This document shows positions 1 to 64,000 of a DNA stretch of 64,000 bases, one piece after another; position 1 is the stretch's first letter, and every line of letters begins with the position of its first letter. Source of the DNA: Thermodesulfobacteriota bacterium (GTDB lineage: Bacteria > Desulfobacterota > Desulfarculia > JACQYL01); assembly GCA_963675595.2 (NCBI GenBank), contig CAXXLZ010000002.1:2304001-2368000 (forward strand). The letters run 5' to 3'. The notes beneath the pieces were generated by a model, which saw only the letters and a list, made by a program, of their open reading frames with translations, was not told the origin of the DNA and did not search any database. The translations under genes and the position numbers were made by a program.

Positions 1-1136
1 CGCCCCTCATGGAATGGACCGAGCTTTTCGCCCGAGGAATCGGTGAAAACACGGATGTCGTGGAGAAGGAAATGTATACTTTTCCCGACAGCCAGGGCCG
101 TTCCATCTCACTGCGGCCGGAGGCCACGGCCGGAGTCGTGAGGGCCTATATTGAAAACAAGCTTTACGCCGCAAATCCGGTGTCGAAATTGTTCACCATC
201 GGTCCGATGTTCAGGCACGAGCGTCCCCAAAAGGGAAGATTCCGCCAGTTCCACCAGATCAACGTAGAGGCCGTGGGAGACCCCGGTCCCGCCATCGACG
301 CCGAAATCATCGCCATGGGACTTTGGTTCTTCGAGCGCATCGGACTCCGGGATTTCCGTCTCAGCCTCAACAGCCTGGGGTGTCCCGACTGCCGTCCCGA
401 TTTCAAGAAGGCCTTACTTTCCTTTTTTGAAACCCGCGAGAGCCGGCTTTGCGAGGACTGCAGACGAAGACTGAACAAGAATCCTCTCCGCATTCTGGAT
501 TGCAAGGTGCCGACATGTCGGGAAGTGGTCCAGGGAGCTCCGGCAACCGTGGACCATCTCTGTTCGGACTGCGGCGCACATTTCGCCAAAGTCCGCGAAG
601 GCATGGACCGTCTCGGAATCGATTACGATTTGAACCCCCTTTTGGTACGTGGTCTGGACTACTACACGAGAACCGCGTTCGAAGTGACCACCACCCGTCT
701 GGGCGCCCAGGACGCCTTCATGGGCGGGGGGCGCTATGACGGTTTGACCGCGCTTCTGGACGGCCCGGCCACACCGGCCATTGGATTCGCCATCGGCATG
801 GAAAGGCTTCATCTTCTGGTCGGGGACTTGGCCCCGGAAACAAGGCCCGACCTCTACGTAGCGGCCCTCGGTGAAGCGGGCCTCGATCGTGCTTTCGCTC
901 TCACCCACGCATTGCGCAAAGCCGGGATGTGGGTCGAAACCGGTTATGAGGACAAGAGCCTGAAAAGCCGGATGAAACAGGCGGACCGCCTGGGAGCGAA
1001 ACACGTTCTCATTCTGGGATCGGAAGAGATCGAAAAGGGCAAAGCCGTCTTAAGAAACATGCGGAACAAGGAACAGCGGGAAGTCGACTTGGCCTCCCTG
1101 CCGGAAAGCCTTCTTTCGCTGCTCGGCGAGGAGTGA
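1..1136 (+). CDS. hisS: Histidyl-tRNA synthetase (5' end lies outside the window)
   Basis: KEMYTF, LRPEATAG, FRHERPQKGRFRQFHQ, LVRGLDYYT and GGGRYD motifs; frame open from the window start. Confidence 0.97.
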   Translation, partial: PLMEWTELFARGIGENTDVVEKEMYTFPDSQGRSISLRPEATAGVVRAYIENKLYAANPVSKLFTIGPMFRHERPQKGRFRQFHQINVEAVGDPGPAIDAEIIAMGLWFFERIGLRDFRLSLNSLGCPDCRPDFKKALLSFFETRESRLCEDCRRRLNKNPLRILDCKVPTCREVVQGAPATVDHLCSDCGAHFAKVREGMDRLGIDYDLNPLLVRGLDYYTRTAFEVTTTRLGAQDAFMGGGRYDGLTALLDGPATPAIGFAIGMERLHLLVGDLAPETRPDLYVAALGEAGLDRAFALTHALRKAGMWVETGYEDKSLKSRMKQADRLGAKHVLILGSEEIEKGKAVLRNMRNKEQREVDLASLPESLLSLLGEE

Positions 1137-1142
1137 GCAACT

Positions 1143-2915
1143 TTGGAAAAACTGAAACGTTCCCGAACCTGTGGAGAATTGAACAGCGCCCATTTGGGGC
1201 AAACGGTCGTGCTCGCGGGTTGGGTTCACCGTCATCGAGATCTGGGAGGGCTCATCTTTGTCGATCTTCGAGATCGAGAAGGGATGACCCAAGTGGTCTT
1301 CAATCCGGACTACGATGCGGAGCCCCTTGAACAGGCCAAGAGTCTTCGTTCCGAATTCGTCATTGCGGTGCGAGGAGTGGTGCAGTCCCGTCCGGATAAC
1401 ATGAAGAACCCCGACTTGGCCACCGGTGAGATCGAAGTGGCGGTCAACGCCCTGGAGATACTCAACACCGCCGAAGTCCTTCCCTTCGTCATCGACGAAG
1501 CTCACACCGCTTCCGAGGTGCTCCGCTTGGAATACCGGTACCTGGACCTCAGACGGCCTACGGTTCTCGAAGCCTTCAAACTGAGGCACCGAGTTACGAA
1601 CACCATACGCAATTACATGAACGACCACGGCTTCATGGACGTGGAAACGCCCATGCTCACCAGAAGCACACCCGAAGGGGCACGGGACTATGTGGTGCCG
1701 AGCCGCACCCAGCGAGGTCGCTTCTACGCGCTGCCGCAGTCGCCGCAATTGTTCAAACAGCTTCTTATGGTGGCGGGTTTCGAAAAATACTTTCAAATCG
1801 TGAAATGCTTCCGCGATGAGGACCTGAGAGCGGATCGGCAACCGGAATTCACCCAGTTGGACATCGAGATGTCTTTTGTTGAAGAAGAAGACGTCATCGC
1901 ACTCATGGAAGGACTCCTTTGTAAGTTATGGCGTGAGGTCCTCGATCAGGAGATTCCCGTTCCCTTTCCCCGCCTCACCTACCTGGAAGCCATGGACCGT
2001 TTCGGAACGGATCGGCCCGACTTGCGTTTCGGCATGGAACTCGTGGATATCTCGTCCCACTGTGCGCAATGCGGATTTCAGGTGTTTGCGGATGCCGTTG
2101 GGTCCGGCGGCGTGGTCAAAGCAATCAACGCGTCGGGATGTGGAACTTTCTCGCGCAAACAAATCGACGAGCTTACCGACCTCGTGAAGCAGAGCGGAGC
2201 CGCCGGACTTGCGTGGGCCAAGCCGAAAAGTCCCGAAGAATGGCAATCCCCCATCGCGAAGTTCCTGACGCCCGGAGAGCGGTCCGCCATCCATCAAGCG
2301 CTGGAGCTCAAGGAAAACGATTTAGCTCTCTTCGTAAGCGGACGAAGCGACATCGTGAACGACAGCCTGGGCAGGCTCAGGATTCATTTGGGTCGCAAAC
2401 TGGAACTCGCCGATCCTTCCGTGTTCCGCTTCACCTGGGTAACCCATTTCCCTCTTGTTGAATTCGATGAGGAAGAAAACCGTTACGCCGCAGTGCATCA
2501 CCCTTTCACCGCCCCCCTCGACGAAGACCTGACGTACCTTGAATCCGAGCCCGGGAAAGTGCGGTCCAGAGCCTACGACGTGGTACTCAACGGAAACGAA
2601 ATCGGAGGAGGCAGTATTCGAAATCACAGAATGGACATTCAAACCCGGGTCTTCCAGGCACTGTCCATCGACGGCGGAGAAGCCGAAGAGAAATTCGGGT
2701 TCCTTTTGAAAGCGCTGACGTTGGGGGCACCGCCCCACGGAGGTATTGCTCTCGGATTGGATCGCCTCTCCATGCTCATGGCGGGCAAACCGTCGATTCG
2801 AGACGTGATCGCCTTCCCTAAAACAACGACCGGAATGTGCCCTCTCACCGGCGCACCGGCGTCAATCGACGAAAGACAGCTCAAAGAACTTGGAATCACG
2901 CCGTTTTCCCGGTAA
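1143..2915 (+). CDS. aspS: Aspartyl-tRNA synthetase
   Basis: GWVHRHRDLGGLIFVDLRD, PEGARDY, LPQSPQLFKQLLM, PPHGGIALGLDR; canonical hisS-aspS order; TTG start after GAGGAG. Confidence 0.98.
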   Translation: MEKLKRSRTCGELNSAHLGQTVVLAGWVHRHRDLGGLIFVDLRDREGMTQVVFNPDYDAEPLEQAKSLRSEFVIAVRGVVQSRPDNMKNPDLATGEIEVAVNALEILNTAEVLPFVIDEAHTASEVLRLEYRYLDLRRPTVLEAFKLRHRVTNTIRNYMNDHGFMDVETPMLTRSTPEGARDYVVPSRTQRGRFYALPQSPQLFKQLLMVAGFEKYFQIVKCFRDEDLRADRQPEFTQLDIEMSFVEEEDVIALMEGLLCKLWREVLDQEIPVPFPRLTYLEAMDRFGTDRPDLRFGMELVDISSHCAQCGFQVFADAVGSGGVVKAINASGCGTFSRKQIDELTDLVKQSGAAGLAWAKPKSPEEWQSPIAKFLTPGERSAIHQALELKENDLALFVSGRSDIVNDSLGRLRIHLGRKLELADPSVFRFTWVTHFPLVEFDEEENRYAAVHHPFTAPLDEDLTYLESEPGKVRSRAYDVVLNGNEIGGGSIRNHRMDIQTRVFQALSIDGGEAEEKFGFLLKALTLGAPPHGGIALGLDRLSMLMAGKPSIRDVIAFPKTTTGMCPLTGAPASIDERQLKELGITPFSR

Positions 2916-2937
2916 TGTAAGGGGCCCGTCTTTATTC

Positions 2938-2967
2938 TTGACAATGCGATGGCGAGTCCATTAGTTT
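2938..2967 (+). promoter_or_regulatory. Putative sigma70 promoter for the biotin carrier gene
   Basis: TTGACA-N18-TAGTTT in the intergenic region. Confidence 0.4.
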
Positions 2968-3100
2968 GATTTGGTTTGGTGTGGAGGAATTGTGATGCGG
3001 CCGGCCGGGGTTGCTTCGGTCCCGCCCCCGGCAAAGACAATGGTGATGCTTCGATTGGCTACAAGCATGAAGAGCGTTTTCGAACAGGAGGATGTTTGAA

Positions 3101-3313
3101 ATGAGTGAAGTCTGCGCACCCATGGCAGGAAAAATCATCAAGATTCTCGTTTCTCCGGGGGACAACGTTGCTGAAGACGAGGAAGTTTTGATCATGGAAG
3201 CCATGAAGATGGAGATGCCGGTCGTATGCACGTGCGACGGCGCCATCAAGGATATTAAGGTCAAAGAGGGAGAAGCGGTGGAAGCGGAGCAGGTGCTTAT
3301 CCTCGTGGACTAG
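3101..3313 (+). CDS. Stand-alone biotin/lipoyl carrier protein
   Basis: APMAGKI...EAMKME biotinylation motif; AGGAGG RBS favours the ATG at 3101. Confidence 0.9.
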   Translation: MSEVCAPMAGKIIKILVSPGDNVAEDEEVLIMEAMKMEMPVVCTCDGAIKDIKVKEGEAVEAEQVLILVD

Positions 3314-3405
3314 CCCTTCGCAACGGCGTTTCTTGAAAAGCCGTTCCCGGAACCTTTCGAGATACCTACTCTCTCGTCTTGACAAAACCGGATCAGGCTA
3401 TCAAA

Positions 3406-3451
3406 GGGGAAGGTTTCTCGCTAATATTGAGGGGCCTTCCCCTGAGTTTTT
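3406..3451 (+). terminator. Putative intrinsic terminator
   Basis: GGGGAAGGTTTCTC / GAGGGGCCTTCCCC 14-bp stem (3 G-U pairs) followed by TGAGTTTTT. Confidence 0.45.
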
Positions 3452-3767
3452 GGGCGCTCGATAGACGCGCTTTTCAGCCGTCGAGGCAAACGTCTTCTGA
3501 TGACGGCCCTCCGCCGAACCCGTTATCCGCCAAGCGTTAGAGGATTTCAGCGACGCGCGTGACGTGCTCTATTCATGGGGGTAAGCGTTCCGGTTCGTGA
3601 TCGCGGTTCCGGCGGCACGCAGGAGAGTCGGCAACCTTTGTCATTCGTATTTCAACGGATGGTGACGGCGGGTGTGTTCTGAACCCATCACAGATGGAAT
3701 CCAATCGACCGAAGAACGACAAGCAAGAACGGGTAACGGACTTCCGTGGAGACGTGGTGATAACGTT

Positions 3768-4208
3768 ATGGAGATGATTGAAACCGCAACACGGCTGCTT
3801 GAGGATTGGCTGCCGGAAGGAGATTGGGAGGAGCTTCGCCAGGTGTTCACGGACGATGTTACTTACGTGGATGCCAACAATCTGGCCACTTCCGGCAAAG
3901 ACTCGGTAATCGGACTCCTAAGAAAGGGCAACCGCCTTGCACGAATGATCTGGGAAGACGAAATCATCCCCCCCAACCGCGTGCTGAACACAATCAAACA
4001 AAATCGGCAGGCATTTGTGGAATGGGAAGCGCGAGGAGCCCTCAAAAACGGAGTTTCCGTAACGATCCCCGGCTGTACCGTACTCCGGTTTCAGAAGTAT
4101 CGCATTCAGTACTACCGCGACTACGTTAATTTTGCCATATTCGTGCAGTGGGCCCAAATGTATCCCGAAGTCTTTCGCGAACTCGCCGAAACGGAAACAG
4201 CCACGTAA
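3768..4208 (+). CDS. SnoaL/NTF2-like domain protein
   Basis: W...GDWEELRQVFTDDVTYVD...AFVEW...GCTVLRF...IQYYRDY pattern; start chosen at ATG 3768. Confidence 0.7.
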   Translation: MEMIETATRLLEDWLPEGDWEELRQVFTDDVTYVDANNLATSGKDSVIGLLRKGNRLARMIWEDEIIPPNRVLNTIKQNRQAFVEWEARGALKNGVSVTIPGCTVLRFQKYRIQYYRDYVNFAIFVQWAQMYPEVFRELAETETAT

Positions 4209-4281
4209 AGAATTGTGCGACCCATGAGGCCGTACCATCGGCCTAAAGAAACGGCGCTTGATCAAGAGCCGTCTTCCACGA

Positions 4282-4734
4282 CTATTCTTTCTCCCCCAGA
4301 CTCCGAATTCTCTCATCCAGAGGCGTGGTTTCCGTCATGCGGAGACCGAAACGATCGTTGACCACCACCACGTCGCCGCGTCCGATGAGATTATCGTTCA
4401 CCAGCAGATCCAACTTCTCCCCCGCGTCCTTGTCCAATTCAATGATGCTTCCCTGGCCCAATTGCATCAGGTCGCTGATCACAAGACGTGTTTCACCCAG
4501 GCGGATCCGCACCACCACGGGAATTCTCAGCAGCAGCTCCAATCCGAGGGTACGAGGCCGTTTAACCGGTTCAGGCGCTTTGGCGGACCGATCCGCCGGG
4601 GGCGCCTCTTCCGACGCAGGAGCCTTCTGTTCGGGCTTCCCTTCTTTGGCGGCCCCCTCCTCGGCGATCCGTTGTTCCTCCAGAGCCTCCGCCCACACGT
4701 CGTCGATATTGTCTATTTGCTCTTTTTCAGACAC
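4282..4734 (-). CDS. fliN: Flagellar motor switch protein FliN
   Basis: N-terminal DDVWAEALEEQ and SPOA domain LLLRIPVVVRIRLG...GSIIELDKDAGEKLDLLVN..LIGRGDVVVVNDRFGLRMTE. Confidence 0.92.
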   Translation of the reverse strand: MSEKEQIDNIDDVWAEALEEQRIAEEGAAKEGKPEQKAPASEEAPPADRSAKAPEPVKRPRTLGLELLLRIPVVVRIRLGETRLVISDLMQLGQGSIIELDKDAGEKLDLLVNDNLIGRGDVVVVNDRFGLRMTETTPLDERIRSLGEKE

Positions 4735-4906
4735 CGGGACCTCTTTCCACCAAAATCCCCAAACCGTAACTCCCGCCGTTATGGATCGGCAATCTGAACC
4801 CGCCCGAACGAGAATATCGCATACTCGTAGTATACCACGAAATTAAAGCCCAACGGCTTCGTAAAAGAAGCAAGGCCCAAAACCGCCTACGGCTTTCGGT
4901 TCTCCA

Positions 4907-6349
4907 CTAAACGTCGAAGACCGCCTGAACTCTCACGGGGACTTCCACCAAGTCCTCCTTGATGACCAGCACTTCCTTACGGCTCACCTTCCTGAGAAAC
5001 ACATGCTTGGCGGGATAGTCCATCCATGCTTCCTGCAATGCCTGTTTCGCCTTTTCCAGAGTTTCGCTTTCCGCCAACTGGGTAAAGGCACCATTTACCA
5101 TGGCATATACTCGGTAGCACTCTCCAAGAATTCTTGCTTCCCCCCGCTCCTCAAGCACGATCTGGGACGGAGGGGCGCCCATGGACTGGGGCGATGCGGA
5201 CCGTTGAGAGCGATCCGCGGCCGGAATCGGATCAAGCTTAGTGTCCGGCAAAGGCTCGGGTTTCGCGGCCGACGGAGGCGGACATTCTCCTCCGTTCATC
5301 TCCTTACGCGCATCCTCCAATAACGCATCCACGGCGCTCTGCTGGGAAAAGTCTTCCGTGTAGGGCGCCGGCTCAATATCCAGAGGAACATCACCCGCAG
5401 TCAAATCAGGGCCCTTGGGAATCATGTCCCGGACGGGCGCAGCAAGAGCTTCCGAATCTTCCTCGACGGCACTCTCCTCAGGCTCCGGAGTCTGTTCCGC
5501 CGGCTCGGAGTCTTCGCTCGCCTCTTCAGGCGCCGGCTCCTCTTCGGCATCCGATTCGATTGAGGAGAAGAGACTTTCGATGGAAGATTGATCCAAAACG
5601 CCGTTGCCTTCGGGTTCTTCCAGCGGAGTCTCTTCTTCCGAATCCGACGAGCCGGATTGGAGCATGTCATTGAGCAGACTGTCAATATCGGCCTGTCCAA
5701 CCAGCCCCCCGGACCCGGTGTCGCCCGTCGACTTCGTCCCGCCGTCGGAAGGCGTTTCGGGTTCAGCCTCCTTCTGCGCGGCTCCGCCCGGCAGACCACT
5801 TAAAAGGGACTCGATGTCGTCTTGAGACATCGTCTCCTTTTTGCGCGGGGGTTCCTTCACGGGTTCGGGTGTCGTGTCACCGCCCGCAGGACTGAACAAC
5901 GCATCAAGGTCGTCCTGCGACAGAACGCTGCCCGGAGACGAAGGTTCCTCGGCTGTTTCCTCCCGATCATCTCCTCCTGCTCCACTCAGCAACAGATCTA
6001 TGTCGTCCTGCGACACGGTACCGCCTGTCTGTTCTTTTTCGGATCCTTTGCCGGACCCGTTGCCTGATTTATTCAAGTACGAATCCATTTCTCTCCGAAT
6101 GGAGGCCATGGTCAACTTGAGAGCGGGTGGAGAGAGCCGATTGAGAAAGGATTCAAGGGCCGCCTTCACCACTTCGACATTGGAATCTTCAAAGTGCTCG
6201 TTATGGCGGTCGAGGAATTGCATGATCTCCTCGACGGTTCCTTTGTACTTCTCTCGCTTGGCAATCTGTATGAGGGCATCCCGTTCGCTGCTGAGCTTCT
6301 TGTTCGCCTCCTCAATGAGCTCGCCCAGTTTGAGTTGTGATCGAGCCAT
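4907..6349 (-). CDS. Hypothetical acidic protein with six SQDDIDxLL-type motifs
   Basis: Long ORF; ATG 6349 preceded by AGGTGAG; helical N-terminus, E/P/S/G-rich linker with repeated motifs, globular-looking C-terminus. Confidence 0.85.
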   Translation of the reverse strand: MARSQLKLGELIEEANKKLSSERDALIQIAKREKYKGTVEEIMQFLDRHNEHFEDSNVEVVKAALESFLNRLSPPALKLTMASIRREMDSYLNKSGNGSGKGSEKEQTGGTVSQDDIDLLLSGAGGDDREETAEEPSSPGSVLSQDDLDALFSPAGGDTTPEPVKEPPRKKETMSQDDIESLLSGLPGGAAQKEAEPETPSDGGTKSTGDTGSGGLVGQADIDSLLNDMLQSGSSDSEEETPLEEPEGNGVLDQSSIESLFSSIESDAEEEPAPEEASEDSEPAEQTPEPEESAVEEDSEALAAPVRDMIPKGPDLTAGDVPLDIEPAPYTEDFSQQSAVDALLEDARKEMNGGECPPPSAAKPEPLPDTKLDPIPAADRSQRSASPQSMGAPPSQIVLEERGEARILGECYRVYAMVNGAFTQLAESETLEKAKQALQEAWMDYPAKHVFLRKVSRKEVLVIKEDLVEVPVRVQAVFDV

Positions 6350-6629
6350 GGTTCTCACCTGTGTCCCGGGTTGTTCGTCACACCGTGTCCCTGTACCCGG
6401 AATACAAAACCCGTGCCGGCCCACGAAAGAAATCGTGAATTCTTTCTTGACCGGGCCGTTTCCGTCGTTTCATAAGAAAGAGAGCTCTGCGGGAGATTGG
6501 AGGGAGATCGGCAGCGTTCAGGATCATCGCCCCGAAGTTGATCTCCGGGCGGGAAACGCCGGCAAGGGCGCATTCTTTGCGCACCCTCGTTCCGCCGATG
6601 AGGCGCAAAAAGGGTTCTTTCTCGAAATT

Positions 6630-6658
6630 ATTCTACCCGCCCGTCAAAACATTGACAA
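6630..6658 (-). promoter_or_regulatory. Putative sigma70 promoter
   Basis: TTGTCA-N17-TAGAAT on the minus strand. Confidence 0.5.
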
Positions 6659-6760
6659 GGTTTCACAGCAACGACAAAAATCGGATGAAACTTCCGATGG
6701 GTACGCGGGGAAAGCCTCACCACCACGGAAACCGGATTGAAGCGCATTGCGGATGCCCCT

Positions 6761-7060
6761 TTAGTGAGTTATCTCACTCTGCGCTTCTTCTTCCTCGCCG
6801 AGGAAATAGGCATGGTATTCCTCCTCGGCCAAATGTTTCTTGAGCAGCCGACTGATCAAATTGAAGATCTCTTCCAGTTCCTCTTCAGACAAGCGCTTTC
6901 GCAGAAGCTCCATCAACCGATCGTCCGAAAACTTCTGTAGAAAGACGATTACGGTGGCCTCATCCGTCTCTCTGTCCAAACCGAATCCCACAAGCCCTTC
7001 GTATTTCTCCACAAACCGATGCAAGTATTCTTTCATGTACAATTTCCCTTCCTTTTTCAT
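6761..7060 (-). CDS. Small hypothetical cytoplasmic protein (alternative start 7036)
   Basis: Protein-like composition (HRFVEKYEGLVGFGLDRETDE...LQKFSDD...LAEEEYHAYFL); co-oriented with the TPR gene. Confidence 0.75.
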   Translation of the reverse strand: MKKEGKLYMKEYLHRFVEKYEGLVGFGLDRETDEATVIVFLQKFSDDRLMELLRKRLSEEELEEIFNLISRLLKKHLAEEEYHAYFLGEEEEAQSEITH

Positions 7061-7112
7061 CTCAACGAGCCCGGGTAGTCCCTGATTCTTCCGGGCGTAA
7101 GCAGGCTGAACA

Positions 7113-10100
7113 CTATTGACCCGACGGGTTCGACGGCGGATCGGAGTTCGTTACCGCTTCGTCGGACCTCAAGCTGAATGTATCGGATTTGAACAGAAGC
7201 CGGTACGCCTGCTCGAAATCGGAAAGATAGTGCGCCTTATCCCCTTGTTTATAGCGAGCGGTGCCCCTGGAAAACAAACATACGATCTCTGCAATCTCAG
7301 GATCCAGACTCTCAAACGAAGACGGTCGGAGGCCGAGCCGCTGAAATTCAGCCGGCGGGGATTCGCCCACCAGTTCCATCGCCCGCGTAAAGGCTTCTTC
7401 AGCTCTCTGAAACTGAAACATCTTGAGATGCATGAGCCCTTTCCTAAAGAAGGCGCCACCATTCTTGGGAGCGAGTTCAACCACTTTGGAAAAATCTTTG
7501 GCCGCAAGATCGTATTCCAGTAATCCCTGATAGGCTTTACCTCGGAGGTAATGGAAAATCGCACGATCGGGATCGTAAACGATGGCTTCGGAATAATCCG
7601 ACACCGCAAGATCGACCTCACCCCGACTCTGATACCCGGTTCCCCGACCAACGAGAAAATCGGCAAAGGATTCGGAGGAACTCGCGTCTATCACCTGCTT
7701 TATGCGTTCGAGCAACTTGATCTCGCGCTCCTTTTCCAGGAAAGCCATACTCCTGCCGAGGCCGAACAACACGCTTTCTGAAGAAGCCCCTGCTTCAGCG
7801 GCCTTGAAGAAATCCTCCACGGCTTCGGAGTGACGTCCCATGCCTTGGAGCGCCCTAGCCCGCCCCAGGTAAGCCTCTCCCAGCTTTGAGTTGATGGAAA
7901 GAGCGCGGTCCAGGTCTCGCAGGGCGGGATCCCAAAGAAGCAACGCAAGGTATGCCTCTCCGCGCTTCAACCAGGCAAGCGCTGATTCCGGATGCTCTCT
8001 GATTTTCTTGGTACATTTGAACACGCCTGAAGGAGAAAGCCCCGTGTCGAGATAGATTTCGCCCTTTATCACGCGGCCCGCACCCACCGGCACACGGGTT
8101 TCCTTCGATCCGGATTTCAGTGAGTGCACGGGTTCAGGGGGCGCAACATCCGCACCGATCACCATACGGTAAGCCTCCAGCGCGTCCTCCCGCGCCAAGC
8201 TCATGCCGCCCGCTCTCGAATAACTCGCTCCCCTGGAAATGAGAAACAGAGGCAGCCTTAGATCGGCAGAAACTCCCAAGAACCGGGATGACGCAGCTAA
8301 ATCGCTCGAAAAAACGCTTCCGGAGCGCTCCAACTCGATGGCTGTCTCAAAATCCCGAATCGCCTCCAATGGTTTATGTAGGACGGCATAAGTCTTTCCT
8401 CGCAGGTAAAACGGGTCCGCGGTCGGATGTCCGTCCTCCATCGCAAGCGTATATTCGGCCAAAGCCTCTTCGGGGTGATGGGAAGCCAAACGGACGTTGC
8501 CCGACAACAGCCTGATTCCCGGTAGCTCCGCCGCCTCCAATGCCGTGCGGAAACGCTCCAAAGCCTCTTCAAGATTTCCCCCATCCGCTTCCCCCAGCGC
8601 CAACCCCGCCAGGTACGCAGCCAATGCATCCCGGCCTAATGCCTGCGAATCGATCGACGCAACGGGATCCGGATATTGGGCACTTGTCACGCCGGCGCCC
8701 GCCAGTCGGCCTGAGGCGAAGGCCGCCTTAACGAGCCCCGCATTGCTCTTCAACGCATTCAGGTAATCGTCCAGCGCCCGATCAAATTGAGAGGTCTCTT
8801 CGTACAATTCGCCTCTCTCCATCAACAAGCCCGGATCCGCTCCCCCGTATTCCAGTGCTCTACCGAGGCTTTCGCAGGCGGCTTCCTGCAATCCCAAGGC
8901 CCGCTGAACGGCACCCTTGACTCGATAAGCCTTCGGCAAATCCGAATCCAACGACAACGCTTTGGCCACATCCGCAGCGGCCGCTCCGTAATTTTTCAGC
9001 GCCATTCGAGCTTCCGCCCGCCCCAAGTATCCGTCGGGTCGGCCCGGGTTTGAGCGGATCAGCGTGTCGAAAGATGAAAGGGCCCGGTCGGGCTTGCCGG
9101 ATGCGAGGAGAGCTTTGCCCTGAATCCGCAAAGCGTCGGGATTCCCGGGAGCCCGCTTCAGAGCCTTTGTCGCGTCCTGAACGACGGCATCCCACACGCC
9201 GCGTTTCAAGTATAGTTCACCTCGCGTCAACAGTCCTCTCAATGAGTTGGGCTCCATTGCGAGGGCACGATTCGCATCGGCAAGGGCGGCTTCCCCGTCT
9301 CCCACCTGTTCCCGAAGTCGGGCACGCTGTAGGAGCACTTCAACGTCACCCGGCGCCGCTTCGAAGGCCGCGTCCAATTCCTCGAGGGCCTGAACCGGCA
9401 TTCCCCTCTCATAAAAACCGGAGGCACGCCCCATCAGAAAGTGCGCGTAGCATCTCCGTCCGTCGTCGGTTTCCATGTGGAAATCGTCTCGAGTCGGCGT
9501 TGTTCCGGATTGCGACTCCTCAAGAACGAGACTTCGCCCCAACGCTTCATGCGCATCGAAAAAGACGGGATCCGACTTCAAGAGCTCCTCGAATCGAGTC
9601 ACGGCTGCGGCATGTTCACCGCGAGACTGCCAAATCAGGCCTTGAAGGAACAGGAGTTCCCGATCCTCCGGTTTCCATCGGAGCCCCTCCTCCACATCAT
9701 GGTCCGCCGGCTCCGTCAGCCCCAAATCCAGGTAAGCCCTCGCTCGCATCCGATACGCTTCAGGTACCTCCGGCTTCAGCTCGGCGGCGCGCGAAAGCTC
9801 CCAAATGGCGGAATCCGGTCGGCCGTTGGCCAAGAATGTCGCAGCATCGGCAATCCGCCGCCGAAAACCGGAGAGGGCGGCCGCCGCACCCACTTTGCCG
9901 AAGCCGAATTCGGCGGTTGGCTTCAGATTTTCAATCAGGGAAGAATACGCGGTAAAAAGTTCGTCTCTCCCCAATTCAATTCGGCCCTGTTTCCCCAAGA
10001 GCCTTCCTCGGCACAGGTGTAGGAAGGGGGACGTCGCTTCGGGGCCCAACGACTCGATTCGCGAGCATCTTCGGACTAGAATTTCTCGGATATCCGTGCC

Positions 10101-11867
10101 CTCGACCTCTTCGGCGTGAAGCGCACGCCCGTAATCCCAAAGAGCCCGATGCGGTTCGCCTGCGGCCTCATAAGCCTTTCCCCGATAATAAAGACCCGAT
10201 TTCGATGATGGTTCCAGCGTCAAGGCCTGATCCATGTCTCCGATCGCGACCACGATTCGGCCCAGGGCGAGGTTGGCCTGTCCCTTGAGTATCCACGCAG
10301 AAGCCGACTTGGGTTCCCCGGCCACCGCTTTTTCCAGTTGCTCGAGAGCTTCGGCGGGGCGTCTCATGTCCAATAGGACCCGGCCGAGCAGGCAGCGGGC
10401 CTCGGCTTCCAGTTCCCCGCTTTGGATACTTTCCAGATCCTTTATCGCGATCTCGTAGAAGCCGAGCCGGCGACAGGCCGCAGCACGGAACAGCCGAAGC
10501 TCCGCCGAGCCCGGATTTTCGTTCAACAGGCCCGTCAAGAGCCTGTATGCTTTGTGGTCTTGCCCGGCGAGCAATTGGGAAACCGCTTGAGATCGAACCT
10601 CTTCCGGGTTGTCGGATGAAACATCTTCGGTCCGGTCCGGCGGGGCAATATCATGGATATCGATCCCCAGCACCTTCCCGAGTCCCAGGACAATGTCTTC
10701 ATTCGCCCGGTTCACGAATCCGGCCCGCTGAAGAAGGCTTCCCCGTGCCACCAGCAGCATCCCGAAGGCCGCCGTGGAATCATACGAGGGAGGAATTCCG
10801 AATTGAGGCAACTTCCATCCCCGCGCCCGAAACGATGAGGACGGGAATTCCTCCACCAGCCGATCGAAATCTTCAAGAGCCTCGGGCATTCGTACCATGT
10901 TCCGGCGGAGCCGGCCTCGAAGAAAGAGGGCCCAAACCAGCCGATCGTCGATTTCCAGCGCCCTGGAATACTCCTTCAAGGCATTCTTGGTTCGGCCTTT
11001 CTTCTCATACAGGAGCCCCAAGAGGCAGTGGACCTCGGGCATTTCCGGATTCAATTTCAGGGCCTCCCGATAATCCACGGCTGCTTCCGCCACGCGGCCT
11101 GATTTGTGAAGCACCGCTCCTCGAAAGGCATATGCCTCAGCCTGAGTGGGGTTGGATTCAATGATGCGAGCGCACTCGGAAAGGGCCGCCTCAACGTCGC
11201 CATGATCGTAATACAGCATGGCCCGGCTCAGGCGAGAGCCGATGAGGGAAGGATCCAGCGATAGAGCCCGGTCATAATCCATTGATGCATTGTCCGGCTC
11301 CCCTGCCTCCAGGTAAGTTTCAGCCCGCAGGTTAAGCAACTCCGTATTGTCCGGCTCGGCGTGCAGGACTTTGGAGTAATCGTCCAACGCCTCAGCCAAC
11401 CTTCCCAGCCGCCGCAGAGCGGCTCCCCTTTTGAGCAACAGCTCTCGGTCTTTCGGGAATGCGCCGATCGCTGCGTCAAGATCCGAGATCGCCGCTTGGG
11501 TTTGTCCCATTTCGAGATAAACTTGAGCGCGCAGTGGATATGCAGCCGAGAAATCCGGGGCCTCCGAAAGGACACGGTTGAGTTCGGTCAATGCCTCGGA
11601 ATATCGTCCCTCCCGCACCAGAGCCTCTCCGCGATGATAGACAGCCTGTAGTTCCGAGGATCGACGATGGTGATGCACTCCCCAAATGCCGCCGACGGCC
11701 AAGCCGACCAGGAGCAGCACGAGAACAAACGGATTGAGTCCAAGAAAGCGTGATTTCATCGAGGCACTTTGTTCCAATGGAAGAGAAGAAGTCTTTACGG
11801 CCCCACCGGGCCCGGTTTGTGAAACGAACTTGCAGGTATCATAAGGCCGAATTGAACTATACCGCAT
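7113..11867 (-). CDS. Large membrane-anchored tetratricopeptide-repeat protein (start may be 11759)
   Basis: N-terminal hydrophobic helix, then many TPR units (AYxxRGxxYxxxGxxxxAxxDyxxAlxxxP). Confidence 0.9.
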   Translation of the reverse strand: MRYSSIRPYDTCKFVSQTGPGGAVKTSSLPLEQSASMKSRFLGLNPFVLVLLLVGLAVGGIWGVHHHRRSSELQAVYHRGEALVREGRYSEALTELNRVLSEAPDFSAAYPLRAQVYLEMGQTQAAISDLDAAIGAFPKDRELLLKRGAALRRLGRLAEALDDYSKVLHAEPDNTELLNLRAETYLEAGEPDNASMDYDRALSLDPSLIGSRLSRAMLYYDHGDVEAALSECARIIESNPTQAEAYAFRGAVLHKSGRVAEAAVDYREALKLNPEMPEVHCLLGLLYEKKGRTKNALKEYSRALEIDDRLVWALFLRGRLRRNMVRMPEALEDFDRLVEEFPSSSFRARGWKLPQFGIPPSYDSTAAFGMLLVARGSLLQRAGFVNRANEDIVLGLGKVLGIDIHDIAPPDRTEDVSSDNPEEVRSQAVSQLLAGQDHKAYRLLTGLLNENPGSAELRLFRAAACRRLGFYEIAIKDLESIQSGELEAEARCLLGRVLLDMRRPAEALEQLEKAVAGEPKSASAWILKGQANLALGRIVVAIGDMDQALTLEPSSKSGLYYRGKAYEAAGEPHRALWDYGRALHAEEVEGTDIREILVRRCSRIESLGPEATSPFLHLCRGRLLGKQGRIELGRDELFTAYSSLIENLKPTAEFGFGKVGAAAALSGFRRRIADAATFLANGRPDSAIWELSRAAELKPEVPEAYRMRARAYLDLGLTEPADHDVEEGLRWKPEDRELLFLQGLIWQSRGEHAAAVTRFEELLKSDPVFFDAHEALGRSLVLEESQSGTTPTRDDFHMETDDGRRCYAHFLMGRASGFYERGMPVQALEELDAAFEAAPGDVEVLLQRARLREQVGDGEAALADANRALAMEPNSLRGLLTRGELYLKRGVWDAVVQDATKALKRAPGNPDALRIQGKALLASGKPDRALSSFDTLIRSNPGRPDGYLGRAEARMALKNYGAAAADVAKALSLDSDLPKAYRVKGAVQRALGLQEAACESLGRALEYGGADPGLLMERGELYEETSQFDRALDDYLNALKSNAGLVKAAFASGRLAGAGVTSAQYPDPVASIDSQALGRDALAAYLAGLALGEADGGNLEEALERFRTALEAAELPGIRLLSGNVRLASHHPEEALAEYTLAMEDGHPTADPFYLRGKTYAVLHKPLEAIRDFETAIELERSGSVFSSDLAASSRFLGVSADLRLPLFLISRGASYSRAGGMSLAREDALEAYRMVIGADVAPPEPVHSLKSGSKETRVPVGAGRVIKGEIYLDTGLSPSGVFKCTKKIREHPESALAWLKRGEAYLALLLWDPALRDLDRALSINSKLGEAYLGRARALQGMGRHSEAVEDFFKAAEAGASSESVLFGLGRSMAFLEKEREIKLLERIKQVIDASSSESFADFLVGRGTGYQSRGEVDLAVSDYSEAIVYDPDRAIFHYLRGKAYQGLLEYDLAAKDFSKVVELAPKNGGAFFRKGLMHLKMFQFQRAEEAFTRAMELVGESPPAEFQRLGLRPSSFESLDPEIAEIVCLFSRGTARYKQGDKAHYLSDFEQAYRLLFKSDTFSLRSDEAVTNSDPPSNPSGQ

Positions 11868-12166
11868 CGAACAAAGATGTCCAATGATCTGTGGTTCGCC
11901 GCCGGCGCAAAAAAATCCCGATCTTACTCCTGAAAAGGACCACGGCTTGAGGTATAATCGTCGGCAGGGAGGAAAGGACCGGCACGAAGGTTAGCTCCTT
12001 TGCTTCGCGGGATCGTGTAACCCCGGGCAAGTTCGGGACACGAAAGCGGGAAGCGGCCGAACGTATCCGAACGGTCAACTTGGCCGGGTTTGATGGGCCG
12101 AGGGGTTGGGCCCGGTCTCCGCCTCCAATCGGAGGACCAACCTTCCGGTAGCGCGAGGAAGAGGTT

Positions 12167-15100
12167 ATGAGAGAGGAGAATGGAAGCGGCCATGAGGCGT
12201 CGGTTGATGAAATGGATCAGCTCAAGAATCGGCTGAGGGTGTATGAGAATCGTTGTTCTCTCTTTTTGAGAGGCTTCGGCGACGCTGTTTACATTTTCCC
12301 CGTGTGGCCGGGCAACGTTCCCGGCAAATTCGAAGAAGTCAACGAAGCCGCCTGCTCCATGTTGGGTTACTCCCGGGAGGCGTTTCTGGAAATGTCGCCC
12401 TTGGATATTGAAGCCCCCACGCCCACCCCATCCATCACGGCAATCCTCGGAACGCTGTCCCTCAACCAACCCCAAACATTCATCACCGCCCAGAAGTCCC
12501 GAACCGGACGAAACATACCCGTCGAACTCAGTATCCGTCTTTTTGCTCATAACGGAAAGACCATGGCGGCCTCCATCGCTCGTCGGCCCTCGGACTCCGA
12601 TTTGCAGAAAACGGCTCCCGGCACCGAACAGGAGAAGTACAAGGCGGTTTTCGAGAACGCGGGCATAGGCATGGACCTTGTGGATAATGACGGCCGTTTC
12701 ATCGAAGTAAATGCCGCTTTGGCTCGTATGCTCGGTTATACGCAAGAAGAACTACAGCACATGGCCATCCATGACGTCACTCATCCGGATGACAAGGAAA
12801 TTTCCGATCACTATCTTCGGGGGGCGATCTCAGGGGCCTTCCCCTCGTATCGGATAGAGAAGCGTTATCGCCGAAAAGACGGGACTACCCTGTGGGCCGA
12901 CCTATCCGTCTCTGCGGTAAGAGATTCCACCGGCCGCCATGTGTCCACCATCGGAGTCATCCAAGACATTACCCATCGCAAACAGACGGAGGATGCCCTC
13001 CGGGCCAAAGAGGAGAAATATCGAACACTGGTTGAAAACGCCGGAGACGCAATCTATGTCGCTCAAGAGGGCACGCTGATTTACCTGAACTCAAAGACTG
13101 AAGAGATATCCGGGTATACCGAACAGGAATTGAAATCCAGGCCGTTCATCGAGTTCATCCATCCGGATGATCGTGCGATGGTGTTGGAGAGACACATAAG
13201 GAGACAACAGGGAGAGGACCTCCCTTCTCAATATTCCTTCAGGATCGTCCGACGTTCCGGAGAAATTCGCTGGGTGGAACTGAACGTCGTTTGTTTGAAA
13301 TGGGAAGGGAAAAACGCCACTCTCAACTTCGTGAGCGACATCACCGAGCGCAAGCAAGCCGAAGATACCATTGCGCGTCGACTGACCTTTGAGCGGCTGC
13401 TTTCACGTATTTCCTCCAAGGCGGTGAAAGCGGACAATCTGCAGGAATTTTTGGATGACTGTTTGGCGGACATGTGTGGGACCTTGGGCGCGACTCACGC
13501 CCACCTTTTTGAGCACTGCGAGGAAACCGACACCATAGACCGGATATCCTCCATGCGCGCCGATGGAAGGTCCCTTGGTGAAGTGCCCCACGGCAACGAA
13601 TCGGATTCCCTCCCCTCCTGCTGGACGCAAGAGCTGCGCAACGGCCGAGTAATCCGTTGCGACGACGTTGAGAGAATCTCCGACGACGAGACAAGAGCAT
13701 ATTTGCGTCGCGGCAATATCCTCTCCGTCTTGGCCGTCCCGCTTTTCGTCGGGAAGAGTTATTACGGTTTTGTTCGCTTCGACATATGCGGAGCCCATTA
13801 CCCATGGCCGCGGGAGTGCCTGGAACTTTTACCCGCCCTCTCCGGAATCATGTCCGGCGTCATAGAACGAAGACGGGCGGATGAGGCCATTCAGACGGCG
13901 GAGGAAACCTACAGGACCATCTTTCTCAATTCTCAAATCGGTTTGTTCAGGACCGACATGAAGACCGGCCTGATGCTGGACGCAAACGATGCCGTGGCAC
14001 AGTTCGCCGGGTACAAGGACAGGGAGGAACTGCTCGCGGATCGGTTCAACATCGCGGAGCGCTACGTGGGCCCGGACGACCGGCAAAGAATGATTTCTCA
14101 ATTAGAGGCCAAGGGTGAGATAAGAAATTTCGAGGCACCCTTCAGGAAGAACGACGGTTCCGTCATACTCGTTCGATTCTCCGGCAGAGTTCACCATGAT
14201 AAGGGATGGATCGAAGGAGTATCCGAAGACATCACGGAACGAAAGCTGGCGGAGGAGGCGTTGCGCGAAAGCATCCTGCGTTACGAACTCGTTCTGGAGG
14301 GGGCTTCCGGGGGTATTTGGGATTGGGACGTGGCCAAGAAACGTGTGCACTTCTCCTCCAGTTGGAAAGCTATGCGCGGCTACGACGACAACGAAATAGG
14401 CACCGACGAGTCTGAGTGGAGTAAGAGGATTCATCCTGACGACGCCCCTCGAATCATGGAAGGAGTCCGGGCCCACTTCGCCGGGGAATCCCCCTTCTTC
14501 GAAGAAGAATACCGTGTTCGCTGCAAAGACGGCTCCTGCAAATGGGTTCTTGCCCGCGGCAAAGCGTTCCGCGATGCAAACGGTCGGATCGTGCGAATGG
14601 CGGGATCGGAAATCGACATTACCGAGCGGAAACGTACCGAAGCGGAGCGGGTGAGGCTGCAGGCTCAGTTGACTCAGGCTCAAAAGATGGAATCCGTGGG
14701 CCGTCTCGCGGGAGGCGTGGCCCATGACTTCAACAACATGTTGGGCGTGATTCTCGGTCAGACCGAGATGGCGCTGGCCCAGACCGATCCCGCCCATCCG
14801 TTATTCGCCCGTCTCCACGAAATCCAAAAGGCGGCCCAGCGCTCCGCGGACCTTACCCGGCAATTGCTCGCATTCGCCCGCAGGCAAACCATCAGCCCCA
14901 AGATTCTTGACTTGAATGAGACCGTGGAGGGGATGCTCAGAATGCTGAGGCGCCTCATCGGCGAGGACATCGATTTGGCTTGGCATCCCGGCAGAAACCT
15001 TTGGCCGGTCAAGATGGACCCTTCCCAAATAGACCAAATTTTGGCCAACCTGTGCATCAACGCCCGCGATGCCATTGCCTGTGTGGGGAAGGTCACCATA

Positions 15101-15802
15101 GAAACGGGCAAGGCGAATTTTGACGAAGAATACTGTGCGGACCGCCCTGGATTGGTTCCGGGCGAGTACGTTTTGCTGTCCGTGGCCGACAACGGTTGCG
15201 GTATGGAAAAGGCGACACTGGCCAATCTCTTCGAGCCCTTTTTCACCACCAAGGAGATGGGCAAAGGTACGGGCCTTGGATTGGCGACGGTCTACGGCAT
15301 TGTGAAACAGAACAACGGATTCATTGAAGTCCACAGCGAAAAGGGACTGGGCACCGTTTTCAAGCTCTACCTCCCGAAGCACGAGGGCCTGGAGGAGCCG
15401 ACCAACGTTGAATGCGTCATCAAAGATGTGGCTCGAGGCCACGAGACCATTCTTCTGGTTGAGGATGAAACGGCCATATTGGACATGGCTAAAACCATGC
15501 TGGAGAGGCTCGGATACCGGGTCGTGGCCGCCTGCACTCCCGGTGAAGCCATCCGATTAGCCGAGGACCACGCCGAAGAAATCAATCTGCTCATGACCGA
15601 TGTCGTCATGCCCGAGATGAACGGTCGGGAGTTGGCCGAACGCCTGCTTACCCTGTACCCGAACCTCAAATGCCTCTTTACGTCGGGCTACACCGCCGAC
15701 GTGATCGCGCATCACGGCGTCCTCGATGAGGGCTTGAACTTCATTCAGAAGCCTTTCTTGTTTCAGGATCTGGCCTTCAAACTGCGAGAGCTGTTGTCGT
15801 GA
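12167..15802 (+). CDS. Cytoplasmic hybrid histidine kinase (multiple PAS/PAC, GAF, HisKA, HATPase, REC)
   Basis: Repeated DITERK PAC ends, [10 protein letters not shown]-box, FEPFFTTK and GTGLGL boxes, ILLVEDE...DVVMP receiver. Confidence 0.95.
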
Positions 15803-16090
15803 ACCAACCGATTCCGATTCATCGCCCTCTCTCTGAGCGGTTCCGCGATGTACATGTTCGCGATGATTGCCGACCCGTTCTTTCTTGCACGCTTCAAGCG
15901 CCGGCAATGAAAGGCATCGGAAACAACGAGACTGAAATTTGAAAGGAGGGAAAGAAGCCCATTGAGCCGAGGAAATGGGCCCGACCGGCGGCCGCTCTTT
16001 GGTTGGGACGGACGTAGTCAATGAGAGTCCGTGACGTGCGCGGGCGAAATGCCTGCGGGATGATTGAGAGGACAAGGGGGAGACGAAGTG

Positions 16091-17677
16091 ATGATTTGGC
16101 TGAAAAATCTGAAGATCGGTACCAGAGTAGGGCTTGGCTTCACCGTTATTATCATTTTCATGCTACTGATCGGGTATGGCGGTTTTCTTGGTGTCAATAC
16201 CGTAAAATACGAGCTAAACGACATCTTTGAGACCAGATTTCCCAGCCTTGATTACCTGATCGAGGCCGACCGCGACCTTCAACAGCTCCTCGTTGCGGAA
16301 AGGTCCATGATCTTCGCCGACGCGAACTCCGAGGTCTTCAGGCGGTTGCTTCAAGATTACGAGCAGAACCTGAAGCAATCGGAAGAACGGATAGGCAAAT
16401 ACGCCGCTCTCTCCATTACCCCGGAAGAGCGTAAAATCATACTTGAGTACGAGTCCGCCGCGAAAGAATGGAAGGAGGTGTCCAGGCGGGTGCTGGAAGC
16501 TCGGATGGCGGATACTCCCGAAAGTCGTCGAGAAGCCACTGACCTCACCTTGGGCGAGGCGGAAAAGAAATTCGAAGAAATGAGGGAGTATATCGACACA
16601 TTGACGGAGCTGGTACTCAAGCTCGCGCGAGAAGCTCATCAAAACGCCGAAAGCATGTATGACAGGACCATCTACACGCTTATCGGAATCATAGGCGTCG
16701 GCTTACTGGTGGGCATTGTGTTGATGTGGCTCATGAATCGGGCGATCACGCGTCCCCTGAGAGCCGCCATTGAAGGATTGACCGGCATTTCGATGCAGGT
16801 GGCCTCCGCCTCCGGCGAGGTGGCGTCTTCGAGTCAACAACTGGCAGAGGGTTCGTCCGAGCAGGCGGCGTCTTTGGAGCAGACTTCGGCCTCACTGGAA
16901 GAAATGTCTTCCATGACCCGGCAGAATGCGAACAACGCCGGGAATGCCGATGGCCTGATGAAAGGGGCGCAAGAGGTGGTGGACATGGCGAATACGTCCA
17001 TGTCCCAACTCACGGCCGCTATGGAGGAGATATCCAATGCCGGCGCCGAGACATCGAAGATCGTCAAAACCATCGACGAGATAGCTTTTCAGACCAATCT
17101 GCTGGCGTTGAACGCCGCGGTGGAGGCCGCCCGCGCAGGTGAAGCCGGAGCCGGTTTCGCGGTGGTGGCTGACGAAGTGCGGAACTTGGCCATGCGCGCT
17201 GCGGATGCCGCCAAGAACACGGCCGGTCTGATCGAGTCCACCATCAAGAAAGTCGGTGACGGGTCGGAACTGGTCACCAAGACGAACGGCGCCTTTTCCG
17301 AGGTGGCCGCCAACTCTAAAAAAGCGGCCGAGCTGGTCGCGGAAATCGCCGCGGCTTCCAACGAGCAGGCCCAAGGCATCCAGCAGGTCGGGATCGCCAT
17401 CGCCGAGATGGACAAAGTGACTCAAAGGAACGCGGCCAACGCCGAAGAGTCCGCCTCCGCCTCGGAGCAAATGAGCGCCCAGGCGGAACAAATGAAAACG
17501 TACGTTGGCTATTTGGAGAGGTTGGTCGGCAGCCGTAGGGAAGAGTCGCAAACACGGCGGATCGGTTTTTCCCGTGCCGGACGAAAAGGGTCTCCGGCTG
17601 ATGCTGCGGGCGGGAGAAAGAGTCTACCGGCTTCGACGGGTATCGTCAGGCATTCCGGCTCGAAACAGCAGGAATAG
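16091..17677 (+). CDS. Methyl-accepting chemotaxis protein with 4-helix-bundle sensor
   Basis: Two TM helices; [37 protein letters not shown] signalling hairpin. Confidence 0.96.
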
Positions 17678-17957
17678 GTTGGATATCCGCGCCGTAAGGA
17701 CCTGGACGAAACCGACGAATGGTCGGCCCGTCAAATCCGCTGGTTGTCCGCTTTGTTATCGCCGGAAAGCTTGCGTGTAACCTGGGTCCTTCTGTGGACT
17801 TCGACTTCACTGACCTGGGTGATGATCTTTTTGGGGGGCCGTACGCACGAAGAACGGCCCGATCGGCACATCCGATCCAACTTGGAGACGACCGCGTTTG
17901 CCGAATGGGGGCTTCGGATCGCGGTCTGAACTTAATCCCCGGATGAGGAACGGTTTC

Positions 17958-18164
17958 ATGGAAGCACCGGGCAGGAAAAGAGCCTCCCGCGGGGGAAGAC
18001 ACAAACAGCACCGATGCCACGTATGCGGGACCGAAGTGCCCTTCTGTTGGTCGTGCACCTGCGGTTTTCAAATCTGTCAGGCCTGCATGGACTTGAACAA
18101 GTGGGGAATGAGCAACGACGTGACCTGGATATGTCCCGACTGCGGCAGGATGCGCAGTTTTTGA
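17958..18164 (+). CDS. Small Cys-rich (zinc-ribbon-like) protein
   Basis: CHVC, CWSCTC, CQAC and CPDC motifs; GAGGA RBS before ATG 17958. Confidence 0.65.
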   Translation: MEAPGRKRASRGGRHKQHRCHVCGTEVPFCWSCTCGFQICQACMDLNKWGMSNDVTWICPDCGRMRSF

Positions 18165-18217
18165 AAAAACCGGGAGCCGGAGGAAAAGATCAGGGGGCTT
18201 CCGGCTCCGGAAGCCCC
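18163..18217 (-). terminator. Intrinsic terminator of fba (between convergent genes)
   Basis: Minus strand GGAGCCGGA...TCCGGCTCC stem followed by a T6 tract; overlapping GGGGCTTCCG/CGGAAGCCCC repeat. Confidence 0.6.
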
Positions 18218-18227
18218 TTATGCATGG

Positions 18228-19364
18228 CTATTCCTGAAAATACTCCCAGACCTTGTCCGCCAGCATGATGGACTTGGTCGCTTCGAACAGCCGTATGGCT
18301 TCTTCGTAAACGTGCACCGTAATGCGCCTCTTGTATGGCTCATCCAGCGTATTGAATCGATCCGAGAACTGCTTGTTCGCCTTCTTGATATTGCCGCCCG
18401 TGTTTCCGGTTTCGACGGCCCAGGCCCACATTTCCTCCCAAAGCTCATCGGAAACGCCGCGATACGGCCTGCGCACATAGCTTTTGTCTTCGTTGGTAAT
18501 CGCGTTTCCGTTGAAATCCATGGCGATACCGAACGCGATGTTTTGCCAGAAGGTGCCCACGTTCCCTTTCCGGATGCCGTATTTGATGAATTCTTTGATC
18601 TTGTCCATGGAGGTTCCGGTAATCCCGTGTTGCGCGATGTCCACCCCCCATTCCTGGACGGCTTCATAAATATGGCCGGTGAGCTCCAACTGGATCCCTT
18701 CTTGCGCTTCCCCTCCGAAATAGGTGCCGTGAATCGAACCGTTATTGATGGCCAACAAATCGGGGTGAATCCCGGCCTGATTCAGTTCTCCGATAAACCA
18801 GCGTGCTTCCTCGGGCTGAGTGAAGCCTTCCGCGGTTCCTTTCTTGGCTCCGATTTCCCCAAGCTCCACTTCGAGGGACAAGCCGGCTTCCTGCACGATC
18901 TTTCCCAGTTCGATGGTGGCCTGTAAATTCTTGTCGTTCTCCATGTGGGAGGCGTCCACCGCAAAAGAGGTGAAACCGGCCTCCAGCTGTTCGTGAATCA
19001 AATCGGCGACCTTGGAAACCTCGTCCGGGCTCTTCACCCCCAAGTGATCGGCGTGAATTGCAAAAGGAACATAGGTGTTTCCGAGACTTTCGTGCACTTC
19101 CATGACCGCGTCGACAAAGGATTTGGGGTTGAACTCCGTGTAAGCCAACTCCGATTTGGCGATCTCGTACATCATGGGCGCACCGGTGGCCATAGAGGCC
19201 CGCGCCAACCCCTCCATGGGGAGTTTGCAGCGCATGTTCGTGGCCATGATCATGGCGGTGTATTTTTTGGCTGTCTTAACCAAGGCTTTTCCGTTGATCA
19301 ACGGCACCTTGGAGTCCTTAAATCGGGCCTTGACGTTATCCGGCCTCAAGTCCGCATAATCCAT
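18228..19364 (-). CDS. fba: Class II fructose-bisphosphate aldolase
   Basis: AIHADH, GFTSFAVDASH, EVELGEIG, GSIHG and AQHGITG motifs. Confidence 0.88.
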   Translation of the reverse strand: MDYADLRPDNVKARFKDSKVPLINGKALVKTAKKYTAMIMATNMRCKLPMEGLARASMATGAPMMYEIAKSELAYTEFNPKSFVDAVMEVHESLGNTYVPFAIHADHLGVKSPDEVSKVADLIHEQLEAGFTSFAVDASHMENDKNLQATIELGKIVQEAGLSLEVELGEIGAKKGTAEGFTQPEEARWFIGELNQAGIHPDLLAINNGSIHGTYFGGEAQEGIQLELTGHIYEAVQEWGVDIAQHGITGTSMDKIKEFIKYGIRKGNVGTFWQNIAFGIAMDFNGNAITNEDKSYVRRPYRGVSDELWEEMWAWAVETGNTGGNIKKANKQFSDRFNTLDEPYKRRITVHVYEEAIRLFEATKSIMLADKVWEYFQE

Positions 19365-19650
19365 GGGTCTCCTTCCTGATTAGCCGATGGGAATCGGATT
19401 CGTCGTTGGGGTTCCTTCGGCGCTCACCGGTTGTCGATCCGGTCCTTTGGAACGCCGGTGAGGTACGGGGCTTGGGTTGAAGAAATCGGCGAAATGGTTG
19501 GAGGTGGTGTTTTGTGGTCTCGGGTTCGCAACATGGCCGCGCCATGCAGCGAAGATGCGACCAAAAATCATACGGCTTCCGTGGAAACGGAGGAAGCGTC
19601 CGTTGTGGACGCCCCCCGGAAAAAATCACTGCTGCCGTCGGCGAACGTCT

Positions 19651-20667
19651 TTAGAGGTCCCGAGCCAGAACCTCGGCAATCTGAACCGCATTGGCCGCCG
19701 CGCCTTTACGTACATTATCCGCGGCCACCCACATAATCAACCCGTTGTTGTCCGTGGAGAGGTCTTCGCGGATTCGTCCCACCCAGGTAAGATCCTGGCC
19801 TGCGACATCCACAGGCAGGGGATACTCGTTCCGTTCCACTCGGTCCTTCACAAGAATCCCCGGAGCCGCGGAAAGCAATTCCCTCGCCTTTTCCACGGAC
19901 AGAGGCCGTTCCGTCTCGATATGCACCGTCTCACTGTGACCGTACAATACCGGGACCCGCACCGTGGTTGCGGAGATCCGAATGGTGTCGTCCTCCAGAA
20001 TCTTCCGGGTTTCGTTCACCATCTTCATTTCTTCCTTGGTGTAGCCGTTGTCCAAAAAGACGTCGATGTGTGGAAGCACATTGAATGCGATGGGGTGAGG
20101 GTACACCTTGGGTTGAAAGGACTCACCGCTCAGTATGGCGCGTACCTGGTCCATCAGTTCGGTTACGCCTTTTTGACCCGTTCCCGATACGGCTTGATAG
20201 GTCGACACAATGACTCTCGTGATCCGAGCGTAGTCGTGCAACGGTTTGAGCGCCACGACCATTTGGATGGTCGAACAGTTGGGATTGGCGATGATGCCTT
20301 TGTGGTCTCGAATCCGGTGAGGATTGACTTCGGGCACCACCAGCGGAATTTCCGGATCCATGCGGAAGGCGCTGGAATTATCCACCACCACGGCCCCGGC
20401 CGCAGCCGCAATGGGAGCGAATTCCCTGCTCACGGAAGCTCCGGCCGAAAATAGAGCAATATCGATACCCTGAAAGGATTCGGAGCCCAGCACCTCCACC
20501 GGGATCTCGTTTCCCTTGAATTTCAATAGCTTACCTCGCGACTTCTCGGAGGCCAGAAGTCTAAGGTTGCCCACGGGAAAGTCTCGTTCCTCAAGGCTGA
20601 TGATCATCTGATTGCCGACGGCGCCCGTGGCTCCCACCACCGCTACATTCAACTCCCGCTGAGACAT
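19651..20667 (-). CDS. asd: Aspartate-semialdehyde dehydrogenase
   Basis: VVGATGAVG, DNSSAFRM, NPNCSTIQM, DNVRKGAA. Confidence 0.97.
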   Translation of the reverse strand: MSQRELNVAVVGATGAVGNQMIISLEERDFPVGNLRLLASEKSRGKLLKFKGNEIPVEVLGSESFQGIDIALFSAGASVSREFAPIAAAAGAVVVDNSSAFRMDPEIPLVVPEVNPHRIRDHKGIIANPNCSTIQMVVALKPLHDYARITRVIVSTYQAVSGTGQKGVTELMDQVRAILSGESFQPKVYPHPIAFNVLPHIDVFLDNGYTKEEMKMVNETRKILEDDTIRISATTVRVPVLYGHSETVHIETERPLSVEKARELLSAAPGILVKDRVERNEYPLPVDVAGQDLTWVGRIREDLSTDNNGLIMWVAADNVRKGAAANAVQIAEVLARDL

Positions 20668-20743
20668 ACTCGATCTTCTCCCTCTATCCTTCAGTACTTT
20701 TCAATCTCCGCCAAGGAGACCGACCCTTCCACGGGACGAGCCC

Positions 20744-21532
20744 CTAACCCCTGGTCTCACTTGAGGCGGGCTCGGATTCGTTCTTGGGAACCTCCTCCGT
20801 CTGCGGCTTTCGTTTCCGGAGCACAAAACCGACCGGTCCACTCAATACGTAGCAGACTCCGAGGAGGAACAGCATCACCTGCGGCTTGGCGGCAACAACC
20901 ACGAAAAGGAGCAGCGCCGCAACCAGCGTATTGAAAGATCTTTTCCTGAAAAAATCCAGATCCTTAATGCTGAAAAACTTGACGGTACTTACCATGAAGA
21001 ACGACAGGACGTAAATCTCGACCATGACCAGAGTCTGGTGCTCGACGGGGGAGATTTCCATATGGCGTAAGAACAACACCGTTGTCGCAAGCATCCCGGC
21101 CGCAGCGGGGATCGGTAAGCCGTTGAAAAACTTGGAGCTGATTTGACCCGTTTGAACGTTGAATCTGGCCAATCGTAAAGCGCCGCATGCCATGAAGAGG
21201 AACGCGGCAAGCCAGCCGAGCCGCCCGATGGACTCAAAAGCCCACAGATAGGCCATCAACGCCGGAGCCAATCCAAAAGCAATCAGATCGGCGAGAGAAT
21301 CGTATTCCACCCCGAAACGCGAGGTCGAGTGCGTCAGGCGTGCGATATGGCCGTCCAGTCCGTCGAACAGGATGGAGCCGAGGATGGCGAAAGCGGCCTG
21401 ATGGAATTGACCGTGTATCGAGGAGACGATGGAATAGAAACCCAGAAAAAGGCTGGCGGTGGTGATCAAGTTCGGAAGTAAATAGATGCCGCGCCTTTTC
21501 CGGGACGAGTTCTTCTTACGTCTTTTCCTCAT
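20744..21532 (-). CDS. pssA: CDP-diacylglycerol--serine O-phosphatidyltransferase
   Basis: LPNLIT, DGLDGHIAR...FGVEYDSLAD, LRLARFN. Confidence 0.95.
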   Translation of the reverse strand: MRKRRKKNSSRKRRGIYLLPNLITTASLFLGFYSIVSSIHGQFHQAAFAILGSILFDGLDGHIARLTHSTSRFGVEYDSLADLIAFGLAPALMAYLWAFESIGRLGWLAAFLFMACGALRLARFNVQTGQISSKFFNGLPIPAAAGMLATTVLFLRHMEISPVEHQTLVMVEIYVLSFFMVSTVKFFSIKDLDFFRKRSFNTLVAALLLFVVVAAKPQVMLFLLGVCYVLSGPVGFVLRKRKPQTEEVPKNESEPASSETRG

Positions 21533-22173
21533 GACAACACCCCCAAAATGGACTCTCCCGCACGAACCCGCTCTTTGGGTCCGACCTTGGGCTCGAAAGA
21601 AACGGGCAAATAAACGTCGACTCTTGATCCGAATCGAATCAAACCGAATCGACCGCCCTTTTCCGCCCGATCACCTACTTGCGTCCAACAAACGATTCGC
21701 CGTGCGATCAGTCCCGCCACCTGCACCACGACGACTTTTTGGCCTGAGTCCGTCTCCAGGACCACCGCACACTGCTCGTTCCCCGACATGGCTTCTTCCC
21801 GGTCGGCCGGCACGAAACCGCCCGGTCGATACGCCAGATGCCGTACCGTCCCCCGGACCGGGAAACGGTTCACGTGCACATTGAATACGGACATGAACAC
21901 GCTGATGCGCACGCATTCTCCGCCGTAATAACGACTCTCCGTTCCCCGCTTGACAGACAAAACCACGCCGTCCGCCGGCGACAGAACAAATTCCTCGCCG
22001 TATGTGGCCGTTCGCTCCGGATCACGGAAAAAGTAGGCGGTGAACAAGGTGGCGACGAGTCCCAAGATTGCCGGCGGCCACCACCCCAAGACGGCAAACA
22101 CCAGCGTACAGAATCCGCCCGCCAACACGAAAGGAAATCCCTCTTTCGCCAGGGGAAAACGTTCCTCCTTCAC
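21529..22173 (-). CDS. psd: Phosphatidylserine decarboxylase
   Basis: FFRDPER, SPADG, HVNRFP, IRFGSRVD self-cleavage site. Confidence 0.95.
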   Translation of the reverse strand: MKEERFPLAKEGFPFVLAGGFCTLVFAVLGWWPPAILGLVATLFTAYFFRDPERTATYGEEFVLSPADGVVLSVKRGTESRYYGGECVRISVFMSVFNVHVNRFPVRGTVRHLAYRPGGFVPADREEAMSGNEQCAVVLETDSGQKVVVVQVAGLIARRIVCWTQVGDRAEKGGRFGLIRFGSRVDVYLPVSFEPKVGPKERVRAGESILGVLS

Positions 22174-22191
22174 GGCAGGTTACCGGGGAAA

Positions 22192-22419
22192 CTAACGGTT
22201 TTTTCGATATTCGGCAATGATCTGTTCAATACGATCCCGCCCCGAAAGCTTAAGCTTCTGAAGACGCTTCCGTTCAATTGCATCTTCGGGGGAAAGATAC
22301 GCGCGGCTGTTAAGATCTTCGATTTGTTTTTCAAATTCGTCATGTTCCGTCATGAGCTGTTTAAGCTCTTCGTTTTGCGGCATCAGACTACGGATCAGCT
22401 CAATATCCTCGTGTTCCAT
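22192..22419 (-). CDS. DUF465/YdcH-like small coiled-coil protein
   Basis: EH..FEKQI..L.....LSPE...E.KRLQKLKL.GRD.I; GGGGGAG RBS before ATG 22419. Confidence 0.75.
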   Translation of the reverse strand: MEHEDIELIRSLMPQNEELKQLMTEHDEFEKQIEDLNSRAYLSPEDAIERKRLQKLKLSGRDRIEQIIAEYRKNR

Positions 22420-22582
22420 ATACTCCCCCTGGGCGTGGCATACCAGCGCCGGTGTGAAAGCCTGGGATGTGTGAATCGAGGGGGAACCGCCCCCCGCTCC
22501 AGGGCAACTCATTAATTTTGATAAAATTCACCTTAACTTGTGTGACATTCTTTGTCAATGAACAGCCACAAAACCGAAAAGT

Positions 22583-23296
22583 TCAAAGCCCACCGCTTCC
22601 GTGCTTATCCTTGAAACGGACCTCCGCCTCGGAGCGGCGTAGATAGTTGGGAACCGCTTGGAACAACGAATCAACCTTGCCTTCCTTCAGGCGCTCCAGA
22701 CCGATACGGGCCACCTCTCCGGCTCTCACATGATGTACGTCCCCTTGCGGAATGACGGCTTTTTTCCCCAGAGTCTCTCGAATGGTCTCCGAATACTTCA
22801 GCGCCCCGTCGCCAACAAGAATCACGTCTCCCCGCTCCGCCAGTCCGGCAAGCCACGGCCCGGGCTCCACGGCTTCCTCCTCTCCCATCAGTTCCAGTCG
22901 GCCTCGGGACGACCGGCGATACTCCGCTGTAAAGAGCTGACCTTTCCGGGCATCCAAGGTGGGGAGGACGGGATGGGAGGACACGGCAACGTTTCCGGCG
23001 AGAGCTTCCAGGGAGGAAACCCCTATGAGAGGCTTTGCGAGAGCGTAGGCCAAGCCTTTGGCCGCGGACAATCCGATCCGCAGGCCGGTGAAGCTCCCCG
23101 GCCCGATGGTCACGGCGATCCCATCGACTTCTCTCAGGGGAATTCCACAGGCTTCCGTGAGGCGCCTAATCAGATCGTGAAGGCGCGAAGCATGCCCTCG
23201 GAGCACTCGAAGAGTGAGCTCCCCCAACACGCCTTCCGAGTCATACAGACAGACTCCGCCCATCATCCCCGATGTATCGAGGGCCAGTACCCGCAT
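22583..23296 (-). CDS. tsaB: tRNA threonylcarbamoyladenosine biosynthesis protein TsaB
   Basis: MRVLALDTS, GPGSFTGLRIG, DARK, PNYLR. Confidence 0.95.
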   Translation of the reverse strand: MRVLALDTSGMMGGVCLYDSEGVLGELTLRVLRGHASRLHDLIRRLTEACGIPLREVDGIAVTIGPGSFTGLRIGLSAAKGLAYALAKPLIGVSSLEALAGNVAVSSHPVLPTLDARKGQLFTAEYRRSSRGRLELMGEEEAVEPGPWLAGLAERGDVILVGDGALKYSETIRETLGKKAVIPQGDVHHVRAGEVARIGLERLKEGKVDSLFQAVPNYLRRSEAEVRFKDKHGSGGL

Positions 23297-23305
23297 TGTC
23301 GGATA

Positions 23306-24382
23306 CTAACGGAGCAGCCGGGTGATATCGTTATAGAACACAAAAACCATCAGCACGGCCAACATCACAAAGCCCACCTGTTGTGCGATCTCGCGTTTTC
23401 GGATGCTCACAGGCTTGTGCATGATCATCTCCAGAAACAGGAAGAGCAGATGCCCGCCGTCCAGAACGGGAATGGGAAGGAGATTCAGAATCCCGAGAGA
23501 AATACTGATCACTCCCATGAAATACAGCAGGTTAAGAGCACCCTCACGGGCCTGCTGACCGGCCAACTGTGCAATGAGAATCGGTCCTCCCACCGAATCG
23601 GCGGGAATCTTTCGCTGGATCAATCGCACCACACTGAGTACGGTTACTTTAGAGACCCAAAAAGTGTTGCCGAACCCGTATTTGACGGCGCCGAGAAATC
23701 CGACTTTCTCCCAGATCAGCTTTCCGGAAGGCGAAATGCCGATTACAGGAACCGGCTGCTCTTCGTCCAACGGGCTGGTCTTAAGTTCGGTCACCCTGGG
23801 TTGAATTTCATACTTGAGTTCCCGACCATCGCGAAGCACGGTGATCCCAATGGGCTTACCGCCGCTCTCCCGGATCAGAACGGCCATGTCCTCCCACTTC
23901 TCCACCGGGACTCCGCTCACGGACGTGACCGTGTCTCCAGCCTGAAGCCCCGCTTGGGCCGCAGGATAGTCCGGCTGGACCGTCCCGATTTCCGTGGTCA
24001 CGGTTCCGAGGCCCGCAACCCAGGCCAGAAGAAAGAAAATGAAAACCGCCAAGATGAAATTGAACAACGGCCCGGAAAAAACAATGAGAAATCGTTGAAG
24101 CGCATTCTTGTGAGAAAAGGACCTCTCCAGCTTGTCTTCGCTGACCATGTCGGCCGGATTCTCGCCTACCAGCTTGACGAATCCCCCCAATGGGACCAAG
24201 GAAACCCGATAGTCGGTTTCGCCGATCTTCTTGCCGAACAGACGGCGTCCAAAGCCCAAAGAGAACACCTCCACCTCCACGCCGAACAGCTTCGCCATGA
24301 TGAAGTGCCCAAACTCGTGGAAGAAAATCAGCACCCCGAGGACGATGGCGGTGGAATAAATCGTATGAGCAAAATTTTCCAT
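23306..24382 (-). CDS. rseP: RIP metalloprotease RseP
   Basis: HEFGH, PDZ domain, NLLPIPVLDGG. Confidence 0.96.
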   Translation of the reverse strand: MENFAHTIYSTAIVLGVLIFFHEFGHFIMAKLFGVEVEVFSLGFGRRLFGKKIGETDYRVSLVPLGGFVKLVGENPADMVSEDKLERSFSHKNALQRFLIVFSGPLFNFILAVFIFFLLAWVAGLGTVTTEIGTVQPDYPAAQAGLQAGDTVTSVSGVPVEKWEDMAVLIRESGGKPIGITVLRDGRELKYEIQPRVTELKTSPLDEEQPVPVIGISPSGKLIWEKVGFLGAVKYGFGNTFWVSKVTVLSVVRLIQRKIPADSVGGPILIAQLAGQQAREGALNLLYFMGVISISLGILNLLPIPVLDGGHLLFLFLEMIMHKPVSIRKREIAQQVGFVMLAVLMVFVFYNDITRLLR

Positions 24383-24388
24383 AAGGTC

Positions 24389-25573
24389 TCAAAACTCCTT
24401 GACGTTCGCGAGACCGAAAGCCGTATCACGGGCCCAGCGATCAGCCTCCAGAATGTCCTCGAGGTTTGTTTCTTCTGTGGAATCGTGCCTTTCCATGGTT
24501 TCCTGAATAATCACGGGAATGTCCAGATATCCGATCTTTGATTGGAGAAAAAGGGATACGGCCGTCTCATTGGCCGCGTTCAGCACCGCCGGCAAGGTGC
24601 CGCCGGCCCGCCCCGCCTCTACAGCCAGCCGGAGACAGGGAAATCTTTCCAAGTCCGGCTTCTCAAAGGTCAACGTTCCGACGTCGAACAAATTCAATTT
24701 GGGCAGATCGAGGGGAAGACGTTCAGGATAAGCAACGGCAAAGGCAATGGGAATTCGCATGTCCGGCAGGCTCAGATGAGCTACGACGGAACCGTCGCAG
24801 TACTCCACCATGGAGTGGACAATGCTTTGGGGATGAATGTGCACGTCTATGGCATCCATCGGAAGATCGAAGAACCATTTCGCTTCAATGGCCTCCAGAC
24901 CTTTGTTCATCAATGTGGAAGAATCGATGGTCACTTTGGGGCCCATGTTCCAGGTTGGATGAGCCAGCGCTTGCTCGGGTCCGAGCCGTCTCATATCTTC
25001 CGCAGGTGTATTGCGAAACGGTCCCCCCGAAGCGGTCAACAAAATTCGGCACACTTCCGATCGAGCGTGCCCCATCATACACTGAAAAATGGCGTTGTGC
25101 TCGCTGTCCACGGGAAGAATTACCACGCCCCGTTTTCGGGCTTCCGTCATCACCAAAGCGCCCGCCATGACCAGAGTCTCCTTGTTGGCCAGCGCGATGT
25201 TTCTTCCAGCCCGAATCGCCTGGAGCGTAGGCATGAGTCCCGCGGCCCCCACTACGGCGGAGACCACTAGGTCCGATTCAAGAACGGCCGTCTCGATCAA
25301 ACCGTCGCGCCCGCTCAGCACTCGAACGTCCGACGGCAACCGGTCTCTCAGAAGAGCGGCCTCCCGTTCCCCAAGGATGGAAACGGCCTCCGGGCGAAAC
25401 CTCAATGCCTGCTGAAGCAACAGCTCCCAGTTGTTCCCGGCGGCCAAACCCACCACCCGGAACTTCTCCGGGAAACGGGATACGATGTCCAAGGTGTTGG
25501 TTCCAATGGAACCCGTAGACCCCAAAACAACGAGTCGTTTGGCTTCTTGTTTCTCATCCCTGCGAGTAGTCAT
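24389..25573 (-). CDS. dxr: 1-deoxy-D-xylulose-5-phosphate reductoisomerase
   Basis: LGSTGSIG, LANKE, PVDSEH, NKGLE. Confidence 0.97.
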   Translation of the reverse strand: MTTRRDEKQEAKRLVVLGSTGSIGTNTLDIVSRFPEKFRVVGLAAGNNWELLLQQALRFRPEAVSILGEREAALLRDRLPSDVRVLSGRDGLIETAVLESDLVVSAVVGAAGLMPTLQAIRAGRNIALANKETLVMAGALVMTEARKRGVVILPVDSEHNAIFQCMMGHARSEVCRILLTASGGPFRNTPAEDMRRLGPEQALAHPTWNMGPKVTIDSSTLMNKGLEAIEAKWFFDLPMDAIDVHIHPQSIVHSMVEYCDGSVVAHLSLPDMRIPIAFAVAYPERLPLDLPKLNLFDVGTLTFEKPDLERFPCLRLAVEAGRAGGTLPAVLNAANETAVSLFLQSKIGYLDIPVIIQETMERHDSTEETNLEDILEADRWARDTAFGLANVKEF

Positions 25574-26382
25574 AGTCCGCCGGATCGAAAGCAGGTTAGG
25601 TAGAGGTACAGCGGAATTGCCGCGAACAAAGCCCCGTCGATGCGATCGAGCATGCCTCCATGACCCGGCAGAATTCTCCCCGAATCTTTTACTCCTCCGG
25701 CACGCTTGATCAGGGATTCGAACAGGTCTCCGACCTGGCCGAAAACCGCCAAAACCGCGAATAGTCCTATAGACTCCGCCAACGGGGCATTCGGAAAGAA
25801 CAAAGTCCGAAAAAGAAGGCCGAATCCCACGGAAAACAACAGACCGCCAAGCCCGCCCTCAACGGTCTTCTTGGGACTCACCGACGGATAAAGCCGATGT
25901 TTCCCGAAAGTCTTGCCCGTGTAAAGCGCACCGGTATCCCCGGCGAACACCACGAGCATACCGAGAGTGAGCCACCACTCCCCCTGGGGAAATAGTCTGA
26001 TCAGAACAAACACGCCGCCCAGGAGAGGAACGTATGATAACGCGAGAACCTGTTTGCCCGCCTGCACGTGCGCGCTTTCAATTCGTTGAAAGGCGAACAG
26101 ATGAAAAAGCATGCATCCCATCAGGCCCACCGCCACGGATCGAAAGAACCACTCGGACGAGCCCGTTAAAGAGACGATAAGCACAAAACAGGAAAGTGCC
26201 ATCCCCATCAGCACGTAACGTCGCTCCGGTCGCGAAGGAAAAAGAATACCAAGGAGCTCGAATTCGGCAATGGATGCTACGATGAAGATAAGCAGACAAA
26301 AATAGAAGGCCGGTAAGAGGAAGTTGATCATCAATACCAAGGCGGCCAATGTTAAGCCGGTAATCCAGCGCGCCCACCACAT
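25570..26382 (-). CDS. cdsA: Phosphatidate cytidylyltransferase
   Basis: SPKKTVEG, GDLFESLIKR...KDSGRILPGHGGMLDRID. Confidence 0.95.
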   Translation of the reverse strand: MWWARWITGLTLAALVLMINFLLPAFYFCLLIFIVASIAEFELLGILFPSRPERRYVLMGMALSCFVLIVSLTGSSEWFFRSVAVGLMGCMLFHLFAFQRIESAHVQAGKQVLALSYVPLLGGVFVLIRLFPQGEWWLTLGMLVVFAGDTGALYTGKTFGKHRLYPSVSPKKTVEGGLGGLLFSVGFGLLFRTLFFPNAPLAESIGLFAVLAVFGQVGDLFESLIKRAGGVKDSGRILPGHGGMLDRIDGALFAAIPLYLYLTCFRSGGL

Positions 26383-26386
26383 GAAA

Positions 26387-27169
26387 TCAACCGGCCCCGC
26401 CTTCGGAGTGGACTTGATCGCCCGTCCGCCCGAACCTTCGTTGCCTTCTCCGGTACTCTTTCAGGGCATCGACGAAGTTTTCCTTGCGAAAATCGGGCCA
26501 CAGTACGGGACTCATCACAAGTTCCGTGTAGGAAATCTGCCACAGCAGAAAATTGCTGATGCGTTGTTCGCCGCTCGTGCGAATCAGCAGATCGGGATCG
26601 GGAAGACCCGCGGTGTAGAGGTGGTTCGCGAAAACCTCCTCGTTGATATCGCCGGGAGCCATTGAGCCGTCGGCACACTTCTGAGCCAAAATCCTGGCCG
26701 CGTTCACTATTTCCGAACGGCTGCTATAGCTTAGGGCCAGGTTCAAAACCATATCCTCGTTGTCGCTCGTCAGGGCGGCCACATCCCGAATCTTTTTCTG
26801 AATGGCCGACGGCAGTTTATCCCATCGACCGATAACTCGAAACTTGATGCCCCGCTCTTTGAGCTCGTCTTTCTCCCTGTCGAGGTAGCGGCCCAGCAGC
26901 CCCATCAAAGCGCTGACCTCCGCCCGAGGTCTGCTCCAGTTCTCCTCTGAAAATGCGTACAGCGTCAAGACCCCGATGCCCAGTTCCCGGCCGGCCCGCG
27001 CCACCTCACGCACGGAGTCCGCGCCTTGGTGGTGGCCCCAAATGCGCTTCCTGCCCCTCATCTGCGCCCACCGGCCGTTGCCGTCCATAATGATGGCCAC
27101 ATGTCGTGGGAGTTCCGATGGTTTCAGGTCGTGCTCCAACTCGAGTGTGCCCGCGCTCGGAGTGTTCAT
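26387..27169 (-). CDS. uppS: Undecaprenyl diphosphate synthase (start uncertain)
   Basis: HVAIIMDGNGRWA, YAFSEENWSRP, DLLIRTSGEQRISNFLLWQ. Confidence 0.95.
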   Translation of the reverse strand: MNTPSAGTLELEHDLKPSELPRHVAIIMDGNGRWAQMRGRKRIWGHHQGADSVREVARAGRELGIGVLTLYAFSEENWSRPRAEVSALMGLLGRYLDREKDELKERGIKFRVIGRWDKLPSAIQKKIRDVAALTSDNEDMVLNLALSYSSRSEIVNAARILAQKCADGSMAPGDINEEVFANHLYTAGLPDPDLLIRTSGEQRISNFLLWQISYTELVMSPVLWPDFRKENFVDALKEYRRRQRRFGRTGDQVHSEGGAG

Positions 27170-27477
27170 GGAGATAAACAATGAGGTATGAGATTTGGTT
27201 GGAGGCCCTTTAGACAAAGGGCTGTTCAGATCGGCGAAGCACCCGGTGTGCCCGTCCGGGTCGGATGCGCTGCATCCTTTACCGGTCGGCAATGCGGAAC
27301 GCTCCGGCCAAGATTGCTTAACCAAGATACGAGCACCCCGCACGCCGCGGTCTCCCAGCCGACCTATCGGCAGTCCTGCTTTTCATGGCGTCGGCACGGC
27401 CCCGACGTTTCGGACCGTCGGCAGCGGCGGCCTCACGGGCCGCGGCGGTGCCCCCCCGACGCCGGCAAAGCGATATC

Positions 27478-28035
27478 CTAAACCTCCATCACTTCCCGCT
27501 CTTTCTCAGCGGTGGCCTCGTCAACCCTTTTAACCCCCTCGTCGGTCAGCTTCTGGACCTCTTCCTGGCGTCTGAAAGCCTCGTCTTCGGAGATATCCCC
27601 TTCTTTCTTCAAATCCTTGATCATTTCGTTGGCTTCACGCCTGGCGTTCCGAACGGCGATCTTGGCCTCTTCACTCATCTTGCGAACGAGCTTGACCAAC
27701 TCCTTGCGGCGTTCCTCAGTCAGCATGGGGATGCTGATGCGAATCACCTTGCCGTCGTTCATGGGGGTCAACCCGAGTTCCGATTTCAATATGCCGCGCT
27801 CGATCTGACTCATGATGGTCGTGTCCCACGGTTGTACCATCAGCAGCCGGCTTTCCGGAGCGGTCAGCGTAGCCACCTGATTGATGGGCATCGTGGTCCC
27901 GTAACATTCGACCTTGACCCCTTCGAGCAAAGCCGGCGTCGCCCTTCCCGTCCTCACACGGTTGAAATCTTTCTTCAACGCCTGTAAGGCCTTGTCCATG
28001 CGCTCTTTGGCTTCTTCGATGATCTCCTCGACCAT
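27478..28035 (-). CDS. frr: Ribosome recycling factor
   Basis: RTGRATP, LTEERRKELVK, AVRNARR. Confidence 0.97.
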   Translation of the reverse strand: MVEEIIEEAKERMDKALQALKKDFNRVRTGRATPALLEGVKVECYGTTMPINQVATLTAPESRLLMVQPWDTTIMSQIERGILKSELGLTPMNDGKVIRISIPMLTEERRKELVKLVRKMSEEAKIAVRNARREANEMIKDLKKEGDISEDEAFRRQEEVQKLTDEGVKRVDEATAEKEREVMEV

Positions 28036-28052
28036 GGGACTCCCCGCAGAAC

Positions 28053-28655
28053 CTATTCCGTTTCCTCACCCAGTTGATATCGCATGAATCGGCGAATGTT
28101 GATGTTCTCACCGATCGAAGCAATGGTTTCATTCAGAAGATCTTTGACCTTCTTATCCGGGTCCTTCACAAAGGCCTGCTCCAAAAGACATACCTCGGTT
28201 TTGTACTTCTGGAGCTTGCCGTCGACGATCTTGTCAACCACCTTCTCGGGTTTTCCGGATTCCAAAGCCTGCTGCCGGTAGATCTCCCGTTCCTTGTTCA
28301 GAAGGTCCTCGGGCAATTCCTCGGGCGACACACAAACCGGGTTGGAAGCCGCTACCTGCATTGCGATGTCTTTGACGAATTCAACAAAACTTTCGTTCTT
28401 GGCCACAAAGTCCGTTTCACAGTTGACTTCGACCAGCACGCCCAGCTTTCCGCCGGCGTGGATATAGGAATGGACCAAGCCCTGAGAAGTGGCTCGCCCC
28501 GCCCTTTTTTGGGCGGTAGCCAGACCCTTCAAACGAAGATACTCCACCGCCTTTTCGAAATCGCCATCGCTTTCCGCGAGGGCTTTCTTACAGTCCATCA
28601 TGCCCGCGTTGGTCTTTTCGCGCAGTTCCTTGACCATTTCTGCCGTTACTTTCAA
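28053..28655 (-). CDS. tsf: Elongation factor Ts (short form)
   Basis: [29 protein letters not shown]. Confidence 0.97.
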
Positions 28656-28770
28656 AACGGAAACCCTCCTTGCCTAACGCCGCCGGAGTATTCAAGCCGC
28701 GATCACATATTCAATCGAACAAACCAATTCCATGAGAGAGTAGGATTCCGGCACCCTGTGGACGAAAAGA

Positions 28771-29646
28771 CTATTCCGCAGGTGTCGCCGTTGTCGCCTC
28801 CGGGGTCTCTCCCGTGCCCTGAGAGGCTTTTTCACGATTGATGATCAGCACTTCGGGACCCGGGGAGTCCTTCCCGGAAGCCATTGGCGCGACGCTTCCG
28901 GCAACGTCGGGAGACGGACCCTCCATCTCCCCTTTGTCGACCAGGGCCTGCTTGGCGGCGTCCTTGCGGTCGATGCCGTCCAGACACGCGTCGGCAATCT
29001 TGGAAGTGATCAGACGGATCGCACGAATGGCGTCATCATTTCCCGGAATCACGTAATCGATGTTTTCCGGATCGCAATTGGAATCCACAATGGCGACCAC
29101 GGGGATGTTCAGTTTATTGGCTTCTTTGACGGCAATGGCCTCTTTCTTGGGATCCACCACGAATAAGGCCCCGGGAAGTCTGCCCATATCCTTGATCCCG
29201 CCCAAGGTACGGTTCAGTTTAACGACTTCCTTTTCCATGTTGAGGATTTCTTTCTTGGGGAACTTGTTGATGGATCCGTCCTGCTTCATCGCCTCAAGTT
29301 TCTTGAGACGATAGATGCTCTTGGAGATGGTTTCGTAATTGGTCAGGGTTCCGCCCAGCCACCGATGGGCCATATAATACATCCCGCATCGCTGTGACTC
29401 TTCGGTGATGGAGTCGTGAGCCTGTTTCTTGGTACCGACAAAGAGCACGGTTTCATTGCTCTGGACCGTTTCGACGATGAAATCGTACGCGGCCTTGAAC
29501 ATGCCGACGGTCTTCTGAAGGTCGATGATATAGATACCGTTCCTCGCCCCAAAGATATAAGGTTTCATCTTCGGGTTCCAGCGACGGGTTTGATGGCCGA
29601 AATGTACTCCGGCTTCCAACAACTGCTTCATCGTAAGATACGACAT
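28771..29646 (-). CDS. rpsB: 30S ribosomal protein S2
   Basis: [36 protein letters not shown]. Confidence 0.98.
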
Positions 29647-29659
29647 GACTCCTCCATTC

Positions 29660-29762
29660 TTGGTTTGACCTCCGCCCCAACCAAAAGCCCCGTCATCCGG
29701 AGGCGCGTACGCCGTTTGGGTACGAGCCCACAGACACCAAAGGGACTACGAGGCGTGTGTTC
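29660..29762 (-). ncRNA. rpsB leader (t44-like S2 autoregulatory element)
   Basis: Minus strand ACACACGCC...GGTGT...GGGGCGGAGGTCAAACC immediately upstream of the rpsB RBS, resembling the t44 layout. Confidence 0.6.
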
Positions 29763-29871
29763 TCCGAGGACCGACCCTGCAAGGCGGTCCGTCACCTTCT
29801 CCAAAACAACGAGATACCGCAGGTGCGGAATTTCCACCGCGGTATCCGGTCGAACAAAGCTGCAATAGATC

Positions 29872-29900
29872 TCTATAACACAATTTTCATAAGCACACAA
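29872..29900 (-). promoter_or_regulatory. Putative rpsB promoter
   Basis: TTGTGT-N17-TATAGA with extended TGn -10. Confidence 0.35.
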
Positions 29901-29966
29901 GGAAGAAATTCCACTCCCGGCCACCTCGGACACGGTTCGGATTCGGGCCGCGAATCTCGTTTCCTC

Positions 29967-31451
29967 CTACTTCAGCACCTTCTCATAAATCTCCAGGTAA
30001 CGCCTTCCCGTGTGCTCGCAGGAGAAATCACAACTCATGGCGTTTTGGATCAACTTTCCTCGATGATCCGCATCCCCCATTAATTCGGTTGCTTCTCGAA
30101 GTTTGGCTGTGAATTCGTCCGCCGAAAACCCATCAAACGCGAATCCCCAACCTTCCCCCGTGTCCGGATCGTACGGGCGCACAACGTCGGCCAATCCTCC
30201 CGTTCGCCGAACCACGGGAATGGTCCCGTACTTAATGGCATACATCTGCGCCAAGCCGCTCGGCTCATACTTGCACGGAAGGAGAAGCAGATCCGATCCG
30301 GCCGTTACTTTCCGCACCAGACGATCGTCGGAAACGAATCTCACCCGAATCCTCCCCGGGAAATGTTGCTCCCAGGACTTCAGCTCCTTCCGATAGGATT
30401 CTTCTCCGTCGCCCGCCACCACCAGAGTCACATTCAGGTTCATGAGATTCCGCATGGCCTGGACGATCAGCCCGGTCCCTTTGTGCTCCACCAGACGCGA
30501 AACCCACCCCAGAACCAGTCCGTCCCGATATTTGGAATCCAACTCCAGTTCCTGAAAGAGCCGATCCCTGCAAACCTTTTTGCCGGACAGGTCCTTCGGA
30601 CCGTAATTCGCCGCAATTTCCGTGTCGGTCTCAGGATTCCACACGTCATAGTCCACACCCGGCAGAACCCCCTGAAAATCTTCCCCCCTACGGTTGACGA
30701 CCCCTTCCATGCCCAACCCGTACTGGGGGGTACGCACTTCCCGGGCATACGTAGGGCTGACCGTGGTCACCGCGTCGGAAAAGACAATACCGGCTTTCAG
30801 CAGGCTGATTTGTCCCCAGAACTCGATTCCTTCGAGATTATAAAGAGAGAAAGGGAGGCCCGTGACCGCGAGCTTCTCCGGCGGAAAGTTTCCCTGGTAG
30901 GCCGCGTTGTGAAAGGAGAACACCGTGGAGGTCTTATAAAAGAACGGATCGTTTCCGTACAGGCTACGCAGGAAGACGCTTACCGCTCCGGTTTCCCAGT
31001 CGTGGAGATGGACGATGCCCGGTCGAAAGCCGATGCGTTTCGCCAGCAGAATCCCGGCCCTGCTGAAAAAAATAAAGCGCTCCAGGTTATCGAAATAATC
31101 CCCGATCTGCCGAGAGCCGTAGAAATTCGGCCGATCGAACAAATCCTCCCGATCGAAGAAGTATACCGATCCCCCGTCCGATTCCGTCGTCCGCCAGACG
31201 TCCGTGACCAGAACCTGGTCTCCGAGGGGCACTTCCATCTTCTCGATCACCGGTTCGAATTCGCAGCCGGACTCCTTCGCGCTTCGGTAAAAAGGCAAAG
31301 CCACCCTGACATCGGCCCCCAACTTTCTTAGAGACTTGGCCAGGGACGCCGAAGCGTCGCCCAGCCCGCCCAATTTGGCATAGGGGCTGACTTCGGAGGC
31401 CAAAATGAGGACTTTCAGCTGTTTGTTCCGGTCCACAGGTTCCATTTCCAT
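29967..31451 (-). CDS. glgA: Glycogen synthase
   Basis: SEVSPYAKLGGLGD, HLHDW, SRLVEHKG, EPSGLAQMYA, TGGLAD. Confidence 0.92.
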   Translation of the reverse strand: MEMEPVDRNKQLKVLILASEVSPYAKLGGLGDASASLAKSLRKLGADVRVALPFYRSAKESGCEFEPVIEKMEVPLGDQVLVTDVWRTTESDGGSVYFFDREDLFDRPNFYGSRQIGDYFDNLERFIFFSRAGILLAKRIGFRPGIVHLHDWETGAVSVFLRSLYGNDPFFYKTSTVFSFHNAAYQGNFPPEKLAVTGLPFSLYNLEGIEFWGQISLLKAGIVFSDAVTTVSPTYAREVRTPQYGLGMEGVVNRRGEDFQGVLPGVDYDVWNPETDTEIAANYGPKDLSGKKVCRDRLFQELELDSKYRDGLVLGWVSRLVEHKGTGLIVQAMRNLMNLNVTLVVAGDGEESYRKELKSWEQHFPGRIRVRFVSDDRLVRKVTAGSDLLLLPCKYEPSGLAQMYAIKYGTIPVVRRTGGLADVVRPYDPDTGEGWGFAFDGFSADEFTAKLREATELMGDADHRGKLIQNAMSCDFSCEHTGRRYLEIYEKVLK

Positions 31452-31478
31452 TGTCGTATCCCTAGCCCAGCATGAACC

Positions 31479-32855
31479 CTATTCGAAATGGGAGGAGGAG
31501 TCGGATGACCCGCTCGATCCCGCCACAAGAAAGAATCTCAAATCCATTACATTGGTTCTTGTGGGTCCGGTGCGTACCAGACCGCCGATCCGGTCGAAAA
31601 ACCGGTATGAATCATTATTTTCAAGGAACCGACGCGGGTCCAAATTCAGTCGCTTCGTCTCCTTCTGCAATTCCAGGTCCCAGAAGGCGCCCGCGGCATC
31701 CGTGGGACCATCGGTCCCGTCCGTACCCACGGAAACGGTCAGCACCCCGTCAACTCCTTCCAGTTCGATGGCCGACGCGAGAACGAACTCCATGTTCCGT
31801 CCCCCCAGCCCGCCTCCCGTCACCTTGACCGTGGTTTCCCCCCCCGACAGGATACAGGCCGGAGGAGAAACCGGATTCCCGGTCGCGAGTACCTCGAGGG
31901 CCACGGCACAAAGCACCCGAGCCGCTTCCCGGGTCTCCCCCCCGATGCGCGATGACAGCACCACAGGCCGGTACCCCAACGAATTCGCCTCCGCCGCCGA
32001 GGCGGATACCGCATCCAGATTGCATCCCACAACGACGTTTTGAGTTCGACGGAAAACCGGCTCGCCCGGCTTGGGGGTTTCCCGAACCACGCCCTTTTCC
32101 CCGGACCGCAAGTAGTCGCGTGCCGCCGTTGGAATTCGGTCCGTGAGTTCGTATTTCTCCAAAATGTCCAGGCAGTCCCGAAAAGTGCTTCTATCCGGAA
32201 CAGTGGGACCCGAAGCGATCACATCCAAATCATCGCCGATGACATCGGACAAAATCAAGGAAATCAGGGTCGCAGGCGCGGAAGCCCGGGCCAGATTCCC
32301 TCCTTTGAAACACGACAAATGTTTCCGCACCGCGTTGATCTCGTGAATCGTAGCCCCGCACTCCAGCAGAAGGCGCGTCGTCGCCCCCTTCTCTTCCAGT
32401 GTGACGTTTCCCGCCGGAAGAGGCGTGAGGGCCGAGCCGCCCCCGGAAATCACGCAAACGATCAGATCGTCTTCCCCGGCCTTACTCACCAGGTCGACGA
32501 TCCCTTCCGCGCATTCCAGGCCGTTCTTGTCCGGAATGGGATGGCCCGCTTCCACGATACGGGTCTTTTCCGCGGGGCCTCCGTGTCCGTACTTCACACA
32601 AACCAGCCCGCCGGTCACGCGCTCTCCGAGAAGCTCTTCCATGGCCCCGGCCATGGGCGCCCCCGCTTTTCCGGCACCCACGATCCAAATGCGGCGGAAA
32701 GCGGTCAGATCATACGTGATCCCACCAAGTTCGAGTTGGTCCCCGTGGACGGAGCAGTGCTTCAGGATCGCGGCCCGAGGCTCCACAGCCCGGATCCCCG
32801 CCTCGTAAATGCGCCTCGCGTGGTCCCTGCGCACCATGGACGCGTCACGTCCCAA
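31479..32855 (-). CDS. Glycerate 2-kinase (MOFRL/TtuD family)
   Basis: GAGKAG, AGHPIPD, ISGGGSAL, IASGPT, GGRNME, TGPTRTNVMD. Confidence 0.92.
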   Translation of the reverse strand: MGRDASMVRRDHARRIYEAGIRAVEPRAAILKHCSVHGDQLELGGITYDLTAFRRIWIVGAGKAGAPMAGAMEELLGERVTGGLVCVKYGHGGPAEKTRIVEAGHPIPDKNGLECAEGIVDLVSKAGEDDLIVCVISGGGSALTPLPAGNVTLEEKGATTRLLLECGATIHEINAVRKHLSCFKGGNLARASAPATLISLILSDVIGDDLDVIASGPTVPDRSTFRDCLDILEKYELTDRIPTAARDYLRSGEKGVVRETPKPGEPVFRRTQNVVVGCNLDAVSASAAEANSLGYRPVVLSSRIGGETREAARVLCAVALEVLATGNPVSPPACILSGGETTVKVTGGGLGGRNMEFVLASAIELEGVDGVLTVSVGTDGTDGPTDAAGAFWDLELQKETKRLNLDPRRFLENNDSYRFFDRIGGLVRTGPTRTNVMDLRFFLVAGSSGSSDSSSHFE

Positions 32856-32930
32856 TCAATGCATCTCCTTTGTCGCACCAAGCCGTATACCGACAAGCGT
32901 CGCCGCGTTTCGGCGAATTCCGCGGCCGTC

Positions 32931-32959
32931 TTGAAGGCAGGGGGGCACTATGGCATAAT
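32931..32959 (+). promoter_or_regulatory. Putative sigma70 promoter for the Smr gene
   Basis: TTGAAG-N17-CATAAT. Confidence 0.45.
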
Positions 32960-32992
32960 CCCGGCTGGAGTGCAATCCATGGATCAGCAGAA

Positions 32993-33307
32993 ATGAAAGA
33001 GGAATGGGACGAGCCCTTTCCGGAACCCCTGGAACTTCCCATTGAAGGCGTGCTGGACCTCCACACGTTCAATCCGGGCGAAGCGAGGTCGCTTGTGCCG
33101 GAATACCTCCGAGCCTGTGTCGTAAAAGGCATACGGGAAGTGGACATCATCCACGGCAAAGGTTCCGGCACGTTGCGTAGGATCGTCCACGCAGCGCTGG
33201 AGAAGGACGACTTGGTGGAGGGGTATCGCTGGGACGGCACCAATTGGGGAGTCACGAGGGTTACGCTCAAAGAGCCGGACGTACCGTCGGAGAACAACCC
33301 TTCTTGA
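32993..33307 (+). CDS. Smr/MutS2 domain protein
   Basis: LDLH, IIHGKGSGTLR, NWGVT. Confidence 0.88.
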   Translation: MKEEWDEPFPEPLELPIEGVLDLHTFNPGEARSLVPEYLRACVVKGIREVDIIHGKGSGTLRRIVHAALEKDDLVEGYRWDGTNWGVTRVTLKEPDVPSENNPS

Positions 33308-33657
33308 CGGCCCACTGAAGGCGTCGGGTTGCCGCGGGCTCGCAAGAAACAATGCTTTGCAGGGCGTACCTATCCCCGGGAACGACTCGTACTTGGAGTA
33401 CGCCGTAGCTCGTGTTTTTCACGAACCTCTTGAGATTCATTCCCGCGGCCGCGCTTCCTCGGCCGAGATCATTGCAGCCTACGCCTTGCTTGGAAAGAGT
33501 CGCAAGCCGTCCCGACCTTACCACGGGATTCCTGACCGTCATCGGCACACTCTGAGCCGGAGCCAACCCTTCCAGCGTGAAGTTGTCGCCGAGTTGGACG
33601 CCTTGGGCGCGAAGCATTTCAGAAGCTTTGGCGCCGCCCGGCAGACGGCACGGCGGC

Positions 33658-34281
33658 CTATGTCCCTTTCGAAAGCGGTTGATAACCTTCGTCACAGACG
33701 ATCATGTCGGCCAGTTCATCCCAGGTTCGTACCCTTGGGAAAGGATGATCCACCGAATTCCACGGCTGCTCGAACACAATGGGGACAATATCGTGTTCGG
33801 GCAGCAGAAAACAGGTTTCGATCCGATCCTCGACGAAATATCGCACGCCCAGCCGCTTGAGCACTTCAGGCTTCGCTTCCCCCGCGCCCGTGGTTTCGAT
33901 AACGAACGACATGGGGTCCGCGTCCCGCATGACCTGCTTCATCCAGGATGCGATGGGCGCACACGAGTCCCTGGCCGTGACGAAAACCAACGGCTCATGG
34001 CGGGAGAATCGTGTGAGCACCTCCACCGCGCCTTGTATGGGCTCGAGCCCCAACAAGTGGGGCTCGTCCAGAATGAGGCGCGTGATGGGTGCGATCACCT
34101 CCGGGGGCACACCGAAACATTCCCCCAGATCGTAGGTTCGGATGTCGTCATATTTCCAGTGATGATAATGAAATCGGGTCCGCGCAAGCCATAGAAACAG
34201 GTTCATCGTGTCCGCCACAACTCCGTCGATATCAAAGGCCACCTGTTCCAGGGGAACCCCGTTTTTAAGTTCGGAAATCAG
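33658..34281 (-). CDS. HAD-superfamily 5'(3')-nucleotidase-like protein (start uncertain; GTG 34242 or CTG 34281)
   Basis: AFDIDGVVAD motif I, FVTAR, FVEDR, QPWN. Confidence 0.85.
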   Translation of the reverse strand: MISELKNGVPLEQVAFDIDGVVADTMNLFLWLARTRFHYHHWKYDDIRTYDLGECFGVPPEVIAPITRLILDEPHLLGLEPIQGAVEVLTRFSRHEPLVFVTARDSCAPIASWMKQVMRDADPMSFVIETTGAGEAKPEVLKRLGVRYFVEDRIETCFLLPEHDIVPIVFEQPWNSVDHPFPRVRTWDELADMIVCDEGYQPLSKGT

Positions 34282-35207
34282 GATTTCACTCCTTCACTCT
34301 TCAGATAATCGTATGCATTTGCCGCCGCTCGGGCTCCGTCCGCACACGCGGTAATGACTTGACGCAGAGGAGTATCCCGAATATCTCCGGCGGCAAACAA
34401 GCCGGGCTGAGACGACATTAGCCGGTCGTCGGTTTGAACAAAGCCTTCCTCGGTTGTCTTCAGAGGAATTTCAATCGCTTGAAGATCAGGCTGCCACCCA
34501 ACACAAACGAAGACTCCGTCGGCGCACAAGACCGACTCTTCTCCCGTCTTCCCGCGAACTTTCACTCCTGAAGCCTTCCCTTCGCCGAGAATCTCCTCCA
34601 CTTCGACGTCGTAGAGAATCTCGACGTTCTCCCGCGACCGAAGCTCTTTTTGAAGAGCTTCTTCCGCCCGTAATTCACCACGTCGATGGACCATCCGTAT
34701 ATTGTCGGCAAACTTGCTGAGAATCAGGGCCTCGTGAGCCGCCATGTTTCCTCCGCCCACAATGACCAGCGTGGCGTTTCTTCCTTTGTATAAAGGGCCG
34801 TCGCACAAAGCGCAGTGGTGTGTGGCGAGTTTGTCGGCTCCGGGTACATTGATGGGTTTGGGAACGACCCCCATCGCCAGAATGGCTGTACGAGCCCTGA
34901 ACCACTGCTCCACAGCAGTCTCTCCTAGAAAACCTTCTCCATCCGTCTTGAGGCGCCGGAGCATGCTCATGGGACAAAAGGCCCCTTCTTGAGCGGCCTG
35001 GGCGAACATTTGAGTCCCTACTTGAGTTCCCGCCGCGCCGCCGGGAAACCCGGGATAGTTCATCAAGTTTTCGATCATGTACATGTTGCCGCCGGGCGTG
35101 TCTCCGAAAACCACGCTCGCCAGGCCCAGCCTTTGGGCGTAGATCGCCGCCGTGAGACCCGCAGGCCCGCTCCCCACGATCATTACGTCAAACTCCATCG
35201 CTTCCAT
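34278..35207 (-). CDS. trxB: Thioredoxin reductase
   Basis: GSGPAGLTAAIY, CALCDG, GGGNMA, HRR, FAAGD. Confidence 0.9.
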   Translation of the reverse strand: MEAMEFDVMIVGSGPAGLTAAIYAQRLGLASVVFGDTPGGNMYMIENLMNYPGFPGGAAGTQVGTQMFAQAAQEGAFCPMSMLRRLKTDGEGFLGETAVEQWFRARTAILAMGVVPKPINVPGADKLATHHCALCDGPLYKGRNATLVIVGGGNMAAHEALILSKFADNIRMVHRRGELRAEEALQKELRSRENVEILYDVEVEEILGEGKASGVKVRGKTGEESVLCADGVFVCVGWQPDLQAIEIPLKTTEEGFVQTDDRLMSSQPGLFAAGDIRDTPLRQVITACADGARAAANAYDYLKSEGVKS

Positions 35208-35314
35208 GACCCATCCTTTTTCAAGGGATCGGCGTGGGGCACGAAGCGCGTCCCCCCGCCCGCCATTCGATCATAGGGACGCGCGTGGACTTCATCGCGC
35301 CCGTTTCCACTCGT

Positions 35315-35548
35315 TCAATCAGCCTTGCTTTTTCGTTTCCAGAACGCAAGAACTCCCTCTTTGCCGAATTCCAGTTGAACGAGTTCCCAGCCTTCCGCAC
35401 CCTGTTGGTTCAGCACGCGCAGCAACGCCTCGCTTTGGGCGTCCGGAACCTGTTCCAGGGTGCATTCGCCCTCGTCGGAACAGAAATAGACAAGGTGGGC
35501 AAATTCTCCGGCGCTGTGGCGCGTAATGGCATATTCGAAGGTTTCCAT
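35315..35548 (-). CDS. Small hypothetical protein (DUF4177-like)
   Basis: FEY...LNQQGAEGWELVQ...FWKR pattern; GAGGAG RBS. Confidence 0.7.
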   Translation of the reverse strand: METFEYAITRHSAGEFAHLVYFCSDEGECTLEQVPDAQSEALLRVLNQQGAEGWELVQLEFGKEGVLAFWKRKSKAD

Positions 35549-35639
35549 GGTTTCTCCTCAAGTGTCCTTACCGGGCCGCACCCCGCAGAGTGGAAGTGGA
35601 CGGCGCCTGTCAGAAAGCATGGTGCCGATCTCCCAAAAA

Positions 35640-36386
35640 TCAGACGCCGTGCTTCTGGGACACGATCTTCTTGGCGTTCTCGTATCGCCGGGCGACCTCC
35701 GGCCAATTGATGATCTCCATGAAACTCTTGACGTAATCTCCCCGTTTGTTCTGGTACTTGAGGTAGTAGGCATGCTCCCACACGTCACAGACAAGTATGG
35801 GCTGCACTCCCCAGATCGTAAGGTCCTGGTGTTTCTCCGCCTGAAGAATGAGCAAAGCCCCCTTGAACGGGTCCAAGGCCAGTATGCCCCATCCGCTCGC
35901 TTCCACCGCACCGGTGGCCGCCGTGAACTGAGCGCTGAACTGCTCGAACCCTCCGAAGCTCTTCTTCAGGCCCTCCAGCAAATCGCCTTCCGGTCCCGGA
36001 CCTCCCTTGGGAGCCATGTTCTTCCAGTAAAGAGAGTGAAGCACGTGACCCGATCCGTGAAAAGCGAGTTCCCGCGACCAGTGCTTCACCATGGCATAGT
36101 CGCCCGCGCCTCTAGCCTCCGCCAAAGCCTCGAGCGCTTTGTTGAAGCCTTTGACGTACCCTGCATGATGCTTGTCGTGGTGCAGCATGAGGGTTTCTTT
36201 GTCGATATACGGTTCCAAGGCATCGTAAGCGTAAGGCAACGGAGGAAGCATGCAGCCCCCCTCGATGCCGGCGGGTTCGATCGCCGCCACCGCATGGGCC
36301 GTATCGGGCAGAGCGGCCAATCCCAGCGTCACGGCGGCCGCACCGGCTCCCACCATCAAGTCCCTTCTGGAAATCGGGTGATCCAC
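35640..36386 (-). CDS. sod: Fe/Mn superoxide dismutase with Tat signal peptide
   Basis: SRRDLM twin-Arg signal ending AHA; LPPLPYAYDALEP, HHDKHH, DVWEHAYY; AAAGGAG RBS before GTG 36386. Confidence 0.93.
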   Translation of the reverse strand: MDHPISRRDLMVGAGAAAVTLGLAALPDTAHAVAAIEPAGIEGGCMLPPLPYAYDALEPYIDKETLMLHHDKHHAGYVKGFNKALEALAEARGAGDYAMVKHWSRELAFHGSGHVLHSLYWKNMAPKGGPGPEGDLLEGLKKSFGGFEQFSAQFTAATGAVEASGWGILALDPFKGALLILQAEKHQDLTIWGVQPILVCDVWEHAYYLKYQNKRGDYVKSFMEIINWPEVARRYENAKKIVSQKHGV

Positions 36387-36468
36387 GGAAGACTCCTTTC
36401 TTAATCGCGTTATCGATTGCCTGCGCTCCAAATCTTCGGAAAGCGTCTTTCCAAAGACATTTTCCTTA

Positions 36469-36987
36469 TCACGCACCATCCCAGTGCGAATGTTCCTTCT
36501 CCGCGAACCAATGTACCGGATCCACGTAGTATTGGTGCACATCCTCGAACATCAGCAGGTGACCCCGTTCCTCCTCGATCAACCGTTGATAGAATTCCCG
36601 CTCCACCGGATTTTGAGCCTTCTCCGCCAGTTCCTTGTAGAATCGGAGACCTTTGGTTTCGTATTCCATCGCCAGCTTTACGGCCTCCACATCGTCCGTG
36701 TCCGCGTCCACATTTCCCTCCGCATCGTTTCGAGAATTTTCAAAAACGTTCTTTGCGGAGTTCTCGAAAAGAGGGCATTGTGTCGGCCATTCTCCGGTAC
36801 GTTTCATGTCGGCGTAGAGCTTTTGGACGGTTTGAACGTGCTCCCGTTCGGCAATGGCCATGGCTTCAAACATCATTTTACCGTACGCGTTTTTCGTTTT
36901 TGAGGCGGACTCGTTGAAAAACGTATACCCTTCCTCTTCGAAACGAATCGCGGATTCCAGCATTTCCAGGCAAGTGTCGGTGTCCAT
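36469..36987 (-). CDS. Rubrerythrin/ferritin-like diiron protein
   Basis: AIRFEEEG...EREH and AMEYE.KG..FY...EERGH duplicated ExxH motifs. Confidence 0.88.
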   Translation of the reverse strand: MDTDTCLEMLESAIRFEEEGYTFFNESASKTKNAYGKMMFEAMAIAEREHVQTVQKLYADMKRTGEWPTQCPLFENSAKNVFENSRNDAEGNVDADTDDVEAVKLAMEYETKGLRFYKELAEKAQNPVEREFYQRLIEEERGHLLMFEDVHQYYVDPVHWFAEKEHSHWDGA

Positions 36988-37087
36988 GGTTTACCCTCCC
37001 ATTTCTTTTAAAATCGAGTTAACCGACTCACCGCCGTCCTTCATTTAAAATTATAAGACCGCCCCCCATGCTCGTCAAAATGTTGAC

Positions 37088-38482
37088 TCAACCCAACCGG
37101 ATGGTCTTCCATCTTCCACGATGAAATCTTTCGGCCATGAACAACCCCTGGAAGACCATGGAGACCACCATGGCCGCCCAAATGCCCGGTGCTCCCCAAC
37201 CCAGAGTAATCCCCAGAAAAAAAGCCAGGGGAATTCGAACGACCCACATGGCCGATCCGATTACCAGGAGAGGCCCCCTGGAATCTCCGGCGCCTTGCAG
37301 TCCCCCTCCCAAAGTGACGCTCAAAGCCATGAAAGGCTCCGAAAACATGTTGAAGCGAAGATATCTCACCGTTTCCCGATGAACGGCGGGGTCGTCGGTG
37401 AGCAATGAAGCGATGGAAGGAGCGAAAACGAACATCACGAAGGCAATGACGCTCAAAATGGCCATGCCGCTGCCGGCCAGTTGCCACCCCACTTTCGAGG
37501 CGCGATCCGGCTCCGCAGCCCCCAGATTCTGCCCCACCAGAATGGAAGCGCTCATGTTCAGGGCGAAGGCGGGCAAAAAGATCACCGCTTCAATCCGGAG
37601 CCCGTTGGCGAAAGCCGCAATGGAGGGTATGCCTGCGTCGCCCAAGCGTCCCAACAAGTGAAAGACGACCAGGCTGCCCGTATTCCATGCAATCTGGAGA
37701 AGAGCGGCAGGCCACGCCACCGAGGCCACGGCTCCGAGAATTCTGCGAGAAAGCCTTCGCGGTCCGAGAAAAACTTCTCGCCAACCCGTACCGTACAGAA
37801 GGACGAGATTAACGGCCATTCCCAACACGGCCGACGCGGCCGTGGACAGGGCAATGCCCGGATATCCCAACGGCGGGATGGGCCCCGCGCCGAACACCAG
37901 TGTGAAGTCTCCGATCACGTTGAAAACGCCGACCAGAAACATAGTGAACAGAGGCTTCTTGACTTCGCCGCCGGCACGAAAAACGGCGTTACTGATGATC
38001 AAGAGATAATTCGGGCCCAGGGCCAAAGAAAAAATCTTGAGAAAGATGTCGCTTCGGGATCGGACTTCTTCAGGCAACCCCGCCAAAGAAACGATGCCGG
38101 TGTGAAAGAGGACGCCCACCAAGCTGAGAAGCGCACCCAGGAGAACACCGAAAAGGAGCGATTCCCGGGCGCCTCGAACGGCAAGGGCCCGGTCGCCGGC
38201 CCCTACGGCTCGGGAAACCAAGGCCACAGTCCCCACGCCCACCGCATTGGCCACCACGATGAAAAGGAAATACAGCTGAGCGACGAAGCCCACCGATGCC
38301 TGCACTTCCGGACTGATCAACCCCGCTACGTACACGTCCGTGAATCCCACGGCAAAGTTGAACAGCATGATCAGAAGCATGGGCCACGACGTGTGCCAGA
38401 TGCTCTTCCAGGAATCCCCTGAAGTCAGGTTGGGAACCGCGTGAAGATGTGACTTGAGCATGAAATCCGAAACCTGTGACAC
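37088..38482 (-). CDS. MATE family efflux transporter
   Basis: About 12 TM helices; LVGQNLGA, GGLQGAGD, RGRWK C-terminus. Confidence 0.92.
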   Translation of the reverse strand: MSQVSDFMLKSHLHAVPNLTSGDSWKSIWHTSWPMLLIMLFNFAVGFTDVYVAGLISPEVQASVGFVAQLYFLFIVVANAVGVGTVALVSRAVGAGDRALAVRGARESLLFGVLLGALLSLVGVLFHTGIVSLAGLPEEVRSRSDIFLKIFSLALGPNYLLIISNAVFRAGGEVKKPLFTMFLVGVFNVIGDFTLVFGAGPIPPLGYPGIALSTAASAVLGMAVNLVLLYGTGWREVFLGPRRLSRRILGAVASVAWPAALLQIAWNTGSLVVFHLLGRLGDAGIPSIAAFANGLRIEAVIFLPAFALNMSASILVGQNLGAAEPDRASKVGWQLAGSGMAILSVIAFVMFVFAPSIASLLTDDPAVHRETVRYLRFNMFSEPFMALSVTLGGGLQGAGDSRGPLLVIGSAMWVVRIPLAFFLGITLGWGAPGIWAAMVVSMVFQGLFMAERFHRGRWKTIRLG

Positions 38483-38777
38483 TACCTAAGGCTTGATGGG
38501 AGATCGGGCCGTTCGAAGAGTTCGAAGGGCTACGGAGAACCGGAGGGCGACACGCGCGCTTGAGATTAGTATAGGCACCGTTGAGGAACGGCACAAGTAT
38601 CGGCGTGCTCTTACGGAAGAGAAATGTTGCGAAGGTTGGATTGTTGGATGGTCCGAAATCGAGGCCGCAGGCGGTGTTTGTAGTTGCCCGGAATCGGGCG
38701 GGCTTATTGGGCAAGATTTTCCCCGGCAGGGAGATCGATGCCCGCCCCACTCCGTGTGCGGACCACCCGGAAAGTCA

Positions 38778-39005
38778 CTAGTACCAGAACGGCCAGGTGT
38801 CCGGATATTCTTTGTAGCCCACGATATACCTGGACGTTTCTTGATAAGGCCAGAAAGGCGTCGGCGACCGCATTTGGTAGTTTTCTCGTGAATACGGCGG
38901 CTTATAGTAGAGCCCGGCTTCTCCGGTGATGGTCGTACCCACCCAGATGCAGCCCGATTGGACACAGAAACACGCCAACAGAAGAACCAACTTCAGAGTT
39001 TTCAT
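38778..39005 (-). CDS. Small putative lipoprotein
   Basis: MKTLKLVLLLACFCVQSG-C signal/lipobox-like N-terminus; GGGAG RBS; aromatic-rich mature part. Confidence 0.6.
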   Translation of the reverse strand: MKTLKLVLLLACFCVQSGCIWVGTTITGEAGLYYKPPYSRENYQMRSPTPFWPYQETSRYIVGYKEYPDTWPFWY

Positions 39006-39074
39006 ACCCGGCTCCCGTGAAAAAGATGCAACATTTCCAAGCAAGTTCCGGGCCGGCGCCGGCATCGCGTCACC

Positions 39075-39146
39075 AACGAAGAGAAGGTCGGTCTCTCGGG
39101 ATGAGAGACCGACCTTCGGAGGTGGGAGTAAGAATTGACGGCACGC
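39075..39146 (-). ncRNA. Candidate sigma54-dependent small RNA (~70 nt)
   Basis: Lies between a -24/-12 promoter and a perfect 15-bp hairpin; contains ACUCCCACCUCC; no ORF. Confidence 0.5.
39083..39117 (-). terminator. Perfect 15-bp hairpin, terminator-like
   Basis: GAAGGTCGGTCTCTC-N5-GAGAGACCGACCTTC followed on the minus strand by TCTTCGTT. Confidence 0.65.
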
Positions 39147-39156
39147 CCTATGATTA

Positions 39157-39172
39157 AGCAGACTTCGTGCCG
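39157..39172 (-). promoter_or_regulatory. Sigma54 (-24/-12) promoter
   Basis: CGGCAC-GAAGT-CTGCT versus consensus TGGCAC-N5-TTGCW; GG and GC correctly spaced. Confidence 0.6.
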
Positions 39173-39201
39173 GCACGCTGCGCGAACAGTAAACCAGGAA
39201 G

Positions 39202-39214
39202 CAACCTATTGATA
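39202..39214 (-). promoter_or_regulatory. IHF binding site
   Basis: TATCAATAGGTTG is an exact match to WATCAANNNNTTR, just upstream of the sigma54 site. Confidence 0.6.
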
Positions 39215-39448
39215 TAACAAGTCATCTTACACACCAGGGGCGCTCGCCGGCTGCGGACGTACTCAGGCCTCGCCCGTGAAAACCTACGCAACGGTAAGAT
39301 CGAACCAACCATGCAACCGATTCGTAGGTTTCCGGGTGCGCTCCCTCAGGGCTTGCAAATTCGGTTTCAAGCGTATAGAAGCTGGAACGGTCCGCGGTGC
39401 CTGTTCCAAGGGTATGTCGATGGACACTAGGCATTGAAGAGAAAAAGT

Positions 39449-40105
39449 ATGAGTCAGAGCCCGATAAAAGAACTATCCGCCATGTCTTTGGTGGATGTCG
39501 GCCACCAAACCGAGCTCCACTTGAAGATCGCGGGGGTGACCGAGAAGGCCAAAGGCAAGCTCGTGGGCATGGATCCGGGACGTTGCCTGATCATCAAGCC
39601 CCCCGACTTGGCCAACCTTCAAGAGCCCATTTACAACGGAAAGCAGGTCGTGGCCAGGTATCTCTGGAAGGGCTCCGTTTACGGATTCCATGCCAAGATC
39701 GTCAATGTGGTCACTTTCCCCGTCAGCTTGTTGTTCACTTCCTTTCCGACTCGCGTGGAGCGATATGACGTTCGAAAGCACGACCGCATCGAATGCTTGA
39801 TCCCTGTAACCATCTCCACCGCGAAGGATACCATCTCCGGCATGATCACCGACCTGAGCGCCGGAGGGTGCCGTATCATCTACAAGTCGCCTGACCTCGT
39901 CACCCAACGGGTCCACGATGAAGTGGAACTCTCCTTCGTCGTCCCTTCGAGAGAGAAGGCCTTTTCCTGCAAAGCGAGCGTCCGAAATATCCAGCAGGCC
40001 GAAACGAAGACTTTCCTCGGAGTCGAATTCAAACCTCTTCCCGAAGACCTGGAAGAAGCCGTCATCGACTATATCGTAAGAGTGAATACGATCGTCTATC
40101 TCTAG
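39449..40105 (+). CDS. Flagellar brake-like protein (PilZN + PilZ c-di-GMP-binding)
   Basis: RKHDR (RxxxR) and DLSAGG (DxSxxG) PilZ motifs after a YcgR-like N-domain. Confidence 0.85.
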   Translation: MSQSPIKELSAMSLVDVGHQTELHLKIAGVTEKAKGKLVGMDPGRCLIIKPPDLANLQEPIYNGKQVVARYLWKGSVYGFHAKIVNVVTFPVSLLFTSFPTRVERYDVRKHDRIECLIPVTISTAKDTISGMITDLSAGGCRIIYKSPDLVTQRVHDEVELSFVVPSREKAFSCKASVRNIQQAETKTFLGVEFKPLPEDLEEAVIDYIVRVNTIVYL

Positions 40106-40296
40106 CGGGCCGAAGAAAAACGCGATCTGCGGCGTTTCGTTTGATCCCTCGTCACTGCGGTGTATTCCAAGTACGTCCCACTCCTTGAGATTTACGGGGC
40201 TTGCACCTCATCGTTTCTTCGCCGGCCTGCCGCCCCGACTTTTTAAACGGGCTGAGTCGGACATGGGCTTGCCGGCGGATGGGCAACGGCCCGGAA

Positions 40297-42429
40297 TCAG
40301 GCGCTTCCTCTTCGTACCAGGAGCATGCGGCTGTCCGCCAGAACGCAACCTTGACCTGCGGGATAAACAATCAAGGGGTTGATGTCCAGTTCCTCAATTT
40401 CAGTTTGTTCCACCATCAGCTGAGACAGACGCAGCAGGCATTCCTGAATCGCCGCCACATCCGACGCCGGCATTCCGCGAACCCCTTTGAGCATTTTGTA
40501 CATCTTGAGGTGCTCGATCATGCGTTCGGCGCTCCTTTCCCACATGGGAGCGAGACGGAAGGTCACGTCTTTGATGATTTCCACGAAAGTCCCACCCAGG
40601 CCCACCATGATCATGGGACCGAATTTCGAGTCCCGATTGGCGCCCAAAATCACCTCGACACCTTTCCGGGCCATCTGTTCCACTCGAATTCCGTTGATTC
40701 TCGCCTCCGGGAATCCACTCTTCACGTTGGATAGGATATCGTGATACGCCTTTTTCGCCTGGGCCTCCGTCTTGATCTTGAGCACTACGCCGCCGGCATC
40801 GAACTTGTGGACCACGTCCGGAGAATCGATCTTCATGGCCACCGGGAACCCCAAGTCGTTGAGGATCTCGCCCAATTGCTCTTCCTTCTTGGCGAGACCG
40901 GCCCGCAGCGTGGGGAAACCGTAGCAGGAAAGCACTTCGTTGGCTTCCGACTGGGGAAGATAGGCCGAGGATTCGGAGCCCAGCTTGCTTATGATCAGCC
41001 GGTTCGCCTTGTCCTTGTCCACGTCGAAAGTCTTGTATTGTCGCCCCGTAAGGTCCATGCGGCCGGTGAAGTAGACCATGCTGGCCAAGGCGTGCACCGC
41101 CTGCTCGGCCAGAAAATAGTTGGGATATCCGTGGCTCTCCAAGTAGCGCACTCCCTCGGATACGTCCACGATGCCCATGAATACGCAGAGGACCGGTTTG
41201 TCAATCCCTTCACAGGCCCGTGGAATAATTTCCGCGGTTTCGAGAATATCCGTGATGGCCTGAGGCGACATGATGACGATGGCGCCGGCAACGTTGGGAT
41301 CGCGAAGCACGGTTCGAATTGCGGCCTCATAACGCTCGTGACCGGCGTCCCCGATGATGTCCACGGGGTTCCGCACGCTCGCCGCGGGGGGGAGCACCGC
41401 CTTCAGATTCTCTTTGGTGGATTCCTCGAGTTCGGCCAGTTCCAGGTTAACACGGTAGGCCGCGTCCACGGCCATGATGCCGGGTCCTCCCGCGTTGGTT
41501 ATGATGGCGAAGCGGTTGCCTTTGGGCAGGGGTTGGCGGGCGAAGGCGATGGCCGCGTCGAACACCTGGCTCAAATTGTCCATGCGTTGAATCCCGCTCT
41601 GGAGGAATATGGCGTCATAAGCCGTATCGGAACCGGCCAAAGCGCCGGTGTGAGACGAAGCCGCCGCGGCTCCTCTGGGGGATCGGCCGGATTTCATCGC
41701 CAGCATGGGTTTCTGGTATCTCCAGTTGATCTCCTGGGCGGTTTCCAAAAAGCGTCGTCCGTCCGTGATATCCTCGAGATACATGACGATCACTTCCGTA
41801 TCGGGGTCGTCCTTCAGGTAGTTGAGCAGATCGATCTCATCCACGTCCGCCTTGTTTCCGAAGGAGATGAATTTGGAAAATCCGATGTTATGGCCGGAGG
41901 CGTAGTCCATGATGGCCGTGCACAATGCGCCGCTCTGCGAAATCACGGCGATCTTCCCCGTCCTGGGCATGATCCGGCTGAAACTGGCATTCATGGCGAT
42001 TTCCGGATTGGTATTGATGATACCCAGGCAGTTGGGACCGATCATGGAAATTCCAAGCTCGGCCACCCGTGCTTTGAGCTTCTTTTCCTGTTCGAGCCCC
42101 TCTCCTCCGACCTCCTTAAACCCGGCGGTGATCACGATGACCCCTTTGACGCCTTTTGCCGCGGCCTCTTCCACCACGCTTTCCACGGCTCCCACCGGAA
42201 CGATGACCACGGCCAGGTCCAACGGGTCCGGGATATCGAGTATGGAAGGATAGGCCCGGATCGCCTGCACGAAGCGCGTCCGGTTGTTCACCGGGTAGAC
42301 GCCGCCGGTGAACCCGCCTTGGATCAGGTTCTGCATCACGGCACGTCCGACGCTCCCCGGACGGTTCGTGGCCCCGATAACGGCCACGGACTGAGGAGAA
42401 AACATGGACTTAAGATGATCCAAACGCAT
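40297..42429 (-). CDS. ADP-forming acyl-CoA synthetase, fused alpha-beta
   Basis: PQSVAVIGAT, GPNCLG, SQSGA, SHTGALAG phospho-His, C-terminal ATP-grasp (HKFDAGGV, ELDINPL). Confidence 0.92.
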   Translation of the reverse strand: MRLDHLKSMFSPQSVAVIGATNRPGSVGRAVMQNLIQGGFTGGVYPVNNRTRFVQAIRAYPSILDIPDPLDLAVVIVPVGAVESVVEEAAAKGVKGVIVITAGFKEVGGEGLEQEKKLKARVAELGISMIGPNCLGIINTNPEIAMNASFSRIMPRTGKIAVISQSGALCTAIMDYASGHNIGFSKFISFGNKADVDEIDLLNYLKDDPDTEVIVMYLEDITDGRRFLETAQEINWRYQKPMLAMKSGRSPRGAAAASSHTGALAGSDTAYDAIFLQSGIQRMDNLSQVFDAAIAFARQPLPKGNRFAIITNAGGPGIMAVDAAYRVNLELAELEESTKENLKAVLPPAASVRNPVDIIGDAGHERYEAAIRTVLRDPNVAGAIVIMSPQAITDILETAEIIPRACEGIDKPVLCVFMGIVDVSEGVRYLESHGYPNYFLAEQAVHALASMVYFTGRMDLTGRQYKTFDVDKDKANRLIISKLGSESSAYLPQSEANEVLSCYGFPTLRAGLAKKEEQLGEILNDLGFPVAMKIDSPDVVHKFDAGGVVLKIKTEAQAKKAYHDILSNVKSGFPEARINGIRVEQMARKGVEVILGANRDSKFGPMIMVGLGGTFVEIIKDVTFRLAPMWERSAERMIEHLKMYKMLKGVRGMPASDVAAIQECLLRLSQLMVEQTEIEELDINPLIVYPAGQGCVLADSRMLLVRRGSA

Positions 42430-42716
42430 GGGCACGCTCCGTTTCTGGGTTGGGCTTCCGTTCTTCGATAATGTAGACCAACGATTCATTCAAACCGACC
42501 CAAATTATACCACGCCCCACGGGCTGCAAAAAAACGCTTTCCATAGAAAGTATTCACCCCTTTCTTCCTGCATATTTTCAACGGCATCCGATCGCAGCCC
42601 CCGAACATCGTGGTTATTGTAAGTTTGTCTATTCATACCTGACTCTTTTTTTGTACGGATGATGGACAGTTGTTGGAAGCACAAAGTAACGGTCTTTTCG
42701 GAGAAGGAGAACCAAA

Positions 42717-43280
42717 ATGCGAACAATTCTTCCAGTTGAAAGCAAGAGTCTGTTGGTATCGGCCCTTATCGCCTGGCTGCTGCTGTTTCCTTCGGCGATT
42801 AAGGCCGAAGATTCCGGCCCCGTGATGGCCTACGGCATGGAAGTCATGCTGCAGGGAGGGAAAATGGTCACACGAGGAGCGGAGCTGCTTACAAAGGGTC
42901 TGGAACTGGTGGAAGCGGGTAACGCCTCCGGAGACGCCGGTTTGGTCGAAACCGGCAAACGACTCATCGCGGACGGCAAGGACATGATGGCCAAGGGTGA
43001 GGCCGTGATGAAGGAAGGGAAGAAGATGGCGGCGGGCGGCGGTCACGAAATGAAGGCGCGCGCGGAGCACAAAATGATGAAGAATCGACCGGATGCCCAC
43101 GAAGGCGATCATTCCCAACCGGGTGCCGCTCCCGCTTCCAAGAAGGAATGCAAAAATAAGGGTGACATGGATCACAAAGCGGGCGGCGCGGAGGTGAAGG
43201 CCGGCCAGCCGGCCGCCGAGGCGGCCCACGACCACGGAGGAGCCATGCCCGAAGCGGCTGAAAAGTCCCCTCAAGAATAG
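42717..43280 (+). CDS. Secreted Met/His-rich hypothetical protein
   Basis: AAGGAG RBS, signal peptide ending IKA, 14 Met and 7 His. Confidence 0.75.
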   Translation: MRTILPVESKSLLVSALIAWLLLFPSAIKAEDSGPVMAYGMEVMLQGGKMVTRGAELLTKGLELVEAGNASGDAGLVETGKRLIADGKDMMAKGEAVMKEGKKMAAGGGHEMKARAEHKMMKNRPDAHEGDHSQPGAAPASKKECKNKGDMDHKAGGAEVKAGQPAAEAAHDHGGAMPEAAEKSPQE

Positions 43281-43337
43281 TCCGGGGTTGACGCTTCAGG
43301 GTCGATGCATTTCGGGGGAAGCGTCGAGACCGAATTG

Positions 43338-43369
43338 AAAGGGCCGATCCCCTTGGGGACCGGCCCTTT
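43338..43369. terminator. Bidirectional terminator
   Basis: AAAGGGCCG-TCCCC / GGGGA-CGGCCCTTT inverted repeat between convergent genes. Confidence 0.65.
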
Positions 43370-43437
43370 GTTTTCCAAAGCCCGATTCGCCGCTTCCCTG
43401 ACGGGAAAAGGATTCTCGGCAGAAGCCGCCCGGAGAA

Positions 43438-45189
43438 TCAGTCGATCACGGGCGGATTGTCGCATCCCGAATAGGTTACCGTAATGGGGTCCTCACCGGC
43501 ACATTGAAACACCACCTGACCTCCGGTGGGATGAGTGCAGTCTATTCCCACATCCATGGTGAGGTCCGTCACCGTCAGTGTGGCCCCGCCGTAGCTGCTG
43601 GTCTTTTCGGCACTCGTATTTACCGTGAGAATGTCCTGGTCCCGTACCACGATCAGATCCGCAATCAGCGTGCGGGTACTCGCCTCTTCGGTCACCGCCA
43701 TGTTGGTGGTGATTTCCAGGGTCCCCCCGTCGTCGCCCATGTCGCCGTCAAAAGTCGCCTTGCCCGTGACGGACAGATCGGGAACTCCGAAGTTATTGAA
43801 GGTGAGGTCCGCCTCCAGGTTCGGGGAGTCGCTCGTCGGATTCTCGATGACGCCGCTGATGCTGAACGCCCCGGACAAGGGCACCCCGTCGGCCACGAAG
43901 GAAGTCGAAGTGAACACCAGCGAAAAAGGTATTTCCGTTGCCGAAGTGCCATCAGCCGAAAACGACAGGGAGCCGGCTCCCGAAAAGGACCAGTCTCCTT
44001 GAGTTAGATTCGACGAAGTGATGGCTACCAGGCCGGAGATTTGCGCCGACGAAGTACTGCCGGACACTTCCAGATCCAGGCTCCCGGAGATGCTCCCATT
44101 GAGAGGATCGCCGTCTGCTCCCGCATCCAGGTTGGTGAACGTCGCCTCCAAGCTTCCGCTTATGTCGAGATCCAGGGGTGGAGAATAGTCCACGTCGAGA
44201 TTCGAGAGGTGCAGTTCCATGGAACCGGAATACAACCGTCCGTCCACGGTGCACCCCGTCCCGAAATCCACGACGATGTCCAGTTCGGATGGTGGCTTCA
44301 GCTTGAAGAAATCCGTAATGGGCGGATCCACCGTAACCTCGGGGCATCCGGAAGAACCTCCCGCCAGGATCGCGTCCAGGATGACCTGTCCCACGCCCAG
44401 AAGATCGTTAAAAGAGCCTCCGGCGGACAATTCGATAAGTTCCCGGATATTTTCCACCAATCCTCCGGCTTCAGCCTCACCCACATCACAGCCGCCCGGA
44501 TCATCCGATACGTCCGGCGCGATGAACTCTTGATCCAAGGACCAAGAGTCGGAGCCTCCGCCTCCCCGTTGAATCACCGCATCCACCGAATCGCCCGTAT
44601 TGAACGTCAGTTCCAGGGTGTCCTCGGAACCCGGAAGCAGACTCGATGCATGTACGCCGTCCCGATAATCCGAGTCCAGAAAGACTTCAAACGTCACCAG
44701 GTCCTGGGTAAGAATCGCGATTACGGAATGATAGGTCTCGTAAAATTGGAGATAAAGATTCGTGGTCACCGGGTCGGGCTTGTACAAGCCGTCTCCCGAC
44801 CGGTCGGCGTCCGGCGACGCGAACTGCCGCGAAAAAGAGTACGACGTGGAACTTGCCGGCGTGAGGGCCCCCGCTTCGGCCACATCGGACGCAGTCAGGG
44901 ACGCTTGCGCGGTGAAGGTCGTCTCGTTGAAATTCATGACGAGGTGTTCTTGAGGATTGTTCAAAGCGTCCACATCGACTCCGTCTCGATAGTCGGAATC
45001 CAGGAACACGTGCCAGTGCTGCAGGTCGGGGGTCAAGATCACGATGATCGACTTGGTGGTGTAAGTTTGGACATAGGCGCTCATGGCGTCGTCCGCGGTC
45101 TTGTAAATCCCGTCCAAAGCAGCGCCCGCCGTAGCGGCCGATGCAACGCACACCAGCAGGACCAAACAAACCGCGAGTCTTCTTCTCAT
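43438..45189 (-). CDS. Secreted acidic hypothetical protein with a duplicated N-terminal domain
   Basis: GGAGG RBS, Sec signal, two ~100-aa repeats, S/T/G/D-rich beta-like C-terminal half. Confidence 0.8.
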   Translation of the reverse strand: MRRRLAVCLVLLVCVASAATAGAALDGIYKTADDAMSAYVQTYTTKSIIVILTPDLQHWHVFLDSDYRDGVDVDALNNPQEHLVMNFNETTFTAQASLTASDVAEAGALTPASSTSYSFSRQFASPDADRSGDGLYKPDPVTTNLYLQFYETYHSVIAILTQDLVTFEVFLDSDYRDGVHASSLLPGSEDTLELTFNTGDSVDAVIQRGGGGSDSWSLDQEFIAPDVSDDPGGCDVGEAEAGGLVENIRELIELSAGGSFNDLLGVGQVILDAILAGGSSGCPEVTVDPPITDFFKLKPPSELDIVVDFGTGCTVDGRLYSGSMELHLSNLDVDYSPPLDLDISGSLEATFTNLDAGADGDPLNGSISGSLDLEVSGSTSSAQISGLVAITSSNLTQGDWSFSGAGSLSFSADGTSATEIPFSLVFTSTSFVADGVPLSGAFSISGVIENPTSDSPNLEADLTFNNFGVPDLSVTGKATFDGDMGDDGGTLEITTNMAVTEEASTRTLIADLIVVRDQDILTVNTSAEKTSSYGGATLTVTDLTMDVGIDCTHPTGGQVVFQCAGEDPITVTYSGCDNPPVID

Positions 45190-45300
45190 GGATCATGACC
45201 TCCTGCGAAGAATTAGAATTGGCGTCCGGCGGCATATCCGACCGCCGGGACGAGATATCTCCGGCCCGTCGCCCCGCGGAATCCTTCACGCGGCTCAAAT

Positions 45301-45528
45301 CTATCGTTCAGATTCTTCGGAATCGGGTTCGTGACCCGGCACCGGTCCGAAAACGGCGCCACGGAACACTTTCCTTATCCAAAGGATGGTCATTCCACCG
45401 CCCAGAACTCCTCCCAGCTTCAGACCCCAGCCGGGAGGCCACTCGGCGAGCCTGGCGACGGCCATCCCTATGAAAAAACCCAGAAAACAAGCAACCACAA
45501 CACCGGCGATACCTTTCAGGACTTTCAT
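45301..45528 (-). CDS. Small two-TM membrane protein
   Basis: GGAGG RBS, two hydrophobic segments. Confidence 0.6.
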   Translation of the reverse strand: MKVLKGIAGVVVACFLGFFIGMAVARLAEWPPGWGLKLGGVLGGGMTILWIRKVFRGAVFGPVPGHEPDSEESER

Positions 45529-45893
45529 GAACCCTCCCGAATGGGTTGCCTTGAAGGTAGGTTCGTGGAGAAGACAATGACACACTTCTTCAGCATCGCG
45601 AAACTGTAGCTGAATCCCCGAGTTGAATCAACGAAAAGAGGATCGACCGTCGCCGACTTGTGCACAACTCCTTGCATGTCGGGCTCATTTCCTTATCTTA
45701 TGGTCATACTTTCTTATATCCATGGACACTGGGAGGCGCGAAGTCCGAGGGAGGTGATTCCCCGTCGCTCCGGGATGGCCTGCGGCATCCGGCGTTCAGG
45801 TTCAGACAGGTGAGGGGTAAGATTATCCCGGCCTCGATCCCTCCCGAGTCGCCCCACATCCCCTCGGAGCCGGTAGATTTGGAGAAGCTTTTG

Positions 45894-47570
45894 ATGCGGA
45901 AACTCGTTTTCATATTCGGCTTGGTCATCGGGCTCGTCAGCGCTGCCGCAAGCGCCGGTTTTACAGCCGAGACGCCGTCGCCGGAAGTCATCAACAGCAT
46001 TCGGGACCGCGTCGAGAACGCAGGGTCGTGTCCGGTACTCAAAATTCGTGATCAGCTGTGCCACGCATCGCTGGTTCTTCCCCAATTCTACCGAAAAAGT
46101 GAATTCTGTCCCGTTTGGGGCAACGACAAGGGAATATCCACAGCGACATCGGAACTTCTGGAAACACTGGGCGATGCGGAACTCGAGGGACTCCGATCGT
46201 CGGATTACCACCTTTATCGGATCGAAGCCCTTGTGAAGGAAATCCGCACGGCAAGCGCCGAGGGCAAGGCCGTCGACACCGAAACCCTGGCCGACCTGGA
46301 TTTTCTGCTCACCGACGCCTTCCTCGTCTACGCCTATCATTTGCTCAACGGGCGGGTGGACCCTCAGACGGTCTCGCCCAACTGGCACATTGTACAGCCC
46401 GTCGGTGACCTGACCGAGATGTTGAGACTCGCCCTCAAATATTGCGACGTACGAAAGACATTGAAAGGGCTGGCCCCGACGGAACCCGGATACGTCAATC
46501 TGCGTAATGGGCTGAAACGATATCGAGAAATCCGGTCGTGCGGAGGCTGGATGCCTATTCCCTCAGGTCCCAAGCTCGAAAACGGGGTCACGGATCCTCG
46601 TGTGCCGGCGCTCTGCTTTCGTCTCGCCCTGGCGGGAGACTTGAAGGACGACGACATCTACCGCGGAGACCGTTTCGACGACACGCTCGAAGCGGCCGTA
46701 AGATCCTTTCAAGGCAGACACGGATTGGATCAGGACGGAGTGGTGGGCCCCCAAACACTGTCCGTATTAAACGTTCCGGTGGAAGACAGAATCCGGGCGA
46801 TTCTGGTGAACATGGAAAGATGGCGCTGGCTTCCCATAGATCTGGAAGACGAGTATCTTATGGTTGACATCGCCAACTATCACCTCTACATCGTGGAACA
46901 CAACCAGCCGGCTTTGGACATGAGAGTGGTGGTGGGCAAACCTTTCTGGAGCACGCCCGTGTTCAACGGCATGATGACCTACCTGGTGATGAATCCCTTC
47001 TGGAACGTACCCCTGAGCATCGCCTTGAAGGAGACATTGCCCGCCGCATTGAAAGATCCGGCCTATCTCGATGAGAACCGCATCCGTATGGTCAAGGGCT
47101 GGGGAGCCAAAGCGCGGATATTGGACCCCTCCTCAACGGAGTTGTCGAGGGAAGCTCTCCTACGTGCGGATTACCGGTTCCGTCAGGATTCCGGCCCGGG
47201 GAACGCATTGGGACAAATCAAGTTCATGTTCCCCAACCGCTTCAACGTTTATCTTCACGATACTCCGGCCAAGTCATTATTTCAAAGGCCCAACCGCAGC
47301 TTCAGCCACGGGTGTATCCGCGTGGAGGAACCCGTGAGACTTGCGATTTACCTTCTCAGGAACGACCCCGCTTGGCCTCCGGAGGTGATCCACCGGCAGC
47401 TGGATTCCCTGGAGTCGAAGACGGTACGGCTGCCCAAACCTCTCCCCGTCCATATTCTGTACTGGACTGCGTGGGCGGACGAAAACGGGCAAATGCGCTT
47501 TCGAGACGACGTTTATAATCGGGACGAGGCGGTGCTGAACGCTCTATTGCAGAAACCGCTCAACCCGTGA
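45894..47570 (+). CDS. L,D-transpeptidase (YcbB/LdtD family)
   Basis: PG-binding domain (FQGRHGL..DGVVG), NMERWRW, YLHDTP...SHGCIRV catalytic motif. Confidence 0.92.
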   Translation: MRKLVFIFGLVIGLVSAAASAGFTAETPSPEVINSIRDRVENAGSCPVLKIRDQLCHASLVLPQFYRKSEFCPVWGNDKGISTATSELLETLGDAELEGLRSSDYHLYRIEALVKEIRTASAEGKAVDTETLADLDFLLTDAFLVYAYHLLNGRVDPQTVSPNWHIVQPVGDLTEMLRLALKYCDVRKTLKGLAPTEPGYVNLRNGLKRYREIRSCGGWMPIPSGPKLENGVTDPRVPALCFRLALAGDLKDDDIYRGDRFDDTLEAAVRSFQGRHGLDQDGVVGPQTLSVLNVPVEDRIRAILVNMERWRWLPIDLEDEYLMVDIANYHLYIVEHNQPALDMRVVVGKPFWSTPVFNGMMTYLVMNPFWNVPLSIALKETLPAALKDPAYLDENRIRMVKGWGAKARILDPSSTELSREALLRADYRFRQDSGPGNALGQIKFMFPNRFNVYLHDTPAKSLFQRPNRSFSHGCIRVEEPVRLAIYLLRNDPAWPPEVIHRQLDSLESKTVRLPKPLPVHILYWTAWADENGQMRFRDDVYNRDEAVLNALLQKPLNP

Positions 47571-47648
47571 AAGGAGAACAACTGCGGGGCTCCATCCACC
47601 TGAAGCCCCCTCGCTTGTTCGGAACCGCGCAAAGAAGGAAAAGATACA

Positions 47649-48692
47649 ATGCGCCGTAATATTCTTTCGATGGTCTTCATTCTATGTCTCACCTTGATCG
47701 GTTTCACGTTCGGATTGAAATCCGCCGCGGCGAAGGAGATTTTCGATCCGGGACGCGCCTCCTTTTCTGTACGGGTCAACGATCAGGAATGCCCGTACCG
47801 CGTATTGGGCGTGTACGTTTTGCCCCGGGAAACCGTGACCCTGAAAACCGCTCATGACGACGGCCGACGACATTACGCCGTACGAGTCTCATCCGGAGAA
47901 CTGACCCCCTTCTCTTTCAACACCTGGACTTGGAAGGCGCCCTCAAAGCCGGGATTATACCCCATGACCTTCACGCGTCGGGCCGACGGCGACACCATCA
48001 CGTTGAACATGTTTGTCCTGGTCCCCGCTTCCCGGGTACGCAAAGGAGTCCTCAACGAATTCCGCATCGGGGAATATCCGAAACAACCCTTCAAGGGCCT
48101 ACCCATATACGGTAAACCCAAGGGCTTCATTCAAGTAACGGCGGACACGGCGGACGCCCGGGTTTCACCTCATTTCCGCCTAAGCCAGTTCCTGTGCAAA
48201 CAGCTTTGCAGTTATCCCATGTACCTGGTGCTTCGCGAACGCCTGCTCCTGAAGCTGGAATATCTTCTGGAAGAGGTGAACCGGCGGGGCTATTCCGCGG
48301 ACACCTTCTACGTAATGAGCGGATATCGGACGCCGCACTACAATCGAAGCATCGGCAATGTGGCGTACAGCCGACACATGTGGGGAGGAGCGGCGGACAT
48401 TTTCATCGATCGGAATCCGAAAGACGGAATCATGGACGATTTGAACGACGACGGGAAAATCACCGTCCACGACGCCGCAATCCTATACAACATCATCGAG
48501 GAAATTCAGGATGATCCGTCCTACCGACCTTTTATCGGAGGCATGGGAGCCTATCAGAGCACCAAGGCTCATGGGCCGTTCGTCCATGTGGATATCCGAG
48601 GATTTCGGGCCAGATGGGGCAAGCTGACGGAGAATCCCTCGTTGGCCAAAGCCAAACGGTCGCGCCCCAAAGGAAGGGAAAATACCGACTGA
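47649..48692 (+). CDS. Peptidase M15 family protein (YcbK/MepK-like C-terminal domain)
   Basis: SPHFRLSQFLCK, SGYRTP, SRHMWGGAAD, FVHVDIRG. Confidence 0.85.
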   Translation: MRRNILSMVFILCLTLIGFTFGLKSAAAKEIFDPGRASFSVRVNDQECPYRVLGVYVLPRETVTLKTAHDDGRRHYAVRVSSGELTPFSFNTWTWKAPSKPGLYPMTFTRRADGDTITLNMFVLVPASRVRKGVLNEFRIGEYPKQPFKGLPIYGKPKGFIQVTADTADARVSPHFRLSQFLCKQLCSYPMYLVLRERLLLKLEYLLEEVNRRGYSADTFYVMSGYRTPHYNRSIGNVAYSRHMWGGAADIFIDRNPKDGIMDDLNDDGKITVHDAAILYNIIEEIQDDPSYRPFIGGMGAYQSTKAHGPFVHVDIRGFRARWGKLTENPSLAKAKRSRPKGRENTD

Positions 48693-48718
48693 AGTCTCGC
48701 CGGAAGGAAAGGAAGGGG

Positions 48719-48955
48719 TCAACCACCCGCCAGAGGTGGGAACACGGCAATCAGGTCGTTTTCGTGGAGCACGTCTTCCGGCTTGGCATGTACCGCGTTT
48801 CGCAGCACGATCCGGGCCGTCTCCCTGGGGATGTTTAAGATTTCCAGGAGCTCTCCGATCGTGGTCCCTTCCTCCACCTTCATTCGTCCCGTGTCCGCCA
48901 CAAGGGGAGGATAGAGTTTTCGGAGGTCGGCAAAGAGCTTAAGTCGTATTTCCAC
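48719..48955 (-). CDS. MoaD/ThiS family sulfur carrier (start uncertain)
   Basis: IRLKLFADLR...IAVFPPLAGG-stop C-terminal Gly-Gly. Confidence 0.85.
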   Translation of the reverse strand: MEIRLKLFADLRKLYPPLVADTGRMKVEEGTTIGELLEILNIPRETARIVLRNAVHAKPEDVLHENDLIAVFPPLAGG

Positions 48956-49232
48956 TGTCTTTGAGCCCCCGAGCATAATAAATCGCCACAAAAGTATTGT
49001 AGGCCAATTGCGGGGGGAACAATCCCAAACGATCCCCGCCCGCCAGGGTGCGGTTGTCCGAGACCCCCAGATGATTCAGGAAGATGATCTTCACATCCTC
49101 CGGTTTTAGTCCGAGAGCATCCACCGCGTCTCTGATGGTGGCCCCTTCGGGCAGTTCCAATTCCAGAAGTCCGTCTCGGTGACCGGACACCTTTTTCCGT
49201 AAAAAACCGCCCAGTTTGACCTGAATGGTCAC
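48939..49232 (-). CDS. MoaD/ThiS-like protein lacking C-terminal Gly-Gly
   Basis: IQVKLGGFLR...LPEGATIRD...LGL...GDRLGLFPP, then an extension; GAGGAG RBS before GTG 49232. Confidence 0.75.
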   Translation of the reverse strand: MTIQVKLGGFLRKKVSGHRDGLLELELPEGATIRDAVDALGLKPEDVKIIFLNHLGVSDNRTLAGGDRLGLFPPQLAYNTFVAIYYARGLKDSGNTT

Positions 49233-49402
49233 CCAAGAGTCTCCTCTGCGTTCGCGTCCCGATGAAATCGAACCTTCATCGCATGCCCCAATTCCCCCCA
49301 TGGGACGAAACGGAAGGCCATGCTTGGAACTCGGAGGGGAAGGATACCGGGGACCGCCCACGCAGGGCGACCCCCGGCGTCTTGAATCGATGCGTTCACA
49401 CG

Positions 49403-51133
49403 CTAGAAATTGAATACGGTGTCCAATTCCTCGTCCGAGACGTCAAAGACCACATTGTGGGGCGCCACGGGTTCCTTGCGGAAGAACTCCGGCAGGCGAT
49501 CGTCCTCGCTGCTGAACCCCGCCTTTCGATTGAAGTCGCGTTCAACCTTCAGAATGTCCTTCCCGGTCTGAACGAAGGTGTCCGCGGTGAAGGACGTGCC
49601 GGTTTTGGCGGTAATCATCTCGCATATGCCTTCCAGGGCTGTGGGATCGTCCAGCACGGCGAAGGCGGTGAACAGGCAGAGGCCCGTGGAGTCCAAGGTG
49701 GCGGTGGCGATCTGCAGGTTTCTGGAAAGCTCCACCTGACCCTCGGTCTTCAGAGGATTCACCTGACCGCCCACACTCAGGATGTTCGCGGTTGTGGCGT
49801 ACCCCGCCGTATGGTCCGCGCCCATGGTCGAGGTGGCATAGGTCACCCCCATGCCTTTGACCGCTCTGGGATCGTAGGCGGGCAGGGCTTGTCCCTTGAC
49901 CACGGGTACGTGTTTCACCCCGAATACACGACCGGCGGTTTCCGCTCCGCTGCCCAAAATACGGCCGAGGGGAGTTCCCTCGCTCACTTCCTTGATCAAC
50001 CGAAGAACGCCTTCGGCATCCCCGAATGGGAGAACTCCGCCTTCCATGACGACCCCCATGGTGGCTCCCATCTCGATGGTATCCAGGCCCACGTCGTCGT
50101 ACATCCGATCCATGCGCGCGATGGCGTGAAGATCGCTGATTCCGCAATTGGGACCATTGGCCCAGACGGTTTCGTACTCAGGCTCCTTGGTCACGTACTC
50201 GCCTTTCTCGTCGACCCAAACTCCCGAGCATCGGATGGTACACCCCGAATGACAGCCGTGGGTGGGTTTCCCGCCCAATTTGGTAATAATTTCGTGGGCC
50301 GCCTCCCCGCTGACTTTTTCAGCCGCGTCGAACTGACCCGACGAAAAGTTCCTGGTGGGCAACCCGCCCGCCTCGTTGAGAATATTGGTCAGAACATTGG
50401 TCCCATACGTGGGAAGCCCTTGGCTGGTCACCGGATGGGAATTGAGGGCGTCGAGAAACTTCTTCTGCGCCGCCTTGAACCCGTCCGGATCCTCAAGAGG
50501 CGCCTTCTCTCCTCCGGTGGGATCAACAACCACGGCCTTGAGTTTCTTGGAGCCCATGACCGCGCCCAACCCACCGCGTCCGGCGTGGCGAGTGGGACGA
50601 TTCTCCTGGTCGGTGACCGCGATGCTCGAAGCGGTAAGCAGCATTTCACCGGCGCGACCGATGGTAATGAATGCGGATTTGGTGCCGTATCGTTCCTCGA
50701 GTTTGGCCACCGCATCGTAGTTGTTCAAGCCCGCGATATCCGCCCCGTCTTCCATCCGAACGCCGTCTTTGGTGATGACGGCCACGGACCACTTGTCGTC
50801 TTTGGGGACTCCTTCCACCACCACGCCTTGGATGCCCAACCGCGCCAAGTATTGCCCCGCTTGTCCTCCGGCGTTGGACTCCTTGATCCCTCCCGTAAGG
50901 GGACTCTTGGCTCCGAATGAGATCCGTCCGGATGTGGGCGCAATGGTCCCACCTAGAATTCCGGGAGCAAACACGAGCTTGTTATTGGGTCCCAACGGAT
51001 TGGACTGAGGGTCAACCTCGTCGTGCAGCATGCCCGAAGTGAATCCCCTACCCCCCAAGTGCCGGTACTTGTCGGGGACCTGCTCGAACGCCGCAGCCCG
51101 GTTCGTCATATCGATTCTCAAAATCCTCGCCAT
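49403..51133 (-). CDS. aor: Aldehyde:ferredoxin oxidoreductase (W-pterin)
   Basis: ILRIDMT, KSPLTGGIKESNAGG, GRGGLGAVMGSKKLK, CHSGCTIRC, EPEYET, DDRLP. Confidence 0.95.
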   Translation of the reverse strand: MARILRIDMTNRAAAFEQVPDKYRHLGGRGFTSGMLHDEVDPQSNPLGPNNKLVFAPGILGGTIAPTSGRISFGAKSPLTGGIKESNAGGQAGQYLARLGIQGVVVEGVPKDDKWSVAVITKDGVRMEDGADIAGLNNYDAVAKLEERYGTKSAFITIGRAGEMLLTASSIAVTDQENRPTRHAGRGGLGAVMGSKKLKAVVVDPTGGEKAPLEDPDGFKAAQKKFLDALNSHPVTSQGLPTYGTNVLTNILNEAGGLPTRNFSSGQFDAAEKVSGEAAHEIITKLGGKPTHGCHSGCTIRCSGVWVDEKGEYVTKEPEYETVWANGPNCGISDLHAIARMDRMYDDVGLDTIEMGATMGVVMEGGVLPFGDAEGVLRLIKEVSEGTPLGRILGSGAETAGRVFGVKHVPVVKGQALPAYDPRAVKGMGVTYATSTMGADHTAGYATTANILSVGGQVNPLKTEGQVELSRNLQIATATLDSTGLCLFTAFAVLDDPTALEGICEMITAKTGTSFTADTFVQTGKDILKVERDFNRKAGFSSEDDRLPEFFRKEPVAPHNVVFDVSDEELDTVFNF

Positions 51134-51222
51134 GAGTTTTCTCCTTGTCTTCCGGTTTAAGATAGGAACAACATATCAGGAAAGATAGGGCGGTGCAACT
51201 ATATTAATAATAATTTCAATAT

Positions 51223-51244
51223 GTTATGTCTGGATTGACATAAC
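51223..51244. promoter_or_regulatory. Palindromic operator candidate between aor and the nitroreductase gene
   Basis: GTTATGTC-N6-GACATAAC perfect inverted repeat in an AT-rich patch. Confidence 0.55.
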
Positions 51245-51415
51245 CCGCCGGCTTTTATGCAATGAAGATTCTTCCGCGGGAGCTTCCCTCGGAAGAATCT
51301 TCATTTGCCTTTACGGCACGGCACGGTTTACATTGGAGGCAATCGGAGAATGTCGATCCGCGCGCATCCCGGGATCCAAGGCTGTTTGCCGCCACGCCAA
51401 GGAAGGAGAGACGAG

Positions 51416-51913
51416 ATGCTGGATATCATCAAATCCCGCCGCAGCATTCGCAAGTTCACCCAACAAACCGTAACTGATGAAATCATCCGGGAAGTGATCG
51501 AGATGGGCGTTTGGGCCCCTTCGGGCTTGAACAACCAGCCGTGGAAATTCGTCGTCGTCCGCGATGCCCAAATCAAGGAAGAATTGTCCGGGCAAACCCG
51601 CTACTCCCACATCGTCAAAGGAGCCCCCGTCTGCATTGCGGTTTTTCTGGATCGATCTCAAAGCTATGACTACGTGAAGGATGTTCAGGCGGTGGGAGCC
51701 TGCATCCAAAACATGCTGTTGACGATACATCATTTAGGGCTCGGCGCCGTCTGGCTCGGGGAAATTCTCAAGAACAAAGAAGCCGTGGCCGCTTTGCTTG
51801 GAGTACCGGGCGACATGGAGCTCATGGCCGTGGTGGCCCTCGGCCATCCCTCGGAGGCACGGAAAGCCGGCACCAGAAAGCCGGTGGACGAATCCATCAT
51901 CGCTTGGAAGTAG
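51416..51913 (+). CDS. Nitroreductase family protein
   Basis: IKSRRSIRKF, APSGLNNQPW, IQNMLL...LGLGAVW. Confidence 0.92.
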   Translation: MLDIIKSRRSIRKFTQQTVTDEIIREVIEMGVWAPSGLNNQPWKFVVVRDAQIKEELSGQTRYSHIVKGAPVCIAVFLDRSQSYDYVKDVQAVGACIQNMLLTIHHLGLGAVWLGEILKNKEAVAALLGVPGDMELMAVVALGHPSEARKAGTRKPVDESIIAWK

Positions 51914-51980
51914 TACGTCGCGGCACTTCCCCAGGATTCCGTGTAAGCCGTTCAACGCATTCAAATCCCAGGAGACCTGG

Positions 51981-52553
51981 ATGGACTTCAAAGAATTGGT
52001 CATACGCAACAGAAGCTTTCGCCGATTCGACGCGTCCCATCGGATCGACCGTCAAACACTGGTGGAGTTGGTGGAACTCGCCCGTTGCACGGCTTCCGCC
52101 GCCAACATTCAGCCCATCAGGTACATCCTCTCAGTGGAGCCTGAAACCAATGCCAAGATTTTCGATTGTCTGGCGTGGGCGGCCTATCTGAAGGACTGGC
52201 CGGGTCCCGAGCCGTCCGAGCGCCCGACGGCCTACATGATTCTCTTGATCGATCAGACATTGACCAAGGACTGGTGGTGTGACGACGGCATCGCCGCCCA
52301 GACCATCCTTTTGGGCGCCGTAGACAAGGGCTTGGGGGGATGCATGCTCGGAGCCGTTAACCGGGAGAAGCTGAGAGCGGAGCTCGGTATCGCGGATCAA
52401 TACAAAATACGCTTGGTGCTCGCCTTGGGTAAGCCCTCCGAAACGGTGCTCATTGAAGACCTCCAACCCGGACAGAACATCCGTTACTGGCGGGACGATC
52501 AGGGAGTGCACCACGTGCCCAAACGGAAAATCGACGACCTGATTCTCCCGTAA
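51981..52553 (+). CDS. Nitroreductase family protein
   Basis: NRSFRRF, SAANIQP, DGIAAQTILLGA..GLGGC, HVPKR. Confidence 0.9.
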   Translation: MDFKELVIRNRSFRRFDASHRIDRQTLVELVELARCTASAANIQPIRYILSVEPETNAKIFDCLAWAAYLKDWPGPEPSERPTAYMILLIDQTLTKDWWCDDGIAAQTILLGAVDKGLGGCMLGAVNREKLRAELGIADQYKIRLVLALGKPSETVLIEDLQPGQNIRYWRDDQGVHHVPKRKIDDLILP

Positions 52554-52775
52554 CAGACTACCGAATGACGCGCTCCGCGACGTTGCGTTTTTTCGCTCGT
52601 CGCTCCGAGGTGCTCCATGGATACCTTTTTTCTGTGGAATTGAGCACCTTCATGTCGTCGTCCATCACCGGCATGCAGCCACCGGATGTGTTCAACGGGC
52701 CGAAAGAAGGGCCGGAGCCCTTCCCGGATCAGAAAGAAACACGATAAACCCGAATTTCCGAAAAGAGAATCCTTT

Positions 52776-53429
52776 ATGCCGGTGGCCGTGATCTGCTGCA
52801 AGACGCTCGAACTTGAAGTCCGCCGACTCCTGGAAGAATATGACAACGACTTCCGGGTCGAGGTTTTGGAATGGGCGCTGCACATCGAGCCCAAGAAACT
52901 GCTCAGTGTCGTCGTGGAACGGATTGCGGCTCTGGCGGAAACCGGATGTAGCGCCGCCATGTTGGCCTACGGCCGTTGCCAAGCGTTGGATCGGCTTCCG
53001 GAAGACCTTCCGATGCCGGTATTCTATCCACCCGCCGACGACTGTATCGGTGTGCTCCTCGGACAGGATCGCTACGCCGAAGAGCTCATGAAACAGGCCG
53101 GCACCTGGTTCTTCACCCCGGGTTGGATACTCAAGGGGATGGAAGGGGTCTTTGCAGACCTCCAGCTCCACCGCCTGGCCGAGAAGGGGCTGGACCCCAT
53201 GGAAGTCGGAAAGCGGATGCTCGCCGATTACAAACGAGGCCTTCTGGTGGATTCCGGTGTCGGTGAGATTCGCGACTGGCTGCGCCGCGCGTCTGAAATC
53301 ACCGAGTACTTCGGGTGGGAGCTCGAACAGACCCGGGGCTCGCTTTTTCTGCTGCGCGAGGCGCTCCATAAGTCTCTTGAAGCCGCGGGGGAACCGCCGC
53401 GGAAGAAGGCGCTCCCCCATCCCTCGTGA
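52776..53429 (+). CDS. DUF1638-like protein
   Basis: ICC...LH.EP.KL...LAYGRC...DDCIGVLLG...WFFTPGW pattern. Confidence 0.7.
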   Translation: MPVAVICCKTLELEVRRLLEEYDNDFRVEVLEWALHIEPKKLLSVVVERIAALAETGCSAAMLAYGRCQALDRLPEDLPMPVFYPPADDCIGVLLGQDRYAEELMKQAGTWFFTPGWILKGMEGVFADLQLHRLAEKGLDPMEVGKRMLADYKRGLLVDSGVGEIRDWLRRASEITEYFGWELEQTRGSLFLLREALHKSLEAAGEPPRKKALPHPS

Positions 53430-53578
53430 TTCCTTCCCGGGTTTGCGAGGTTCTCGAACCGTCTTGGTTACATCGCCGCCCAACGACCTTTCCGGAGTCT
53501 TCCCCTGTGCGGGTTGCAGAATCACCGGTCCGCATCCCGGAAGAACCACGGCGCCACCATCATCACTGGGGATAAATC

Positions 53579-54343
53579 ATGTCCGATCTTATCGTGGAAA
53601 CCATTGAACCCGTCCTGCGCCTCACATTGAACCGCCCCGAACAACGGAACGCCTTTTCCGACGCTATGGTGGAGTCCTTGATTCAGGCCCTGTCCGAAGC
53701 GGGTTCCGACCCCAATGTCAAGGCCGTTGTGATCACCGGAGCAGGCAATGCTTTTTGCTCCGGGGGAGACATTAAGAGCATGAAACGCGGAGAGCTCCGC
53801 TCCTGGGGTATGAAGGACTACCTTTGGGAACGTCTCCAGAAACTGCCGCTGGCCATCGAAGCCTTCGACAAACCGGTGGTGGCCGCGGTCAACGGACCCG
53901 CCACCGGCGCTGGAATGGACTTGGCCCTCGCCTGCGATTTGCGGTCCGCGTCCCCCAAAGCGGGGTTCGTTTCCTCCTACGTCCGTTTGGGGCTCGCCCC
54001 GGGCTTCGGCGGTTGCTATTTCCTGCCTCGCCTGGTCGGCGTGGGCAGAGCCCTGGACATACTCCTGAGCGGCCGAAATGTCTCTGCTGAAGAAGCGCTT
54101 TTTATGGGACTGGTCAATCGGATATTCCCTGAGCGCGATTTCCTGAACGCAACCGAAGCATGGGTCGCCGAGACGGTTCAGTGGCCCCTTCCCTCGCTCA
54201 AGTTCATCAAACGCTTGGTTCATCAAGGCACGACGTCGGACCTCAGGACCCATCTGGATACCGTATCTTCACACGATGCGCTTCTCTCGCTCACCGACGA
54301 ACATAGGGATCTGCTGGAGCTGGTCGGCCGAAAGCACCAGTAG
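53579..54343 (+). CDS. Enoyl-CoA hydratase/isomerase family protein
   Basis: TLNRPEQRNA, AFCSGGD, KPVVAAVNGPATGAG, ACDLR. Confidence 0.92.
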   Translation: MSDLIVETIEPVLRLTLNRPEQRNAFSDAMVESLIQALSEAGSDPNVKAVVITGAGNAFCSGGDIKSMKRGELRSWGMKDYLWERLQKLPLAIEAFDKPVVAAVNGPATGAGMDLALACDLRSASPKAGFVSSYVRLGLAPGFGGCYFLPRLVGVGRALDILLSGRNVSAEEALFMGLVNRIFPERDFLNATEAWVAETVQWPLPSLKFIKRLVHQGTTSDLRTHLDTVSSHDALLSLTDEHRDLLELVGRKHQ

Positions 54344-54512
54344 TGCTTGCCCTTCAAGGATTCCTTTTTGCATCGACCTTTTATGGGGCATGGAGTTTGC
54401 CGCCGAAATGGCTATCTTGATGCCAGAGTTCCCGCCCTCGAAGGGTCGGTGCCGTATTTCCCTTGGGAAGAGCGGACTTGGGTAGAAGAAATGCGGAAAG
54501 GAGACGGAAATC

Positions 54513-54740
54513 ATGTCCTTTACCAGAATACAAGGCTTCGAGCCCAGGGTCTTCGTGCCCGATGAAGAGGACGGCGTTCCGAAAAAGCACCCGTGTGCGG
54601 ACTGTCACAGTTGCCAAATGTGCAGCGACACGCGATGCGCCCTGTGCAGGTCACAGAGAGGAAAACACCCGGGGCTTTCCGGAAATTTTCGCTTCCCCAT
54701 GGTTTCGGCTCACCCCTCCGACCCTTCCGGCGCAGCCTGA
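54513..54740 (+). CDS. Small Cys-rich hypothetical protein
   Basis: AAGGAG RBS; KKHPCADCHSCQMCSDTRCALC. Confidence 0.55.
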   Translation: MSFTRIQGFEPRVFVPDEEDGVPKKHPCADCHSCQMCSDTRCALCRSQRGKHPGLSGNFRFPMVSAHPSDPSGAA

Positions 54741-54966
54741 ATCAATTCCCCTTGAGCCCATTCTTGGGGCGGAGTCCTGTCCCCGGATCTTGACATGCTC
54801 CGATTTCGGTGTATACAAAATTCGCTTATTGCGGAAGGCGGCCTCTATCGAGAGAGATAATCCCAAGGGCGACCTGCGTTCCCTAAGACGGAAGCGCCCC
54901 CCTCTCTTTCCGGTGATCGGGTCTTACCGTTGATTTCCTTCCCCCAAGAACGGATCGATACGTCCG

Positions 54967-55836
54967 ATGACGCTACAATTCATCATAACCGGCCTAACCG
55001 TCGGCAGTATTTACGCCTTAACCGCGTTGGGGTTCTGCGTGGTGCATAATGCGACGGGGATCGTGAACTTCGCCCAAACCTCGTTCATCATGCTGGGCGG
55101 CATGTTCATGATCACCTTCCTTCAACGCGCGGGGCTCCATGTGATCCCGGCCTTCGTCCTTTCGGTCTGCACCGTGGCCTTGGTGGGGGCCTTATTGGAG
55201 CGGCTCGCCATCCGCCCGTCGCGATCCCGCGAGCCCATCGTTCTCATATTCGTGACCATCGGACTGGCCACTTTTTTGGAAGGCGCCTCCATGCTTGCGT
55301 GGGGCAAACGACATATGACCTACCCTTCGTTCTCTGGAGACGATCCGCTGCATATCATGGGCGCTACCATGATGCCGCAAAGTCTTTGGATTTTCGGGAT
55401 CACCATTGTGACCTTCGTTCTTCTAAGGCTTTTTTTCAGGCACACCCTCACCGGCAAAGCGGTCAGGGCGGTGTGCGCCGATCGCCGCGCCGCGGCTCTA
55501 GCGGGCATCAACGTCAATCGAATGATCATGTTCGCCTTTGCTTTGAGCGGGGCATTGGGCGCCATTGCCGGCATCATCATCACGCCGGTGACGACTACGT
55601 CATATGATTCCGGTCTCATGGTGGGTCTCAAAGGATTTTCAGCGGCCATCCTGGGAGGTTATGGCCGTTTTTCCGGAGCGATCCTGGGAGGGCTGATTCT
55701 GGGCGTCCTCGAATCCCTTTCCGCCGGGTACGTTTCTTCCGCTTATAAGGATGCTCTTGCCTTTATCATCCTGTTGGCCGTGCTCTTCATCCGTCCCACC
55801 GGACTCTTGGGACGGGGCGAAAGCGAACGGGTATAG
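54967..55836 (+). CDS. livH: LIV-type ABC transporter permease
   Basis: GLTVGSIYALTALG...VNFAQ, KGFSAAILGG. Confidence 0.9.
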   Translation: MTLQFIITGLTVGSIYALTALGFCVVHNATGIVNFAQTSFIMLGGMFMITFLQRAGLHVIPAFVLSVCTVALVGALLERLAIRPSRSREPIVLIFVTIGLATFLEGASMLAWGKRHMTYPSFSGDDPLHIMGATMMPQSLWIFGITIVTFVLLRLFFRHTLTGKAVRAVCADRRAAALAGINVNRMIMFAFALSGALGAIAGIIITPVTTTSYDSGLMVGLKGFSAAILGGYGRFSGAILGGLILGVLESLSAGYVSSAYKDALAFIILLAVLFIRPTGLLGRGESERV

Positions 55837-55839
55837 ATC

Positions 55840-56808
55840 GTGAACAGAAGAGATACCTTCGGCATTCTTTGTCTAATCTGCGGGCTCACGGTTTTCGCCC
55901 TTGCGATTCGAAATCCCTACTACATTCTGTTGGCCAACGTGGTGGGCCTGAACATCATCGTGGTGATCGGTTTGAACCTCCTCATCGGCTACACCGGTCA
56001 AATATCCCTGGGGCACGGAGCGTTTTTTGGAATGGGAGCCTACCTCTCCGGTGTGCTGACCGCCAATTACGGCCTGCCTCCGTGGCCGACCATGTTGCTT
56101 GCGGTTTCGGTCACTTCATTCGTGGCACTGCTCATCGGCCTGCCCGTGCTTAAGCTCAAAGGTCACTACCTGGTCATGGCCACGCTGGGATTCAACGTAA
56201 TCGTGTCCATATGCATGGTGGAAATGGAATATTGGACCGGAGGCACCTCCGGTCTTCCCGGAATACCCAGTCTCACCATCGGTCCCTGGACCCTCGATAC
56301 CGACCTCGACGTCTTTCCTCTCATATGGGGATTCGCCTTGTCGGTATTGGTGATTTCTTTGAACCTGGTCCACTCGCGGGTGGGAAGAGGTCTGCGCGCC
56401 ATCCACGGCAGTGAAGTGGCGGCCGGAACTTTGGGAGTGAACACGAGGCTCTACAAGATTCAGGTCTTCGTTTTCAGCGCCGCTCTCGCCTCGATTTCAG
56501 GAAGTCTTTACGCGCATTACATCACCTTCATCAGCCCGAAGACTTTCGATTTCTTTTACTCCGTCAAGGTCGTGATCATGGTCATCATAGGGGGGCTGGG
56601 CAGCGTTTGGGGGTCTCTCATCGGAGCCGCGGTCATCACGGCGCTGCCCGAACTTCTCGAAATGGTCGAGGAATACAGTGTTCTGGCCTACGGGCTGATA
56701 CTCGCCCTCGTTCTCATGTTCTTCCCGGACGGACTGCTCCCCGGCCTTGTGGAGGGTTTTCGTAAGCGGTTCGCACACCGGCGGGGAAAGGCCGGCATTT
56801 CAATATGA
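55840..56808 (+). CDS. livM: LIV-type ABC transporter permease
   Basis: GLNLLIGYTGQISLGHGAF, LKGHYLVMATLGF, SRVGR. Confidence 0.9.
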   Translation: MNRRDTFGILCLICGLTVFALAIRNPYYILLANVVGLNIIVVIGLNLLIGYTGQISLGHGAFFGMGAYLSGVLTANYGLPPWPTMLLAVSVTSFVALLIGLPVLKLKGHYLVMATLGFNVIVSICMVEMEYWTGGTSGLPGIPSLTIGPWTLDTDLDVFPLIWGFALSVLVISLNLVHSRVGRGLRAIHGSEVAAGTLGVNTRLYKIQVFVFSAALASISGSLYAHYITFISPKTFDFFYSVKVVIMVIIGGLGSVWGSLIGAAVITALPELLEMVEEYSVLAYGLILALVLMFFPDGLLPGLVEGFRKRFAHRRGKAGISI

Positions 56809-57617
56809 ACGAAACCAAGCCCCCGATTCATTCCACGAACTCGACGAACGGCCGCCTGCTTTCCGTCAAGGAAGTCGCCAAAGATTACGGCGGCGTGAGA
56901 GCGCTATCGAACCTTAGCTTTCACGTGGATCAGGCCCAGATTCTTTCGCTCATCGGGCCCAATGGTGCCGGAAAAACCACGGCAATCAATCTCGTTTCCG
57001 GCATTTGCCGCCCCTCCGCTGGGGAGGTTCTCCTCGGTGAACATCGTATTTCCCGTCTGCCGTCCCATGAGATCGCCCGCTTGGGAGTCACTCGGACGTT
57101 CCAGAATCTTCAGCTCTTCCGCAACATGAACGTCATTGAGAACGTTATGGTGGGACTGCACCCGAAGACTCGCTGCGGGTTTCTCAAGGGATGCCTTCAC
57201 GCCTTCGGCCACCGCGCGGAAGAAGAAAGCGTGATTCGTCGCGCCGGCGAGATACTGGAACTCACCGATCTGGCCGAGCACAAGAACCGTCCGAGCGACT
57301 CGCTGCCCTATGGTCACCGAAAAAGACTCGAGGTGGCCCGAGCATGGGTCAGCCGTCCGAAACTGATTCTGTTGGACGAACCTGCCGCAGGGCTCAATGG
57401 ACGTGAAACCGAACAAATGGCCGAACTGATCACCCGAATCCGGGATTCAGGCACCTCCGTGTTGCTGGTGGAGCACAACATGGACCTGGTGATGGACATT
57501 TCCGATCATATCGTTGTGTTGAACTATGGTAAGAAAATCGCCGAGGGTGGGCCACATCGGATTTGGAGCCATCCGGAAGTGGTTGAGGCTTATTTAGGGG
57601 GCGGTGCCCATGCTTGA
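56805..57617 (+). CDS. livG: LIV-type ABC transporter ATP-binding protein
   Basis: GPNGAGKTT, RTFQN, LDEPAAG, VEHNM, EAYLG. Confidence 0.92.
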   Translation: MNETKPPIHSTNSTNGRLLSVKEVAKDYGGVRALSNLSFHVDQAQILSLIGPNGAGKTTAINLVSGICRPSAGEVLLGEHRISRLPSHEIARLGVTRTFQNLQLFRNMNVIENVMVGLHPKTRCGFLKGCLHAFGHRAEEESVIRRAGEILELTDLAEHKNRPSDSLPYGHRKRLEVARAWVSRPKLILLDEPAAGLNGRETEQMAELITRIRDSGTSVLLVEHNMDLVMDISDHIVVLNYGKKIAEGGPHRIWSHPEVVEAYLGGGAHA

Positions 57618-58344
57618 CGTCCGCTCCCTGTCGGTGAACTACGGTCCGGTCCCAGGCCTGAGGGACGTATCCATCCGGGTCGGCCATGATGAAATCATCG
57701 CAATCATCGGCGCCAACGGAGCGGGGAAGAGCACCCTGCTCAACGCGGTGAGCGGTTTGCTCCGCGCTGCGTCCGGAAAGATCGTGTTTCTTGGAGAGGA
57801 CATTACTCGCCTGTCTCCGGAACGTCGGGTCGCTCTGGGTTTGATTCAGACGCCGGAAGGCCGACGGCTTTTCTCCTCCATGACGGTTCTCGAGAACCTG
57901 CAGATGGGCGCCTACCTGAGATACCGAAGGAAGCAAGGCCCCGCCGTTTCTCAAGACATGGAGCAGGTGTTCGCCCTGTTTCCCGTTCTCACCGCTCGGA
58001 AACGTCAGATTGCCGGAACCCTCAGCGGAGGAGAACAGCAAATGCTGGCCGTGGGTCGCGCACTTATGGGAGACCCTCGCCTTCTTCTGATGGACGAACC
58101 GTCCCTGGGGCTCGCTCCTCTCGTGGTGGGTGAGATTTTCAAAGTCGTTCGACGGTTGCGGAATCCTGAAAGGTCCATTCTTCTCGTGGAACAGAACGCG
58201 CGGGAAGCTCTGGAAAGCTCTACCCGGGCTTACGTACTGGAAGTAGGGTGCTCCCGTCTTTCCGGACCGAGCCGCGAGCTTTGTGAGGACCCCGGAATCA
58301 AAGAGGCATTCCTCGGCAAGCGGCGACCACTTCCCGCCGAGTAG
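57610..58344 (+). CDS. livF: LIV-type ABC transporter ATP-binding protein
   Basis: GANGAGKST, PEGRRLF, LSGGEQQMLA, DEPSLGLAP. Confidence 0.92.
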   Translation: MLDVRSLSVNYGPVPGLRDVSIRVGHDEIIAIIGANGAGKSTLLNAVSGLLRAASGKIVFLGEDITRLSPERRVALGLIQTPEGRRLFSSMTVLENLQMGAYLRYRRKQGPAVSQDMEQVFALFPVLTARKRQIAGTLSGGEQQMLAVGRALMGDPRLLLMDEPSLGLAPLVVGEIFKVVRRLRNPERSILLVEQNAREALESSTRAYVLEVGCSRLSGPSRELCEDPGIKEAFLGKRRPLPAE

Positions 58345-58494
58345 GAACCGGACCGGCGTTCTTCTCCATGAGGTCGCCGAATTGCCGACGAAAAGCGCCG
58401 AAACGCTTCACCGTTGGTCCGTGTCCATTGCGGACATACGTTTCTGTGAGCGTGCGGCTTTTCCTCGATTTCTTTCGAATCATGGAGTTCGAAA

Positions 58495-58523
58495 TTGCTC
58501 TCTAATCGGAATTCACGTATAAG
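58495..58523 (+). promoter_or_regulatory. Putative sigma70 promoter for paaK
   Basis: TTGCTC-N17-TATAAG. Confidence 0.4.
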
Positions 58524-58572
58524 GCATTGATTGTCTTCAAAGAGAAGTCTCATGCAAAGGAATGGATGAAAC

Positions 58573-59859
58573 ATGTCGACCAGGTTTCAATCGATCATCA
58601 AGAATGAGGAAGAACTGAAAGCCCGTCAACTGGAAGGACTCCAATGGACCGTTGCCCATGCGTATCAGGGGTCCGCTTTTTATCGCAGCCATCTGAGCGC
58701 AGCGGGTGTCGACCCTGATCAAATCCGAAGCCTGGATGACCTTAAACGTCTTCCTTTTCTCACGGCCGATCATCTTCGCGACGACTACCCTTTCCCATTG
58801 CTCTCCGTTCCCAATTCCGAAGTGGTTCGTGTTCACGCTTCCACAGGTACCACGGGTAGACGCAAAGTACTTTGTTACACACGGAAAGACATTGACGATT
58901 GGACACAATTCTTCGCCCGATGTTACGAAACGGCGGGGCTCAGTCAGGAGGACCGGGTACAGATCGCGGTCGGTTACGGCATATGGACCGCAGGTGTCGG
59001 TTTTCAGTCCGCGTGCGAACGCTTCGGCGCCATGGCCATCCCCGCCGGGCCCGGCAACATGGACATTCAGTGCCGTTTCCTGGAGGATTTCCAGAGCACG
59101 GTGTTCTGCTGCACCGCGTCTATGGGGCTGCTTATGGGAGAGGAGGTTCGTAGACGCGGCCTGCTCGACCGAATCAAACTGAACAAGGTGATCATGGGTT
59201 CCGAGCGGTCCAGCGACGCCATGCTCCAACGCATGAGGGAACTCCTGGGAGTGGAACATATTTTCGATATCACCGGTTTGACCGAGTTGTACGGCCCGGG
59301 AACGGGCATCGATTGCACCTACCACAGAGGCATCCATTACTGGGCGGATTACTACATTCTCGAGATTGTCGATCCCGAAACCCTTGAGCCGACTCCGGAA
59401 GGAGAAATCGGAGAAATGGTGATCACGACCTTGTGCAAAGAGGCCGCACCCTTGATCCGATACCGAACCCGCGATCTCACCCGACTCCTCCCCGGCCCTT
59501 GTCCCTGTGGCTCTCCAATGCCCCGTCACGACCGACTCATCGGTCGTTCCGACGACATGTTCATATACAGGGCGGTGAATATCTATCCCAGTGGGATCGA
59601 CGAGATACTGTCCGAGTTCAAAGAACTCGACAGTGAGTATCAGGTGCATCTTGACCGCCGTGAGGACGGCAGAGACTACATGACCATCAGAGCGGAGCGC
59701 AACCGTGAAGTACCGGCGGAAATGAATTCCGAACTGGCGGGCAGGGTGAAGAAAGCGATCAAATCCCGCTTTCTGGTGTCTACGGATGTGGAAATCGTGG
59801 ACTATCAATCATTGCCGCGCAGTGAGCGGAAGAGCCGACGGGTTTTCGACAACCGATAG
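58573..59859 (+). CDS. paaK: Phenylacetate--CoA ligase family protein
   Basis: HASTGTTG, GLTELYGPG, PLIRYRTRD, GRSDDM. Confidence 0.88.
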   Translation: MSTRFQSIIKNEEELKARQLEGLQWTVAHAYQGSAFYRSHLSAAGVDPDQIRSLDDLKRLPFLTADHLRDDYPFPLLSVPNSEVVRVHASTGTTGRRKVLCYTRKDIDDWTQFFARCYETAGLSQEDRVQIAVGYGIWTAGVGFQSACERFGAMAIPAGPGNMDIQCRFLEDFQSTVFCCTASMGLLMGEEVRRRGLLDRIKLNKVIMGSERSSDAMLQRMRELLGVEHIFDITGLTELYGPGTGIDCTYHRGIHYWADYYILEIVDPETLEPTPEGEIGEMVITTLCKEAAPLIRYRTRDLTRLLPGPCPCGSPMPRHDRLIGRSDDMFIYRAVNIYPSGIDEILSEFKELDSEYQVHLDRREDGRDYMTIRAERNREVPAEMNSELAGRVKKAIKSRFLVSTDVEIVDYQSLPRSERKSRRVFDNR

Positions 59860-60117
59860 ACCGCGGGTTCCCAACATCCCGTTGAAAAAGGCCGGTTGCC
59901 GCAGGTTGATGAAGAACGATGAGATGCAAGGCGCGCTAATCTTGTGGAATGAGGAGTACATGGAAGTACGCTGCAGTGACGCGGGATAAAACGCAACGCC
60001 GCGGATCGCGTTTTTAACGGCCTGTTGACCTTTCTTTGCCGAAACCGTGGGGTCTTCCTCCGTCGGAAACCCCCAATTCGCGAAACTTTTCATGAGAACT
60101 GGAACAAGGAGGATGCC

Positions 60118-61302
60118 ATGAAGCGCGTTTTGACTCTGTTGATGGTCGCCTGTTTGCTGCTCGGCCTGAGTTCCCTTGCCGTGGGGGATGATGGTCCCAT
60201 CAAGATCGGTGCGTTCTTTGCACTTTCCGGCCCGGCGGCGCACATAGGTACACCCACCAAATTGGTGGCGGAAATGGCCGTAAGCGAAATCAACAAAAAG
60301 GGCGGCATCAACGGCCGTCCCATCCAACTGGTCGTGGGAGATACGGAAGGAGAACCCACCAAAGCCATCATGACGGCCAAGCGTTTCATCGAGGTCGAAA
60401 AGGTTTCGGCAATTATCGGTCCCACGCGTACCGGCACCGGCATGGCCGTCAAGAAAATCATCGAGCAGGCGCAAATTCCAACCTTCATGACCGTGGGAGG
60501 CGACCCGGTGATCATGTCCGGAGTCCACGGCGGGAAAAATCTGGGCACGGCTCACTGGATTTTCAAATCCCCTCAACGTTCTTCCACCGCTGTTGCCAAA
60601 GTGTACGAATACCTCAAAGCCAAAGGGGTGAAAAAGATCGCCCTCCTTACGGCTTCCGACGGTTTCGGAAAAGACGGCAAGCGATGGCTCACCAAGTCCG
60701 CCGGTGATTTCGGACTGAGCATTGTGATGGATGAAACGTTCAATCCCGCCGATACCGATATGTCCACTCAGCTCACCAAAATCCGTAATTCCGACGCCGA
60801 GGTCATCATCTGCTGGACCATCGGACCCGCGGGATCCATTGTAGCGAAGAATGCCGCTCAATTGGGCATCGACAAGCCCTTGTTCCAGTGCCACGGTCTG
60901 CCCGGACCGGATTACATCGAACTGGCGGGTGAGGCTTCGGAGGGGAACCTGATGCCTTCCACCAAGCTCATGGCGCCGACTCAGCTACTCGACTCCGATC
61001 CGCAGAAGCCGGTGATCGCGGAATTCGTCCGGCTCTACAATGACGAGTACGGCCTCAACAAGGAGTTCCCCATAAATACCCATTCCGGATACGCTTGGGA
61101 CGCCCTGATGATTGTTGCCGATGCTATGGAAAAAGTGGGGACGGACCCGGAGAAGCTTCGCTCCGCCATCGAAACGACCCAGAACCATGTCGGTGTAAGC
61201 GGCGTCTACAACCTGTCGCCCGATGATCATAACGGACTCAACACGGATTCCATGATCATCGTCAAAATTGAGAACGGTAATTGGGTTCTTCAGCCCTACT
61301 GA
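60118..61302 (+). CDS. LIV-type ABC transporter substrate-binding protein
   Basis: Signal peptide, IKIGA..LSGPAA, INKKGGINGRPI; AGGAGG RBS. Confidence 0.9.
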   Translation: MKRVLTLLMVACLLLGLSSLAVGDDGPIKIGAFFALSGPAAHIGTPTKLVAEMAVSEINKKGGINGRPIQLVVGDTEGEPTKAIMTAKRFIEVEKVSAIIGPTRTGTGMAVKKIIEQAQIPTFMTVGGDPVIMSGVHGGKNLGTAHWIFKSPQRSSTAVAKVYEYLKAKGVKKIALLTASDGFGKDGKRWLTKSAGDFGLSIVMDETFNPADTDMSTQLTKIRNSDAEVIICWTIGPAGSIVAKNAAQLGIDKPLFQCHGLPGPDYIELAGEASEGNLMPSTKLMAPTQLLDSDPQKPVIAEFVRLYNDEYGLNKEFPINTHSGYAWDALMIVADAMEKVGTDPEKLRSAIETTQNHVGVSGVYNLSPDDHNGLNTDSMIIVKIENGNWVLQPY

Positions 61303-61310
61303 CGAATACA

Positions 61311-61343
61311 GGGGCCTCCGCACCCGTCACTTTCGGAGGCCCC
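61311..61343 (+). terminator. 10-bp hairpin after the substrate-binding protein gene
   Basis: GGGGCCTCCG-N13-CGGAGGCCCC; no clear U-tract. Confidence 0.4.
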
Positions 61344-61547
61344 GAAACCCGTCACCGCGCCTTGCCCTCCTTCGGGCGGCTCCTCTCCCAGTATTTAGAG
61401 GGGACCTCCCGGAAGTTGAGACTTCACCCAAGCTTCCCCTCCCTGAAACGCGATCCCATTATACGCGGCTTCAAAGCGATTCCACAGGGAAACGAGTCAT
61501 TTTCCAAGGCGATTCTCCTTTCGCGAGCCCCGGGAGGTACAAACCCA

Positions 61548-62135
61548 ATGACCCGCAGCATTCGTTGCTACTCGTTATGCCTAGTCTTCACAACAGTCAC
61601 GCTGCTGTTCTTCGCCGGAGTCGCGGCCGGTGTGCAGCCCTGTCGGACCGTACCCCAAAGGTCGCGTGTCGATCTGAAAGCCGCTTACGCTTTCTCATTC
61701 AACACGGTCAGCAAACCCGAGTTTTTTTCCGTGCTGCCTTCCTATTCCTACATCCTCAACCGTTTCGGCAGTGAAGACCTTGGGCTGGATGTCGAGGTTG
61801 TGCTGGAGGGTCTGTTCGATTATTATACCGAACCGGAGACCGGCTATGGATACGGGGCCATTCCCATGCTCAGGCTGAACCTCATCAATCGTGTCCTGGT
61901 TCCCTACATCAGCGCCGGCAGTGGGCCGTACTATCTCGACCTTACGGTTCACGAACTTGGGCAGAAGTTCAACTTCAAATCTCAAGCGGAGTTCGGGCTT
62001 CGGGCGCCTTTCGGCAATGGTTGGTCCGCAGAAGCCGCCTATCGAGCCCAGCACGTATCCAACCTCGGCATGAGCGATAGAAACGACGGGATCAACAGCC
62101 ACCAGGTCGTATTCGGGTTCGCCTATCGATTCTGA
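61548..62135 (+). CDS. Outer-membrane beta-barrel, PagL/acyloxyacyl hydrolase family
   Basis: Signal peptide; FNF.SQ..FG, HVSN.G....NDGINS motif, terminal YRF. Confidence 0.8.
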   Translation: MTRSIRCYSLCLVFTTVTLLFFAGVAAGVQPCRTVPQRSRVDLKAAYAFSFNTVSKPEFFSVLPSYSYILNRFGSEDLGLDVEVVLEGLFDYYTEPETGYGYGAIPMLRLNLINRVLVPYISAGSGPYYLDLTVHELGQKFNFKSQAEFGLRAPFGNGWSAEAAYRAQHVSNLGMSDRNDGINSHQVVFGFAYRF

Positions 62136-62180
62136 ATACCGCCGGCCCTTCAGGGCCGTCGTTCCTTGCAGGGAGATGAA

Positions 62181-63116
62181 ATGAGCCACAAGGTACTGAT
62201 CAGCCTGGATGATTCACTCCAGTCCAGTCGCGTGGTGGATTACGCCGTGCGCATTTCCAGCGTCATCCAAGACATGGAATACACCCTCATGAACGTTCAA
62301 CCCCCGATTCCTCCTTTTATCACGGATGAAGCCAAAAAGGACAGCAAGGCCTATCAGGAGTTGGCGCGTCTCAAACAACGAAACGAGACCGCGGCGAACG
62401 CCGTTTTGGAGAAATGCAAAACCCGGATGGCCGATCGGGGAGTCCCGGAAAGTCGCATCGAGTTTCTCACAAGACCAAGAAGGTTGGGGGTCGCCCAGGA
62501 TATTCTCGACACGGCTGAAAAGGGCATGTACGACGCACTACTTCTTGGACGGCGAGGCCTCACCAAAGCCCAACAACTTTTCATCGGCAGCGTGTCCAAC
62601 AAAATTATCAACAACGCCTCCGTGATACCCGTCTGGATTATCGACGGAGAAATCACTTCGATGAAAATTCTCGTGGCGGTGGACGGCTCCTCCGCTTCCC
62701 TTCGCGCCGTGGACCACCTGACCTACATGGTCGGCGGCAACCCCGACGTGACCATCACTTTTCTCCATGTAACGCCCAAGCTCGCCGACTACTGCTCCAT
62801 CGACCTCGGTGAGGAGGACGGTACCCAGACCCTTGAAGCCGCCCTCTTAGAGGAAGATGCCAAATGCATCGACGCCTTTCATGCAAAGGCCATGTCGATG
62901 ATCAAAGAGGCCGGTATTGCGGAAGACCAAGTCGCCTTTAAGACAAAAACCACCACCATGGGGGTTGCAAAAGCCGTGCGGGAGGAAGCCAGACGCGGTA
63001 AGTACGGAACCGTGGTGATCGGACGGAAAGGACAGAGCAACTCGTTTTTCATGGGCAGCGTGTCCAACAAGCTCATCCAGATGATGACCAACTGCGCTCT
63101 CTGGGTGACCGTGTAG
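62181..63116 (+). CDS. Tandem universal stress protein
   Basis: Two USP domains (KVLISLDDS/KILVAVDGS; GRRG...GSVSNK twice). Confidence 0.92.
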   Translation: MSHKVLISLDDSLQSSRVVDYAVRISSVIQDMEYTLMNVQPPIPPFITDEAKKDSKAYQELARLKQRNETAANAVLEKCKTRMADRGVPESRIEFLTRPRRLGVAQDILDTAEKGMYDALLLGRRGLTKAQQLFIGSVSNKIINNASVIPVWIIDGEITSMKILVAVDGSSASLRAVDHLTYMVGGNPDVTITFLHVTPKLADYCSIDLGEEDGTQTLEAALLEEDAKCIDAFHAKAMSMIKEAGIAEDQVAFKTKTTTMGVAKAVREEARRGKYGTVVIGRKGQSNSFFMGSVSNKLIQMMTNCALWVTV

Positions 63117-63194
63117 CGTCTTCCCCGACGGGCGGGCTGGGGACCCGACGCTACACACTTCAGTACCCCGGTTATCTCCGGCATACGCTGCAGC

Positions 63195-63242
63195 AAAAAG
63201 GCCGGGCGCATCCTCCATTGAGAGAGCGCGCCCGGCCTTTTT
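63195..63242. terminator. Bidirectional intrinsic terminator
   Basis: AAAAAGGCCGGGCGC...GCGCCCGGCCTTTTT between convergent genes. Confidence 0.75.
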
Positions 63243-63269
63243 CCACTCAGTATTTTCGAGGACAACGAA

Positions 63270-63848
63270 TCACGCGACCCGTTGGGTCTCCATCCGACCG
63301 ATGTAATCCTCCACCAGCACGTTGTGGTCTTTGTCTTTCAATTTTTTCCTGATCTTATCCTCGGCGATGTCCACCGCCATGTCGACCAGTTCTTCCACCA
63401 ACTCGTGGTGCGCCCTTCGAATTTCGAATTCGGCACTCGCTTTGGCCGCCGTAATCAACCGCTCAGCGGTTTCTTCGGCGTCCGCAAGGATTCGCTTCTT
63501 CTGAGCTTCCCCTTGTGCCTGGATAATATCCTTCAGTTCACGAATCTTTTCGTCGGCTTTGGAAACCTCTTCGAGGATTTCCCGGTATTCCGCATCGGCC
63601 TCATCACGGAAGGTTTCCGCCTTCTTGATATCCGAATCGATCTCCTCGGTCCTACCGGCCAGGAAATTGGTCAAAGGGGCTTTGCCGAATTTGACGATCA
63701 CGAATACCAGGATGAGGAAGTTGCCGATCTTCCAGGCGAGATCCCACTCGTCCCGGTATTCCCAAGTTCCCCCGTCCTCGGCGACGGCGAGAGTCGCCGC
63801 GGCGAAGAATCCGAAGGCAACGGGTGCGGCTGCTTTAATCCATCTCAT
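63270..63848 (-). CDS. atpF: F0F1 ATP synthase subunit b
   Basis: N-terminal extension, WKIGNFLIL TM, P...FL..R.EEI coiled coil, DH..LVEDYI end. Confidence 0.85.
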   Translation of the reverse strand: MRWIKAAAPVAFGFFAAATLAVAEDGGTWEYRDEWDLAWKIGNFLILVFVIVKFGKAPLTNFLAGRTEEIDSDIKKAETFRDEADAEYREILEEVSKADEKIRELKDIIQAQGEAQKKRILADAEETAERLITAAKASAEFEIRRAHHELVEELVDMAVDIAEDKIRKKLKDKDHNVLVEDYIGRMETQRVA

Positions 63849-64000
63849 TTCAGCTCCCTGCCGACTACCTTCCGGGTCAGGTAAAGTGAAAGAGCCGTCG
63901 CCTGCTTCTTGAACTCTCTTCGAGCCGAATTCGCCTGACCGGCAATTTCGTCTCGAATGGCGGAGACGATCTTGGCTTCTTCCTCTTTGGTCTGGATGAC
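63845..64000 (-). CDS. F0F1 ATP synthase subunit b' (C-terminal part only)
   Basis: Translates ...ARREFKKQATALSLYLTRKVVGRELK-stop; TGA overlaps the atpF ATG. Confidence 0.7.
   Translation of the reverse strand, partial: VIQTKEEEAKIVSAIRDEIAGQANSARREFKKQATALSLYLTRKVVGRELK

Follow-up and report, generated by a model that had tools for sequence, protein, structure and literature searches.

Results

A Gene for an Acidic Protein Next to a Second fliN

The window analyzed here, a 64,000-nucleotide stretch from the genome of an uncultured Desulfobacterota lineage, carries on its reverse strand a gene for a 480-residue protein and, directly downstream of it, a gene for a FliN paralogue (Table 1). 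The protein consists of an N-terminal helical domain, an acidic linker with an array of short peptides, and a C-terminal alpha/beta domain. Its open reading frame spans 4907–6424 if begun at a GTG codon; the ATG at 6349 is probably the real start, because AGGTGAG is found 4 nt 5′ of it and the 93% identical orthologue P0003 begins at the same Met (P0002 is identical to the 480-residue protein). Searches of Pfam and NCBIfam with the protein matched no family, and when all 20 family members were searched against Pfam, no family was matched by more than two of them and none above cut-off. The maximum Kyte-Doolittle hydropathy over a 19-residue window is 1.16, and the protein thus has no transmembrane (TM) segment. 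Promoter-type sites in a consensus scan number 3, against 1.2 expected from shuffles, which makes the candidate listed in Table 1 weak evidence for a promoter.

Table 1. Features of the array gene and its surroundings (positions within the window)
Feature	Position	Strand	Basis or remark
99-aa ORF upstream of array gene	6761..7060	-	Kept beside the orthologue in 2/4 related genomes (same family)
Candidate sigma-70-like promoter (TTGTCA, 17 nt, TAGAAT)	6630..6658	-	Consensus scan only; ~280 nt 5′ of start codon
Array gene (480 aa)	4907..6349	-	ORF and translation; stop codon 4907–4909
N-terminal domain, residues 1–97	6059..6349	-	Predicted five-helix bundle; best-conserved part of family, e.g., LKLTMAS
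Motif 1, VSQDDIDLLL, V112–L121	5987..6016	-	Translation; predicted helix 114–121
Motif 2, LSQDDLDALF, L143–F152	5894..5923	-	Translation; predicted helix 145–151
Motif 3, MSQDDIESLL, M174–L183	5801..5830	-	Translation; predicted helix 176–184
Motif 4, VGQADIDSLL, V217–L226	5672..5701	-	Translation; predicted helix 219–232
Motif 5, LDQSSIESLF, L252–F261	5567..5596	-	Translation; predicted helix 254–266
Conserved segment PDLTAGDVPLDIE, residues 314–326	5372..5410	-	Alignments; second short linear element
Element 6, SQQSAVDALL, S335–L344	5318..5347	-	Off-type relative of the motif; begins predicted helix 336–351
C-terminal domain, residues 401–480	4910..5149	-	Small beta-beta-alpha-beta unit, then RKEVLVIKED
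fliN2, second FliN paralogue (150 aa)	4282..4734	-	PF01052, E 3.4e-21; directly downstream of array gene

An earlier note on this DNA had placed the gene directly upstream of, and co-oriented with, fliN. The arrangement is as described, but the neighbor is a second paralogue and not the fliN of the switch operon; fliN2 and the array gene lie far from fliM-fliN1, and the FliN2 and FliN1 proteins share 49% identity over 81 residues. In FliN2 an N-terminal element, DDVWAEALEEQ, precedes the C-terminal SPOA domain; the protein scores 91.6 bits against TIGR02480 (cut-off 84.05) and 21.4 bits, below cut-off, against FliN_N. The array gene is found in all five genomes of its order, and synteny with fliN is kept in its four relatives there, each of which has the array gene directly 5′ of fliN2; four of the five genomes have exactly three SPOA domains, those of FliM, the adjacent FliN1, and FliN2. 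As to more divergent relatives, a scan of genome contigs gave three already in the set and a metagenome scan gave a single locus, L035, at which no fliN adjoins the array gene. No terminator-like site was seen on the reverse strand between the array gene and fliN2, and with 172 nt separating the two, co-transcription is not certain. The 99-residue ORF on the upstream side, which matches no Pfam or NCBIfam family above cut-off and is followed by a terminator-like hairpin (6698–6680), is 64% identical to the neighbors of the orthologues in L018 and L020, and no counterpart was found in L019 or L021. The remaining neighbors are aspS/hisS and a TPR gene. The 2.2 Mb between the array gene and the flagellar and che clusters count against the CheY-P reading put forward below.

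FliM-Type Peptides in a Disordered Linker

The linker comprises residues 98–400 (303 aa; pI 4.05; net charge −56; 34 Pro, 29 Gly, and 38 Ser) and is thus as acidic and as rich in Pro, Gly, and Ser as the earlier note had described it; all six peptides that the note placed within it are exactly in register when counted along the translation. In an AF2 model the linker is disordered, with pLDDT mostly < 50 and short predicted helices at the motifs, copies of which are spaced ∼31–43 residues apart. Five of the copies are of the type [LVM]-S/D/G-Q-x-x-I-D/E-x-L-L/F and match the strict pattern [SDTGNE]Q..[IVLM][DE].[LIM][LFIM]. The sixth element departs from it, with Ser in place of the hydrophobic residue ahead of the Q-Q pair, and is kept in the closer orthologues as QQxxVDA, a separate element after a PDLxAGDVPLxIE segment. 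The segment at residues 314–326 is likewise present only in the closer orthologues, and its P314 is invariant in alignment A4.

The five canonical motifs are real and non-random. Across the 6.8-Mb genome, the strict pattern occurs 72 times in 6,521,851 residues of stop-to-stop frames of at least 80 residues; the array frame has five matches, one other frame has two, and none has more. Among 20,000 shuffles of the whole-protein composition, 190 contain one match and none contains two or more, and the same number of shuffles of the linker alone gives one match in 90 and again two or more in none. Conservation follows the peptides: nine of the ten invariant columns within residues 98–399 of alignment A4 are motif positions. 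Q114, D116, D118, L120, and L121 of motif 1 and Q219, D223, and L225 of motif 4 are invariant across seven orthologues, and in motif 3 L182 is invariant and D178 and I179 nearly so across the 20 family members. The earlier note had held that conserved linkers with unconserved motifs would speak against a docking function; the opposite was found, the linkers differing in length and sequence among orthologues while the motif positions are kept. Copy number ranges from 2 to 10 among family members.

The consensus of 90 motif instances from the 20 family members, [LV]-[SD]-Q-[SD]-D-I-D-A-L-L-[SA], bears out the assignment of the peptides to the FliM N-terminal type: residue for residue, the array peptide reads as a match to the "EIDAL" docking motif at the N terminus of FliM, and the family profile aligns motif 1, weakly (E 0.39), to FliM residues 2–35 of 8umd_C. 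At its third position the array motif has mostly Asp where the FliM of the same genome has Glu, a difference that weighs against CheY-P docking. That FliM (C2:77314–78324) retains a peptide of its own, starting ILSQEEVDALL, a point that the earlier note had left to be checked.

Terminal Domains without a Family Match

The N-terminal domain is modeled by AF2 with helices at residues 8–21, 23–33, 39–48, 58–69, and 74–96 and a pLDDT of ∼90. In the C-terminal domain, where RKEVLVIKED is the most conserved stretch of the family, pLDDT is ∼93 for residues 401–460 in the full model and 82.9 when the domain is modeled alone. Neither terminal domain gave a match in Pfam, NCBIfam, PDB, or the fold library. 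With the full model, within which the fold comparison of the N-terminal domain was made, Foldseek returned nothing at E ≤ 0.001 and VIA-align gave a best Z of 5.1, to generic helical chains; with the C-terminal domain alone, Foldseek again found nothing at that threshold and the top VIA-align Z was 4.2. No flagellar or chemotaxis protein was among the fold-search matches listed, and searches of the ESM Atlas with residues 1–100 and 398–480 gave no usable match. No characterized family was thus matched by either domain in these searches.

CheC, CheZ, and SPOA domains, none of which had been recognized in the protein before, are also not found in its 480 residues with Pfam, NCBIfam, or hhalign. 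We considered the C-terminal domain as a cryptic SPOA domain and dropped the idea (hhalign of the family against the FliN2 profile, probability 0.5%), as we did an HPt or CheZ-like identity for the N-terminal domain, which has no conserved His in alignment A2 and has short helices in the AF2 model. Two copies of FliN2 predicted in complex with residues 395–480 gave an ipSAE of 0.00 in both runs, a result that counts neither way.

Peptide Arrays on Other Proteins

A single copy per protein, put forward by the earlier note as the normal case, is the rule for FliM and FliY but not in general: a search of 1.8 billion proteins (50% clustering) found ∼30 other proteins with arrays, mostly of 5–23 copies. 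They are unrelated to the 480-residue family, and the same 9-residue core recurs in unrelated architectures. In one of them, P0038, 13 copies are fused to a FliN SPOA domain (PF01052, E 1.1e-20); P0038 shares 46% identity with FliN2 over 107 residues and, over its first 28 residues, 57% identity with the FliM N terminus. Eleven array proteins have a TM helix and a C-terminal FliL-related domain; searched against all frames of the genome that carries the 480-residue protein, a profile of this domain matches the FliL gene only (E 7.9e-7), a gene whose identity as FliL was confirmed. One gene of this group lies between fliA and flgF/flgG and three lie ∼9–11 kb from fliM. Five array proteins (P0017, P0043, P0048, P0025, and P0040) combine a TM segment with TPR or TPR-like C-terminal regions. 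In a sample of the phylum, FliM is encoded in 12 of 12 genomes with array matches and in 238 of 401 overall, a comparison that is descriptive only, the genomes being related. The array count leaves out G118, G111, G084, and G098, where the match is to the FliL-like end only (ORFs of 168–181 aa), and includes the ORFs of G210, G296, G021, G187, G312, and G252 without residue-by-residue reading.

Candidate Partners in the Genome

The CheY of the flagellar cluster (C2:67804–68217) aligns end to end with enterobacterial CheY (2chy_A, E 1.8e-46) and has the Y-[IV]-V-K-P-F stretch and a Lys aligned with E. coli residue 119, both of which we take to have functional roles in CheY; judged by its sequence, this CheY is orthodox. 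Receiver domains in the genome number more than 150, so the "CheY" partner of the array may differ from that of the flagellar cluster. CheZ (PF04344) has no match in the array protein or anywhere in the genome, and the one CheC-type match (PF04509) lies at C2:762 kb, not in the array protein. The genes flhF, a MinD-like ATPase (FlhG; C2:69481–70371), and fliA are present in classical order, and FlhF is above cut-off in four of five other array-bearing genomes.

Discussion

A Proposed Docking Scaffold for CheY-P

We put at about even the chances that the 480-residue protein is a multivalent docking scaffold that tethers CheY-P near the flagellar switch. Binding of CheY to the EIDAL motif of FliM has been reported, and the motif also turns up sporadically in FliN and FliY (PMC6946799). 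The acidic, disordered middle of the protein would display five canonical peptides and one degenerate peptide of the FliM_N type as short helices. By analogy with FliM_N, phosphorylated CheY would receive each of them on its alpha4-beta5-alpha5 face, and the spacing of ∼31–43 residues should leave room for several CheY-P molecules simultaneously. Anchoring or oligomerization of the array would fall to the conserved N- and C-terminal domains, with FliN2, encoded alongside, as the most likely link to the base of the flagellar C-ring. CheY-P would in this way be pooled locally next to the switch, and the pool might either feed FliM or compete with it and so alter the gain, threshold, or kinetics of switching. 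CheY-P as the ligand, FliN2 as the anchor, and the effect on switching are what we infer.

Other Partners for the Array

The chief alternative to CheY-P is FlhG, a MinD-type ATPase with the EIDAL motif of FliM or FliY as its docking site. The sequence by itself does not decide between the two, since FlhG, too, reportedly binds this motif, and FlhF and a MinD-like FlhG are encoded in this genome. On that account the array would help to set how many flagella form and where, or would serve the assembly of the C-ring, perhaps by titrating FlhG or passing it to FliN2-containing switch subcomplexes, and would have no direct role in chemotactic signaling. ATP-bound FlhG is a dimer and could therefore cross-link a multivalent array. 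FliL-type proteins associate with stators, and arrays on them are harder to explain by an assembly factor, whereas the presence of flhF, FlhG, and fliA, the occurrence of FlhF in most of the other array-bearing genomes, and one array gene that immediately follows flhF-flhG-fliA all speak for FlhG. In Shewanella, EIDAL is described as necessary and sufficient for the FlhG interaction, and FliM as stimulating the FlhG ATPase, but CheY-P is the better documented ligand of the peptide and the one of higher affinity (bioRxiv 10.1101/2022.04.21.489128). We regard FlhG as the sole ligand as unlikely; CheY-P and FlhG may both use the array.

The repeated helix could also bind some other partner, with FliN2 and other SPOA proteins, FliG, stator proteins, and second-messenger effectors of the CheY-like or PilZ type as candidates, which would make the protein a general scaffold of the pole or the motor. 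A precedent exists in HubP/FimV, whose acidic repeats vary in number and sequence and whose clients include FlhF, FlhG, chemotaxis arrays, and ZomB/MotV (PMC12918733). The five array proteins with TM and TPR or TPR-like regions and the wealth of receiver domains are in keeping with such a role, but the 480-residue protein has no LysM, TM, or TPR part, and the position-by-position match of its motif to FliM_N points to the known ligands of FliM_N. We think this alternative improbable.

In a last reading, which we hold to be very improbable, tandem duplication within an acidic spacer of low complexity produced the array incidentally; the peptides would lack a specific ligand, and function would reside in the terminal domains alone. 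Several other array proteins do have near-identical units of 30–35 residues, which are recent duplications, and copy number is unstable between relatives, but the repeat units of the 480-residue family have diverged fully save for the motif, which supplies nearly all the invariant columns, and the core is found again in unrelated architectures, as would be expected if the peptide were under selection.

Implications for Motor Control

In textbook accounts bacterial chemotaxis ends with the contact between CheY-P and FliM_N, usually described with one peptide per FliM subunit. If CheY-P is indeed the ligand, 5–23 copies on one protein would change the view of how the strength of the motor signal is set, especially since some arrays are fused or genetically tied to FliN and to FliL-type motor parts. 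Arrays might store CheY-P locally, compete for it, or deliver it on a tether, and the number of repeats could adjust the gain; as the same peptide also recruits FlhG, they could link chemotactic signaling to the control of flagellar number. Their recurrence on flagellar-motor proteins suggests that regulators of the motor are collected or buffered in a manner not yet described. More tentatively, and with the odds in our judgment against it, FliM_N-type arrays might constitute a widespread undescribed module, borne by the orphan family, FliN, FliL-related proteins, and TM-TPR proteins, that forms a multivalent docking cloud at the motor and holds tens of CheY-P and/or FlhG molecules within nanometers of the switch, a dedicated FliN2 inserting the array into the C-ring. 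This would amount to a new layer of motor control in which the signal is buffered locally, handed off, or concentrated in a condensate-like manner, with copy number as the tuning variable. The docking hypothesis also gives cryo-ET of Desulfobacterota motors a specific additional component to seek. In the openly accessible literature, as far as abstracts and listings show, peptide arrays of this kind are undescribed, and searches for the motif strings there matched E. coli FliM_N only; the supplement of PMC6946799, which covers EIDAL motifs of FliN and FliY, may be relevant to the point.

Comparison with Known Systems

With HubP/FimV the array family shares a long acidic cytoplasmic region (pI 4.05 here) and repeats of variable number (2–10 copies), but HubP/FimV have in addition LysM, a TM segment, and a C-terminal FimV/TPR part, all three absent from the 480-residue protein. 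CheZ, like the array protein, carries a CheY-docking helix on a flexible tether to a helical domain; it has one such helix against several here, and a long hairpin where the AF2 model of the N-terminal domain has short helices. FliN (TIGR02480/PF01052) is represented by the downstream gene, the SPOA domain being absent from the 480-residue protein itself.

The peptide of FliM_N and FliY has the same core as the array copies, hydrophobic-S-Q-x-[DE]-I-D-A-L-L, the latter being predicted to be helical. It stands at the very N terminus in FliM and in the fused P0038 but is internal in the 480-residue protein, and FliM and FliY carry one copy where the 480-residue protein has 5–6 and other array proteins up to 23. 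Compared with FliM (TIGR01397), the protein thus has the N-terminal-type peptide in several internal copies but neither the CheC-like middle domain nor the C-terminal SPOA domain; in Pfam and NCBIfam, FliM, CheC, and FliMN_C have no match in it or in any of the 20 family members, and two domains of no known family flank its peptides instead. The CheC-like phosphatase domain of FliY is not detected in the 480-residue protein either, but the other two parts of FliY, peptide and SPOA domain, are supplied together by the array gene and fliN2, and P0038 unites both in one chain.

Architecture of the Target Protein and Its Peptide Array

The target gene, which encodes an acidic orphan protein just upstream of fliN2 (the second fliN paralogue), probably starts at the ATG at 6349, to judge from AGGTGAG 4 nt upstream and from the same first Met in the 93%-identical orthologue P0003; with this start, the protein is 480 aa long. 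In an AlphaFold2 model built from 20 family sequences, a confident five-helix N-terminal domain (residues 8–96, pLDDT about 90) is followed by a middle part with pLDDT mostly <50 except for six short helices, by a small, confident beta-beta-alpha-beta unit (residues 401–460, pLDDT about 93) and by a strongly conserved tail (461–480) that is placed with lower confidence. The linker (98–400) is Pro/Gly/Ser-rich, with a pI of 4.05 and a net charge of -56, and no transmembrane segment was found in the protein.

All six peptides resembling FliM_N, the N-terminal FliM peptide that docks CheY-P, lie exactly where the earlier note had placed them, as established by counting along the translation, and the six predicted helices match them one to one. 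Five of them fit a strict pattern that has 72 matches in the 6.52 million residues of the genome's stop-to-stop frames, with five copies in the target frame, two in one other frame and more in none; among 20,000 shuffles of the target composition, no sequence had two or more matches. The sixth element, SQQSAVDALL, is off-type and is kept as a separate element after a PDLxAGDVPLxIE segment in the orthologue alignment. Over 90 instances in 20 family members, the consensus is [LV]-[SD]-Q-[SD]-D-I-D-A-L-L-[SA]. The N-terminus of the genome's own FliM reads MSQILSQEEVDALL, and FliM has thus kept its peptide, a point on which the earlier note had left both outcomes open. Against FliM chain 8umd_C, the family profile aligns its first motif to residues 2–35 with a weak E of 0.39, as expected for a match only 15 residues long.

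No Pfam or NCBIfam family was found for the target (the sole row being ECH_2, E 0.062), and none recurs among the 20 family members. Searches for PDB sequence relatives of the terminal domains and for a usable ESM Atlas match were negative, as was Foldseek at E <= 0.001 with the target and C-domain models; VIA-align reached a Z of at most 5.1 with the N-domain and 4.2 with the C-domain, no fold standing out. A hidden SPOA domain at the C-terminus is ruled out (hhalign probability 0.5%). The target represents a new family, and no earlier description of it or of such arrays was found in the literature searched.

Relatives and Genomic Setting

The protein has few relatives: among 5.8 billion proteins, a word-based search recovered five matches, the target itself included. 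Using phmmer on 1.84 billion cluster representatives, we obtained 48 matches at E <= 0.001, 18 of which have the N- and/or C-domain in common with the target, as read from the matched regions and the alignment. The gene is present in all five genomes of the order, and the pairing with fliN holds in the relatives: fliN2 comes directly after the target orthologue in 4/4, and in three of these the two genes overlap or lie about 28–39 nt apart. Outside the order, matches in the phylum sample (401 genomes) span the repeat region only, and no fliN was found beside the gene of the one divergent relative with context (L035).

On the (-) strand, no terminator-like site was found between the target gene and fliN2. 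The source genome has just three SPOA domains (FliM, FliN1 and FliN2), and the same three occur in four of the five genomes of the order, the fifth being 71% complete. In the main flagellar cluster, 2.2 Mb from fliN2, fliN1 directly follows fliM (order: motB-like, fliL, fliM, fliN1, fliOPQR, flhB, flhA, flhF, flhG, fliA, cheY). FliN2 is 49% identical to FliN1 across the SPOA domain and carries DDVWAEALEEQ at its N-terminus (Pfam FliN_N, 21.4 bits, below cut-off), an element that FliN1 is without. With the form D-D-x-W-A-x-A-L-[RE]-E-Q, it occurs once in FliN2, three times in its L019 orthologue and twice in its L021 orthologue (see table), and is a second repeated short motif within the target–fliN2 gene pair.

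The flagellar-cluster CheY can be aligned over its whole length with enterobacterial CheY (E 1.8e-46), and the genome encodes >150 receiver domains. No CheZ was found in it; one CheC-type match and two CheA genes all lie away from the target locus. A hybrid sensor kinase and a chemotaxis receptor gene, 6–10 kb from the target, are the only chemotaxis-type genes among 16 window ORFs scanned. The large TPR protein gene upstream of the target was not found beside the orthologues in four relatives.

Positions of the features discussed (bare coordinates, window; C2, source-genome contig; L-numbers, other loci)
Feature	Position	Strand	Description
Target open frame	4907-6424	-	505 codons, starts GTG
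fliN2	4282-4734	-	Directly downstream of target gene; PF01052 E 3.4e-21; TIGR02480 above cut-off
TPR protein	7113-11867	-	1584 aa, nearly all TPR repeats, N-terminal hydrophobic segment; same strand as target
Hybrid sensor kinase	12167-15802	+	Multiple PAS, GAF, HisKA, HATPase, receiver domain
Methyl-accepting chemotaxis protein	16064-17677	+	4HB_MCP and MCPsignal; after hybrid sensor kinase
Long ORF	43438-45189	-	583 aa; no Pfam family at E <= 1e-5; overlaps long opposite-strand ORF, candidate coding strand only
Long ORF	49262-50920	+	552 aa; no Pfam family at E <= 1e-5; overlaps long opposite-strand ORF, candidate coding strand only
fliM	C2:77314-78324		TIGR01397 at 337 bits
ORF directly after cheY	C2:67233-67763 (L041:2234-2764)	-	176 aa, hydrophobic segment; no NCBIfam family found
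ORF directly after cheY	C2:65447-67132 (L041:448-2133)	-	561 aa; no NCBIfam family found
FliL-related array ORF	L039:8331-11078	-	Genome G180; 915 aa, 16 copies (eight in near-identical 33-residue units), TM helix, FliL-related domain
Array protein	L012:787-2433	+	10 copies
Array protein	L014:1093-2328	+	5 copies
FliN_N element ORF	L019:10016-10531	+	Three copies
FliN_N element ORF	L021:7565-8068	-	Two copies

Similar Arrays on Unrelated Proteins

The other 30 of the 48 phmmer matches are unrelated proteins that have only the peptide array in common with the target. In 28 of them there are 2–23 copies (at least five in 26) with a median spacing of 33 residues; the remaining two, P0026 and P0039, have a variant motif. 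Four S-Q-x-D-L-[DN]-x-L-W copies, with one canonical SQDDIDRLL at the end, make up nearly the whole of P0026 (155 aa) and of P0039 (149 aa). This Trp variant is similar to the FliN_N element, a hint at a possible relationship between the two motifs.

In P0038, an array of 13 copies that begins at residue 6, a FliM-like placement, is fused to a FliN SPOA domain (PF01052 E 1.1e-20; 46% identity to FliN2 over 107 aa). In eleven FliL-related proteins, the 915-aa ORF among them, the array is N-terminal and is accompanied by a single TM helix and a domain at the C-terminus, which Pfam sees as FliL in only two of them, below cut-off (P0030, E 5.9e-4; P0013, E 7.1e-3), and a profile of the eleven C-termini has a single match among all source-genome frames, a gene confirmed as fliL (E 7.9e-7). 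Genes of this type lie about 9–11 kb from fliM in three genomes (G180, G296 and G210), in G180 between flhF-flhG-fliA and flgF/flgG. Five further proteins (P0017, P0043, P0048, P0025 and P0040) have TPR or TPR-like regions and a TM helix in addition to the array, and P0014, P0031, P0036 and P0050 form one family, with an unassigned N-terminal globular domain followed by arrays. A different conserved helix (...VFERVARE..IP....E.....EI..), without a Pfam family, is common to the C-termini of the L012 and L014 array proteins, and no flagellar genes lie within about 9 kb of them. FliM is present in 12/12 sampled genomes with array-type matches (9 genera) versus 238/401 overall, a descriptive comparison of related genomes in which the count of 12 comes from two queries only, six of the ORFs not having been read.

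Proposed Function

The target could well be a multivalent scaffold that docks CheY-P and is tied to FliN2, a reading that we hold with middling confidence. On the simplest reading, each helix would act like FliM_N and dock a regulator, for which CheY-P is the best-documented ligand, and the peptide spacing would leave room for several ligands at the same time. Recruitment of the array to the C-ring base is suggested by the P0038 fusion and by the conservation of fliN2 next to the gene; on FliL-type carriers, arrays of this kind would lie at the membrane next to the stators.

FlhG is reported to bind the same motif and is encoded here together with flhF; it therefore deserves to be taken seriously as a ligand, in place of CheY-P or beside it, although it is rather unlikely, and we judge binding to some other partner about equally doubtful. 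Copy number ranges from 2 to 10 per family member, the linkers vary freely both in length and in sequence, and 9 of the 10 invariant columns at residues 98–399 in the alignment of seven orthologues are motif positions; that the array has no specific ligand at all is highly improbable.

For the CheY-P docking scaffold, the array may serve as a tether that feeds FliM or as a competing sponge or buffer, the sequence fitting either. The earlier note's observation holds and is extended here, and its interpretation has partial support: the new family with a repeated FliM_N-type motif stands, and the choice between sponge and scaffold is not one that sequence can distinguish. The peptide array itself is a new variant of an already known docking motif.
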